From an uncultured Acidobacteriota bacterium (GTDB lineage Bacteria; Acidobacteriota; UBA6911; RPQK01): a stretch of DNA of 64,000 bases. Where the stretch lies: NCBI GenBank assembly GCA_963744645.1, contig CAVUUN010000021.1:2122-66121 (forward strand), read 5' to 3'. Below, piece after piece: positions 1-64,000 of the stretch. Within the stretch, counting starts at the first letter, position 1. Each line of letters begins with the position of its first letter. The notes beneath the pieces are model-generated. The model was given only the letters and a program-made list of their open reading frames with translations. It was not told the origin of the DNA and made no database searches. The translations under genes were made by a program, and so were the position numbers.

Positions 1-475
1 TCAGCAATTCGGGATCGTTGATGAGCGCCTGCGCGATCCCCAGGCGCTGCTTCATGCCGCCGGAGAAGCCTCCCACCGGCCGATCCGCGGCCGTGTGTAG
101 ATTTACAGATTCGAGTTTTTCCCGAATGCGGCTCGGCCGATACACGCCCTTCAGACTGGCGAAGTACGAGAGGAATTCGTAGGCGGTGAGGTTGTCGTAG
201 ACTCCGAAGTCCTGCGGGAGGTATCCGAGCTTTTGGCGCAACGCATCCGGCTGGCGCGCGATGTCCGAGCCACGGAACAGGATGCGGCCGGAGGTTGGAG
301 CGCTGATCGTCGCAATCATCTGCATCAGGGTTGTCTTGCCGGCCCCGTTTGGCCCGAGCAAGCCCATGACTCCCCCGTGGATGTCGAGTGAAAGGTCCTT
401 GATTCCCCAAGTGCCCGACCGGAACTGCTTGGAGACTCCCTGGATGCTCAAGATTGGCTCTGGCCGATCGTTCAT
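1..475 (-). CDS. ABC transporter ATP-binding protein (5' part; runs off the window edge)
   Basis: Manual minus-strand translation MNDRPEPILSIQGVSKQF...GLLGPNGAGKTTLMQMI (Walker A) and ...GGFSGGMKQRLGIAQALINDPELL (signature motif). Absent from the ORF track because it has no stop in the window. Confidence 0.9.
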   Translation of the reverse strand, partial: MNDRPEPILSIQGVSKQFRSGTWGIKDLSLDIHGGVMGLLGPNGAGKTTLMQMIATISAPTSGRILFRGSDIARQPDALRQKLGYLPQDFGVYDNLTAYEFLSYFASLKGVYRPSRIREKLESVNLHTAADRPVGGFSGGMKQRLGIAQALINDPELL

Positions 476-600
476 CGTGTCATGGCCCTCCACGTCCCTG
501 CTGACGAGTTTTGGCATCGTAATCGGAGTCCAGGTCTTTCGCAAGGAGGAGTTATTGGAGGAAAGCTTGCGGAGCGGCTTTGTCGCCCGGTGACCGCTCG

Positions 601-609
601 TGCTAAACT
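601..609 (+). promoter_or_regulatory. Possible extended -10 (TG-n-TAAACT) of the tRNA-Pro promoter
   Basis: TGCTAAACT lies about 20 nt upstream of the tRNA 5' end; motif match only. Confidence 0.35.
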
Positions 610-629
610 ACGCGCATCACACCGAGAGT

Positions 630-706
630 CGGGGCATGGCGCAGCCTGGTAGCGCACCTGCTTTGGGAGCAGGGAGTCGGGGGTTCAAATCCCTCTGCCC
701 CGACCA
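630..706 (+). tRNA. tRNA-Pro (anticodon TGG), CCA encoded
   Basis: 77-nt cloverleaf: acceptor CGGGGCA/TGCCCCG, anticodon arm CCTGC-TTTGGGA-GCAGG, T-loop GGTTCAAATCC, 3' ACCA. Confidence 0.97.
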
Positions 707-975
707 GCTTAAAGCACTTGATTTTCAAACACTTCCTCCGTTTGCATCTCACCCGCCGAACAGGCGTCGAAAACGCTCTGTAGATAAATCTGTAGTGAGT
801 CAGATCCCAAAACAGCGAGGCTGAACGTCTCGGACGCGCCCGAAACAAGCTTCGCAGAGAGGCAACATGCTGTTTTTATAGGGGTTACAGAAGTGGCGCG
901 TTCGCGGCCTCTCGCCCGCAGTCCCTAGACGCCCTGCACAGAAGGCAGGCGTGCGGCGCGGATAAACAGATGTGG
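707..975 (+). repeat. Post-att leader, copy 1 (diverged homologue of 4871-5140)
   Basis: Shared blocks in the same order: TGTAGATAA-T-TGTAG, CTGTTTTTATAG, GGCGCGTTCGCGGCCT-TCGCCCGCA, AGACGCCCT. Confidence 0.8.
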
Positions 976-1043
976 ATGCGTCTGAAGCGCATCCGCAACG
1001 TCCGCACAATGGCGTACAATGTGCCTTGAGGAGGGCCGCTAGA

Positions 1044-2185
1044 GTGCGTGTCAATGTCAGGCCGGCACTGCTCCGCTGGGCACGTGCACGAGCCGACTTG
1101 GATGCCGACATGTTGATTCCCCGTTTCCCCAAGCTCTATGCCTGGGAGAGCGGAGAGGCGCGCCCACGTTGCGACAACTCGAAAGTTTTGCCGCAGCAAC
1201 TCACACCCCGATCGGTTACCTCTTCCTCCCGGCCCCGCCCACTGAACGAATCCCGATCCCCGATTTCCGTACGGCCGCACACCGGCGGCACCGACATCCC
1301 AGCCCGGACCTGCTTGACACTATTTACCTCTGTCAACAGCGCCAGGACTGGTACCGCGATTTTGCGCGGACCACGAGGGAACGATCGTTGCCGTTTGTCG
1401 GTTCCGCGGGACCGAGCGACCGAGTTGTGGAAACTGCAGCCCACATACGACGGGCGCTCGGGTTCGATATCGAAGAGCGACGCCAACTACCGACCTGGAC
1501 GGACGCTTTGCGGCGCTTCATCGGCCAGGCGGACGCTCTCGGGATACTGGTCATGGTGAGTGGAGTAGTAGGCAGTAACAACCGGCGCAAGCTCGACCCA
1601 CAAGAATTTCGGGGTTTCGCTCTATCCGACGATCTAGCCCCTTAGTGTTTGTCAACGGCGCCGACACCAAGGCTGCGCAGATGTTCACTTTGGCGCACGA
1701 AATGGCCCATATCTGGCTGGGCCAATCGGCAGTTTCTGATGCAGAGCCCAGCGAAACTCCCAGCCACAATATCGAGCGGTGGGCGGATCAGGTCGCAGCC
1801 GAGTTGCTGGTTCCGATCAATATTTTCCGAGCGCGAATATCAACCGGTCGCCAACCTAAGAGCGGATCTCGATCGTCTCGCACGAAGATTCAAAGTGAGC
1901 ACCCTCGTCATCCTCCGGCGGATGCATGACGTGGGCGGGCTAGAAGGCGATGACTATTGGGCGGCTTACCAGGCAGAGCTGGAACGGTTGCAGGCGCTTC
2001 CGCGAGGCAGTGGCGGCGACTTCTACCTGACACTCGGCGCAAGAGCCAGCAAACGATTTGCACGGGCGCTGGTCATAAGCACTTTGGAAGGAAGGTCTTC
2101 GTTCACCGAGGCGTTTCGATTACTCGGGTTCAAGAAGATGACCACATTTCGGGAGTTGGGACAGAACCTCGGGTTGATGGTCTGA
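1044..2185 (+). CDS. XRE-HTH plus ImmA/IrrE (peptidase M78) protein, antitoxin-like; about 3 frameshifts
   Basis: Stitched from ORFs 972-1559, 1169-1645, 1645-1929 and 1649-2185: PALLRWARAR...PIPDFRT...TLAHEMAHIWL (HExxH)...ARRFKVS...EAFRLLG. GTG start follows GAGGAGG. Confidence 0.85.
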
Positions 2186-2678
2186 TGCCCTACCTGATCG
2201 ATGCGAATGTTTTCATAGCGGCGAAGAACCTGCACTATGGATTGGATTTTGTCCCGCTTTTTGGGACTGGTTGGTTCAGCAGAACCGACGCGGGACCGTC
2301 TTCAGCATTGAGAGAGTCGGCGACGAAGTACTGGCGTTGGCCGACGAGTTGTCGCAATGGGCGCAGGCCCGAGGTGATGCGTTCTTTCTTCGACCGGACG
2401 CTTCAATACTCCCATCTTTAGCAACGGTCAGCCACTGGGCAACGGGTCAAAACTACGAACCTGCCGCGGTCAGCACCTTTCTTCAGGTCGCCGATTATTA
2501 CCTGGTGGCTCAAGCTCACGCCGGACGTCATACGGTCGTGACACACGAAATTCCGTCTGGCTCCCAACGGAGAATCAAGATTCCCGACGCGTGTATTGGC
2601 CTCGGGATCAGGTGCATCACACCGTTTGAGATGCTGCGGGGTGAACGGGCGCGTTTTGTCCTTGGTACGAGGCCCTGA
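2185..2678 (+). CDS. DUF4411 family PIN-like protein, putative toxin; frameshift near 2250
   Basis: MPYLIDANVFIAAKNLHYGLDF...SIERVGDE...ADYYLVAQA...VVTHE...IKIPDAC; TGATG stop/start overlap with the upstream gene. Confidence 0.85.
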
Positions 2679-2741
2679 CTGCTGCCTTGCGGGTCGGTCA
2701 CGTCGTCAGCCTTCATTAATACAATGATTTGCGTGGCCCTC

Positions 2742-4683
2742 ATGGATGCTTTAGCGGCAGTGCAGAAGCCTCTCTCCAAGCTCCTCCTACTCCTCAAGAC
2801 TTCGTCAGCAAATCGGAGGACGCGAGTCGGTGCTTGGTTCAGCAGAAGGTCGAAGTCGGCGCAAAGGCGCTATCGCAGACTGGTCTGGGAGCTTCGGCGG
2901 CGGCGGATTCGGCCGCGAGCTAGGCAATTCCTGATCAGGAACTGGGGCTTCTTAATGTTCAGATATTAGTTCTGGTGCTCTGGCGGGCACCGTCTTGCCC
3001 AATCTACTGGGGATAAGCTTTGAGACGGCGATTGTCTTGTTGCCGACGGTGGCAGGGATCATTGCCGGTTTGCTCGGGATCTTAATTGCCATCTTGATTC
3101 TGGCTTTCGAACGGGCCTCATCGACCTTCCCCACCTATTCAGTCCGGATTATTTTCCGGAACCCTTATTCCGCCCGAATACTGACCCTCTCGGTTCTTTC
3201 GCTTTCATTTCTCTTGGCACGATTGGACCAATGCGAACACCGCTTGATCCTGCAAGTGTTTCGCGCTGCCAAGTGGCCTTGGCCTATTTTGCCTTTTCCT
3301 ATTATTCTTCATTTACTACCTGTGGGCACTGTTACCCGAGCCAGCGTGCACACCTATATAGTAGAGCTGGTACGCCAAATCCCGTGGGGCGAACCCGAGT
3401 TGTTTACCCTCCGAAGAACGCCCGGACCGCCCGAAGAATGGGAGCTGGCACGGAGCCAGCCGTCGCGGGTTCTTGTGGAGGCTGGCATTCGCTCCATCCG
3501 CCAACAGGATCACTTGACGGCTCGCCACATCCTGTTAACGCTGAAGACCCAACTCTTGGACCATCTGAGGCATTTTCCGGACGCCGACGCCCGGGCCCGG
3601 ATCAACGCTTATTTGTTCGCGTGGCAAAACCGATGGCAAAAAGAAGCTAGGCGAGCCGACGGCGTGGGAGTGCTGTACTCAGCTACTTGACGGACATCGG
3701 CGATGTGTACGAGGCAACTGCTTCTCTGAGATCGAGTCGGGGCGGCCCTCATTGAGTTCAATGAATTCGTCAAGGAGGAATTGGAAGCGCTCGTTGAGAC
3801 GAAGACCAGTTCAAGCAGCCCTAGAGGCGGGGATAAGAACGTGGAACGGGCGGCGGAGAAAAACTTGACTCTCAACGTCCCTCCAGAAGACGAACTGGTG
3901 AGTCCTGCAGCATCAGTGGGGCAAGAAGCCGACGAATAAGGATTCGAACCCCGATGCTGACTTCGATGGATGCAGCTTACGAGAGCTACCTCGATATTTA
4001 CCTGCATCGCTCGGCGCGCGATCAAAACGAACCGCGAATCTGTCGTGTCGACGTGTCCGCTTCTCGCCCTGTCCCACATCGCTTCTCTGGCAGCCACAGC
4101 TCAACATCTTCAGGAAACTCCAGAAGAAAGACGTGCTTTGGAAGAGTGTACTCGCTGCAAGCCTTGTTATGGCAAGAAGCGGCGGATTTGAACTTCTCGC
4201 TCGGCTACTTCGCCTTCAATTGGATTTTCATCATCGATTTAATTCAAGCAGGGCAAAGCGATAGTCGAATTTCCTGAAACGCTCTAGGGCTGCACTGCAG
4301 TCTCTGGCGGGTAAGGGGAAACTCCGACCAGGCGACCATCAACGAACTGGGAACCATCGGCCGGTCTTGCGCGAGTATTGACAGCCCGCTTTCGACTGCC
4401 GTGATCAAGTACGTATTCGAGGTCTTCGACAGTATTCGGCTAACACTTGAGCCTCAGCTGGAAACCCGGAGTGCGTTGGCCTATATCGAGGTCAGAGAGC
4501 AGGCGAAAATCGGTCCGTAAGTGGCTGGAAGACAGTCGACCGCCAAGAGACGACCTGGAAGATCTAACGGAAAAAGGAGGCAGTACGTCGCACGATTCCG
4601 GGGCTGTGGATGAAAGCGCACTGCAACCGCCCCCAAGTATCCGACTCCAGGTTCCAGACAAGGCTGCGGCTGGCTCTCCCTGA
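2742..4683 (+). CDS. Hypothetical membrane protein with DUF2254-like N-terminal TM region; several frameshifts, ends approximate
   Basis: TVAGIIAGLLGILIAILILAFERASSTFPTYSVRIIFRN resembles the DUF2254 TM motif; coding-like fragments continue (2995-3690, 3954-4277, 4447-4683). Confidence 0.5.
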
Positions 4684-4695
4684 GGCTCTCGAAGC

Positions 4696-4802
4696 TGTAG
4701 ATAATTTTGTAGTGAGTCAAATCCCGAAAGCTCAACAAAGCTCAATAAGTTTCAACAAGCTGGCTGTAAGTGCTTGAAAAATAAAACCTGATTTTTCAAG
4801 CA
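4696..4802. promoter_or_regulatory. att-flanking arm region: TGTAGATAATTTTGTAG motif, AAGCTCAA repeats and TGCTTGAAAA/TTTTCAAGCA inverted repeat
   Basis: The 17-mer occurs at 779-795, 4696-4712 and 4944-4960; the inverted repeat lies just before the att core. The integrase arm-site role is inferred. Confidence 0.55.
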
Positions 4803-4821
4803 TTTAGCCGCTTCCGGGTTT

Positions 4822-4870
4822 CTGCTTTGGGAGCAGGGAGTCGGGGGTTCAAATCCCTCTGCCCCGACCA
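4822..4870 (+). repeat. 49-bp direct repeat of the tRNA-Pro 3' part (attR-like core; partner 658-706)
   Basis: CTGCTTTGGGAGCAGGGAGTCGGGGGTTCAAATCCCTCTGCCCCGACCA is identical at 658-706 and 4822-4870. Confidence 0.95.
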
Positions 4871-5140
4871 AATCACACCGCTTGATGTTCAACCACTTCC
4901 AGCGATTATGCTGCGCCCGCCGACAGGTGTCAAAACGAGCGATTGTAGATAATTTTGTAGGTAGGCAAATCCAAAACTGACCAGGTTGGGCATCTCCGGC
5001 GCGCGTCCGAAGCAACCATCGGAGAGAGTCAACATCCTGTTTTTATAGCAGTTAACGGGCTGGCGCGTTCGCGGCCTGTCGCCCGCAATTCTCAGACGCC
5101 CTTCACAAAAGACAGGAGCGCGGCGACATGGTAAACGGTT
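4871..5140 (+). repeat. Post-att leader, copy 2 (diverged homologue of 707-975)
   Basis: Same ordered blocks as copy 1, directly after the second att core. Confidence 0.8.
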
Positions 5141-5173
5141 TGTGCCAGCGTCCGACCGAAGCCTGGTCAGCTG

Positions 5174-7892
5174 TTACTCATCTCTGAGCACGACGTTCGG
5201 GTCCAGCCGCGATGCGCGCCACGCCGGCAGCCAACTGGCGACCACCGCCACGGCCGTAATCGTCGCGATCACAAAGGCGATCGTCACGGTATCTGTCGGT
5301 TGCACACCAAACAGCAGGGACGCAATCAGCCGATTTACGGCAAGCGCGCCTGCAAGGCCAATGGTGACACCCATCGCCGTGACCTGAAGCCCTTGCTTCA
5401 TGATCTGTGTGAGCACGTGGGAGCGAGCTGCACCGAGGGCGACCCGAATGCCGATCTCGCGCCGGCGCTCCGTCACCATGTAGGAGAGCACACCGTAAGT
5501 GCCGATGGCTGCCAGTAGCAGCGCCAGTCCGGCAAAAGCGCCCAATAGCTGCGCCAGGAGTCTCGGCCGGCGAATCGATTCGGCGAACACCGAATCCATG
5601 TCGCGAAGCCGCACGACGGGAACCGCGGCGTCCACTTCCCGAACCACTCGCTCGATCGTCCCTGACAGCGCGGCCGGTGGCAGCGTCGTCCGCATCACCA
5701 CATTCATACTCGGCGGAGAGACGCCGTGCTGGTCAAGGGATACGTAAAGTTCAGTTCCTGCCGGGCGCTCCACCCCGCGCTGCCTGACGTCCTTGGCTAC
5801 TCCGATCACCGTATGCCAGACATCATCGGTAGCGCCAAACGAACCACCCGGAGGCCGCAGACGCTGGCCAATCGGGTTCTGCCCCTTCCAGATCCTTTTC
5901 GCCAAAGTCTCATTGACGATGGCCACCTTGCCTTGCGACGCGTTGTCGGTTCGCTCGAAGCCGCGGCCGGCGACGATCGGGATGCCCATCGTCCCGAAAT
6001 AGTCGCCCATGACGAATTGGTAGTAGTCGATGATTTCAAAGGGCCTTCCATCGTCGGAGGTGTAGTTCTCGATAGGAGTAGCGATCGCATCTGGAGTTCG
6101 ATTCGGCGGCAGACCCGACATGGCAACCGTTCCCAGCACGCCCGGTACGGAGCGAAGCCTGTCGAGGACGCGCTGATATGCCTGCGCGCGTGTGTCGGGA
6201 TCTGAATTCGCCATTGGCAATGTCATCGAGAACGTCACCAGCCGCGACCGGTCAAATCCTGCATCGATCCTCGTGAGGTTGTAGACTGTCTGAACTAGCA
6301 AACCCGCTCCGATAACCAGCATCACCGCGAAAGCGACTTGGGCTATCACAAGTCCACGACGGGCGTAATGACGCCAGGCGCCGCTGGCACCCCTTCCGCC
6401 CTCCTTGAGTGCAGTCGCCATGCTACTCGTTCTCCCGCGCCCGAGCGACACGAACCCGAAAAGCAGGGCCGTCCCAGTCGAGAGGCCGAGCGCAACCAGC
6501 AGAACGGGCAAATCGATCGTAAGCTCACTCGTCCGTGGGATGCTAGTCGGGTAAGCACGGATCAGCGCCCGCACGCCAGCGCTGGCTAGCCACAGACCCA
6601 GAATGCCACCGGCTCCGGACATCACCGCACCTTCGGTTACCGCCTGCCGGAGCAGCCGGCCGCGGCTGGCGCCGAGAGCAGTGCGCAGTACAAACTCACG
6701 TCTGCGTGACCCGGCGCGAGCCATCACCAAGTTTGCAAGATTCGCGCAGACGATGAGCAGCACGAATCCCACGGCGGCCTGCAGAACCCAGATCGGCCGG
6801 CTGGAACTCCCAACGATCGCGTCCTGTAACGCCCGCAATTGGAGGGTGTGGTCTATTGCGCGCACGGGACGGTTCGTGGGGACATGGTCTTTCGTGCCGA
6901 CACGCTCGCCCCAGTCTTCGACGAATGCGTTCAGCTCCGTCTGTGCCGCCTCGAAGGTGACGCCGTCTTTCAGTCGCGCAACGACGTATAGGACGTGGGC
7001 CTCGCGTTGCCGGGCCGTATTCGGGTGGAGCCAGAGGGGCAACCAAACCTGGGTGTGGTTATCCATGACGTCGGCCCCGGGTGGCATAATGCCAACGATT
7101 TCGTGGGGGCGGCCCTCGATTTCCACCTTTTGTCCAACGAGCGGTCGTCCTCCAAATGCCGTTCGCCACAATTCGTGCGAGAGAATTGCGATCGGTGGCG
7201 GTAGCGTCCCGGTCCAACGCGCGGTTTCTTCGTCACTGAAGAACCGTCCCTGCTCCGGCTGAATACTGAGCGCCTTGAGCAAATGTGCATCGACGGAGAT
7301 CGAGCGCACCCGCAGAGGTCGATCCCCGGCCGTGAGGTTGACCTCGCCGGTTGTGTACGCCGCGCCGCCGGTCGAATAAGCGCCAACCGCCGCGAACGAC
7401 TGGTTCATCTGGCGGAACTCCGTGTACTCTGGCGCAGAGAGCGCATTTCGGGTGCCCCCAGTGGCCGGAGATTCTGCGGTCAGATACATCAGCTGATCGG
7501 GTTTTGGATAGTCGAGGGGCCGCAGCAGCACTCCATGCACGATCGTGAAAATGGCAATGTTTGCTCCGATCCCAAGCGCCAGCGTGGCGACGACAACTCC
7601 TGTGAACCCTGGACTCTTCGCTAAAGACCGAATCGTGTAACGTACGTCTTGTACAAGATCCTCGACAAAGTTTACACGGCGCATATCCCGGCACTCCTCC
7701 TTGTATTGCGCGATGCCTCCGATCATGCGCTGCGCGGCCCGGCGGGCCTCCTCGGGCGGCATACCGGATGAAATGTTCTCTTCAATGAGCTGATCCAGGT
7801 GGAAACGAAGTTCGGCTTCGAGCTCGAACTCGACATTCGGACGGCGGCAACAGCGATCGAAGCCGCAAACGGGCTTTGTCTAAAATCCGCAT
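5174..7892 (-). CDS. ABC transporter permease, duplicated MacB/FtsX (acidobacterial ADOP type); frameshift near 7846
   Basis: ELRFHLDQLIEENI..GMPPEEARRAA, TLALGIGANIAIF, RRREF/RRREIGIRVALGA twice, PAWRASRLDP. True start MRILDKARLRL at 7892. Confidence 0.92.
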
Positions 7893-7894
7893 TG

Positions 7895-8225
7895 CTAAGC
7901 CTCCTGGACCACTATGTTGATGGCCGTCGACAGACGAGCCCAGTTTGCCAATTCCCTTTCCAGTTGCTTCCGTCCCGAACGCTGTAAGGGAGTAGAACTT
8001 TGCCATTCGCCCGGTCTCGGTCGGGCGCCACTCGGCCTTGATCCAGGCCTGCTGCTCCAGACGGTGTAGCGCCGGGTACAGGGATCCCTGCTGGACCTGG
8101 AGAGCTTCTTGTGAAACCTGCTGGATGCGCTTGGCGATCGCCCAGCCGTGTTTGGGTTCGAGCGAGATGGTCTTGAGGATCAAGAGATCGAGAGTGCCTT
8201 GGACAAGATCGGTTGGCTTTGCCAT
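7895..8225 (-). CDS. PadR family transcriptional regulator; one frameshift near 7980
   Basis: QGTLDLLILKTISLEPKHGWAIAKRI...GSLYPALHRLEQQAWI...KFYSLT; the corrected frame ends ...INIVVQEA* two bases before the permease start. Confidence 0.92.
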
Positions 8226-8244
8226 ATGCCTAGATTACCAACAA

Positions 8245-8261
8245 TTGTAGACGATCTACAA
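8245..8261. promoter_or_regulatory. Palindrome TTGTAGA-CGA-TCTACAA, candidate PadR operator
   Basis: Perfect 7-bp inverted repeat 20 bp upstream of the padR start; a half-site (CCTAGA) abuts the start codon. Confidence 0.6.
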
Positions 8262-8646
8262 CAAAGAAATCGAGCAACACTCGACAGGGCGGACCCGGAG
8301 TTGGTCGAACACTCTTATCAAGGGCACACGTACCCTGTCGTCCTCCTTGAGATCGGAGTAACTGAACGGCCGTCTTCTCGATGGCTCTGCCAAGCTACAA
8401 CCAAACCAGGAACCTGATGGCAGAGGCGATCGATGCAGCAACCACCAGCGCGGGTGAACTCTATGCCCCAGACACCTATGGCGCCATGATGGCAGGCGCG
8501 GAGGCATGGATAGCCTGCCGATCCTTGTTCATGTCGCTTTATGACGCTATTGAAAAGGCCAAGGAAAGATTCAAGGAAGAGGCTTGGAAACGGAGGAAGC
8601 AGCTGAAAAGCGAAAAGGTCGTTCCAATATCGTTCTCGGCAATGCC

Positions 8647-10166
8647 GGAGGAGGGAAACAGGGGGGAGGAGGGAAACAGGGGGGGACGGAGTTCTATTTT
8701 CCTCCCGAGATCGGCAGATCCTCAGCCAGGAGGCCAAAAACTGCGGCGGTTCCGGGGACCGCCTGGCCTACGCGTTATTCAAGTTCCAATTGGCGCTGGC
8801 CGCGGGAGTTATCACCGGCGGCAGGCACGATAGGGGACGGAGTTCTTTTTTGCGGATGTTTGGAGCAGAAAAGTTCGTATTTTTCGCGGCTCGAGCGTTA
8901 TTAGCTATGCGCAGGTTTGAATGCGCCTGCGCAAGGAGCGCGCGATGGCGAGAATGCCGCGAGGAATCGAACTGGACCGGGAGGGGCAGTACCACCTGCG
9001 CGGGCAGGCGGCTGGCCGCAAGGGCCACTACCCGCTTGCCCGGAAGGAAAACGCCCGCAAACTGGTGGAGATTATTGGCCACTTCACCGCCCTGTACTTC
9101 TGCGCGGTGGCAGGCCTGGAAGTGATGGGCTCCCACTACCACCTGGTCTGCCGGTTCCTGGCTTTCCGGGCGCTCAGCCAGGAAGAACTTCTGAAGCTCG
9201 CCCAAGCTTTCTATCCCGGCCCGTACCAGCCCTACCTGGAGTGGGGGCCGGCCGAGTGGGAACGGTTCAACCGGCGCCTGTTCAACGTCTCCGAGTTGAT
9301 GCGCAACATCCAGCAGGCGTTCACCCGGTGGTACAACGACAAGCACCAGAGCAAGGGCTCTTTCTGGGCGGGCCGATTCCGCTCCACGGAGTCCGACAAT
9401 CTGGTGGAGACGGTGTACTATGTCGAACTCAACGCCGTGAGGGCGGGGCTGGTCACCCGTCCCGAAGCCTGGCGTTACTCTTCGGCGTGGATTCGAAAAC
9501 ACGGCGAGGCGGCCGGTCTGATGCCCCTCACTCAACTCCTGGACACCGCCGACGCGGTCGAGGCCGACCGGCTTTATTGGGCGGGCCTGTACTGGAGGGG
9601 GACGCAGTCGAGCAAGGAGAACAACGCCTTAATTCCGATGGAGTTGGCGGAGCGGATGGCGCGCGGGACGTTCGAGCGGGGCTGTTACCTGACCCGCCGG
9701 GATCTCCTGACCCGTGGCCGCAGGGTCGGAACCCGGGAAGCGATTGAAGCCGCGCTGAAGACGCTCCGGGAGCGGGGCGTCTACCGGCGCAGATTGAATC
9801 CCCTCCCGGTAGGCGTAGGCGAACTTTACGCGCTTCGGGAGATTCGCCGCAGCCACTTCGGCGTTTGAACACCCTCGGTCGCCGACGGGATTTCCCAAAC
9901 TGCGACAACGCCAGGACGCCATGCAACCCGTCCTGCCGCTTCCTCCGCTCTTGGTCTCGTTTCGTCTCACGGCTATCCCGTTTCGCCGTTTTGGCCCGGC
10001 AAGCTGAAGCGTTCGCCTACGCGCACGCACAGGACTTAGCCATCGCCGGGTGGGGAAAATAGAACTCCGTCCCCTCTTCTCGCAGCCCCGTCGGATGGTG
10101 GTCCCCGGCTATGCTGGATGGGGGAAAATAGAACTCCGTCCCCTGTTTCCCCCCCTGTTTCCCCCC
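8647..10166. mobile_element. RAYT-like element with doubled inverted end repeats
   Basis: GGGGACGGAGTTCT(A/T)TTTT at 8682-8702 and 8833-8851, with inverted copies at 10054-10074 and 10123-10143, around a Y1 transposase. Confidence 0.8.
8945..9868 (+). CDS. HUH (Y1) transposase, REP-associated (RAYT) type
   Basis: MARMPR..YHL..., MGSHYHL (HUH), FTRWYN...GSFWAGRFRS, YVELNAVRAGLV..PEAWRYSS; AAGGAG RBS before the ATG at 8945. Confidence 0.88.
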   Translation: MARMPRGIELDREGQYHLRGQAAGRKGHYPLARKENARKLVEIIGHFTALYFCAVAGLEVMGSHYHLVCRFLAFRALSQEELLKLAQAFYPGPYQPYLEWGPAEWERFNRRLFNVSELMRNIQQAFTRWYNDKHQSKGSFWAGRFRSTESDNLVETVYYVELNAVRAGLVTRPEAWRYSSAWIRKHGEAAGLMPLTQLLDTADAVEADRLYWAGLYWRGTQSSKENNALIPMELAERMARGTFERGCYLTRRDLLTRGRRVGTREAIEAALKTLRERGVYRRRLNPLPVGVGELYALREIRRSHFGV

Positions 10167-10434
10167 ACTGTTCTGCTCCGTTTTCCAGCCGCGCATGTAG
10201 CTAATGTCAACACAGTAAGCGGGTGCGTAACGCCGTCAGCGCGATATTGCCGTGCGGCCCGAATACCGCTGACAAGCACTCTGTGCGCGGCTCTTAACCG
10301 CAGCGTTATATGCGCGGTGGCGACGATTTTCGATCGCCAACTGAAAAGAAAGGGATCAGCGAGTATTTGCAATCAACGCTAGACAGTGCGGGGTTGGAGT
10401 GGTAGCTTTCGCCGCTAGGTGGAGGAGTAACGAA

Positions 10435-13400
10435 ATGAAATCACTAAGACTTCCGTTCCTGATTCTCTGTTTGCTTTTGGCACCCGCGGTTGTCGCACAG
10501 TCGATAACGGGCTCAATTACAGGCCTGGTGATCGATGAAACAGGCGCGATGATTCCGGGCGCCCAGATTACCGTCATCAACAAAGCCACAAACGCCACAT
10601 CGAGTGCAACATCCGACTCCAGCGGCAACTACACGGTTCCGTTGCTGCCTCAAGGCGATTACCGGATGGAGGTCTCGGCTTCCCGGTTTCAAGCGGTTCC
10701 TGCTCGAAGGCATCATTCTTCAGGTACAGCAGACCGCGCGCATTGACGTGCACATGACCGTCGGCGAAGTGGCCGACTCGGTTACGGTCACCGCTGACCT
10801 TGTCGGGCTGGAGACCGAGACTGCGACGATGTCGAAGGTCGTGGACAACCGATCAATCGTCAACCTGCCCCTCAACACCCGAAACGTCTACAACCTGGTG
10901 TTTCTGACGCCGGGAGTAACGGGTAGCGTCGGAAATAGTTACGGTGAGATGCGTTATTCGGTCAATGGCGCGCGCGCCCGGACGATGGACACGATGATCG
11001 ACGGAGTCTCCGCAGCCCATCCGACAGTAAACGGTTTCAACGGGATTTCGGTCTTCCCTTCAGTGGATGCGATTCAGGAATTCAAACTCCTGGGCGCTGA
11101 TTATCCCGCCGAGTTCGGTCGTAGCCTGGGCAGTGTTCTCAACGTCGTCTTCAAGTCGGGTTCCAATCAGTGGCACGGAAGCGCGTACGAATTCCTGCGG
11201 AATTCCGCCCTGGACGCCAACGATTTCTTCGCCAATCGGCGCCATGACGAGCTTCTCAGCTTCAAGCGCTCACAGTTCGGCGGTGTCTTGAGCGGGCCGA
11301 TCATCAAGGACAAGACCTTTTTCATGGTTTCGTTTGAAGCGTTGCGGGAGCGGAGAGCCGACTCGACGACTGCATCGGTGCCGACGGCTCTAGAGCGAAC
11401 GGGGGACTTTTCGGAGACTCTAACCACCGCCGGCAAGCCGGTTATCATTTACGATCCGTTCACCACCAGGGCCAATCCAAGTGGATCGGGCTACATCCGC
11501 GACGCGTTCCTGAACAACAAGATACCGGCGTCCCGGCTGGATCCTGTGGCGGTCAACGTTGCCAAATATTACCCGCTTCCGAATACGACCCCGACCGGAC
11601 TCAGCAACAACCAGGGCAACTATGCGAAGAGCGGTACCAAGCCCTTGGACATGACCCAGATGGACTTCCGTGTGGACCATGTGATCTCCTCCCGGCAGAA
11701 AATCTTCGGCCGCTATTCAACGCGACTGAACGACGACAAGGCCGCTATCTTCTTTCCGGACGACTTGCAGATAGCAGAAGGACGAATCAACCAGGAAGAC
11801 CACGTGCACGGGGGTGTCGTGGACTATTCGAATACTCTGTCCCCAACCACCGTCCTGAATGGCCGGCTCGGATTTGCGCGGACGCTGTTTGTTTATGCGA
11901 ACCAGGGGTTGGGGTTCGTGCCGTCGAGTCTGGGGCTGCCAACCTACATCGATAATGCTGTTGACTTCATGCAATTCCCCGGTTTTTCGGTCAGCGATTA
12001 CCGTAGTCTGGGAGGCGGAGACCATCGCAGGAACGCCTTTATGACCTATACCGGCGTCGTCGGTCTGATCAAAACGGCCGGCAAGCATACGTTCAAGACC
12101 GGCGTGGATATGCGGATGATGCGGGTCAACGTGTTCGAGGGCCGCAATGCCAGTCAATACAGTTTCAGCAGGGGTATGACCCAGGGACCGAACCCCAGCC
12201 AGTCCAGCAGTACGGCGGGGAATGGTTTTGCGTCCCTGCTGCTCGGGACGGGCAGCAGCGGAAGCTTGCAGGCCAACTACAAAAACGTGGCGACCCACAG
12301 TATCTACATGGCCGGGTACTTCCAGGACGACTGGCGCGTAACCAACACGCTGAGCGTCAGCCTCGGCCTCCGGTACGATATCGATTTCCCACGCACCGAA
12401 CGATTCAACCGGACCAATTACTTCGATCCGGACGTCGCTACCCCCGTCTCCGAAGTGATCCCTGGGCTGACCGGAGGTCTGGTCTTCGTGGGAGTGGATG
12501 GGCAGCCCCGTACTCAGTTCACCGCCGACAAGGACAACTGGGCGCCGCGCCTGGGTATGAGCTGGCAGTTCATGCCGAAGACTGTCCTGCGGGCCGGTTA
12601 TGCGATCGTGTACGGGCCCTCGCAGCAGGCGGCCGCCGGGACGATCGGAACGATGGGTTTCCGGGTCGACAATACCTGGGTCACCAGCATCGACGGAATC
12701 ACTCCGAACGATCTCCTGAGCGACCCTTACCCGCGGGGGGTGGCCCAGGTCCTGGGCTCTTCTCTCGGTGTGCTGACCCAGCTCGGGAGCAGCATCGAGG
12801 CGACTACGCAAGATATTGTTTCGCCAAAGATCCAGCAGGTGAACGTGAACATCCAGCGCGAATTGCCGTTCGATATGCTGCTCGAAGTCGCTTACGTGGG
12901 GACGAAAGGCTATCACCTTCACCGCAACGACGAGGGCGGTTTGAGCCTTAACCAACTCCACCCGCAGTATCTCGCCCTGGGGTCCAAACTGAACGATAAG
13001 GTGGACAATCCCTTCTACGGCACTCCTTACGCCGTCGGGGTTCTGGCCAGTGCCAAGACAAGCCGGGCGCAGTTGTTGCGGCCGTACCCTCAGTTCACGA
13101 ATATCATCCCGATTTACTCGGTGGGTGCCTCTTCGTTCTATGACTCGCTGCAGGTTACGGCCACCAAGCGTTACACCCAAGGCCTGCAAATGCAGTTGGC
13201 TTATACCTGGGGCAAAAGCATTGACGACGGCCTCAGTCACCAGGACAGCTACAATATCCGTGCCGACCGGGCATTGTCGGATATCGATATCGCGCACCGC
13301 GCCGTGATCATGGGTATCTACGACATGCCCTTTGGTACTGGCCGGCACTGGGGAGGAGACTGGCCGACGCTCGTGAACCTTCTGGCAGGCGGCTGGCAGG

Positions 13401-13840
13401 TAAACGGTATTGTCACGCTCTCAACAGGGACGCCGCTTGGTATCTCGGCTTCGAACAATGCCGGGATCTTCAACATGGCCATCCGGGCGAACACCACGGG
13501 AAAGAGTGGCAAGTTCGCGGGTCCTGTCCAGGACCGCCTGGACGCCTATTTCGACAAGACGGCGTTCGCGCAGCCGGCCGCCTTCACCTTCGGTAACCTG
13601 GGTCCACGGCTGCCGGATATTCGCAATGACGGCATCTACAACTGGGACTTGTCGGTGTTCAAGAATTTCAAGGTGACGGAGAAGTTGTCCGTACAGTTCA
13701 GGGCTGAGGCGCTTAATGCTTTCAACACGCCTCGGTTCTCAGGCCCGAACACCAGCGTCACCTCGAGTAGCTTCGGCGTGGTCAGCTCGCAGGCGAACGC
13801 TCCACGACAAATTCAGTTTGGATTGAAGGTGCTGTTCTAG
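10435..13840 (+). CDS. TonB-dependent receptor with N-terminal carboxypeptidase-regulatory-like domain (Oar type); frameshift near 10683
   Basis: Signal peptide, QSITGSITGLVIDETGAMIPGAQIT, NLPLNTRN, EFGRSLG, C-terminal PRQIQFGLKVLF. Confidence 0.93.
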
Positions 13841-14031
13841 CCCGCCGATACGAAACCAACTATTCAGCAGGGTGGCCGCCGGACATTCGCGTCATTAAGC
13901 ACGGCCTGGATGTCCGGCGCTGTCACTGCGGCGCTTTTCCAACGCTGCCGGGAGTTTTCCGAGAATCACAATCTGCCACAGCCACCAGCTCAGCTCGAAG
14001 CAGGAACCCAATCCGTCTTAAAGCGCTGCGA

Positions 14032-14075
14032 GGGGGAAATAGAACTCCGTCCCCTGTTCCCCCCTGTTTCCCCCC
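14032..14075. repeat. Solo copy of the RAYT end repeat
   Basis: GGGGGAAATAGAACTCCGTCCCCTGTTCCCCCCTGTTTCCCCC matches 10121-10166. Confidence 0.85.
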
Positions 14076-14281
14076 GCCGTGCTGAAACCGGTCACCCTGG
14101 GCATTCTCTCCGATCTTCAGGCGTTGATGGGGCGTTGGCGCCGACCCCTCCGTTACCGGCGCCGACCTTTCGGAATGACGAAGATCCTTTTGACAGTAGG
14201 TTTGTCGGTAATCGGCTGCGGTGGAGAGGAGGCCGCGTTCCAGCGACTCGTCAACTCCTGATCGCGATCTCGCAGTTCGTT

Positions 14282-15595
14282 CTACAGCCTGCTCCTGCAC
14301 TTGGCAATTATGAGCGTGATGTCGTCCCGCTGCGGGCGACGGCTGAATTGCCGAACATCATCGACGATACACCCGAGCATCGGCTGCGAGGGCAACTCGC
14401 GGTGTCGGCGTAACGCCTCGGTCAATCGCCACTCTCCGTATTCCTCCTCCTCGTCATTGAACGATTCCGTGATGCCGTCGCTGTAGAGCGCCAGCAGGTC
14501 TCCAGGAAGAAGGGGCCGTTCTCCCACCGAGCAGCCCCATTGGTTGAAGAGTCCCAGCACGGTCGCGGTGGAGTCGAGTCGTTCGACGCGGTTATCAGTT
14601 CGGAGGAGAAGAGCAGGCAGATGGCCGCAATTCACATAACGCAAGCAGCCTGTACCGTCGTCATACTCTCCAAAAAAGAGGGTGGCGTATGCGGCGTCAG
14701 TGGTGTTTTCGCAAAAAAGCTGATTCACCAGACACAACAGACGTTGCGGGTCATCCAAGGCGATTGCACACTGGCTGCGCAGATTGGCTTGGAGATGCGC
14801 CATCAAAAGTGCGGCCGCGATTCCTTTGCCCGCGATATCGCCAATGACCAACCCAAGCCGGTTTTGACCCAAATTGAGGAAATCGTAGTAATCCCCGCCG
14901 ATCTCATGGGCCTGGATGCAGATACCCGCGTAGTCGAGTGTGGAAACGGACGGCTGGGTTTGCGGGAAGAGCTTTGCCTGGACCTGTTTCGCAATTTCCA
15001 ATTCCTGAGCCGTGCGCCGTTCCGACTCCTGCTTCTCAGCCAGGGCGCGGCGTTGCGCGTCCAGCGCCTGGCTCACCTCATCGAAACTAACCAGTGAGTA
15101 TGTGTTTCCGTCGATATCCTTGAAGCGGGTGAAGACTCCACCCCAAACCGGGTTCTGTTCCCCGAGCAACATCGGCGCCCCTGGGGAGCGGCTTTCCTGC
15201 TTCCCGGGCTCGTATTTGATGCGCTTCAGACGCGGCAGGCAAGTGAACTTAACGCCTCGGCTGGACCACTCTCGGAACTTGCTGAGGACATCGTCGGTTA
15301 CAAAAGAAATCTGGGTGTCCCGGCCGACAAGCGCGAATTGTTTGGAAGCGGGTTTGGCTTCCACGAGCGCGAGGATAGCGTTCCCTTCTGGAGGAACAAC
15401 GGCAACCCAGCGCTCACCGGATTGCAGGCGTGCATCGTAGACCAGCCGGAATCCAAGCTGATCAAGGTAGAATCGGAGGCTTCGGTCCTGGTCACGAACG
15501 TAAATCTTGATGGCATGAAACCGCAGATAGGCGTTCGTTTCATCCGGACGGGGAACTGACGAGCCCAGCCAGGAGGGTGGTAGGGAAGTGGCCAT
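14282..15595 (-). CDS. VOC/glyoxalase-domain plus SpoIIE (PP2C) phosphatase fusion
   Basis: IYVRDQDRSLRFY...LGF...ERWVAV...FKDIDGNTYSL, then ELEIAKQVQ..LFP, IGGDYYDF, GDIAGKG, YSDGITE, DDITL. Confidence 0.88.
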   Translation of the reverse strand: MATSLPPSWLGSSVPRPDETNAYLRFHAIKIYVRDQDRSLRFYLDQLGFRLVYDARLQSGERWVAVVPPEGNAILALVEAKPASKQFALVGRDTQISFVTDDVLSKFREWSSRGVKFTCLPRLKRIKYEPGKQESRSPGAPMLLGEQNPVWGGVFTRFKDIDGNTYSLVSFDEVSQALDAQRRALAEKQESERRTAQELEIAKQVQAKLFPQTQPSVSTLDYAGICIQAHEIGGDYYDFLNLGQNRLGLVIGDIAGKGIAAALLMAHLQANLRSQCAIALDDPQRLLCLVNQLFCENTTDAAYATLFFGEYDDGTGCLRYVNCGHLPALLLRTDNRVERLDSTATVLGLFNQWGCSVGERPLLPGDLLALYSDGITESFNDEEEEYGEWRLTEALRRHRELPSQPMLGCIVDDVRQFSRRPQRDDITLIIAKCRSRL

Positions 15596-15780
15596 GGCAA
15601 TTCATTATAGCCCGTTTCAGCCGTACTCCCTGTGGTCGCACCGTCCCTGCTCTTCCGGCGGTCTCACAGCCGCGTAATTAGCAAACTTCAGGACCGTAAC
15701 TGGCTGAACACAAGAGGGGCAAACGCAAATCGTGTTAAGATCGCGGCTCTCTTCGTACTGGGATCTGAAGGAAGAAGGGC

Positions 15781-16566
15781 GTGATCCAGATTCACTCGCT
15801 GCGGCCTGAGCTCTGGCCGCTCCTATTCGGCACCGGCCTGTTGACTATTCTGGCGGTCCTCCATTGGCGTTCGGCGACTCCTCGCACCTCCGCCTGGGCC
15901 TACCTGGTCGCCGTCTGGTCAGGGTTGGTCGGCGCCCGCGTCTGGCACGCTTTGCAGTACGGCAACTTCAGCCCCCTGGGAGGTCTAAGCGCCTGGGGGT
16001 TTGCAATCGGGGGTTTCCTTGGCGCGCTTTTGTTCCTGAAGCTCAGAGTCGGCGGCTGGGGGGGTGATTTTTGGGACACCGCCGCTCCCGGGATCGCCCT
16101 GGCCGGCGCGGTGACCCGGGTTGGCTGCTTCTGGGCCGGGTGCAATTTCGGGTCGGAGAGCTCGCTTCCGTGGTCAGTCCAATACGGTCCTCGTACGCCC
16201 GCTTTTACTCACCAGGTTTCCACGGGAGCTCTCGACGGAGGCGCCTTCTGGTGCAGGCCCATCCACCCGGCTCAGCTCTACGAAAGCCTGGCCCTGCTGG
16301 CTGCTGTCCCCGTTTTGCTGTGGCTCCCCGGCCGGGCCGCCGCGCGCCTGATCCCCCACGAGCGGTTCCTTGGCTTCACAGCCTACTATGCGGTGATACG
16401 TTTCTTCCTGGAGTACCTGCGCGATGACGCAGGCGGATTGTTCTTCGGTCCGCTCACTTTCGCCCAGGGGACCTCCCTGGTCATTATTGTTCTGGCCCTT
16501 TCGGTGCTGGTCCGTAACCGTTTGCGTCACTCCAGTCACAAGGAAATGCGGACCTCGGATCAGTAG
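15781..16566 (+). CDS. Prolipoprotein diacylglyceryl transferase (Lgt) family protein
   Basis: GARVWH, D..APGIAL...RVGCF.AGC.FG, HPAQLYE, RFFLEYLR motifs. Confidence 0.8.
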   Translation: MIQIHSLRPELWPLLFGTGLLTILAVLHWRSATPRTSAWAYLVAVWSGLVGARVWHALQYGNFSPLGGLSAWGFAIGGFLGALLFLKLRVGGWGGDFWDTAAPGIALAGAVTRVGCFWAGCNFGSESSLPWSVQYGPRTPAFTHQVSTGALDGGAFWCRPIHPAQLYESLALLAAVPVLLWLPGRAAARLIPHERFLGFTAYYAVIRFFLEYLRDDAGGLFFGPLTFAQGTSLVIIVLALSVLVRNRLRHSSHKEMRTSDQ

Positions 16567-17411
16567 CTGAACACTTTCCTTTCTTGGCGGACGACCGTTC
16601 CGAGGTAGTTCTCATAGCTGATCTCAAAGACCACGTAGGTGGCGACCTCTTGGTCGGAGGGGATCGCGGGAAAGGTCACCTCCTGCCCTCCTGCACCTTG
16701 CCAGTTGAAATCGTTGGCGTCATAGTTCGTCACGGTTCCCGTCGTTTTGTGGATATCTCGCCCATATGCCCTCACTCGATACCGCCACCCTTCAACAGGG
16801 TTTTCGGTGCTGACCTTGAATGTTGCCCACCAGACACCTGGGCTAACCTGGAAGTGCTGGGTCTGAGTGACGACCACTCTTGGGTTTTCAGTCCGAAGCG
16901 GCAGAAACGCCTTCCGGGCAATGACAACCTTCTGACCACCGGACAGCGAATTCCAAACCGGCTCCACGAAACTCGCCTTCACGCCCAGCATGTAAGACGA
17001 AGCGGTCGAAGCGGCCCAGAGATCGGAGGCTCCAAAGCGACTTGCATCCGACGAACACTTCAGAGTGATGTTGGTATAAACGGAGTTTTGCTTTGGGCTC
17101 CAGGTGGCGGATTCAAGGATCGGCGGGAGCCCTGAGTCTACCGTCCAGGTTTGGGCCTCCAGTTCCCTGGTCGTGTCGTCCGAACTCCACATCAGGGTGG
17201 CTTGCACTACCCCCTGTTGACCGGGAGCACCGACGGCAAAGTAGGGCGGCGAGAACTGGATGGCGTAGGTCGTCAGCAATTTGATCATGTCGCACCCGGT
17301 GTTGGTGAAGAACAGGAGGGTGCAGGCCGCGATTATGGTGAGGCTGGTCAGGACGTGTGGGATCAACGACCGCCTGGCAAGCTTTGTCACGATTTTTTTG
17401 ATGCTGTTCAT
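16560..17411 (-). CDS. Hypothetical exported protein, possible lipoprotein
   Basis: Basic N-terminus, hydrophobic stretch and candidate lipobox cysteines (IAAC at residue 30, NTGC at 40); beta-rich remainder. Confidence 0.6.
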   Translation of the reverse strand: MNSIKKIVTKLARRSLIPHVLTSLTIIAACTLLFFTNTGCDMIKLLTTYAIQFSPPYFAVGAPGQQGVVQATLMWSSDDTTRELEAQTWTVDSGLPPILESATWSPKQNSVYTNITLKCSSDASRFGASDLWAASTASSYMLGVKASFVEPVWNSLSGGQKVVIARKAFLPLRTENPRVVVTQTQHFQVSPGVWWATFKVSTENPVEGWRYRVRAYGRDIHKTTGTVTNYDANDFNWQGAGGQEVTFPAIPSDQEVATYVVFEISYENYLGTVVRQERKVFSY

Positions 17412-17428
17412 CGTTCAATTGCTCCAAC

Positions 17429-20400
17429 TTAAGGAAGGCGCTTCAGGCCCAGGTTGACTCGAATCCCGGTGTCGCTCCCCTGGAGGTCGGCCGGGCTGGA
17501 GAAGATGTCGGCCATCCAGTAGTAGGCAGGCTGCTGTTTGGCCGCCACGAAGGAGACACCGGGGAGGGCAATCTGCATCTCGCAGGCAAACGCCGAAACA
17601 GATGGCGTCTCGACCAGGGTTTGAGGTGTCAGGGAAATCCGCGTCGCCGGCTTATCCTGGCTGCCTTCCTTGGTCAACCTGAGAAGCCAGACGGGAGTGG
17701 CAGTAGCGTGTCTCGCCACCCGCAGCTCTACCTCGGTCGAAGAAGCCGCTGTCACAAACACCAGGTAATCCGTCTGCTCGGACGCCGACATGCCGCCTTT
17801 AACGACTGCCGTCCCGACTTGGGTGTCCGCCGCCAGCCCGGTGGTTTGCCAGAGCAAACTGTAGAATCTCAGGTCGGCGGTCTGGAAATTGAGCTGGCGA
17901 CCCGCCTGTTTCACAGTGAATCCGAGGCTCAAAGTACCTGCCTGCCCAGCGGTTTTCGTCACGGAGACCTCGGGGCGGAAATGGGTCCGCGACACAAGGT
18001 TGTTGCCGGAGTTCGCCCCCTGGACGATCCGCAGGTTCCCCTCTTTCGCGTCAGTCGGAACGGCCACCTGCAGCGAGTCGGAGGTGGCGGAAAGGAGCAT
18101 CGCCGCTGATTCTCCTCCCGAGGTGTTCGAGAAGAAGACCTTCGGGTTGACTCCCCAGTTCCCGCCGGAAAGGACGAGGGGGCCTCCGGGGCAGAAGAAG
18201 GCTGGCCGCTGACTCACGGCCCTCGGCTGCGAAGCACCGGGTGCCGAGAATGTCACTTTCTGACTCGAAGTCCGCGCCACCCGAACATCGTCTTCTTCCT
18301 TTTTCGCCGATGACGAGGAGTAGGTGGTTACGATCTCAATTTGGCCGGCCGCAGCAGGAGTTCTTAGAATCCCTGCCTTGAGCATGAGATCCAGTTCGAT
18401 GCCGTACCCGTTGTTCCACTCGCCACAGGAGGTCGGCTGAGAGGAGTTGAGCTCGAGCACGAGGCCGCCGGCGGCTGTCTGGTCGAGCTTGCCGGAACCC
18501 AGTACGGTCCCCGGCGTCATGGAGGGACCGGATCCGATGAGATCGAACAAGACACTTCCGGAACCTGTGGCCACCATCTTCACCAGGCCGCCGATAATGT
18601 TGACGTTCCCGTTGAATTTCATGAAGTAGATGCCGTAGCCGATCTCGTCACCTGGCTTGATCTGCGCCATTTCAAAGGGGAGACCAGGCGCCTCCAGGCG
18701 GAGGCTGTGCACCGTGAAATCCATGGGGTTCTGATCGATTCGGAGCCGGACTAAAGGCGTCGTGCCCGTCAGTAATTCGGGGAACTCGACGACACAAGCC
18801 GGGGTGAAGCCATGAGACGGGTAGACCCACGGCACTGATGTGGTGATCACTCCGGTCTGTCTCAGGGTCAGGGTGGCTACCGCGTCGCCCGAGATCATCA
18901 GCCGCCCCTGCATTTCGGTGACACCCGGCACCGTGGAGAAGAGCTCGTCGACGAACATGGAGCGGTACTGGCGCGGGAGAAGGTCAAGCTGCTGTTGACC
19001 TTTCGACTCCCCCTTCTCGTCCAGGAGAGACAGGGTCACGGCCGCCGTATCCTCGTCACTGGGGTTGACCAGGGCGATCGCCGTCCTGCCGGAGCCGATC
19101 GTGTCCACCGCCGCGTCGACGCTGGCGTTTGACGGGCTGCTCAATACTCCCATCTCTGTGACCAGCCTTGCTGCGGAGTCGTAAATGTGAAAGATTGCGG
19201 TCCCCGAGATGGGCCGGTCCATGGAGGCCCACGCCCATCCCGTGGCCAGCGCCCCGGACCCGGATGTGACCACGCGCTGCGCCGCTCCGGGAGCGAGCGA
19301 GTAACTGACGGAAGACCTGTTCTGACCGCCGATCGAGAGTGTCATCGGCGTGCCGTCAGGCTTGACGAAGTAGAGAGTGCCGGAGGTCGGCTGCGGGGCG
19401 TTGTTGATAATGATGAAAGTTGTCTTGATGGAAAGGCCGCCGGCCGTTCCGTTGGCGACCTGGGGGAAGATCAGCTTCGTCCGGGAATCGCCGAAACGCA
19501 GTCCGGGCACTGTCGGGATCGAAGTGAGCAGGGCGCCCACCGTGCGCAAGGCAACGCCACCGAACTTGTGCGCCCCCCGGATGACCAGCGTCCCCTCAAA
19601 GCTGGCGATTCCGGCCGCCTGGGGAAACAGCTCGTTCAAGTACTGCGCCACGTGCCCCCGGGCAGCGAGTGGCAGGGTCTTTGAGGAAACCACCGTCCCG
19701 GCGAGGTTCAGTAAGTCCACCTGGAGGGTGACCGCAACGGCAGGGTCGGGATTGATCAACGCGATCCCCGTATTGGCCCCGTTCTTCGTGTCGGCAAAAA
19801 TCCGCAGCTCGGTGCTCAGCGTTGCCTCCCCGACGCCTACATCGGCGAGAACCTGGCCGCTTGCGTTGCGCAGCGAGAAGCTGCAGACCCCGGTGATCGG
19901 CTGATCGGTCGTCACATAGGCCCAGCCGCTTCGCACCGAACCCCGCCCCGAGGTCGTCAGTCGCTTGACCTCCCCGCTTTTGAGGGAGACTGGAAAACTC
20001 GCCGCCGTCACCCCTCCTATTGTCATGTTCATCGGCAGGCCGGAATCGTTGAAGAATTGAAGCGTTCCGGCGGCCGCGTTGGGGGAGTCGTTCACGAGAA
20101 GGAACATCGCCTGCAGATATTGATTGGTGCCGGGGATATCCCCATCGCCGACCTGGGCGAAGATCAGCCGTCCCCCGGTGTTCGTCGCCGTGTAGCCGGC
20201 GGGCAGGGCAATCCCCCTCGTCGGGGGGTCGATGATCGTTGGCCCGGTTGTGGGGCTGTGCGATTCCAGAAGAACCCGGAGCGAATTCCAGGGGCTTTCT
20301 CCAGACTCTTGGAGGAGGCGCAAGGCTTGGCGCTCGGTCAAGCCGGCGTGCCTGCCCGCCTCAACCGAAAGGGCGACTCCGGTCAGGAACAACAGGAACA

Positions 20401-20440
20401 ACAACTGGACCCGCTTTCGCGTCGTCCGCAAACTCGACAT
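17429..20440 (-). CDS. Large secreted protein (~1000 aa) with internally duplicated beta-sandwich-like modules
   Basis: GGAGG RBS and ATG at 20440, signal peptide; repeats IFAQVGDG...GTLQFF..G.PM...GWA and IFPQVANG...GTLYFV..G.PM...GWA. Confidence 0.75.
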   Translation of the reverse strand: MSSLRTTRKRVQLLFLLFLTGVALSVEAGRHAGLTERQALRLLQESGESPWNSLRVLLESHSPTTGPTIIDPPTRGIALPAGYTATNTGGRLIFAQVGDGDIPGTNQYLQAMFLLVNDSPNAAAGTLQFFNDSGLPMNMTIGGVTAASFPVSLKSGEVKRLTTSGRGSVRSGWAYVTTDQPITGVCSFSLRNASGQVLADVGVGEATLSTELRIFADTKNGANTGIALINPDPAVAVTLQVDLLNLAGTVVSSKTLPLAARGHVAQYLNELFPQAAGIASFEGTLVIRGAHKFGGVALRTVGALLTSIPTVPGLRFGDSRTKLIFPQVANGTAGGLSIKTTFIIINNAPQPTSGTLYFVKPDGTPMTLSIGGQNRSSVSYSLAPGAAQRVVTSGSGALATGWAWASMDRPISGTAIFHIYDSAARLVTEMGVLSSPSNASVDAAVDTIGSGRTAIALVNPSDEDTAAVTLSLLDEKGESKGQQQLDLLPRQYRSMFVDELFSTVPGVTEMQGRLMISGDAVATLTLRQTGVITTSVPWVYPSHGFTPACVVEFPELLTGTTPLVRLRIDQNPMDFTVHSLRLEAPGLPFEMAQIKPGDEIGYGIYFMKFNGNVNIIGGLVKMVATGSGSVLFDLIGSGPSMTPGTVLGSGKLDQTAAGGLVLELNSSQPTSCGEWNNGYGIELDLMLKAGILRTPAAAGQIEIVTTYSSSSAKKEEDDVRVARTSSQKVTFSAPGASQPRAVSQRPAFFCPGGPLVLSGGNWGVNPKVFFSNTSGGESAAMLLSATSDSLQVAVPTDAKEGNLRIVQGANSGNNLVSRTHFRPEVSVTKTAGQAGTLSLGFTVKQAGRQLNFQTADLRFYSLLWQTTGLAADTQVGTAVVKGGMSASEQTDYLVFVTAASSTEVELRVARHATATPVWLLRLTKEGSQDKPATRISLTPQTLVETPSVSAFACEMQIALPGVSFVAAKQQPAYYWMADIFSSPADLQGSDTGIRVNLGLKRLP

Positions 20441-20663
20441 GTCTCGGTCCTCCGTAACTCTCGCCTCACCCTTCACGCCCGCCCTTTCGAGTGAGGGCGT
20501 GCAACCGCACAGCGACCAGCCACCCAACTTGCCCGGCGACCGTGCTGCTGTGTGTACAATAGTCGTTTGGTCCAAAGGCCGAAGCGATAAGGTGCGACAT
20601 GGTGCGACGTCGTTCTTCCCACGCCTTCGCAGGAGGGCCGCAAGGGCGAGATATACTTGAGTC

Positions 20664-20918
20664 ATGGCCAGAGGATGGGAAAGCAAGGCTGTGGAAGATC
20701 AGATCGCCTCGGCCGAGGCCGACAAAGAGGTTCGTCCCAAGGGGCCCATATCCCAGGGCGATCGCGACAAGCAGGCGCAGAGACAGGCGCTCCTGCTCTC
20801 GCGGACAGACGTTCTTAATCGCCTGCAAGCCGCACAAAACGAGCGTTACCGTGCCCAGTTGCAGATGGCCCTGGAGCATCTCGAAGGTAAGCTGCGAGAG
20901 CTGGAAGAGGGCTCGTAG
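20664..20918 (+). CDS. Small helical hypothetical protein
   Basis: 84-aa ORF MARGWESKAVEDQI... with coiled-coil-like composition, divergent from the large secreted gene. Confidence 0.65.
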   Translation: MARGWESKAVEDQIASAEADKEVRPKGPISQGDRDKQAQRQALLLSRTDVLNRLQAAQNERYRAQLQMALEHLEGKLRELEEGS

Positions 20919-21109
20919 CGCTTCTTTCGGCGAAACCTGGTTTCGGTTAAAAACCCGATCGGCCGCATAAGTCAGGACTCCGGACAAACGCCGCAGAAAT
21001 CCCCGCTGCCTCCGTGTGGAGCCGCGCAGGCAGCGGTGTCTTGTCAGAGCCGCGCACGGAGCGCTTTCCAGCGGAGTAAGCGGGTTCTTGATGTCCGTCC
21101 GTGTTCCCT

Positions 21110-22177
21110 TTACGACGCGGGTCCCAGCTCGTTGGCCGCGGCTTCCATCAGCAGAAAGAAGGCCTGCCCCTCGGTGGCCGTCCCGGGACGGTCGAAATGC
21201 GGCGAGCCGCAGACGCCCTCGACAAGCCCAAATCGGTCTATTTTGCCTTTGGCGGCTCTGCGCATACGGTCCGCTGCCTTCCGGTAGGACGGGTCAAGCC
21301 AACCTCCCTGGATTCCCCGGTAAACAGTGTACGCAAGCATCTGAGCCAGGTTCGTCTCGACGAAAGTCTGTGGGTTGTCCACCACGTCGTGGAACAGCCC
21401 GTCCCGCCGTTGATGAACGAGGCAACCGTCGAGAATATCCTTCACATAGCCCGCAAGTCGCTTCTTGTCCTCCGCCATTGCGGCCGGCAATGCCTTGATT
21501 ACTCGCGCCATCCCGGCTGCCGTCCAGCCATTACCGACCCCCCAGCAGTCCTGGCGCTCGAACGCTTTCTTCCCGTCATCCCAGATGTGTGAATACAGCT
21601 TCTTTTCGGGGTTCCACAGGAGCTTACGGAAGCCCTCGATCTGCTTTACGGCTTCGTCCGGTCGTCCCGCTACGGCGAGAAATGGCGGTGCCATGTATCC
21701 GGCATCGCTCCACACCTGCGGTTTGTCGTTGTTGTGATGGAGTATCCCGTCGGCAGTTTTCGGCGCCCGCTCGAGCAAGTAGGTACGCATCCGCGCGGCG
21801 GCTTTCACAAAAAGTGTCGCGCCGGTCAAGCGTCCGGCCAGCAGCACGGCTTCGCCGTTTGATGCCGGGTCGGTGACGGCATTCTGGGTGTAAAGCATGC
21901 CGAGGCGGCCGTCCTCCAGTTGCCTCACCACCGCCTCCTTGGCCATCAGGACCACCAGGTCGTTTTCTCCCATCTCCAGGAGGGCCTGAACGGCTACGCC
22001 TTGTTCCCAGGGCGCCCGCTGCATACACAGCATGGCCTTCTTGACCATCTCCATGACCGGTGTGATCTTCTGGGGCGCGGTGGCCTTCGCTTCCTGCGCG
22101 CCGACTGAATGACCCAGGAGCACCGGAAGACCGGACCCGAGAGCTAAGGACCTCCCAATGAACGCTCGCCTCTTCAT
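21110..22177 (-). CDS. Glycoside hydrolase family 88/105 (unsaturated glycuronyl hydrolase-like), Tat signal
   Basis: MKRRAFIG Tat motif, WEQGVA, VWSDAGYMAPPF, WGVGNGWTAAG, ETNLAQM. Confidence 0.85.
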   Translation of the reverse strand: MKRRAFIGRSLALGSGLPVLLGHSVGAQEAKATAPQKITPVMEMVKKAMLCMQRAPWEQGVAVQALLEMGENDLVVLMAKEAVVRQLEDGRLGMLYTQNAVTDPASNGEAVLLAGRLTGATLFVKAAARMRTYLLERAPKTADGILHHNNDKPQVWSDAGYMAPPFLAVAGRPDEAVKQIEGFRKLLWNPEKKLYSHIWDDGKKAFERQDCWGVGNGWTAAGMARVIKALPAAMAEDKKRLAGYVKDILDGCLVHQRRDGLFHDVVDNPQTFVETNLAQMLAYTVYRGIQGGWLDPSYRKAADRMRRAAKGKIDRFGLVEGVCGSPHFDRPGTATEGQAFFLLMEAAANELGPAS

Positions 22178-22367
22178 CTCGACCTCCATGAAACAGGGCC
22201 ACTGCTGGCCCGCACGCCAGAATAACGCGATGGCGCGGTGGCTGACCAGTACAAACAGCCCGTGGCAGTCCGGAGGCGGAGACCGCGTCGGCAAACCTCT
22301 TTTGTACCGGGCACCGAGGCCACGGCAAACGCCTGGAAAGCACAGGTTCCATCTGCCCTGACTTTTC

Positions 22368-24422
22368 TCAGCTGCCTTTGACCCACCTGTCCAGCCAGGC
22401 GAGCACATTTTCGTGCCAGAAGACCGAATTGGCGGGGGTCAGGATCCAGTGGTTCTCGTCCGGGAAGGACAGGAACCTGGACGGGATGCCTCGCCTCTGA
22501 AGCGCAGTGAAGGTGGAGATGCCCTGTGTGTACACGACTCGAAAATCCTTCTCGCTGTGGATCACGAGCATGGGCGTCTTCCAGTTTTGCACCAGGTCGA
22601 TCGGATTGTGCTCGGCATAACCGGAGGGATTGTTCCAGGGAGTGCCGCCATGCTCCCATTCCGGGAACCAGAGCTCCTCGGTGTCGAAGTAAGCCATGCG
22701 CTCGTCGAGGTTCCCATCGTGGCAGACAAGCGCCTTGAAACGATCGGGCGCCTTCCCGGCAATCCAGTTGATCATGTAGCCGCCGTAGGAAGCCCCGAGC
22801 GCACCCATGCGGGTAGCATCCAGAAACGAGTACTTTGCGAGGGCGGCGTCGAGCCCCTTCATCAGGTCCTCCAGCGGCGCGCCTCCCCAATCTCCGTTGA
22901 TCGCGTCCGTGAAGGCTTGCCCGTAGCCCGTCGACCCATGGAAGTCCACCATAACCACGCCGTAGCCCGCGCCTGCGTATGCCTGCGGGTTCCAGCGGTA
23001 GTGGAAATCATTGCCGAATGATCCCTGAGGGCCGCCGTGAATCAGAAAAGCGACCGGATACTTCCGGGAAGCATCGAAATCGGCCGGGTAGACCAGGTAG
23101 CCGTAAACGGTGTCGTCCTTTGCGCCCTTGAACGTGAACTGCTCGGGCTTGCCGAAGCGGGCGGACGCGACCTTTTCGTCGTTGAGGCGGGTGACACGCC
23201 GGACCTCTTTGCCGTCTCGAGAGACGGTATAGAGCTCGGTCGGTCCCTGCAGCGAGTTCATGGCGTAGAGGATTCGATCTCCGGCGGGCTGAGGGGCAGA
23301 TGTGGTTCCCTGGCCGACCACAATTCGCGTCTTACCCGTGGCTACATCGACGGCGAGGACTACGTTTTGACCGAGGTGGTTAGACGTACACAAGAGCTCC
23401 TTCCCGTCTGAGCTCCACGCAAGCTCACCCGGCGACCGGTCGCCACTCGGCGATTCGTCGACGCGCACGTCTATGGTTTTCTCAGTCCCGCTTGTCCAGT
23501 CCCGCAGGACGATCCTGTACCGGTCCGCCTCGTAGCCCGGACGGCTCATCGCGAGATAGGCCAGACTCTTTCCGTCTGGAGAGAAGACAGGCCCGGCGTC
23601 CCACGCAGGGTTGGTCGTGATCTTTTTTGGCCCGCGCGAGGCGTCGAGCGGAACGCTGAACAGGTCGAAGTTCGTCGACCACGCCTCTTCCCGTCCGACG
23701 TTCTTGGCGGAAAAGACCAGCATCGTCCCGTCAGGCGAAATCGTGTAGTCCTCGCTTCCACCGAACGGTTTGGTCGGACAGTCGGCGTTCATCGCCGGCA
23801 TAAGGTCCACCGCCTTGCCGGAAGCCAAATCATAGGAGAACAGGTGGTTTCGAGTCCCGTCCGCCCACGTGTCCCAGTGCCGGATGAAAAGCTCGTCGTA
23901 GACCCTGCCCGTTGTTTTTCGAGCCGCTTGTTCTTCCAGGGCCTTCTTCGTTTCTTCCATCCCCTTTCCCGGGAAAACCGCCGCGGCAAACACCAGGCGC
24001 CGGCCATCTGCGCTCACCTGCAGGGCGTCCAGATCCACAGTCAACCGGGTCACCTGCTCGGCTTCGCCACCAAGGAGAGGCAGCTTCCATACTTGGGAAG
24101 TGCCCGACCGGGTTGAGAGGAAGTAGACGGATTTTCCATCCGCGGACCAGCGGGGCTGCGAGTCGCGCGCCTCGTGGGTCGTGAGACGGCGCACCCACGA
24201 TCCGTCGACCGCCGCCAGGTAAAGATCGAAACGTCCCTTGTTCCCGTCCAGATCGGTCGACCGCACCGTGAATGCCACCATCGTCCCGTCGGGCGACACA
24301 CGGGGTTCGCTGATCCGGTCCATGGCTAACATGTCCTTGACCGAAAAAGGGTGAGTTTCTGCGGCACGACAAAACAACGGAGCCACTCCCAGGATCAGAG
24401 CAACGACGAAGAGCGTCTTCAT
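22368..24422 (-). CDS. S9 family peptidase (dipeptidyl/acylaminoacyl peptidase)
   Basis: WD40-like propeller repeats, IHGGPQG, GASYGG nucleophile, FPDENHW. Confidence 0.93.
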   Translation of the reverse strand: MKTLFVVALILGVAPLFCRAAETHPFSVKDMLAMDRISEPRVSPDGTMVAFTVRSTDLDGNKGRFDLYLAAVDGSWVRRLTTHEARDSQPRWSADGKSVYFLSTRSGTSQVWKLPLLGGEAEQVTRLTVDLDALQVSADGRRLVFAAAVFPGKGMEETKKALEEQAARKTTGRVYDELFIRHWDTWADGTRNHLFSYDLASGKAVDLMPAMNADCPTKPFGGSEDYTISPDGTMLVFSAKNVGREEAWSTNFDLFSVPLDASRGPKKITTNPAWDAGPVFSPDGKSLAYLAMSRPGYEADRYRIVLRDWTSGTEKTIDVRVDESPSGDRSPGELAWSSDGKELLCTSNHLGQNVVLAVDVATGKTRIVVGQGTTSAPQPAGDRILYAMNSLQGPTELYTVSRDGKEVRRVTRLNDEKVASARFGKPEQFTFKGAKDDTVYGYLVYPADFDASRKYPVAFLIHGGPQGSFGNDFHYRWNPQAYAGAGYGVVMVDFHGSTGYGQAFTDAINGDWGGAPLEDLMKGLDAALAKYSFLDATRMGALGASYGGYMINWIAGKAPDRFKALVCHDGNLDERMAYFDTEELWFPEWEHGGTPWNNPSGYAEHNPIDLVQNWKTPMLVIHSEKDFRVVYTQGISTFTALQRRGIPSRFLSFPDENHWILTPANSVFWHENVLAWLDRWVKGS

Positions 24423-24515
24423 TTTCAGCCTCCGAAAGCGCGCGGCTTGGCGCGGTGTTGAAGATTTGGATCATAGCAACGACGCCCGCCCTGCGGCAAC
24501 TGGGGGGAGGAAGAT

Positions 24516-24583
24516 GGAGAGACAAGGAGACAAGGAGACAGGGAGACGGGGAGACAAGGAAGGAGAGGGGGAGACAAGGAGAG
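24516..24583 (+). repeat. GGAGACAA-type purine-rich tandem repeats
   Basis: The same unit recurs at 28021-28071, 28129-28151 and, inverted, at about 37245-37275. Confidence 0.8.
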
Positions 24584-24728
24584 CGTTCCGGGACTGCGGA
24601 CCGGAAGAGGGTATGAAAGAGTCACGATTTCGGGTTTCGATTCAGCAGAAGACGACACGAATTGCGCCACCTTTTTGGAGTATGGCGGCAGAGGGGGCTC
24701 CTCACACGTATTTCGGCGACGGCCTTCT

Positions 24729-24906
24729 GGAGCGCGGACGTCCCGTCCGCACTGGGTTCGCGGGCATCCTGCCCGCGCGCCGGGCATCTTGCCCGGCGTT
24801 TTCTCGCGGAGATCGCGATAGCTCGGACGATCGGAACGGCGGGCAAGATGCCCGCCGCGCGGACGGGACGTCCGCGAACCCAGTGCGGACGAGACGTCCG
24901 CGCTCC
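24729..24906. repeat. REPIN-like nested palindrome (GGAGCGCGGACGTCCCGTCCGC / GCGGGCA..TGCCCGC family)
   Basis: ~35-bp outer arms GGAGCGCGGACGTCCCGTCCGCACTGGGTTCGCGG and its near-perfect complement, enclosing GGGCATC(C/T)TGCCC hairpins. Confidence 0.8.
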
Positions 24907-24975
24907 GCGGGCCAACTCCGCCCCGCTACCTTTTGCAGACCCCTGCTGCCGCGCTCCAAAAAGGAGCCAGCTGGT

Positions 24976-26523
24976 ATGATCCTCAGCATGAGAAACCGAT
25001 GGATCGTCAGCCTCGTGTCTCTTCCGCTCTTCGTCGGGATCGTTTGCAGCCAGTCGGCGAGGACTTTCTACGTGGACGCGGTCGCCGGCTCGGATTCGGG
25101 CGATGGGCTGTCTACCCGGGCCGCCTGGAAAACCCTCGAGAAGGTCAACCGGGCCGAGCTCAGGCCGGGCGACCGTATCCTGCTCAAGGGCGGGTTCGAG
25201 GGTCAACTGGCGCCAAAAGGTTCAGGAGCAGAGGGACACCCGATCGTGGTCGACCAGTACGGCGACTCCCGAAAACCGGTCATCTCGGCAGGGGGGAATT
25301 TCCCGGAGGCGCTCCTGCTGAAGAATCAGGAGTACTGGGAGATCAGCAATCTGGAACTGACGAACACCGGCCCCACCGCCGAACCCTTTCGCTATGGCGT
25401 TCGCCTGATCGCCTGGGATTATGGAACCGTTCATCATATCCACCTCAAGAACCTCCACATCCATGATGTAAACGGATCCCTGAGGAAAAGCCGAGGCGAA
25501 GGGCAGGGAATCGTCTGGGAGAATGGCGGTGACAAGACCCTCAGTCGTTTCGATGACCTGCTGATCGAAGGTTGTCATCTCCAGAGGACGGACCGAAACG
25601 GCATTTGCGGGTTCACTGCGTACCCGAACAACCGGAAACCTTGGTTCCCATCCCTCGGAGTCGTAATTCGGAAGAATCTGCTCGAGGATATCGGCGGCGA
25701 CGGGATCAAACCGTGGGGCTGCGACGGGACCCTGATTGAGCACAACGTGATCCGGGGCGGGCGGCAACGTTGCCGGGATTATGCGGCTGGCATCTGGCCC
25801 TGGCTCTCGGATAACACCGTCATCCAGTTCAACGAGGTGAGCGGGATGAAGGGAACCAAAGACGGTCAGGCCTTCGACTCGGACGGCTTCTGCCACAACA
25901 CGCTGTTCCAGTACAACTACTCGCACGACAACGACGGCGGGTTCATGTTGCTCTGTGGAACGGACAACCTGGGCACGATCATCCGCTACAACATCAGCCA
26001 GAACGACAAGACGCGGCTTTTCCACTTCTATGACTTAATCCACGGCACCCGTATCTACAACAACGTGTTCTTCGTTGGTGAGGGGGTCGACGTTCACCTG
26101 TTCGAGTGGACACCGGGCGGCTCGGGCTGGGCCAAGGACACCCAGGTTCTGAACAACATCTTCTACGTCCAGGGGGTCGGAAGGAACGCGTACGGTCTGC
26201 ACAAGAAGCCCGTGGATGACGGGATCTGGGTGACGAAGCCGGGCTTCGGAGGAGCGACGGACGTGCTCTTCCGAAACAATCTGATGTTCGGAAATTTTGC
26301 TGACGTGCCCGATGAGTGGCTGTCGACGGTCTCCGACCCAGGGCTGATTCAGGCGGGAAGCGGCAAGGAGGGATTCGATTCTCTCGGCGGATACAAGCTA
26401 GGTGACGGTTCCCCCTGTATAAAGGCGGGGATGCCCGTCCCTGGGAACGGAGGGAGGGACTTCTGGGGCAATCATCTGACGGACGGACAACCTCCGTCGA
26501 TCGGGGTCCACGAGAAGCCGTAG
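24976..26523 (+). CDS. Secreted right-handed parallel beta-helix protein (polysaccharide lyase/hydrolase-like fold)
   Basis: Signal peptide, FYVDAVAGSDSGDG..AWKTLEKVN..PGD, repeated IxxNxx beta-helix turns, FQYNYSHDNDGGF. Confidence 0.8.
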   Translation: MILSMRNRWIVSLVSLPLFVGIVCSQSARTFYVDAVAGSDSGDGLSTRAAWKTLEKVNRAELRPGDRILLKGGFEGQLAPKGSGAEGHPIVVDQYGDSRKPVISAGGNFPEALLLKNQEYWEISNLELTNTGPTAEPFRYGVRLIAWDYGTVHHIHLKNLHIHDVNGSLRKSRGEGQGIVWENGGDKTLSRFDDLLIEGCHLQRTDRNGICGFTAYPNNRKPWFPSLGVVIRKNLLEDIGGDGIKPWGCDGTLIEHNVIRGGRQRCRDYAAGIWPWLSDNTVIQFNEVSGMKGTKDGQAFDSDGFCHNTLFQYNYSHDNDGGFMLLCGTDNLGTIIRYNISQNDKTRLFHFYDLIHGTRIYNNVFFVGEGVDVHLFEWTPGGSGWAKDTQVLNNIFYVQGVGRNAYGLHKKPVDDGIWVTKPGFGGATDVLFRNNLMFGNFADVPDEWLSTVSDPGLIQAGSGKEGFDSLGGYKLGDGSPCIKAGMPVPGNGGRDFWGNHLTDGQPPSIGVHEKP

Positions 26524-26560
26524 TGATTCCATGCTCGCGGGAATTTCGGGGACACAAAAC

Positions 26561-27307
26561 TTAATCCCGGTCGTTGACCGGGCCACGATGTCCAACCGTC
26601 GACCTGGCCTTGAGGACAGGTCGGACCGGACGAGGTTCCAGCGACTGATAGAAAGCGAACCTCCTCAGTACTTTGGCGACATAGTCCGACGTCTCTCCCC
26701 TCAGTCTCAAGCGACCCGATAACGAGACATTGCCGGGACCGGCGTTGTATGCCGCTGCCACCCGGTGCAAGTCGCCCCGGTATCTGGAAGAGAGCCGAGC
26801 GAGATAAAGCACGCCTCCCTGGATGTTCTCGTGTGCGTCGTACGGGTGGCTGACACCCAGATCCGCGGCTGTGCCGGGCATCAATTGCATCAACCCCATG
26901 GCGCCTGCCGGACTGATGCGAACCGGAGCAAAGCCGGATTCCACTTCCGCAACCGCCAGGGCCAGGCTGGGTGGGACCCGGTGTTGAGCCGCCGTCCGTC
27001 GGAGCAGGGTCCTGACTTCCGCCTGCGAGGGTTGCGGACGTCCGACCGCATGGTGCCGAGCGAGCGCAACGAGCGCCCTGGATTTGTCAACCAGGTGAAA
27101 AGGAGAGAGGGGAAACGCGGGGCTTCGTCCGAAAAAGCGCACGGAGAGGTTGATGGCGAGGACAAGCCGACAAGGAGGATGACCGCCTGTCGGACCCGGG
27201 GAATCGCCCAGAGACGCAGGACCAGGCGGAAGAGAGATTGGCTCTTCCGTGACGCGCGCCTTTTGCGCTTTTTGGCCGAGCGCCGTGGCATGGCCTATCA
27301 TAACCAC
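26561..27307 (-). CDS. Lytic transglycosylase (SLT domain); start uncertain
   Basis: LALAVAEVESGF, SPAGAMGLMQLMPGTA, NIQGGVLYL, AAYNAGPG. Confidence 0.85.
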   Translation of the reverse strand: MVMIGHATALGQKAQKARVTEEPISLPPGPASLGDSPGPTGGHPPCRLVLAINLSVRFFGRSPAFPLSPFHLVDKSRALVALARHHAVGRPQPSQAEVRTLLRRTAAQHRVPPSLALAVAEVESGFAPVRISPAGAMGLMQLMPGTAADLGVSHPYDAHENIQGGVLYLARLSSRYRGDLHRVAAAYNAGPGNVSLSGRLRLRGETSDYVAKVLRRFAFYQSLEPRPVRPVLKARSTVGHRGPVNDRD

Positions 27308-27339
27308 TCCAGACGTTTCCGCATACGGAAATATAAGCT

Positions 27340-28010
27340 AATATCGGAGCATCCTATCGCGACGACAAACAGGCGGTCATCGACAAGATTCAATCTGCTT
27401 TCGCGGCAAACGATCGCCCGCCGGATCAACTCCTCCAGGGCAGTAGCGAGGGGTGTGAGCCGTACGAAGAAACGAGCGCCTTCGCAGGCAAAGACTGGAG
27501 GGATCTCGAATCCAGTTTTCTGGACGGTCATTACTGCGCGCTCGGCTTCTTTTCCGAGGCGGGTTTTCGGTACTTCCTGCCGGCTTACCTGATCGCCGAT
27601 CTCCATGGAAAGCTGTTGACTGCTGACCCCGTTTTCCACCTCACACATGGGTTTTACGAATTCAATGTGGACTACCCGGTCAAGGATCGGGTGCTGCAAG
27701 TCACCAGCGGGAAATCGACGTTCGTGAACCCGAGACGGTATGGCGCGGCCACGTGGTACGATCAGCCTCTTCAAGCTCTCGGTCTTTGCCCGGGAGGAAG
27801 CCGAGGCGATCGCCGCATACCTCAAATACAAACTGGAGATCGAGGAACTCGACGAGGGGAAGGAGCGGATCCAGGCGGGCTGGATCTTTACTGGCTGGAC
27901 AGGGCCCGGACTGCCCCCCCGCGAGCGACCTGTCCGATCATCTTAAGCGAGAGAACGAGATCTATCAGGCGATCCGGGAGAAAGCCGGCCAGCAGGGCGA
28001 ACAACCGGAG
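27340..28010 (+). CDS. DUF6714-like hypothetical protein; frameshifted, ends approximate
   Basis: Stitched reading ALGFFSEAGFRYFLPAYLIAD...ADPVFHLTHGF...NPRRYGAATW...LSVFAREEAEAIAAYL. Confidence 0.5.
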
Positions 28011-28152
28011 TAGGAAGACCGGGAGACAAGGAGACGGGGAGACAAGGAGACGAGGAGAGGAGACAAGGAGATGTCTTGTCACACGCAGCGTTTTGCAGCG
28101 GAGTAAGCGGGTTCTGTTTCCCAAGACCGGGAGACAAGGAGAAGGGGAGACG

Positions 28153-30282
28153 ATGAAAAACGAGGAAAAGGGTAATCGCGGAGGCGGCTTGGACCGCCGG
28201 GACTTCATTCAATTGTGCGCAGTCAGCGGCTCGGGCCTCGTCATTCATGGCACCGACGGTTCTCTCCGCGCCGGATGCCGTTCGTGGCCTCGTTCTGAAA
28301 CCGGAGAGTCTCCTGGGCAGCTTGAAAGAGGACGGAGCGGACACGCCGATTTCGGGTGCCACCTGGTACATATCCGCCGGGGAGGGAGACGGACTGCTCT
28401 ACCGGTTTGAGCCCGGGACCCTGACCTCGGCCCGATACCTGACGGCGGACACCCTGCTCGATGGGTCGTACCAGACTGTGTATCAGCTGGTCCTCCAGGA
28501 GGGAGAGGCCGGTCCGGCTTTCCGCCTCGGCTTCGCCCTGCTCAACCAATGCGCGGCCAGGATCAGGATGCCCCTGAGCGCCGTTGACCAGAACCGATGG
28601 ATGTTCCAGAGGGAAGGAGCCTGGCTGAAGCCACTGGCCGGGGGGGCACGGGTCAATCTGGAAAAAGTAGACCGGATGATGCTGCGAGTCTTGAGAAGCG
28701 GCGGTCGATCGTCCCGCTGGTGTCTCACTCACTTTACGGCGACTCCGGACGAGGTCGTGAAACTGGCAGATCCGGTCCTTCCCAAGGGGGCGCTGCTCGA
28801 TGAACTGGGGCAGAGCAGGCTGCACGAGTGGCCGGCGAAGAGCAAGAGCAGGGCCGATGTGACCAAGAGGCTCAAACATCAGTTTGCGTCCGCTTCGACC
28901 CATCAGTTCCCCGCGGCCTTCTCCAAATTCGGCGGCTGGAAGGAGAAACGCTTCGAGGCGACGGGGTTCTTCCGCACACACCACGACGGCAAGCGATGGT
29001 GGCTTGTAGATCCGGAAGGTTTCGCGCATTGGTCGGCGGGGATGGACTGCGTCCGCGTCGATACAGAGGCGAACTACGACGGTCTGGAGAAAGCCCTGGC
29101 GTGGCGACCCGAGTCGTCCGAACGGTACAAGGGCGTCTACTCCGCTCGGGAGACTCGAAGGGCAAAGAGCATCAACTACCTGGCCGCAAATTTGATCGAG
29201 GCCTTTGGCGACGGCTGGTACGATGCCTGGAAGACAATATCGCCTTGGGTGAGCTGCGCCGGTTGGGCTTCAACACCGTCGCCAACTGGTCGGATTGGCA
29301 GATCGCCCGCGAGGCCGGTTTCCCTTACGTTCGGCCGCTCTCCGGGAGGCTGCAGAAGACGCCCACCATCTACCGGGATTTCCCGGATGTTTTTGCCCCT
29401 TCGTTCCCCGAGGATGCCAGGCAGTTCGCGCAGCAACTCGCTGCAACCCGTGATGATCCAGCCTTCCTTGGCTATTTCCTCATGAATGAACCGACCTGGG
29501 GATTCTCGAGCGAGTTGCCGGCGGTCGGCATGCTGTACAACACCCCGGATTGCGCAACTCGGCAGGAGTTGGCGCGAGTCCTGAAGACGAAGTACGCGGA
29601 CAACCAGGCGCTCTCCAAGGCCTGGGAGGTCGAAACGACCTTTGACGAGATCGCCCGCGGAGCCTGGAAGAAGCCGGTCAAGGGGAAGGCCGTCGAGGAC
29701 CTCGAGGCGTTCAGCGGCACGATGACCGAGAGGTTCTTCCGAACTCTGAGTCAGTCGTGTCGGGAGGTTGATTCAAAACACCTCAATCTGGGGATCAGGT
29801 ATCACACCGTGCCTCCGAAATGGGTGGTCGAGGGTATGCGTAGCTTTGATGTTTTCAGTATGAACTGCTATCGCGAAAAAGTGCCGTTGCAGGACACCGA
29901 GACGATCAGCAAGATGCTCAATATGCCCGTAATGGTGGGCGAGTGGCATTTCGGAGCCCTCGATGTCGGGCTTCCTGCCTCTGGAATCGGCCACGTCAAG
30001 GACCAGGCGGCACGCGGGCAGGCGTACCGGGTCTATCTGGAAGACGCGGCCGCCAATCCCTATTGCGTGGGAGTCCACTGGTTTACCCTCTACGATCAGT
30101 CCGCGCTGGGGCGCTTTGACGGGGAGAACTACAACATCGGCTTCCTGGATGTCTGCAATCGCCCTTATGAAGAAATGGCGAAAGCCGCGCGTACCAGCCA
30201 CGAGCGTTTGTATGAGGTCGCGTCCGGGGCTGCGCCGAAGTTCTCCGAGGCACCGGAGTACCTGCCCCGATTGTTCATGTAA
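28153..30282 (+). CDS. Tat-exported glycoside hydrolase, GH50/beta-agarase-like (clan GH-A); frameshifts near 28250 and 29235
   Basis: DRRDFIQL Tat motif; FGGW..ATGFFR...WWLVDPEG; GFNTVANWS; GYFLMNEP; PVMVGEWHFGA; VGVHWFTLYDQ...GENYNIG. Confidence 0.75.
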
Positions 30283-30316
30283 AGCGCCGAGGTGGAAACG
30301 AGAGGAGAACGAGATT

Positions 30317-40781: not shown

Positions 40782-40942
40782 CGTAAGGAGCCGCGCACGG
40801 CAGCGAGCGCCAGCGAGCGAGTAAGCGGACCAGCTAACATGCTCTTTAGGCTGGCTCTTGCTACTCGAGACTGCCCTCTGGGGCTGGGTGGTTGGTCCGC
40901 TTACTCGCTCGCTGGGCTCGCTGCCGTGCGCGGCTCCTTACG
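40782..40942. repeat. REPIN, same family as 32593-32749, different spacer
   Basis: Arms at 40782-40832 and 40893-40942. Single or partial arms also at about 21046-21085, 28081-28114 and 47575-47613. Confidence 0.9.
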
Positions 40943-41085
40943 ATCTCGCCTAAGCCACGATTCAGCCGGGACGCGCGGTTTTACTTCGCAAAGGAATGAC
41001 GAATGTCGAAGAGAAGACCTGGGATTCATTACTTCGGACTTCGAGATTCCTGTTGCGATATTCGATAATTCGATCCACTGTCTCC

Positions 41086-41127
41086 CAGAACTCAGAACTC
41101 AGAACTCAGAACTCAGAACTCAGAACT
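41086..41127 (+). repeat. Heptamer microsatellite (CAGAACT)x6
   Basis: Six perfect copies directly after the stop of the 41135-41851 gene. Confidence 0.95.
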
Positions 41128-41134
41128 CTTCCCC

Positions 41135-41851
41135 TTAGTGGCTCCCCTCGGCCAGGGACTCGTAGGCGTCGTGGGTTATTCGCAAGGATTCCAGGATGGC
41201 AAGATCATCTTTGGCGGCGACTGCCTCCTCGAGGGTCGTGGCCGATTGAAGCAGCTTTTGCGCGCCCGGAAGTTTGGCCTTATCCGCACTCTCCGCGGTT
41301 GCAGCGATCAGCCTGGCCCTGACCTTTAGCTTCGGGGCCGCCTCCTTGATCGCCGCGACGTCCTTTTTGGGATAGGCCTCGTGCCACAAGGGATGCAGCA
41401 CTGTGTGGAAGGCGTCAAGCAAATCCTCCAGGGTGGTCAGTGAGCCGTTCAGATTCCGGTAAGCCACGTGAACGCCGTCAAGGGCTGCCTTGATCGTCTC
41501 ACTGTCTGCCTTTGCCTTGCTTTGCGCTGCAAGATTGTCCACGGCTTTCGACAACTCCATAGCCTTTGACGAGACGTCCGGACAGCGCGCGGTGAGTTTC
41601 GGCGGCAGGTTGGCGGACATGATCGCATTTCGCAGCCTCGCGAGCTCGTCGGCCTTCGCGCCCACCTGGCTGAAGTCCCCCTTATCGGCGGGTCCATGGA
41701 TCAGGGCGGCCATGACGTCGTGAAAGTTCTTCAACGACAGTTTCAGACTCTCGTCATCCTTGGTTTGAAAAAGGCAGTTTTGAGCCAGCCCGGCAGGAAC
41801 ACCGAGCGTCAGGACAATGGTCGTAATAAGCACCCACAGGATTTTCTGCAT
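41135..41851 (-). CDS. Secreted helical protein with two His-motif repeats
   Basis: Signal peptide MQKILWVLITTIVLTLGVPAGLA; FHDVMAALIH...HVAY and FHTVLHPLWH...HDAY. Confidence 0.7.
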   Translation of the reverse strand: MQKILWVLITTIVLTLGVPAGLAQNCLFQTKDDESLKLSLKNFHDVMAALIHGPADKGDFSQVGAKADELARLRNAIMSANLPPKLTARCPDVSSKAMELSKAVDNLAAQSKAKADSETIKAALDGVHVAYRNLNGSLTTLEDLLDAFHTVLHPLWHEAYPKKDVAAIKEAAPKLKVRARLIAATAESADKAKLPGAQKLLQSATTLEEAVAAKDDLAILESLRITHDAYESLAEGSH

Positions 41852-41908
41852 TTGGAAGTCCCTTTCTGATGATCCGGACACGCCGTTTCGCGGTCCGCGA
41901 AACCTTCA

Positions 41909-42913
41909 TCATAATGTCGTCGGATTGGAAGTCAAACTCGAAGAGCGAAAAGCATTGATCAAATCGACGGCCGTCCGTACCGCGACCTCCGGATGGGATC
42001 CGATTGCGGTTTCATCTGACAAGACGATACCGGCGTAGCCGCGCGCGACGAGGTCCTGCAGGTGACAGACCTCGGATCGCGTCGGCGTCGCATGCTCGGT
42101 AAGATGTTCCAGGACCTGACCGGCCATCAGCACCGGGCATGGAAGCACGCCTGGGCTGCATTCGGCTATCCAGCACGCCATTGCAGCCACTCCCAGTTGC
42201 GCTCCCAGGTCTCCCCTGCAGATCCAGACCTCATCTGCCCGTCGGGCGATGGACTCGAACTGCACGCTCGCCTCTCTTCTCTCAATCTTCGCGATGACCC
42301 GATGACCGGGTGCTCTCCGACGGGCCCAGTCCAGTTCTTCGCCGTTGGAAACGAACGAAATAGCGAAAGAGAGCCGGGGAATGCCGGACGCCATGTCACA
42401 CAGATCGCGGTCATACTCCGGGAGATCGGAAAGGACGACCGGGTGTTCCACCACGTTGATCCCTTTCCTCGGCCTCAGCGTTCCCCCTGAAAGCGCTTTG
42501 GCTTCAATCCTCCGGCTGGAAGCGGACAAGACCGTGAACCTGAGGCGGTCATCATCGAGACTGAGAGTATCCCCCGGCCGCGTTTGCTCGTAGATTTCGG
42601 GGTGGGGAAGCGGGACGCCGTTTTCTCCGGCGAGCACAAACGTGACCGTCTCCGTCGCATCAACCAGCCGGTCGGTGAAGACGCCGACGCGCATCTTTGC
42701 CCCCTGCAAGTCGAGGATCAGCGGGCAGTCAGTTTCATCGCGGGCGGAACGGATCGCCGCGTCAACCTGTTGGAGGCTCATGTGCGAGGTGTTGAGCCTG
42801 AAGGAAGTGGCGCCGGCCGCAGCCAGGCGTGAAATCAGGGCAAACGACGCCGGACCCAGAGTCGCGACACACTGAAAGGGCGAAACCGAGGCTGCCATCG
42901 ACTCAGGATACAA
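41909..42913 (-). CDS. Pyruvate kinase-like protein, short form without the C-terminal regulatory domain
   Basis: ATLGPAS, RLNTSH, LDLQGAKMRVG, RKGINV, IAKIE, RGDLG, PTRSE, LSDETAIG. Confidence 0.82.
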   Translation of the reverse strand: MYPESMAASVSPFQCVATLGPASFALISRLAAAGATSFRLNTSHMSLQQVDAAIRSARDETDCPLILDLQGAKMRVGVFTDRLVDATETVTFVLAGENGVPLPHPEIYEQTRPGDTLSLDDDRLRFTVLSASSRRIEAKALSGGTLRPRKGINVVEHPVVLSDLPEYDRDLCDMASGIPRLSFAISFVSNGEELDWARRRAPGHRVIAKIERREASVQFESIARRADEVWICRGDLGAQLGVAAMACWIAECSPGVLPCPVLMAGQVLEHLTEHATPTRSEVCHLQDLVARGYAGIVLSDETAIGSHPEVAVRTAVDLINAFRSSSLTSNPTTL

Positions 42914-42982
42914 CTATAGCCAAGCTGCGCGGCAGGAGGATTTTGACCTCCTCGGCTTACCAGTCTGGTTCGGCAGGTGTAC

Positions 42983-43252
42983 CTAACTTCCTACCGTCGG
43001 TCCCTGAGTCCATGACGGAGAGTCGCTTGCGGGAAACGACTCTTCGGATGCGTGCATCACCGCGTCGTAGGGTCGCGAGGGAGATGGCTGCCGAACGCGA
43101 GCATCCAGTCTGCTTCCGTAGATGCCCAGAAAATTCGCAGCCGTCGCCAGGCCGATTGTCAGCCGATTCGGTTTGATGAGGGCAAGCACCGCCAGGGCTA
43201 TCCCGGGGATCATGTAACGGTAGTCGGTTCTCGGATCAGTTTGAGAGCTCAT
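42983..43252 (-). CDS. Small membrane-anchored hypothetical protein
   Basis: 89 aa with an N-terminal hydrophobic segment and C-terminal D.VMHASEESFPASD.PSW motif. Confidence 0.6.
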   Translation of the reverse strand: MSSQTDPRTDYRYMIPGIALAVLALIKPNRLTIGLATAANFLGIYGSRLDARVRQPSPSRPYDAVMHASEESFPASDSPSWTQGPTVGS

Positions 43253-43298
43253 ATGAAGGACCCACTCAATTTTAGCACCTGGAACGCCAGGGACAACA

Positions 43299-43450
43299 AG
43301 CAGCGGGCAGAAGGCAGCGGGCAGAACGGGCAGAAGGCAGAAGGCAGCGGGCAGAAGGCAGCAAGCAGCGGACAAGGGACAATGGGCAGTGCGCAGTCTG
43401 CAGTGCGCAGTGCGCCGCAGGCGCCAGGCGCCAGGCGCCAGGCAGCAGCC
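43299..43450. repeat. Mixed heptamer array (GGCAGAA/GGCAGCG, GTGCGCA, GGCGCCA) upstream of pgi
   Basis: Consecutive 7-nt periodic blocks are directly visible. Confidence 0.85.
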
Positions 43451-43505
43451 TTTACAGTCGCGGGAAGAACAGATAATCTCCTGCTTTTACGAGGAGAAAG
43501 GAACC

Positions 43506-45130
43506 ATGCCCAAGCTGACGGAACGTCCTGAGTGGAAGGCTCTCGAGAAACACTATCAGACGATCAGCCAGGTGCATTTGCGCGATCTCTTTTCCGAGGA
43601 TCCCGAGCGCGCGTCGCGATTCACAATCGAGGCCGACGGTCTGTTGCTCGATTACTCCAAGAACCGGATAACCGCGGAAACTCTAAGACTCCTGGTCGGG
43701 CTCGCCGAGTCTGCGGGGCTCAGCGGCGCGATTGAGCGGATGTTTTCAGGCGAGAAGATCAACGTGACGGAGCGTCGTTCCGTCCTCCATGTCGCCCTTC
43801 GCAACACCTCGACGGAACCGATCTGTGTCGACGGGCGGGACGTCATGCCTGATGTCCGCCGGGTGCTCGGGCAAATGGCCCGCTTCTCCAACGCGGTACG
43901 CCAGCAGTGGTGGAGAGGGTTCACCGGGAAGCCGATCAGGAACGTCGTCAACATCGGGATCGGTGGCTCAGACCTCGGCCCGGCGATGGCTTACGAAGCA
44001 TTGAGACCGTTCTCCGATCGGCGCCTCATGGTTCGGTTCGTTTCCAATGTCGATGCTACGCAGATGGTTGAAGCTCTGCGGGGGCTTGATGCGGCCGAGA
44101 CACTTTTCATCGTCGCCAGCAAGACCTTCACGACGCAGGAGACGATGACCAATGCGAGGTCTGCGCGGGACTGGCTGCTTGCCTCTCTTGGCGATCCGGC
44201 TGCGGTCGCCAGGCATTTCGTTGCCTTGTCGACGAATGCCAAAGAGGTCGCGAAATTCGGCATCGATGCCGAGTCGAACATGTTCGAGTTCTGGGACTGG
44301 GTGGGAGGCCGGTACAGCTTGCCCTCCGCGATCGGGCTTTCCCTGATGATCGCAATCGGGCCCGACTGGTTCCAGCGGATGCTGGAAGGCTATCATGCGA
44401 TCGACAACCATTTTCGGACCGCCCCGCTGACGACGAACATGCCGGTGATCCTCGCCCTCCTTGGTATCTGGTACAACAATTTCTTCGGAGCGGCCACCCA
44501 CGCGCTGCTCCCTTACGACCAGTACCTGGCCCGTTTCCCCGCCTATTTTCAACAGGGAGACATGGAGTCGAACGGAAAGTCAGTGACCCTCGAGGGAACG
44601 CGAGTCGAGTGGCAGACCGGGCCGGTTATCTGGGGCGAGCCGGGAACCAACGGCCAGCATGCGTTCTACCAGTTGCTCCATCAGGGCACCAAGCTGGTGC
44701 CTGCCGATTTTATCGGTTTTGCCTCCAGCCACAACCCCATCGCCGATCACCACCAGAAGTTAATGGCGAACTTTTGGCGCAGACCGAGGCCCTGGCCTTC
44801 GGGAAAACCAGTGAGGAGGTCAGGAGCGAGGGGACGGAGGAACGGCTGGTGGCCCATCGCTCGTTCGAGGGGAACCGCCCGACCAATACCATCCTCGCCG
44901 AGCGGCTGGACCCTCCGACACTGGGAAAACTGATCGCGCTGTACGAACACAAGATCTTCACACAGGGCGTCCTGTGGCAGATCAACAGCTTCGATCAGTG
45001 GGGCGTCGAGCTTGGAAAGGTACTCGCAAATCGGATTTTGCCCGAACTGGCGGCGGGCCAGGAGCCAGATCTGAAGCACGACAGCTCCACGAATCAACTG
45101 ATTCGCTGGTACCGCGGGAAACGGCGCTGA
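43506..45130 (+). CDS. pgi: Glucose-6-phosphate isomerase; frameshift near 44772
   Basis: [58 protein letters not shown]. Confidence 0.96.
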
Positions 45131-45370
45131 CCAGCTGACCAGCTGACCGGCTGACGAGCTGACCGAAGCTGCGCGACTGACGACTGACCAGCTGACGAGC
45201 TGACCGGACTGCGCACTGCGCGTGAACCGACGTCCGAGGTCCGTGGACCACACATCTGGTAATACGTCAGCCGGTCAGTTGGTCAGCTGGTCAGCCGGTC
45301 TGCCGGGTCCGGTGGGCAGTGCGTAAGCGCGCAGTGCGCAGTGGGCAGTCGCAGTCGTCAGTCGTCAGTT
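45128..45370. repeat. Palindromically arranged 7/8-mer array downstream of pgi
   Basis: (CCAGCTGA)n, GACTGAC and CTGCGCA on the left mirrored by (TCAGCTGG)n, GTCAGTC and TGCGCAG on the right. Confidence 0.8.
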
Positions 45371-45465
45371 GCCTTCCCGTATTTTCTTCTTCCTGCACTT
45401 GCCCCCGAAGACTGCCGTAAACTAAACTTCTAGACTACCTTTATCCAGTGTGTGATAGGAGACTC

Positions 45466-47024
45466 ATGACGAAACCAACCGCTTGCAGTTTTGTACTGCT
45501 CATACTTGTGTTCTCTGTCTGTCTCGGTGGGCTTTGCGGCTGACGCCAAACTCGAGGTGACGGTCACCAAGGAAACCGGGGAGCCGATCCAGGGTGCGCT
45601 GGTCAAAGCCCTTCCGTTCTTTGGCGCCGATAAGCCGGTTGAACAGGCGACCAACAAGAACGGGGTGGCGGAGCTGAAGAAGCTCGCAGGCAGCTACCGA
45701 ATTGTCGTTCGTGCGCAGGGCTTCGAAGCCGCCGCGCACGAGTTCGCGGTCCTCAGGACAAAGGATCCGCAGAACTGAGCTTCAAACTGAAGCCCGGGGA
45801 CATGAACAAGGTTTTCTATTTCGAGGATCCTCAGTCGAGCGCAGAAGGCCAACCAACTGTTCCAGGAAGGCCTGACAGGCCCTCCAGGCCGAACCAGGCG
45901 GCGGACGCTGAGCAGAAGCTGAAGGCTTCCCTGGAAATCAACCCGACGATGAACCCGGGAACCCGCCACAACCTCGCCCTGGCTTACATGACCCAGGGGA
46001 AGTGGGACATGGCCAAACAAGAGCTGGAGATGGGGATTCAGAAGACCCAGGCGATGAAGGAAGCCGAGGACCCCGCCAAGGCGGCGAGCTTTCGACGAGA
46101 TGATCGCCGGTTTCAAACAGCTGATCGATGCGATGCCCCTGCTCAAAATCCAGATGGAAGCTGAGGAGGCGCTCCGAACCGGGAAGTTCGAAGAGGCGGC
46201 AACCAAGATGGAGCGCGTCATCGAAAGGCGCCCGTCAAGGATCCCAACCTCTACTACAACCTGGCCCTCGCCCAGGGCCGTATGAAGAAGTACGACCTTG
46301 CAATGCAGTCGATCGACAAGGCGCTGGCCGCAAAACCGGACGAGAAGAGCTTTCAGGATCTGAAGAACATCCTGCTGCAGAATCAGAAGCAGATGGAAGT
46401 CAACGCCTTTGCGGACAGCGTCAAGGCCGGAGTCAATGCCTACAACACCGGCAAGTACCCGGAAGCGCTGACGAACTTCGAGCGTGCCAAGGAGAAGGTG
46501 CCTCCTAATCCGGCCGCCAAGGCCGAGCTGTATGGTCTCCTGGCCAAGACCTACGCGAAGCTCGGCCGCGACCAGGAGGTTGTCGAATCCTACAAAAGGC
46601 GATTGAGGCGAGCCCCGACAAGACCGAACAGACGCAGGCACTGGCGGACTATTACTTCAACAAGGACATGGTGGCCGAAGGCATCCAGACGTTGACCGAG
46701 TTGGGGAAAGCGGGAACCAAGCCGCTCGATGAGATGTTCTACCAGATGGGCGCGGCCTACGTGAAGAAGAACAAGAAGAAGCTCGCCCAGCCGCTGTTTG
46801 AGGAAGCCCTCAAGATCAACCCGCAGCATGCGGAAGCCCATTACGAGCTGGGGATGATCTACTTCTACGAGGCGGAACACAAGGATGTCCCGCGCGCCAA
46901 GGAAATGCTTTCGAAGTACGTGGAGCTCGGGAAAGACCAGGGGCGACTGGACAACGCCAAGGCCGTTCTGATCGTTATCGAGAAGACAACTCCGGCTGCG
47001 AAGCCGGCACCCAAGAAGAAGTAG
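45466..47024 (+). CDS. Secreted carboxypeptidase-regulatory-like domain plus TPR protein; several frameshifts
   Basis: VTVTKETGEPIQGALV...TNKNGVA...G.YRIVV.A.GFE followed by TPR helices (YNLALA, AMQSIDKAL, HAEAHYELG). Confidence 0.75.
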
Positions 47025-47040
47025 CTCCGTTCATCGAGGA

Positions 47041-47130
47041 GAGTTCCGGGGACATAATACTTAATTCCCAACCCGTTATCGCCAGTCTTTCCGGCTGCAA
47101 AGGAATTAAGTTTTGTGTCCCCGAAACTCC
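47041..47130. repeat. GGGGACA(T/C)AA(T/A)ACTTAATTCC-family element (REPIN/MITE)
   Basis: Terminal inverted repeats; related copies at 55843-55948, 56044-56168 (inverted), 48898-48990 (degenerate) and 26541-26568 (half). Confidence 0.85.
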
Positions 47131-47167
47131 TTCCGAATCTCCTTTCGAAACTCTGCCGGAACCCACT

Positions 47168-47194
47168 GAACTTCTCCCCCGCTCCCTCCGTACT
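47168..47194 (+). promoter_or_regulatory. Possible ECF-sigma promoter (GAACTT-N16-GTACT)
   Basis: Motif match about 28 nt upstream of the small membrane-protein gene. Confidence 0.3.
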
Positions 47195-47221
47195 CTGTGT
47201 TTATAACGGAGGGGAAGAGAG

Positions 47222-47485
47222 ATGTTCGAACTGGTTGCTGGACTCGCCGTTCTGGCGGTGGTGCTGGGCATCGGTTTGATTCTGGGTGTCACTGTGTTGG
47301 CCGTCAAAATGACGGTCGGCATCGTGAAGGTCGTTCTGGGAATCGTGCTTGGGGTCATCGGACTGGTCCTGTTTGCGGTCGTCGGCGTTCCATTGCTCGC
47401 GATTCTGTTGCCTCTGGCCATCGTTGGCGTCATCCTCCTGCTCCTGTTCAGCCCCGTTATCCTGTTGCTGAAGGCGATTTTTTAG
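47222..47485 (+). CDS. Small integral membrane protein
   Basis: 87 aa, almost entirely hydrophobic; GGAGGGG RBS. Confidence 0.75.
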   Translation: MFELVAGLAVLAVVLGIGLILGVTVLAVKMTVGIVKVVLGIVLGVIGLVLFAVVGVPLLAILLPLAIVGVILLLLFSPVILLLKAIF

Positions 47486-47649
47486 CGAGGAAGAGCGAGC
47501 CACACATTCCGAGTCCGGGAAATCTGTGACAGAATTCCCTCTGGATTCACTCGGCATTCGAGTGATCTTTTTCGGAGCCGCGCACGCAACGCATTGCGCG
47601 GAGTAAGCGGGTAGATCTTTTCGGCTCCGACAACAACAGGAGGGGACCT

Positions 47650-48888
47650 ATGCCCAGCCCGGACAATCAGAAATCAATCAATCGCAGACAGTTCGTGCAG
47701 CGCGCGGCGGCAGGTGGCGCAGCCGTTTCGATCCTGAAATCGGAGACGGTCCACGGCTACGGCGCCAATTCCAAAATCAGACTTGGACTGATCGGGTGCG
47801 GCGGAAGAGGCACCTGGATCGCCGAACTATTCAAGAAACACGGCGGTTACGAAATAGTCGGTGCCGCCGATTATTTCAGCGATCGGGCGGAGAGCTTCGG
47901 GACCAGGATCGGCGTCGATGCTTCCCGCCGCTACACGGGCCTCGCGGCCTACAAGCGGTTGCTGGATGCGAAGGTCGATGCGGTTGCTATCGAAAGTCCT
48001 CCCTGCTTTCACCCCTACCAGGCGGCCGCCGCGGTGGATGCCGGGGTCCATGTGTACCTGGCGAAGCCAATTGCCGTGGATGTTCCGGGATGCACCCTGG
48101 TGGCCGACAGTGCCAAGCGGGCGGCGGCCAACAGGCGGGTCTTTCTCGTCGATTTTCAGACTCGGGTTGACGCCTTCTTCCAGGAAGCCATCAGGCGGGT
48201 GCACGAAGGGGCGATCGGAGACATCGCCTTCGCAGAGGCGACCTACCACGCCGACAATCCGTTCGAAGCACAGTACAAGTACCTGGATGCCGATCCCCAC
48301 AACCCCGAAAACCGGCTCCGCGCCTGGGGCTTCGATCGCGCAATCTCGGGAGACATCATCACCGAACAGAACATCCATACGCTGGATGTCGCTTCCTGGA
48401 TCATGAACCAGGCGCCGCTTTCGGCTGTTGGAACCGGGGGACTCACGGGGCGGCCGAAAAAGGGCACCTGCTGGGACCACTTCGTCGTTCAGTTCCAATA
48501 CCCCAACAACGTGGGCATCGCCTTCACTTCCCGACAGTTCAAGGGGCATGGGACGATTCCGGAGGGAATCAGGAACCGCGTTTTCGGCTCCAAAGGCGTG
48601 CTCGAAACGGAATACGGCGGGAAGGTGCTTATACGCGGCGACAATTTCTACAGGGGAGGCGAGTCGCCGAACATCTACGAAGAAGGCGCGGTTAACAATA
48701 TCGCCGGTTTCTACAAAGCGGTAACCGAAGAGCACTTCGACAATCCGACGGTCGAACCAAGTGTGCGCAGCAACCTCCTGACGATCCTCGGCCGCACCGC
48801 CGCCGTTGCTGGGCAGCCGGTCACCTGGGACGAAATGCTCCGGAAGCAGGAAGTTCTGGACCCGGGCCTCCAAGGCCTGAAGGACTAG
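47650..48888 (+). CDS. Gfo/Idh/MocA oxidoreductase with Tat signal
   Basis: INRRQFV, LGLIGCGGRG, YLAKPIA, EQNIHTLDV. Confidence 0.92.
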   Translation: MPSPDNQKSINRRQFVQRAAAGGAAVSILKSETVHGYGANSKIRLGLIGCGGRGTWIAELFKKHGGYEIVGAADYFSDRAESFGTRIGVDASRRYTGLAAYKRLLDAKVDAVAIESPPCFHPYQAAAAVDAGVHVYLAKPIAVDVPGCTLVADSAKRAAANRRVFLVDFQTRVDAFFQEAIRRVHEGAIGDIAFAEATYHADNPFEAQYKYLDADPHNPENRLRAWGFDRAISGDIITEQNIHTLDVASWIMNQAPLSAVGTGGLTGRPKKGTCWDHFVVQFQYPNNVGIAFTSRQFKGHGTIPEGIRNRVFGSKGVLETEYGGKVLIRGDNFYRGGESPNIYEEGAVNNIAGFYKAVTEEHFDNPTVEPSVRSNLLTILGRTAAVAGQPVTWDEMLRKQEVLDPGLQGLKD

Positions 48889-49052
48889 GGCATAAGGGAG
48901 TCTCGGGGACACAATGCTCAATTTCCGGGCCAGTGACCGAGCCGGGGTAGAACTGGCGCTCGAATCAGGTGCTCTGTGCCCCGAAACTCCGCCCGAAACT
49001 CCTGGACCGCCGCTCATAAATTCGAGGCGAGCCACCTCGCCGGATCCACCAC

Positions 49053-49706
49053 ATGCCAAAAAAACGTCGAATCCTGAAGCTCGGTTGTGGGGTCATGTTG
49101 ACCGCACTGGTGTTTTTGCTCGTGCTCGCAATCCGGCCCGGATTGATTCTCACTCCGCTGGCAGACCTCTTTGTCATGGATCGCCCCAATTCGGGGACTG
49201 TCGACGCGGTTGCAGTCCTCTCCGGTGGGACCCCTGACCGTGTGCTCCAGGCCCGGGACATGATCAGAACGGGTCGGGCGAAGGTCGCGGTCCTTTTCAC
49301 CGTTGCGGTTCACGCCCAGGAACAGCGCCTGCGTGAGCTCGGCGTCAACCTCCCCAGGGAGCATGAGATCAACCGGGAATTGCTGCGCAACTTCGGGATC
49401 CCGGACGACCGAATCGTTGTCCTCCCGGGGGCGGTCGACAGCACCTGGGACGAGGCTCGCGCATTTGCCCGGTTTGCCAGGGAAAGGAAGATCAAGTCAG
49501 CCGTGATTTCGACATGCGTTTTCCACACTCGTCGGGCGTGGTTGAACTTCCAAAAGGCGACGGAGGATTATCCCATCCAGTTGTATGTCAGCCCGTCGCC
49601 ATATTGCGAACAGCGTCGAAACAGGTGGTGGACCGAGAGAGATCAGATCAAGATGCTCTATGTAGAGTCTGCGAACAGCCTGGCCTTCTACCTCGGCCGA
49701 CGGTGA
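49053..49706 (+). CDS. YdcF (DUF218) family protein
   Basis: N-terminal TM, DAVAVLSGG..DRV, STWDEA, STCVFHTRRA. Confidence 0.85.
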   Translation: MPKKRRILKLGCGVMLTALVFLLVLAIRPGLILTPLADLFVMDRPNSGTVDAVAVLSGGTPDRVLQARDMIRTGRAKVAVLFTVAVHAQEQRLRELGVNLPREHEINRELLRNFGIPDDRIVVLPGAVDSTWDEARAFARFARERKIKSAVISTCVFHTRRAWLNFQKATEDYPIQLYVSPSPYCEQRRNRWWTERDQIKMLYVESANSLAFYLGRR

Positions 49707-49797
49707 TCCTGGCGGGTGGCGTCGGCGTGCGAGGGTGTCGGCGCTGATCTTGTGATGGCCGCTCGGGTCTGCTAGGCTTGCTACTTTCATTTTCCAC

Positions 49798-51099
49798 ATG
49801 CCCGGTTTTATCGAACTGCTGCGGACCAACCGCAACTACCGCTATACATGGACCGGTCAGATCGTCAGCGAGATCGGCGATCATTTCAACAACATCGCGG
49901 TTTTCAGCCTGGCCTTGGCGCACACGCGCTCGGGTCTGGTCGTGACCGGTGTGATGCTCGCACGGGCCATCCCCGCGATCCTGGCAGGACCGCTGGCAGG
50001 AGTGGTTCTAGACCGGTTCGATCGCAAGCGAATCATGATTGCGAGCGACTTGGTTCGAGCGGTCGTTGCAGCCGGTTTTCTGCTGACTCTCCGGTTTCAC
50101 CATAACTGGTTGCTTTACGTCTTGAGCGGGCTGCTGATGTTTGCCTCGCCCTTCTTCACAAGCGGCCGAGCCTCAATTCTTCCGACGATCACGAACCGGG
50201 AAGAGCTTCACACGGCCAATTCGCTCACTCAGACCACACAATGGACTTCGCTCATCATCGGCACGTTCGCCGCAGGAGCGATGATCAGTCAGGTCGGCTA
50301 TCGCTGGGCGTTCATCGCGAATTGCGCGTCATTCCTTGTCTCTGCCTGGTGCATTTATCAGCTGGTCGCTCCGGTGGCGGGCTTTCGGGCCCGACGCGAG
50401 GCGCTGACGGAGAGCGAGGTCGTCAGGCCTTGGAATGATTACGTCCAGGGACTGCGTTATATGCGTTCGAATCCTCTGATCCTGGGGATCGGGCTGATCG
50501 GTGTGGGATGGGCGACCGGAGGCGGAGCGGCCCAGATCCTGTTCAGTCTGTTCGGTGACGTCGTATTCGGCCGGGGAGCTGCGGGAATTGGTGTAGTCTG
50601 GGGGTCGGCCGGAGTCGGTCTGCTGGTGGGAGGCGCGTTTGCCTACCGGTACGGCAGGCGGGTTCCTTTCGGCAGTTACAAGTGGACGATTTCGATCTGC
50701 TATATCCTCCATGGTGGTGCTTACGTCGTTTTTAGCCAGATGCGCAGCTTTTACCTGGCCCTGGTGTTCATTGCCTTGTCGCGCGCCGCGGTCGCGGTCA
50801 GTTCGGTGCTCAATTACTCACAGTTGGTCCGGCACGTTCCCAACGAGTATCGTGGCCGGGTGTTTTCAACCAACGAATCGATGATATGGGCCACCATGCT
50901 CTTTTCGATGTCGGCGGCGGGTATTGCCTCGCAGTACTATGATCCCCGATCGATCGGCCTGGTGGCCGGAGTCCTGAGCTCTACAACGGCTATATTCTGG
51001 GCCTGGGCGATCATCACGGGGCGTTTGCCTGAACCGCCGGTTGAAGGGGTGGAGCAGGACGAAATAGAGGTCCATGGAGATCCGCGCCATTCTGGATAA
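49798..51099 (+). CDS. MFS transporter (DHA3/H+ antiporter-like)
   Basis: GQIVSEIGD, GVVLDRFDRKRIMIASDLVRA, about 12 TM segments. Confidence 0.9.
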   Translation: MPGFIELLRTNRNYRYTWTGQIVSEIGDHFNNIAVFSLALAHTRSGLVVTGVMLARAIPAILAGPLAGVVLDRFDRKRIMIASDLVRAVVAAGFLLTLRFHHNWLLYVLSGLLMFASPFFTSGRASILPTITNREELHTANSLTQTTQWTSLIIGTFAAGAMISQVGYRWAFIANCASFLVSAWCIYQLVAPVAGFRARREALTESEVVRPWNDYVQGLRYMRSNPLILGIGLIGVGWATGGGAAQILFSLFGDVVFGRGAAGIGVVWGSAGVGLLVGGAFAYRYGRRVPFGSYKWTISICYILHGGAYVVFSQMRSFYLALVFIALSRAAVAVSSVLNYSQLVRHVPNEYRGRVFSTNESMIWATMLFSMSAAGIASQYYDPRSIGLVAGVLSSTTAIFWAWAIITGRLPEPPVEGVEQDEIEVHGDPRHSG

Positions 51100-51115
51100 A
51101 AAGGAGAGCGTCGAG

Positions 51116-51802
51116 ATGAGCAAACATGTCGGTATCGTCGCTTGCAGTGCCGAAGGGGCCGCACTGTGTTACAGAACTCTCTGTCTCGAGGCCGAGGCCG
51201 TCATGGGCGAGCACAGACACCCGGAAGTGTCCATGCACACTTATCCGCTGGCTGATTACATGCCTCACATCCGCGCCGGACAATGGGACCAGGTGGCCGA
51301 GCTCATGCTCGGGTCGGCGCGCAAGCTCGCACAGATCGGTGCCGAGCTGGCAATCTGTCCGGACAACACCATCCACCAGGCTTTTGAAATGGTCCAGGCG
51401 CGATCACCTGTTCCCTGGCTGCATATTGCGGATTGTGTCGCCCAGGAGGCCAGGGGGCGCGGTTTTCAGCGACTCGGAATCATGGGCACGAAGTACCTCA
51501 TGACCGGGCCGGTGTACCCTGACGCCCTCAAGCGAGCGGGCATGAACTGGGAGATTCCGGATCGGGATGATCGCGAAGAGATCGACCGGATTATTTTCGA
51601 GGAACTGGTCAAGGGACAGTTGCTCGACGGCTCGCGTCAGTTCTTCAGAAATGTCGTCAGCAAACTGAAGGCGCGAGGCTGCGAGGCGGCAGTGCTCGGT
51701 TGCACGGAGATCCCACTCATCGTCGACCCGGCTGAGTGCCCTCTGCCGACTCTGGACTCGACCCGGTTACTGGCCCGCGCGGCACTCCGCGAGGCGGTCT
51801 AG
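51116..51802 (+). CDS. Aspartate/glutamate racemase family protein
   Basis: ICPDNTIH, LGIMGT..LM, VLGCTEIPL, DSTRLLA; AAGGAG RBS. Confidence 0.9.
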   Translation: MSKHVGIVACSAEGAALCYRTLCLEAEAVMGEHRHPEVSMHTYPLADYMPHIRAGQWDQVAELMLGSARKLAQIGAELAICPDNTIHQAFEMVQARSPVPWLHIADCVAQEARGRGFQRLGIMGTKYLMTGPVYPDALKRAGMNWEIPDRDDREEIDRIIFEELVKGQLLDGSRQFFRNVVSKLKARGCEAAVLGCTEIPLIVDPAECPLPTLDSTRLLARAALREAV

Positions 51803-51875
51803 GGACTTTTAGTGTGGCGCTCGCGCCGACGACTCGGTCACCCGCGCGCCGACTACATGCGATGGTGTTGCCGAG

Positions 51876-52005
51876 CAGAACCGCAAACGAAGCGTCTTCC
51901 AGCGCAGTGCGCGGATCGTATGCGCGAGTAGCCAGACCCAGCCGGGGGGTTGCTTCCGGTGACAATCCGCGCACTGCGCTGGAAGACGCTTCGTTTGCGG
52001 TTCTG
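51876..52005. repeat. 41-bp perfect inverted repeat with 48-bp spacer (REPIN-like)
   Basis: CAGAACCGCAAACGAAGCGTCTTCCAGCGCAGTGCGCGGAT at 51876-51916 and its exact complement at 51965-52005. Confidence 0.9.
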
Positions 52006-52129
52006 AACGTCTCGGTAAACCGCGCTGGACTGCAAGCGATGGAGTCGCGGGGCTGGACAGGCGAAATGCGCGGATTCTCACCGGAAGCAGGTCCAAAAAG
52101 CGGCCGGCTGGCCTTCGCAGGAGGTTGAA

Positions 52130-53245
52130 GTGAAATACGCTCTTAACAGCAGTTTCGGCCTGGTTATCTTCTTCGTGGTTGTTGCGTTTTCGAGCCAAAG
52201 GGCACCTGACCCGGGTCTGGATGCCAAGATCGGCCAGATGATCATGGTTGGGTTTCGGGGCCTGGAACTGAGAGACGACAATCCCGTCGTCGCGGATCTG
52301 GAGCAGAGGCAGGTGGGCGGCATCATTCTCTTCGACTACGACGTGCCGTCCAAGACCCCCGTCAGGAATATTTCCTCGGCCGAGCAGGTCCGAAAACTCA
52401 CGGCGGACCTGAAAAGCCGGGCACGCCTTCCCTTGATCATCGCAATCGATCAGGAAGGCGGCCGGGTGAACCGGCTCAAAGACCGTTTCGGATTTCCGCA
52501 GAACATTTCCGCAAAGGAGATGGCCGCGGGGCACGGAACAGAGCTGACTGAACGATACGCCGAGCAGACTGCAAAGTTGTTGTCGGAGCTCGGCATCAAC
52601 CTGAACTTCGCGCCGGTAGTCGACCTGAACACCAATCCGGACAATCCGGTGATCGGCAAGATCGAACGCAGTTTCTCGGCTGACCCCTCGATCGTGACCG
52701 CTCACGCCGAGGCGTGGATCGAGGCCCACCGGAAGCACGGCATCCTCTCGGCTCTGAAGCACTTCCCGGGGCACGGCAGCTCGCGCGCCGATTCTCACCT
52801 TGGATTCGTGGATGTCACCGAGAGCTGGAAACCGGTCGAACTTGAACCGTATCGATCTCTTATCGGGGATGGGCTTGTTGACATCGTCATGACCGCTCAC
52901 ATCTTCAATTCCCGCCTGGATCCGAAGTACCCGGCAACACTCTCAAAGGCGGTTGTCAGCGATCTCTTGCGGGGAGAGCTGAAGTATGACGGAGTAGTGG
53001 TTTCCGACGACATGCAGATGAAGGCGATATCGGGCCACTACGGGTTCGAGACGGCGGTCGAACAAGCGATCAACGCCGGGATCGACATGCTCGTGTTTGG
53101 GAACAACGCTGAAAGATTCGAGCCGGACATTGCCGAGCGGGCCGTTGCCGTCATCAAGAGTCTGGTCGCAAGCGGGCGGATTTCCAAGCAGCGGATCGAT
53201 GAATCCCACGCGCGCATCATGAAACTCAAGGCGAAAAGCCTGTGA
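52130..53245 (+). CDS. Glycoside hydrolase family 3, beta-N-acetylhexosaminidase (NagZ-like)
   Basis: IDQEGGRVNR, NFAPVVD, KHFPGHGS..DSH, MTAHI, SDDMQM. Confidence 0.92.
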   Translation: MKYALNSSFGLVIFFVVVAFSSQRAPDPGLDAKIGQMIMVGFRGLELRDDNPVVADLEQRQVGGIILFDYDVPSKTPVRNISSAEQVRKLTADLKSRARLPLIIAIDQEGGRVNRLKDRFGFPQNISAKEMAAGHGTELTERYAEQTAKLLSELGINLNFAPVVDLNTNPDNPVIGKIERSFSADPSIVTAHAEAWIEAHRKHGILSALKHFPGHGSSRADSHLGFVDVTESWKPVELEPYRSLIGDGLVDIVMTAHIFNSRLDPKYPATLSKAVVSDLLRGELKYDGVVVSDDMQMKAISGHYGFETAVEQAINAGIDMLVFGNNAERFEPDIAERAVAVIKSLVASGRISKQRIDESHARIMKLKAKSL

Positions 53246-53315
53246 TCCACGAACGAACACGAATACACACGAACAAGACCCTTCTTTTCTTGCTGGACAG
53301 GCTTTTCGCCTTCAC

Positions 53316-55748
<2,433 letters not shown>

Positions 55749-55842
55749 TCGCGTTCCTATAAATAAGACCGTTTATCGATTAGTCAAGCTTACGACAGGA
55801 GCCGAGTAACCACAAAAAGGCAGGGGATCGAGGGGAATTGGA

Positions 55843-56168
55843 GAGTTCGGGGAGTTTCGGGGAGTTTCGGGGACATAATACTTAATTCCCAACCAGTTAG
55901 CCCAAGTCTTTCCGGCTGCAAAGGAATTAAGTTTTGTGTCCCCGAAACCCGCTCCTGGTCGCACGGCCAACCTCTAGGCGAATTTCGGAATCTTGCCCCA
56001 GCTTGGCTCTAAATCCGACCCACTCCTGTTCGGAGTCTTGGGCGAATTTCGGGGATTTCGGGGGGATTTCGGGGACACAAAACTTAATTCCTTTGCCACC
56101 GGTGACCGCTCGGTAACTGGTTGGGAATTAAGTATTATGTCCCCGAAATTCCCCGAAATTCCCCGAAA
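55843..56168. repeat. Inverted pair of GGGGACA-family elements with tandem TTTCGGGGA tails
   Basis: 55843-55948 and 56044-56168 in opposite orientation; the interior of the first matches 47041-47130. Confidence 0.85.
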
Positions 56169-56178
56169 CCACCGGGAA

Positions 56179-58921
56179 TCAGCGGGTCGAGGGACGAGCC
56201 TGCCGGGCGTGCGGACGCGGCTCGCTTGCGATCTCGATCTCGTACCAGAGCGTCTGGTAGCTCTCGCCGATCTGAAACGCCGCCTTCCCGCCCGCGTCTC
56301 CAACCGGAACCTCGCCCTTCCGGTCCCCGCGCTCATCGAGCGCAAAAACCTTCACCCGCGCGGCCGGGTAAGGGAGGAAGATCTCGCACCCGATGCCCTC
56401 CGACAGAACCGGCGCCGTTCCCCAGCTGCCGAGCGTGATGTCGACGCCCGACGGCGGAGGGAATCCTGCGGCCGCCCGGCTTGGGTAAAGCAGGTAGGTC
56501 ATCCCGGTGTTCCACGACATCCCCTGCGCGCACAGCAGCATTCGCCGGGCGTTCGATGCAAGGTCTTGCCCCTGGGTGAGCGTCAGGCTGATGGCGGCCC
56601 AATTCTGCAGCGAGCGGGTGGGACGAAAGACGATGCCCGAAAGGTCGAACGTCTTTCCGACCGTGTATCCGACAACCGATTTCGTTCTCGGGGTGTCGAC
56701 GGTCAGGGTTCCCCGCGCGCTGTTCCCAACTCAGCTCGCCGGTGTCGGAATCCATCGGCTGCATGATAGTGGGGGCTCCAGGAGGCATGGACGGGGGAAC
56801 GGCCTCCGGCGGCAGTTGGACTCCTTCGGTGGCGAGAGTGACCGGAATACAAGGGGATGCGCAAGCGGCCATTTGTTCGAGATTCCGACATCAGTGCCAT
56901 CAATCAGTCGCCAGGACCCGGCCGAAGGCAGCAGGTCGAGCTCCTTTTCCTTGCCCATCGAGACACCGATCAGGGTGTTTGCCGCGCGCACGTCTCCCCG
57001 CCTGAAAATATTGGCGGCGATCAACAGGTTCATGAATTTCCCCGGGTGCCTGTCGAGATCGAAGTACCCGTCCTGGAGGTCCTCACTCCAGTTCCTGCTG
57101 CTGTCCGCGTATGTGTAGCCGAAGATGCCATCCCAATCCTGCAGAGCGGCATAGGCGGAGAGAATCAAAAAGGTCTCGGCGTCGAAAGTGATGGGACCGG
57201 GATGGTTGTATTCGGTGACGATGAACGGTTTCCCGTAGACGCGCTTGCATGCCAGCCCGCCGATCGTCCCGGAGAATCTTTAAGCATGCTGAGTTCCCGA
57301 TCCACCAGGGGCCCACCCCAGGAAATCTCGAACGACGGGTGGTGCCAATACGCGTGCGAATCGATCACGTCCATCTGTGCCATCAGGTTGGGCGTGCTGT
57401 TGCCGACCACCGTCCCGACGATCGGCGCCTTCGTCCCCAGGTCGTTTTTGACGTAATTGCGAATCTCGTTCCAGTACTTTTCCTCCAGGTTCCAGAGGAA
57501 CTCGACCCAGTCACGTTGCGCGACCTGGTTCCGGTTGGCCGCCTCGTTCTTGGTGATGATGCGCATCGTCCCGGCGTCCAGGTTTTCATCGGCAAAGACG
57601 CCCATGGAGCCGCCCGGCGTCAGGGAGAAATCCGCGAACCAGAAGGTGTTCAGGGAAGTGCACATCCGGCCGAAATTGAGACGGGCGTTCGTGTCCGAGC
57701 CGGTCAGGAGAAAGACGTACTCAAATTGTTGCCAGGAGGTAGTCAGCGGAACGTCCCGTGAAAAGCCGAGACCCTGCCAGGGATCGTGGGCCTGCCCGAC
57801 GCCTACCTGGATGGTCGCCGGGCGTCTGCGCCTTGGCACGAAACCGGAGAGTGTAAACCGTCCCAGTCGAGACGTTCAAACCGCCTTGGTTCAGCTGGAT
57901 GTGCCAGTCCACGGCGCTGGTGTTGCGTCACCTGCATGCGCAAGGCTGGAATGCACCCCGGCCCATCGTTGGCGACGGACGCAGTGGCTCTCGCATTCTC
58001 GTGCTGCTCAAGATTCCACGATGACAGACCCGTAGTAGAACCCTGGTTCAAGAGCATTTGAGCGCCTGGCGGCGTGGATCGTCGCCCAACCGGCCGAGCA
58101 GGGCGCTGTGATTGGCGTACCTGGATTTCAGGAAGGTGTTCCAGTAGCCTCGCAATTGGTCCAAGAACACGCCCGGGAGGCGGTCGATCATCCCGGCGTG
58201 CCACCCGTGAAGCAATCCATGCTCGTTGCAGATCTCGACCAGAGCGAGTGCCGGGTCCTCGGCGTAAGTGAGTCCCGTGTACGGGTTGCGGTGGCCCAGA
58301 AGTTGCCGGGCGAACTCCTTCTGGAGCGCGATCATCGCCGGGTCGAACATGGCGGGCGACTGCTGGTCCTTCCATTCCATGGAATCGATCGCCGGATCCA
58401 GCCCGTCCGACGAACTGAAGTCCCTGCCGGTGAGGAGATTCAGGTCCGAGTAGACTCCGTTCTTCTTCAGCTCAGCGAAGAAGTAATCGAGCTTGTCCAT
58501 GGCTGGACTCGCTCAAGTGCCGGGTGCCGCCCGGTCGTGAGGTCGAAAATCGTCAGGTCGGTCACGCCTGCCTGCGCTCCCAGTACGCGTCCATCAGGTG
58601 GAAACGCACAGCATTGATGCCGAATTTGGACAGTCTGCGGGCGATTTTTTCCGCGTCTGCGTGTTGGGGAAAGCAGGAGGCGTTCGAGAAGTTGACGCCG
58701 AGCAGCCTGATCCTTTCAGGTCCGACGTAGAGGTGGCCGTCGGCGCCGGCCGTAACCGGCCCGAGCACGCCTGCCGGCATGTGGTTCAGATGAGTGTTCG
58801 TCACGTTTGACGAGAAATCGTCCCAGGGGAGATTGAAAGGGAATTGCGCGGCACAAACGCCGATGGCTAAAAAGAAAACGAGTGAGACACAAACCGTAGC
58901 TCGGCGCGTATTGGCTAACAT
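56179..58921 (-). CDS. Secreted clan GH-A (GH5-like) glycoside hydrolase with inserted CBM4/9-like domain; multiple frameshifts
   Basis: Stitched: RLLGVNF...KFGINAVRFHLMD; LDYFFAELKKNGVYSDLNL; HRNPYTG..YAEDPALALVEICNE; W+L+Q...YTLRFRAKA; HAYWHHP; KPFIVTEYN; YAALQDWDGI. Confidence 0.7.
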
Positions 58922-59072
58922 GACAGCTCCCCCTCAAAGTTGCGGCGATGCTATCAAAGGCAATTTTGAAGATACAACGGTAAAAGACGAACTGCTAACG
59001 TCGCTTCGACCGCTTGGGATAAGATAAATTCGGACGCGCGATGGGGGCGCGGTTTCAAGGAGAAATGCACAG

Positions 59073-60500
59073 ATGAAAAACGGGTCGGGAGACAATTCGA
59101 TTTCGCGCCGCGATTTCGTGAAAGCGGGAGCGGCAGTGGCGGCGGGTATCAGCGTGGTTCCGCGGCACGTCCTGGGCCGTGGTTTCCAGGCGCCAAGCGA
59201 CAAGCTGAACGTGGCCACCATCGGGGCAGGCGGGCAGGGACAGGTCGACACCAGAGGCTTTCTGGAGTTTCCGGAAGTCCAGGTCATAGCGGTCTGCGAC
59301 GTGCGAAAAGAGGCCGATTATTCGAAATTCTACTTCCGCGTGCCCTCGGGTCGTGAAGTGGTGAAGGGAATCGTGGAGAAGCACTATGCCGCGGAGAAGG
59401 CATCCGGGCAGTACAAGGGCTGCAATTCCTACGTGGATTTCCGGGAGATGCTGGAGAAGGAGTCGGGCATCGACGCGGTGATCGTCGCCACCACTGACAA
59501 TCTCCACGCGCTGGCCTCGCTCGAAGCGATCAAGCGTGGGAAGCACGTCTACTGCGAGAAGCCGCTGACACACGACATTTACGAGGCACGCATCCTTCGC
59601 CAGGCGGCGAAGAAGCACAACGTGAAAACCCAGATGGGAAACCACGCCCACTCTACCGAGTACATCCGGTTGCTGGTGGAATGGGTTCAGGACGGCGCGA
59701 TCGGGGACGTCACCGAAGTCCACTCCTGGACCAACCGCCCGATGTGGCCGCAAGGTATCGAACGGCCGGCTGAGCAGCCGGTTCCGGAGGGGTTGGACTG
59801 GGACCGTTGGATCGGCCCTGCGCCTTTCCGGCCCTACAACGAGATTTACGCGCCGTTCAACTGGCGCGGCTGGTGGGATTTCGGCAGCGGCGCCCTCGGC
59901 GACATGGGCTGCCACATCATGGATATGCCCGTCTGGGCCCTGGAGCTTGGGTATCCCACTGCCGTCCAGGCCAGTTTCTCCCCGTTCCCGAAAGATGAAT
60001 CCGGTCCCGCCGCATCACTCGTGACGTACGAGTTCCCGGCTCGTGGCAACAAGCCGCCTGTCACCTACAAGTGGTACGACGGCGGGCTGATGCCGCCCCG
60101 GCCCAAGGAACTGGAAGCTGGAAAGAGGATGCCGGGCACCGGTTCGCTGCTCTTCGGAAGCAAGGGCGTGATCATGGCGGACGAAGGCGGTACCGGCCGG
60201 ATTATCCCGGAGACGGCCATGCAGGCGTACAAGCGGCCCGAGAAGCGGATCAAACGCGTCAAGGGACATTACGAGGATTTTGTCCGTGGCGCACTGGGCG
60301 GCGATATGCCCAGCTCCAACTTCGACGTCGCCGGCCCGCTGACGGAAATCGTTCTGTTGGGCAACCTCGCCATTCGCTCCGGGCGGAACGTCCGACTGGA
60401 ATGGGACGGCCCGAATATGACGGTGACCAATGTCGCCGAAGCCAACCAGTACGTCAAGCGGCAGTACCGCGACGGCTGGAAGCTGGATTTCGAGTCGTAG
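59073..60500 (+). CDS. Gfo/Idh/MocA oxidoreductase with Tat signal
   Basis: ISRRDFV, VATIGAGGQG, YCEKPLTH, WRGWWDFGSGALGDMGCH. Confidence 0.93.
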   Translation: MKNGSGDNSISRRDFVKAGAAVAAGISVVPRHVLGRGFQAPSDKLNVATIGAGGQGQVDTRGFLEFPEVQVIAVCDVRKEADYSKFYFRVPSGREVVKGIVEKHYAAEKASGQYKGCNSYVDFREMLEKESGIDAVIVATTDNLHALASLEAIKRGKHVYCEKPLTHDIYEARILRQAAKKHNVKTQMGNHAHSTEYIRLLVEWVQDGAIGDVTEVHSWTNRPMWPQGIERPAEQPVPEGLDWDRWIGPAPFRPYNEIYAPFNWRGWWDFGSGALGDMGCHIMDMPVWALELGYPTAVQASFSPFPKDESGPAASLVTYEFPARGNKPPVTYKWYDGGLMPPRPKELEAGKRMPGTGSLLFGSKGVIMADEGGTGRIIPETAMQAYKRPEKRIKRVKGHYEDFVRGALGGDMPSSNFDVAGPLTEIVLLGNLAIRSGRNVRLEWDGPNMTVTNVAEANQYVKRQYRDGWKLDFES

Positions 60501-61431
60501 GACGAAAGCAGGCGGCACAAGCGCAGTCCCGCTGGAGCGGGCAGAAAAGCGGCGGATTCTGAAAGCGAATCCGCCTACGACAATTGCACGACCGTGAGCG
60601 GTCGTCGGGCGGATTCGCTTCAGATCCGTCGCTTTCTATCCGTTGGCTGCTCCTTGTTGCCCTTTCCTTCGTCCCCGGAAACGAGTCCCCCAGCAAGATC
60701 TCGAGCGCGCAGTTGGCGACGGTCAGGCCGAATATACCGGTCAGCGTGGGCAGGCTCCCGATCGTTGACCGCTTCCGACCCCTTTGGTAAGTGTCTTCCG
60801 CCGCGTCCCCCTCCTGCGATACTGCTCCCTCCGGCAAATCCGTCAGGGGTTCGATCGAGTACACGCAGGGAAACTCCAGACTCGCATTCCGCCGCCTCAG
60901 CTCCTTGCGTATTCTTCGCCCCAGTGGACACTGGGTGACCTTCCGGAGCGGGCTGACGCGGACGGCTGTGGGGTCCGTACGTAAGGCCGCTCCCATGCTC
61001 GAGACGACCCGAAGGCCGCGCCTCGAAGCCGCGGCCAGTAACTCGATTTTCGGCCCCACTGAATCAATTGCATCAATGAGCAGGTCCGATCGCTCGTCCA
61101 GAACAGTGTCAAGATTATCCCGGTGAACGAAGAGCTGGCGAGCGTCTACCTGACAGCCCGGGTGAATGGCGAGCACGCGTTCGCTGGCAACCTCCGCCTT
61201 GGGCCGTCCAAGCGTCGCGTGAGTCGCTAAAATCTGACGGTTCAGGTTGCTCTCCCGGAGGACATCGAAATCGATCAGCGTCAGGCGTCCGACTCCGGCG
61301 CGGGCCAAAGCCTCGACCGCATAGCCGCCTACGGCGCCGAGGCCGATCACCATGACGGTTGAATCGTGGAGCTTCCGGAGTCCCTCCGCCCCCACCAGCC
61401 GCTCTATTCGCGAGAACTGACCGTCAGGCAT
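60454..61431 (-). CDS. tcdA: tRNA threonylcarbamoyladenosine dehydratase (ThiF family); true 3' end probably earlier
   Basis: RIERLVG..GL..L..STVMVIGLGAVGGYAVEALARAGVG, SNLNRQ, IDAID, SSMGAA, GSLPTLTGIFG. Confidence 0.88.
   Translation of the reverse strand: MPDGQFSRIERLVGAEGLRKLHDSTVMVIGLGAVGGYAVEALARAGVGRLTLIDFDVLRESNLNRQILATHATLGRPKAEVASERVLAIHPGCQVDARQLFVHRDNLDTVLDERSDLLIDAIDSVGPKIELLAAASRRGLRVVSSMGAALRTDPTAVRVSPLRKVTQCPLGRRIRKELRRRNASLEFPCVYSIEPLTDLPEGAVSQEGDAAEDTYQRGRKRSTIGSLPTLTGIFGLTVANCALEILLGDSFPGTKERATRSSQRIESDGSEANPPDDRSRSCNCRRRIRFQNPPLFCPLQRDCACAACFRPTTRNPASSRRGTAA
60551..60575. terminator. Hairpin GGCGGATTC-N7-GAATCCGCC between convergent genes
   Basis: 9-bp stem 50 nt after the oxidoreductase stop; lacks a clear U-tract. 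Confidence 0.4.
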
Positions 61432-61464
61432 TGCTTTTCATCCATACATGTTGCCGGTTGGCTG

Positions 61465-61571
61465 GTGTGGGTCCGACTTCCCAGTCGGACCTGGTCCCAC
61501 TTGGAAGTGGGACCCACACACGATCGGACCTCGGCTGGCGGTTCGGGGTAGATCCGACTTCCCAGTCGGAC
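61465..61571. repeat. Palindromic REP cluster (GTCCGACT-TCCC-AGTCGGAC twice, GGTCCCACTT-GG-AAGTGGGACC)
   Basis: Hairpins at 61471-61490, 61493-61514 and 61553-61570. Confidence 0.8.
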
Positions 61572-61611
61572 TTGCGCCGGGCATTTTGCCCGTCATGGTG
61601 GGATTCGTTTT

Positions 61612-62439
61612 TCAGAATCCGCCGCCTTTCCGCCCGGTTGGCAATCCCAGCAGCTGTCCGGCATTCCTCCATACGGTCCCTGCCAGATGTTCGACATCCT
61701 CGCGCCGCAACTGGGCAACTTGAACGACGATTCTCGCAAGGTTGGCCGGCTCATTACGGATCCATCCGTCCTCGCCTGTCGTGAAATGCACGAGGTGTTC
61801 CCGAGGCGCCGCCAGGTCCGGGGAGTCGGTTTCCAGAAGCAGCCGGTCCTCCGGCATCGAGACGAGCGAGCGTCGCATTCTTGCTTTCCTCTCGTCCAGC
61901 ACATTTCCGGCAAACGAGAAGAAGGCGCCCATCCGGCTCAGCGGCTCGATCAGCTCGGGCGGGCCCCCGTATGCGTGAAGAAGAAACGGCCGGGTGAGCT
62001 TGTAGTGCCCGAGGACCTCAAGCAGCCAGCCCCAGGCCTTGAGGCAGTGGATCATGGCCGGCCTCTCGAGATCCCGGGCGATCTCGAGTTGCGCGCGGAA
62101 GAGCTCTTCCTGCACCTTTTCATCCCGGTCGGGTTTCCACCGATCGAGCCCGATTTCCCCGACGCATGCCGCCGGGTGTCTTTGAAGGAGGGCGATCAGT
62201 CTTTCCCTCCAGTCCTCCGAACGACGGGCCAGGTACCAGGGATGAATGCCGAAGCAGGGGATGACCTCCGGGTAGCGAGCCGCCAAGTCGGCGACTTCTT
62301 CCCAGTCTCTCTCCGACGTCGCATTGCAGACAACTGCCCGAACACCGGCTTGCCGCGCCCGTTCGAACATCTCGTCGCGGTCCTGGGCGAAGCTCGGATG
62401 CTGAAGATGACAATGACAATCGATCAGTGAGTAGTCCAA
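61612..62439 (-). CDS. TatD family hydrolase
   Basis: IDCHCHL, FGIHPW, VGEIGLD, MIHC, LLHAY, LLETDSPD, NEPAN. Confidence 0.93.
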   Translation of the reverse strand: MDYSLIDCHCHLQHPSFAQDRDEMFERARQAGVRAVVCNATSERDWEEVADLAARYPEVIPCFGIHPWYLARRSEDWRERLIALLQRHPAACVGEIGLDRWKPDRDEKVQEELFRAQLEIARDLERPAMIHCLKAWGWLLEVLGHYKLTRPFLLHAYGGPPELIEPLSRMGAFFSFAGNVLDERKARMRRSLVSMPEDRLLLETDSPDLAAPREHLVHFTTGEDGWIRNEPANLARIVVQVAQLRREDVEHLAGTVWRNAGQLLGLPTGRKGGGF

Positions 62440-62485
62440 TCCCGCCCCTGCCTGACTTCTAATTTCCCGAAGGATATCACCGCTT

Positions 62486-63856
62486 CTAACGGATCTTGAC
62501 GGCTTTGAACTCCCGCACGTCCATCAGGTTGAAAATCAGGCCTGTCACTTCGCCCCCCGCATTGACCTCGAAGGTGATCTTTACGGGCGATCCTGGAATC
62601 GCAAAAATCGTTGGAGATTCAGCCAGAAGCGGCGCTTTACCCTGGATGCTCTCTCCCATGAGTTTGCCGTTCTCCAGTGTGATTTTGAAGACCTTGCCGC
62701 TGTTGTCGATGATCACCTGCGGCGCATGCAGCTCGTAGTCGCCCGCGTAACGCGCGAGGATCTTGGGGTCCACCTCGATGTCCGAAAAGGGCTGTGCGGG
62801 TTTCATGACATCGTCGAGATAGATCTCTGCAATCTTGCGGGCGAGATCGGTCGCGGTTGGGAGAGGACCGGGCGGGCGCATGCCCACGTTGGACAGGACG
62901 ATGACCGAAAACTTCTGGTCGGGATAGCGGGCGATGTATGTATTGAAGCCGTTGATGTCGCCTCCATGGCCAATCTCACGGACTCCTCTGACTTCCGAGA
63001 TCATCCATCCGCAACCGTACCTGGCTTGCCGCCCGCTCGTCAGGGTCACCGGTTTGAATGCCCGCTCGATGGAGGCCGGCTTCAGGATTCTGTCCCCATA
63101 GAGCGCCTGGTCCCAGCGCGCCATGTCTTCAATCGTGGAGTAGAGGGCGCCGGCTGAAAACACCCCTTTCATTTCCTGGTAGGGCGCATTCACGTAGGTC
63201 CGGCTGCCCGGATCGAACAGGTAACCGGACGCCCGGTTCTTCAGGATTGTCTCGTGATGATCGTAGCCCGAATCTTTCATGCCGAGCGGGTCGAAAATAT
63301 TCTCCTTGAGATAGGCTTCATAGCTCTTACCGGAGACCTTCTCGATAATGAGGCCCAGCATGACGTAGCCCGTGTTTGAATAGTTCATCCGCTCGCCCGG
63401 AGCGCACTCCTGAGGCACCTTTTTCGCTTCCTCGTAACTGATGAAGTCCGGGATTCCGGCAGTGTGGGTGAGCAGGTGGTAAACCGTGATTTTGTCCCCG
63501 TTCGGGAAGTCGGGAAGGTATTTCGCAATTGGACTGTCGACGTCCAGGAGGCCTCGATCGTGCAGTTGCAGGATCGCGGCTGCTGTGAACTGCTTGGTGA
63601 CTGACGCCAGGCGGAACCTGGTGTCGAGGGCAACCGGAACCCCGAGCTCGAGGTTCGCGGTCCCGTAAGCCTGCTTGTACACCATCTGCCCGTCCTTGAG
63701 GATGATCACCGCAGCCCCGGGAGCCTGCGGGCCCGCGCCGGAGAAAAGCGCGTCGACACGCGCTTCTCGTCCGTTAGCGGTAATGGACGGGGCCAGGACA
63801 GAGATGAGTGCAAGGCAGGTAATGGCGATAAAGCAAAAACGGATCCTTGTGCGCAT
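62486..63856 (-). CDS. Serine hydrolase (beta-lactamase class C-like) with small C-terminal domain
   Basis: Signal peptide, FRLASVTK (SxxK), YSNTGY, HGGDING. Confidence 0.9.
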   Translation of the reverse strand: MRTRIRFCFIAITCLALISVLAPSITANGREARVDALFSGAGPQAPGAAVIILKDGQMVYKQAYGTANLELGVPVALDTRFRLASVTKQFTAAAILQLHDRGLLDVDSPIAKYLPDFPNGDKITVYHLLTHTAGIPDFISYEEAKKVPQECAPGERMNYSNTGYVMLGLIIEKVSGKSYEAYLKENIFDPLGMKDSGYDHHETILKNRASGYLFDPGSRTYVNAPYQEMKGVFSAGALYSTIEDMARWDQALYGDRILKPASIERAFKPVTLTSGRQARYGCGWMISEVRGVREIGHGGDINGFNTYIARYPDQKFSVIVLSNVGMRPPGPLPTATDLARKIAEIYLDDVMKPAQPFSDIEVDPKILARYAGDYELHAPQVIIDNSGKVFKITLENGKLMGESIQGKAPLLAESPTIFAIPGSPVKITFEVNAGGEVTGLIFNLMDVREFKAVKIR

Positions 63857-63935
63857 GTGACCTCCGATCAGCATCGCTGACCAATACGCGCGAGACTTAT
63901 CACAGGTTCGGCGCCGGTGAAAGAAGTTTGGAGCG

Positions 63936-63970
63936 ACTGCGCACTGCACACTGCACGCTGCACACTGCAC
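63936..63970 (+). repeat. Heptamer microsatellite (ACTGCAC)x5, imperfect
   Basis: ACTGCGC ACTGCAC ACTGCAC GCTGCAC ACTGCAC. Confidence 0.85.
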
Positions 63971-64000
63971 CCACCCACTCACTCGACGCTGGGCCGGCTT

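Follow-up and report, generated by a model that had tools for sequence, protein, structure and literature searches.

The tRNA-Pro locus and its duplicated 3' end

In the window (the whole 64-kb stretch of DNA that was analysed), an intact tRNA-Pro(TGG) gene lies downstream of an ABC ATPase gene, and the 3' part of this tRNA gene is found a second time further along the same strand. The features that define the locus are as follows.

630-706, + strand: intact tRNA-Pro(TGG) gene (ARAGORN; Rfam tRNA, 65.3 bits), the putative attB host gene, whose 3' part would have been restored by the element (attL)
658-706, + strand: att core copy A, from the anticodon stem to the CCA end, 49/49 identical to 4822-4870
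707-975, + strand: leader A, the putative P' arm of element 1 (alignments and motif count)
4822-4870, + strand: att core copy B, 49/49 identical to 658-706, which with its flanks would make a P-core-P' junction
4871-5140, + strand: leader B, a putative P' arm and apparently the only surviving piece of an older second element (alignments)

The identity of the cores runs from the second base of the anticodon stem through the encoded CCA, and upstream of core B neither ARAGORN nor the alignment shows a tRNA 5' half. The original prediction took the two copies for att cores, and this is supported. Behind each core comes a non-coding stretch of some 260 bp, and the two stretches are homologous: leader A from 707 to about 962 aligns with leader B from 4871 to about 5137 with few short indels (BLASTN, 76% identity over 250 nt, E = 1.4e-40), so the predicted relationship of the leaders is significant. 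A conserved 27-mer of the leader occurs twice in the 64-kb window against 0 expected, and no further copies of the leader blocks were found in the rest of it. The duplicated tRNA 3' end with its homologous leaders is thus confirmed as a real observation.

Several functions for the leader were considered and rejected. A structured RNA is not supported, because RNAalifold found no fold shared by six leaders (295 columns, −12.4 kcal/mol, covariation term unfavourable at +1.2) and because the leader matched no Rfam family, only the tRNA passing at both gathering and permissive thresholds. A leader peptide is at odds with the indels between the copies, which break the reading frames. A promoter was rejected since there is no match on the + strand; the sole sigma-70-like match lies on the − strand, and matches were no more frequent than in shuffled sequences.

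Cargo and decay of element 1

Between the cores, element 1 spans 707-4870 (4,164 bp) and carries the following remains.

1044-2185, + strand: ImmA/IrrE-type pseudogene with HTH and M78 peptidase parts (Pfam Peptidase_M78)
2185-2678, + strand: DUF4411 (PIN-like) pseudogene with a frameshift near 2247 (Pfam DUF4411 over two frames, E 4.6e-40)
2700-4683, + strand: heavily decayed cargo of one or two genes, with a DUF2254-like membrane protein and an ORF downstream of it (tblastn, DNA alignment)

The ImmA/IrrE pseudogene has single-base frameshifts near 1163, 1642, and 1827, seen as indels against the related element L013 described below, and the protein reconstructed from it shares 87-90% identity with intact homologs of 380 aa. 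The two recognizable genes, ImmA/IrrE and DUF4411, thus hold at least four frameshifts, and the region 2700-4683 holds about 25 frame-breaking indels relative to L013, with frame switches in tblastn and faint DUF2254 matches. A Pfam scan of 707-5173 in six frames found only Peptidase_M78 (ImmA/IrrE), DUF4411, and the faint DUF2254, with no integrase remnant in any frame. Element 1 is therefore a dead, decayed integrative element, and present activity cannot be read from a pseudogenized copy, and this relic does not amount to an active array.

An attP-like module around the core

The 17-nt motif TGTAGATAAWTYTGTAG matches three times against 0.00 expected. Two copies lie within the leaders, at 779 and 4944. 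The third, at 4696, is 93 bp upstream of core B and outside both leaders; it did not figure in the original prediction. It belongs to a further feature:

4691-4821, + strand: putative P arm of element 1 (131 nt), 88.5% identical to the P arm of L013

This P arm carries the arm motif at 4696-4724 and a hairpin with an 11-bp stem, in which 4772-4782 pairs with 4791-4801 (self-complementary match). Homologous P arms were found at more than 40 loci. In leader A the arm motif (TGTAGATAAATCTGTAG...CAGATCC) stands at 779-807, with other conserved blocks at about 716-736 and about 925-958; in leader B it stands at 4944-4972. The order is thus a P arm of about 130 nt with TGTAGAT-N5-TGTAGAT and the hairpin, the tRNA core, and a P' arm in which the motif recurs; together they make up a module of about 280 nt of which about 30 nt are nearly invariant. 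The motif copies are direct, not inverted, and the tandem TGTAGAT heptamers keep a 12-bp period and the same orientation in the P and P' arms across about 70 loci. From this arrangement, we suggest that the leader would be the P' arm of an attP-like module and that the TGTAGAT heptamers are putative arm-type sites of an integrase.

Such a module has much in common with a lambda-type attP, in which arm-type sites lie in the P and P' arms. The shared features are an identity block from the anticodon stem-loop to the tRNA 3' end, regeneration of the tRNA at attL, a length of about 280 bp, and short direct repeats of the same orientation in both arms. The tRNA-integrating tyrosine integrases have reportedly been divided by Williams (2002) into sublocation classes. 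The module differs in that the integrase gene normally abutting attP is absent, and in that the conserved arm motif, at about 30 nt, is longer than usual and hardly varies between subfamilies with different target tRNAs.

The family in Acidobacteriota

Searches with the arm motif retrieved 6 loci in GTDB genomes and 61 in metagenomes, and the module is present in about 70 loci of Acidobacteriota at tRNA-Pro and tRNA-Arg(TCT), with arms strongly conserved across classes of the phylum. The junctions comprise 16 of the P-core-P' kind, 13 of a full tRNA with P' (attL), and about 20 of P-core with other DNA (attR-like), which are the three types expected from site-specific integration with tandem accretion. 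Eleven independent core-to-core units, 481-4,356 bp in length, have ORFs for PD40, Pyr_redox, cupin, Trans_reg_C-TPR, DUF4062-NB-ARC, and SnoaL, and neither a recombinase nor a fragment of one was found among these ORFs. ADOP permeases, kinases, and regulators are the cargo families most often seen in the family as a whole. Judging from these comparisons, both elements of the window appear to belong to a widespread, undescribed family of small units with varied cargo and a shared module but without a recombinase of their own.

An alternative is that the module is itself the mobile or functional unit, as a dispersed tRNA-derived repeat (MITE- or SINE-like), a structured RNA, or a regulatory element, rather than an attachment site. 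Its high conservation, its many intergenic positions, and its constant lack of a linked recombinase would suit such a unit, as would the tRNA-like folds of 86-87 nt that ARAGORN reports over the P arm and core in the tRNA-Arg subfamily. However, the half-modules take precisely the forms of attL (a complete, real tRNA with P' only) and attR (P with a partial tRNA and unrelated DNA), a pattern which argues against a dispersed repeat, and the missing Rfam match, the leader without a conserved fold, and the direct motif copies also speak against this reading. We consider it highly improbable.

A sister of element 1 is L013 (identical to L016; MAG SBS.BIN.3, Acidobacteriota), which matches 658-4858 from end to end with 83% identity. 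This intact copy has the same ends as element 1, an intact ImmA gene (a homolog of 380 aa), and a DUF4411 gene of 164 aa, and no integrase was found in it, suggesting that the integrase-less form predates the decay seen in the window. L013 starts with P-arm bases and the core and ends in the core, and so carries a P-core-P' junction; this terminal redundancy is compatible with a circle, a tandem copy, or a break of the assembly graph at the repeated core. Other ImmA homologs on contigs of about 4.1-4.4 kb were considered as further circles and rejected, since the two that were fetched had unrelated contexts, one of them a type I R-M locus; the similar sizes are a coincidence. Between element 1 and L013 the leader is the least conserved part (68% identity, against 88-90% for the P arm and genes). 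The shared cis-module proposed for the leaders is thus upheld for the conserved blocks and not for the leader as a whole, of which only the blocks appear to be constrained.

The full leader precedes different cargo at other loci, namely ImmA (L013, L019), a winged-helix regulator (L024), and a Ser/Thr kinase (L054/L075), so that the recurrence of one leader after tRNA-Pro cores in other genomes was correctly anticipated. The genes after the core of L019 and those around L086, the only full tRNA-Pro recovered from that assembly, differ from those of the window, and these different neighbours argue that the integrase-less unit itself moved.

The second element and the PadR-ADOP neighbour

Of the second element, only the 270-bp stump remains in the window, and its homology stops at about 5140. 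The prediction of two related elements inserted head-to-tail is thus sustained, with the qualification that one of them is reduced to this stump. In L019, an analogous stump still includes ImmA sequence, namely its first 220 nt. The stump is abutted by another module:

5167-8256, − strand: PadR and ADOP (MacB-like) permease module (Pfam; DNA comparison)

This module shares 90-99% DNA identity with L003-L006, which lie in unrelated contexts, and the homology stops at 5167-5180; its edge is likely the replacement or truncation boundary of element 2. In L051 a similar PadR-ADOP module is carried as cargo, with a core fragment on one side and a P arm on the other. Orthologs of the flanking ADOP permease did not lead to the empty site and gave no usable synteny, because the PadR-ADOP pair is a multi-copy module of 3.1 kb that recurs in unrelated contexts.

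Leader B might instead be the native downstream flank of tRNA-Pro, with a single element that had copied the tRNA 3' end together with its flank by imprecise excision or homologous recombination, or with a segmental duplication, and with no array at all. Four loci, L086 and L083-L085, show that a flank with the motif can look resident, since their full tRNA-Pro is followed by a short P'-like start with the motif and then by ordinary genes. However, the related genome of L007 has an unoccupied tRNA-Pro without leader or motif, indicating that the leader is not the native flank of the tRNA. In L024, L033, L080, and L013, full leaders also stand behind P-arm-core junctions at a distance from any 5' half of a tRNA, the stump of L019 carries the element gene ImmA, and the arm motif of leader B is common to the P arm of the element itself. 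There is, in our view, very little chance that this explanation is correct, and we retain leader B as the probable P' arm of a second element.

Searches for a recombinase

The absence of a recombinase in or near the interval, as originally reported, agrees with the six-frame Pfam scan and with the ORFs of the flanks, where no integrase was found up to 17.4 kb downstream. A phmmer search of the six-frame window and all loci gave no tyrosine recombinase at E <= 10 with an approximate E. coli XerD query run without a positive control, and so counts as weak evidence. Among 124 ORFs of the family loci, no integrase family was present among the best 25 families listed per scan, from which a lone weak match could escape. 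The long contigs L083-L087 were retrieved by a protein-database search with spurious ORFs translated across the module, and no integrase was annotated within ±10 kb in these five loci. Some members of the family may be large, given that no second core lies within 10 kb in L087 and L083-L085.

The core-plus-motif and arm-motif patterns had zero matches in IMG/VR, which argues against a phage link. Exact patterns of the two conserved leader blocks gave only chance matches of 19-20 nt in IMG/VR and no matches in GTDB genomes; L013 shows that these two blocks are not invariant. When phage and plasmid collections were searched with the module by BLAST, nothing beyond the tRNA core matched, and a literature search on the motif yielded nothing but unrelated primer or crRNA sequences. 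No autonomous relative with the same att sites was found in the about 70 loci, IMG/VR, phages, and plasmids, a sampling that is incomplete. A cognate integrase was not identified anywhere searched, leaving mobilization in trans without a named actor, and the original prediction was overstated in this respect.

These results bear most directly on a further reading, in which an integrase-bearing island or IME at tRNA-Pro lost its integrase by deletion (a strict CIME), leader B comes from another such island, and the family-wide absence of integrases is an artefact of short contigs broken at repeats. The family contigs are indeed mostly short (1-4 kb), which biases against detecting a linked integrase, and many integrase genes are present in acidobacterial genomes (PMC3174227). 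The cargo in the window is clearly decaying, decay to CIMEs with accretion is a documented route for such tandems (PMC5704250), and tycheposon islands also hold degenerate elements and scattered partial tRNAs. However, L013 has the same ends and intact ImmA and DUF4411 genes with no integrase, eleven independent core-to-core units of 0.48-4.4 kb lack a recombinase or fragment, the five loci with ±10 kb of annotated flank lack an integrase, and the arms are conserved across classes of Acidobacteriota, unlike neutral relics. We therefore regard this reading as rather unlikely. The leaders align, no degraded integrase lies within 707-4870, and the leader was not found to be the end of an integrase-bearing island, so that none of the observations that had been named as contrary to the original prediction was made.

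Comparison with known systems

A repeat of the tRNA 3' end lies at both ends of element 1, as in tRNA-targeting integrative elements; the internal integrase of such elements is lacking. The closest known kinds are CIMEs, with their tandem accretion, and tycheposon islands. CIMEs and tandem accretion were described for ICESt1-related elements of Streptococcus by Pavlovic et al. 2004, as related in PMC5704250. The window likewise has an element between attL and attR without integration or transfer genes, it and another element form a tandem at the target gene's 3' end, its internal junction is a hybrid att site, and its mobilization would depend on a recombinase from another element. However, CIMEs are defined as decay products of a recognizable ICE or IME, whereas no autonomous relative is apparent here, and the units are small (0.5-4.4 kb), numerous, joined by a common, strongly conserved module (about 280 nt) that recurs in different classes of the phylum, and seen in no conjugation-related context. 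The claim of an undescribed system must accordingly be narrowed: integrase-less, att-bounded elements with tandem accretion are known as CIMEs (PMC5704250), but the module family is undescribed.

Tycheposons and their islands are known from Prochlorococcus (bioRxiv 10.1101/2020.12.28.424599). As here, cargo elements target tRNA genes and form arrays in which nothing but a partial copy of the tRNA stands between neighbours; older elements are displaced inward by newcomers, the island is filled with degenerate remnants and stray tRNA fragments, and the cargo is adaptive or defence related. They differ in having a site-specific integrase, usually with a replication module (primase/helicase), neither of which is found in any unit here, and they belong to another phylum, with no sequence similarity in arms or genes.

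Integrons have also been invoked, and they share arrays of small, promoter-poor, recombinase-less cassettes with diverse cargo and their own recombination site at one chromosomal locus. However, there is no intI, attI, or Pc beside the array, the junctions are attP-like modules of lambda type with a tRNA core and direct repeats rather than attC hairpins, and the cassettes reach 4 kb with several genes. The term integron-like can thus be kept as an analogy only.

Proposed explanation and significance

We consider it probable that the interval is the relic of a tandem array at tRNA-Pro(TGG) with two members, both of them non-autonomous site-specific integrative elements. Element 1 would have entered by recombination of its attP-like module with the tRNA gene, producing attL (the tRNA with leader A) and the distal P arm and core, and its ImmA/IrrE, DUF4411, and DUF2254-like genes would later have decayed to pseudogenes. 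Leader B would be the P' arm of an older resident element, the remainder of which may have been deleted or overwritten beside PadR-ADOP. The most likely agent of integration and excision would be a lambda-type tyrosine integrase whose gene lies at another place in the genome, with its core-binding domain acting at the anticodon stem-loop and its arm-binding domain recognizing the tandem TGTAGAT heptamers.

A wider proposal, which we make tentatively and with considerable doubt, is that Acidobacteriota have an integron-like cassette system on lambda-type chemistry, in which one unlinked integrase per genome captures, stacks, and reshuffles recombinase-less units of 0.5-4.4 kb, each with its own conserved attP-like module of about 280 nt (arms with TGTAGAT repeats around a tRNA 3' core), at tRNA-Pro and tRNA-Arg, and that this is a main route for the spread and multiplication of hallmark multi-copy families. 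These would include ADOP permeases with PadR, Ser/Thr kinases, winged-helix-TPR/PD40 regulators, ECF sigma factors, and defence genes. If true, it would be a second natural chromosomal system of cassette capture besides integrons, and its compact attP/attB pair would be of use for genetic tools in a phylum where manipulation is difficult.

The significance of the window alone is modest, as a dead island remnant explains its non-coding duplication and run of pseudogenes. At the level of the family, a conserved attachment-site module that marks dozens of recombinase-less units in soil Acidobacteriota is a promising lead. Ancient transfer and duplication have been put forward to explain the expansion of paralogs in large genomes of Acidobacteria, with no specific vehicle identified (PMC3174227), and the ADOP permease, kinase, and regulator cargo resembles those expanded paralog groups. 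If one unlinked integrase services the units, this would provide a testable mechanism for the expansion.

Repeated tRNA-Pro core and leaders in the window

The only tRNA placed in the window, by both ARAGORN and Rfam, is a tRNA-Pro(TGG), and the 3' part of this gene is repeated downstream at the far end of a small element. The region has the following parts.

630-706, + strand, tRNA-Pro(TGG)
658-706, core A, the 3' part of the tRNA
707-975, leader A, read as the P' arm
707-4870, element 1 (4,164 bp)
4691-4821, P arm of element 1
4822-4870, core B
4871-5140, leader B, read as the stump of an older element

The exact duplication noticed earlier was borne out: core A and core B are identical at 49 of 49 bases, from the second base of the anticodon stem to the encoded CCA, and core B lacks the tRNA 5' half. 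The leaders following the two cores, which had been proposed to be homologous, align significantly (707-~962 with 4871-~5137, ~260 bp, 76% identity, few short indels, BLASTN E = 1.4e-40), and no extra copy of the core, leader, or arm is present in the 64-kb window. A feature absent from the original prediction is a 17-nt motif, TGTAGATAAWTYTGTAG, with three copies in the window (0.00 expected), always in the same orientation. Two copies, at 779 and 4944, lie 72-73 nt 3' of each core, and the third, at 4696, lies 93 nt upstream of core B.

Cargo and decay of element 1

The six-frame Pfam matches in 707-5173 comprise only Peptidase_M78 (ImmA/IrrE), DUF4411, and a faint DUF2254, and no remnant of an integrase, transposase, or resolvase was found there. 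The neighboring genes, an ABC ATPase upstream and a PadR-ADOP (MacB-like permease) pair, a RAYT-like gene, a TonB-type outer-membrane protein, and housekeeping genes downstream, likewise include no integrase, which agrees with the earlier statement that no recombinase is recognisable between or near the cores. Once its three single-base frameshifts are bridged, the ImmA frame shows 87-90% identity to intact proteins of 380 aa; DUF4411 carries one frameshift, its match being spread over two frames, and the remaining 2 kb has ~25 frame-breaking indels relative to the closest relative. Because the large genes beyond the core-to-core interval are intact, the frameshifts represent decay of the element and not assembly noise. 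The window copy is a fossil. The original prediction was largely right about the structure and overstated the novelty and activity.

A family of attachment modules

A search pattern built from five copies of the motif matched at 6 loci in GTDB species genomes (Blastocatellia, Bryobacteraceae, and other Acidobacteriota), at 61 in JGI metagenomes, mostly of soils, and at none in IMG/VR. The nearly invariant stretch of ~30 nt, TGTAGATAATTTTGTAGATGGTCAAATCCTC, consists of two TGTAGAT heptamers with a 12-bp period and a tail, and the module is ordered as follows.

First, the motif
Second, the P arm (125-145 nt), ~100 nt of it left after the motif, with a hairpin and further conserved blocks
Third, a partial tRNA, from the anticodon stem to the 3' end
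Fourth, a second motif copy, 50-72 nt after the core

The subfamilies differ in the tRNA of the core: one has tRNA-Pro(TGG), a larger one tRNA-Arg(TCT), and a third another type of tRNA-Pro. Three kinds of junction were counted: P-core-P' (n=16), a complete tRNA followed by P' only (attL, n=13), and P-core followed by unrelated DNA (attR-like, n=~20). These are the junctions predicted by site-specific integration with tandem accretion. The alternative that the module is a dispersed repeat is unlikely, since such a repeat would not yield the three types.

At most of five loci in the tRNA-Arg subfamily (L014 6056-6142, L055 4181-4267, L079 1188-1274, and L052 291-376, the fifth being L043 1843-1926), ARAGORN reports a tRNA-like cloverleaf of 86-87 nt made of the P-arm end and the partial tRNA, with an abnormal anticodon loop. 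The fold may be due to chance or to mimicry of the missing tRNA 5' half by the P arm.

Conservation and nature of the leader

The leader had also been expected to trail tRNA-Pro cores ahead of different cargo, and the alignment of the sequences after eleven such cores confirmed this. The full leader of ~260 nt is common to units whose cargo is ImmA (leader A, L013, and L019), a regulator on the opposite strand (L024), or a kinase (L054 and L075), and to leader B, after which nothing remains; a shorter variant occurs in L033, L080, and the attL of L075. Its conserved blocks are TTGATTTTCAA-CACTTCC directly 3' of the core, followed by the motif, GGTTGAACGTCTC, and, near the end, GACGCCCTGCACAAAAGACAGGGGTGCGGC. 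Between the sister elements of the window and L013, the leader is the least conserved part overall (68% identity, compared with 88.5% for the P arm and 88-90% for the genes).

Six leaders, folded together, gave no convincing shared RNA structure, no Rfam family matches, and no ORF is conserved, the frames being broken by indels. The promoter scan gave a sole promoter-like match, on the - strand, with a total no higher than in shuffled sequences. A related tRNA-Pro, at L007, is followed by unrelated sequence without the motif, so the leader belongs to the element and not to the native flank of the tRNA. We interpret it as attP's P' arm together with a cargo-proximal region.

An intact sister element in another genome

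The closest ImmA homolog lies on a 4,234-bp contig (L013, NCBI GCA_041890195.1), which is also L016 in the MAG Acidobacteriota SBS.BIN.3. Over its whole length this contig matches window 658-4858 (83% identity), and along it lie, in turn, core, leader, ImmA (380-aa homolog), DUF4411 (164 aa), a DUF2254-like ORF, a further ORF, P arm with motif, and core, with no recombinase. The contig starts with the final 7 nt of the P arm and then the core; therefore, a P arm-core-leader junction is present in that sample. Either a circle or a tandem copy would account for this junction; an assembly-graph break at the repeated core can produce it too, and it is therefore not taken as proof of excision. Another SBS.BIN.3 contig, L019, likewise opens with P arm and core, followed by a degenerate leader, the first 220 nt of ImmA, and nickel/cobalt transporter genes. 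This older copy, cut short and lying at the distal end of an array, is the direct analogue of leader B. Since the neighbors of the full tRNA-Pro in the SBS.BIN.3 assembly (L086) and of the distal flank of L019 are unlike those in the window, the integrase-less unit occurs in two genomic contexts.

The SBS.BIN.3 chromosomal contig L017 carries two degenerate tRNA-Pro cores (88-91% identity) 470 bp apart, with a P arm at one and no functional tRNA nearby. These are fossil att sites (3951-3997 and 4292-4470).

Units, arrays, and cargo

Core-to-core distances on single contigs are 481, 532, 534, 1,128, 1,806, 1,863, 2,031, 3,815, 4,032, 4,164, and 4,356 bp, and the array at L075 has at least three units. 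The ORFs of complete units encode PD40 fragments, a pyridine-nucleotide disulfide oxidoreductase, a zinc-ribbon protein, a cupin, a Trans_reg_C-TPR regulator, a DUF4062-NB-ARC NTPase, and a SnoaL protein, with no recombinase among them. From all family loci together, 124 non-redundant ORFs (140 aa or longer) were surveyed. The Pfam families found most often are TPR, PD40, MacB_PCD/FtsX (ADOP permeases), Trans_reg_C, Pkinase, and ECF sigma, and no integrase family (Pfam, PHROGs) is among the best 25 families listed, a listing from which one weak hit could be missing. Clustering gave recurrent groups of kinase/regulator proteins (19 loci) and ADOP permeases (12 loci) and no recurrent DNA-mobility enzyme. 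In the gene tables of five long loci, found via spurious ORFs translated across the module, there is no Phage_integrase within ±10 kb, only IS transposases in places.

The 10.5-kb contig L075 has tRNA-Pro(TGG)-like genes at 1656-1732, 6012-6088, and 10305-10384. The first two are complete tRNAs with no P arm between them, the region upstream of the second resembles that of the window, and the third, 80 nt long, is a variant whose 5' half is aberrant. An ORF-free mini-unit of 481 bp lies between two cores there and is also seen in L054 (306-835). A cargo gene for a large primase-like and SF2-helicase fusion (726-817 aa; L018 618-2798 and L023 3233-5686) stops directly ahead of a P arm; this fusion and the DUF4062-NB-ARC (STAND-type) NTPase carried by the unit of L055/L014 are defence-like. 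On a 1.07-Mb contig (ENA ctg361874; L083/L084), a segment of at least 14 kb containing tRNA-Pro, the P' motif, an AAA_13 ATPase, and a DDE transposase is present twice, inverted, ~125 kb apart.

Proposed mechanism and history

The anatomy is that of a classical attP x attB product, with an identity block from the anticodon stem-loop to the 3' end and a regenerated tRNA, and the module has attP-like features (~280 nt, direct repeats in both arms, and hybrid junctions in arrays). By analogy with lambda-type systems and tRNA sublocation classes, strand exchange would take place at the anticodon loop, the stem providing inverted core sites; the paired TGTAGAT heptamers would be putative arm-type sites for an N-terminal arm-binding domain, and the AT-rich hairpin or bend region a putative accessory-factor site. 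As no unit encodes the enzyme, the integrase presumably acts in trans. Acidobacterial genomes are known to have many integrase genes (PMC3174227), and none was found tied to the module among the acidobacterial loci examined.

The events in the window likely followed a four-step order. An older element would have integrated at the tRNA-Pro; element 1 would then have entered the tRNA-proximal att site; the older element would have been mostly lost at ~5140-5167, the start of a multi-copy PadR-ADOP module; and element 1 would have decayed.

Relation to known systems

The closest concept is the cis-mobilizable element (CIME) with tandem accretion (PMC5704250). The window element fits its descriptive definition, with att sites kept and recombination genes absent. 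It departs from the definition on derivation, no autonomous parent having been found. Tycheposon islands resemble it in being stacked at tRNAs, with partial tRNA copies separating the elements and with decayed remnants; however, they were recognised by their integrases (bioRxiv 10.1101/2020.12.28.424599), and many have replication genes too. Integrons offer only a functional analogy, the window and the family lacking intI/attI and attC. We found no description of the module family in the literature searched. It is a conserved attachment module with small recombinase-less units and arrays at two tRNA species, its cargo is dominated by expanded gene families of the phylum, and it merits a targeted integrase search.

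Other modules in and beside the element

The RAYT-like ORF at 8921-9868 (315 aa) has a weak, sub-threshold IS200-like Y1_Tnp match and is surrounded by inverted copies of GGGGACGGAGTTCTATTTTCC (8682-8705 and 8832-8851 versus 10054-10078 and 10121-10147), so that 8682-10147 looks like a REP-associated tyrosine transposase with its REP repeats.

The PadR and ADOP pair (5167-8256) is a discrete 3.1-kb module with 90-99% DNA identity to copies in four unrelated contexts (L003-L006), the homology ending sharply at 5167-5180 and 8222-8256. The identity of 99% to L003 extends only as far as 7619, which suggests recombination among paralogs. In L051, a similar pair is cassette cargo, since it has a core fragment (7587-7615) on one side and a P arm (10755) on the other.

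The ImmA-DUF4411 pair (976-2682) is a self-contained module. It is found at 84% identity in a different context, without leader or arms, in L007-L012, where the homology begins exactly at the leader end (976), and in L082 an ImmA homolog (76% protein identity) with DUF4411 adjoins a type I R-M specificity gene.
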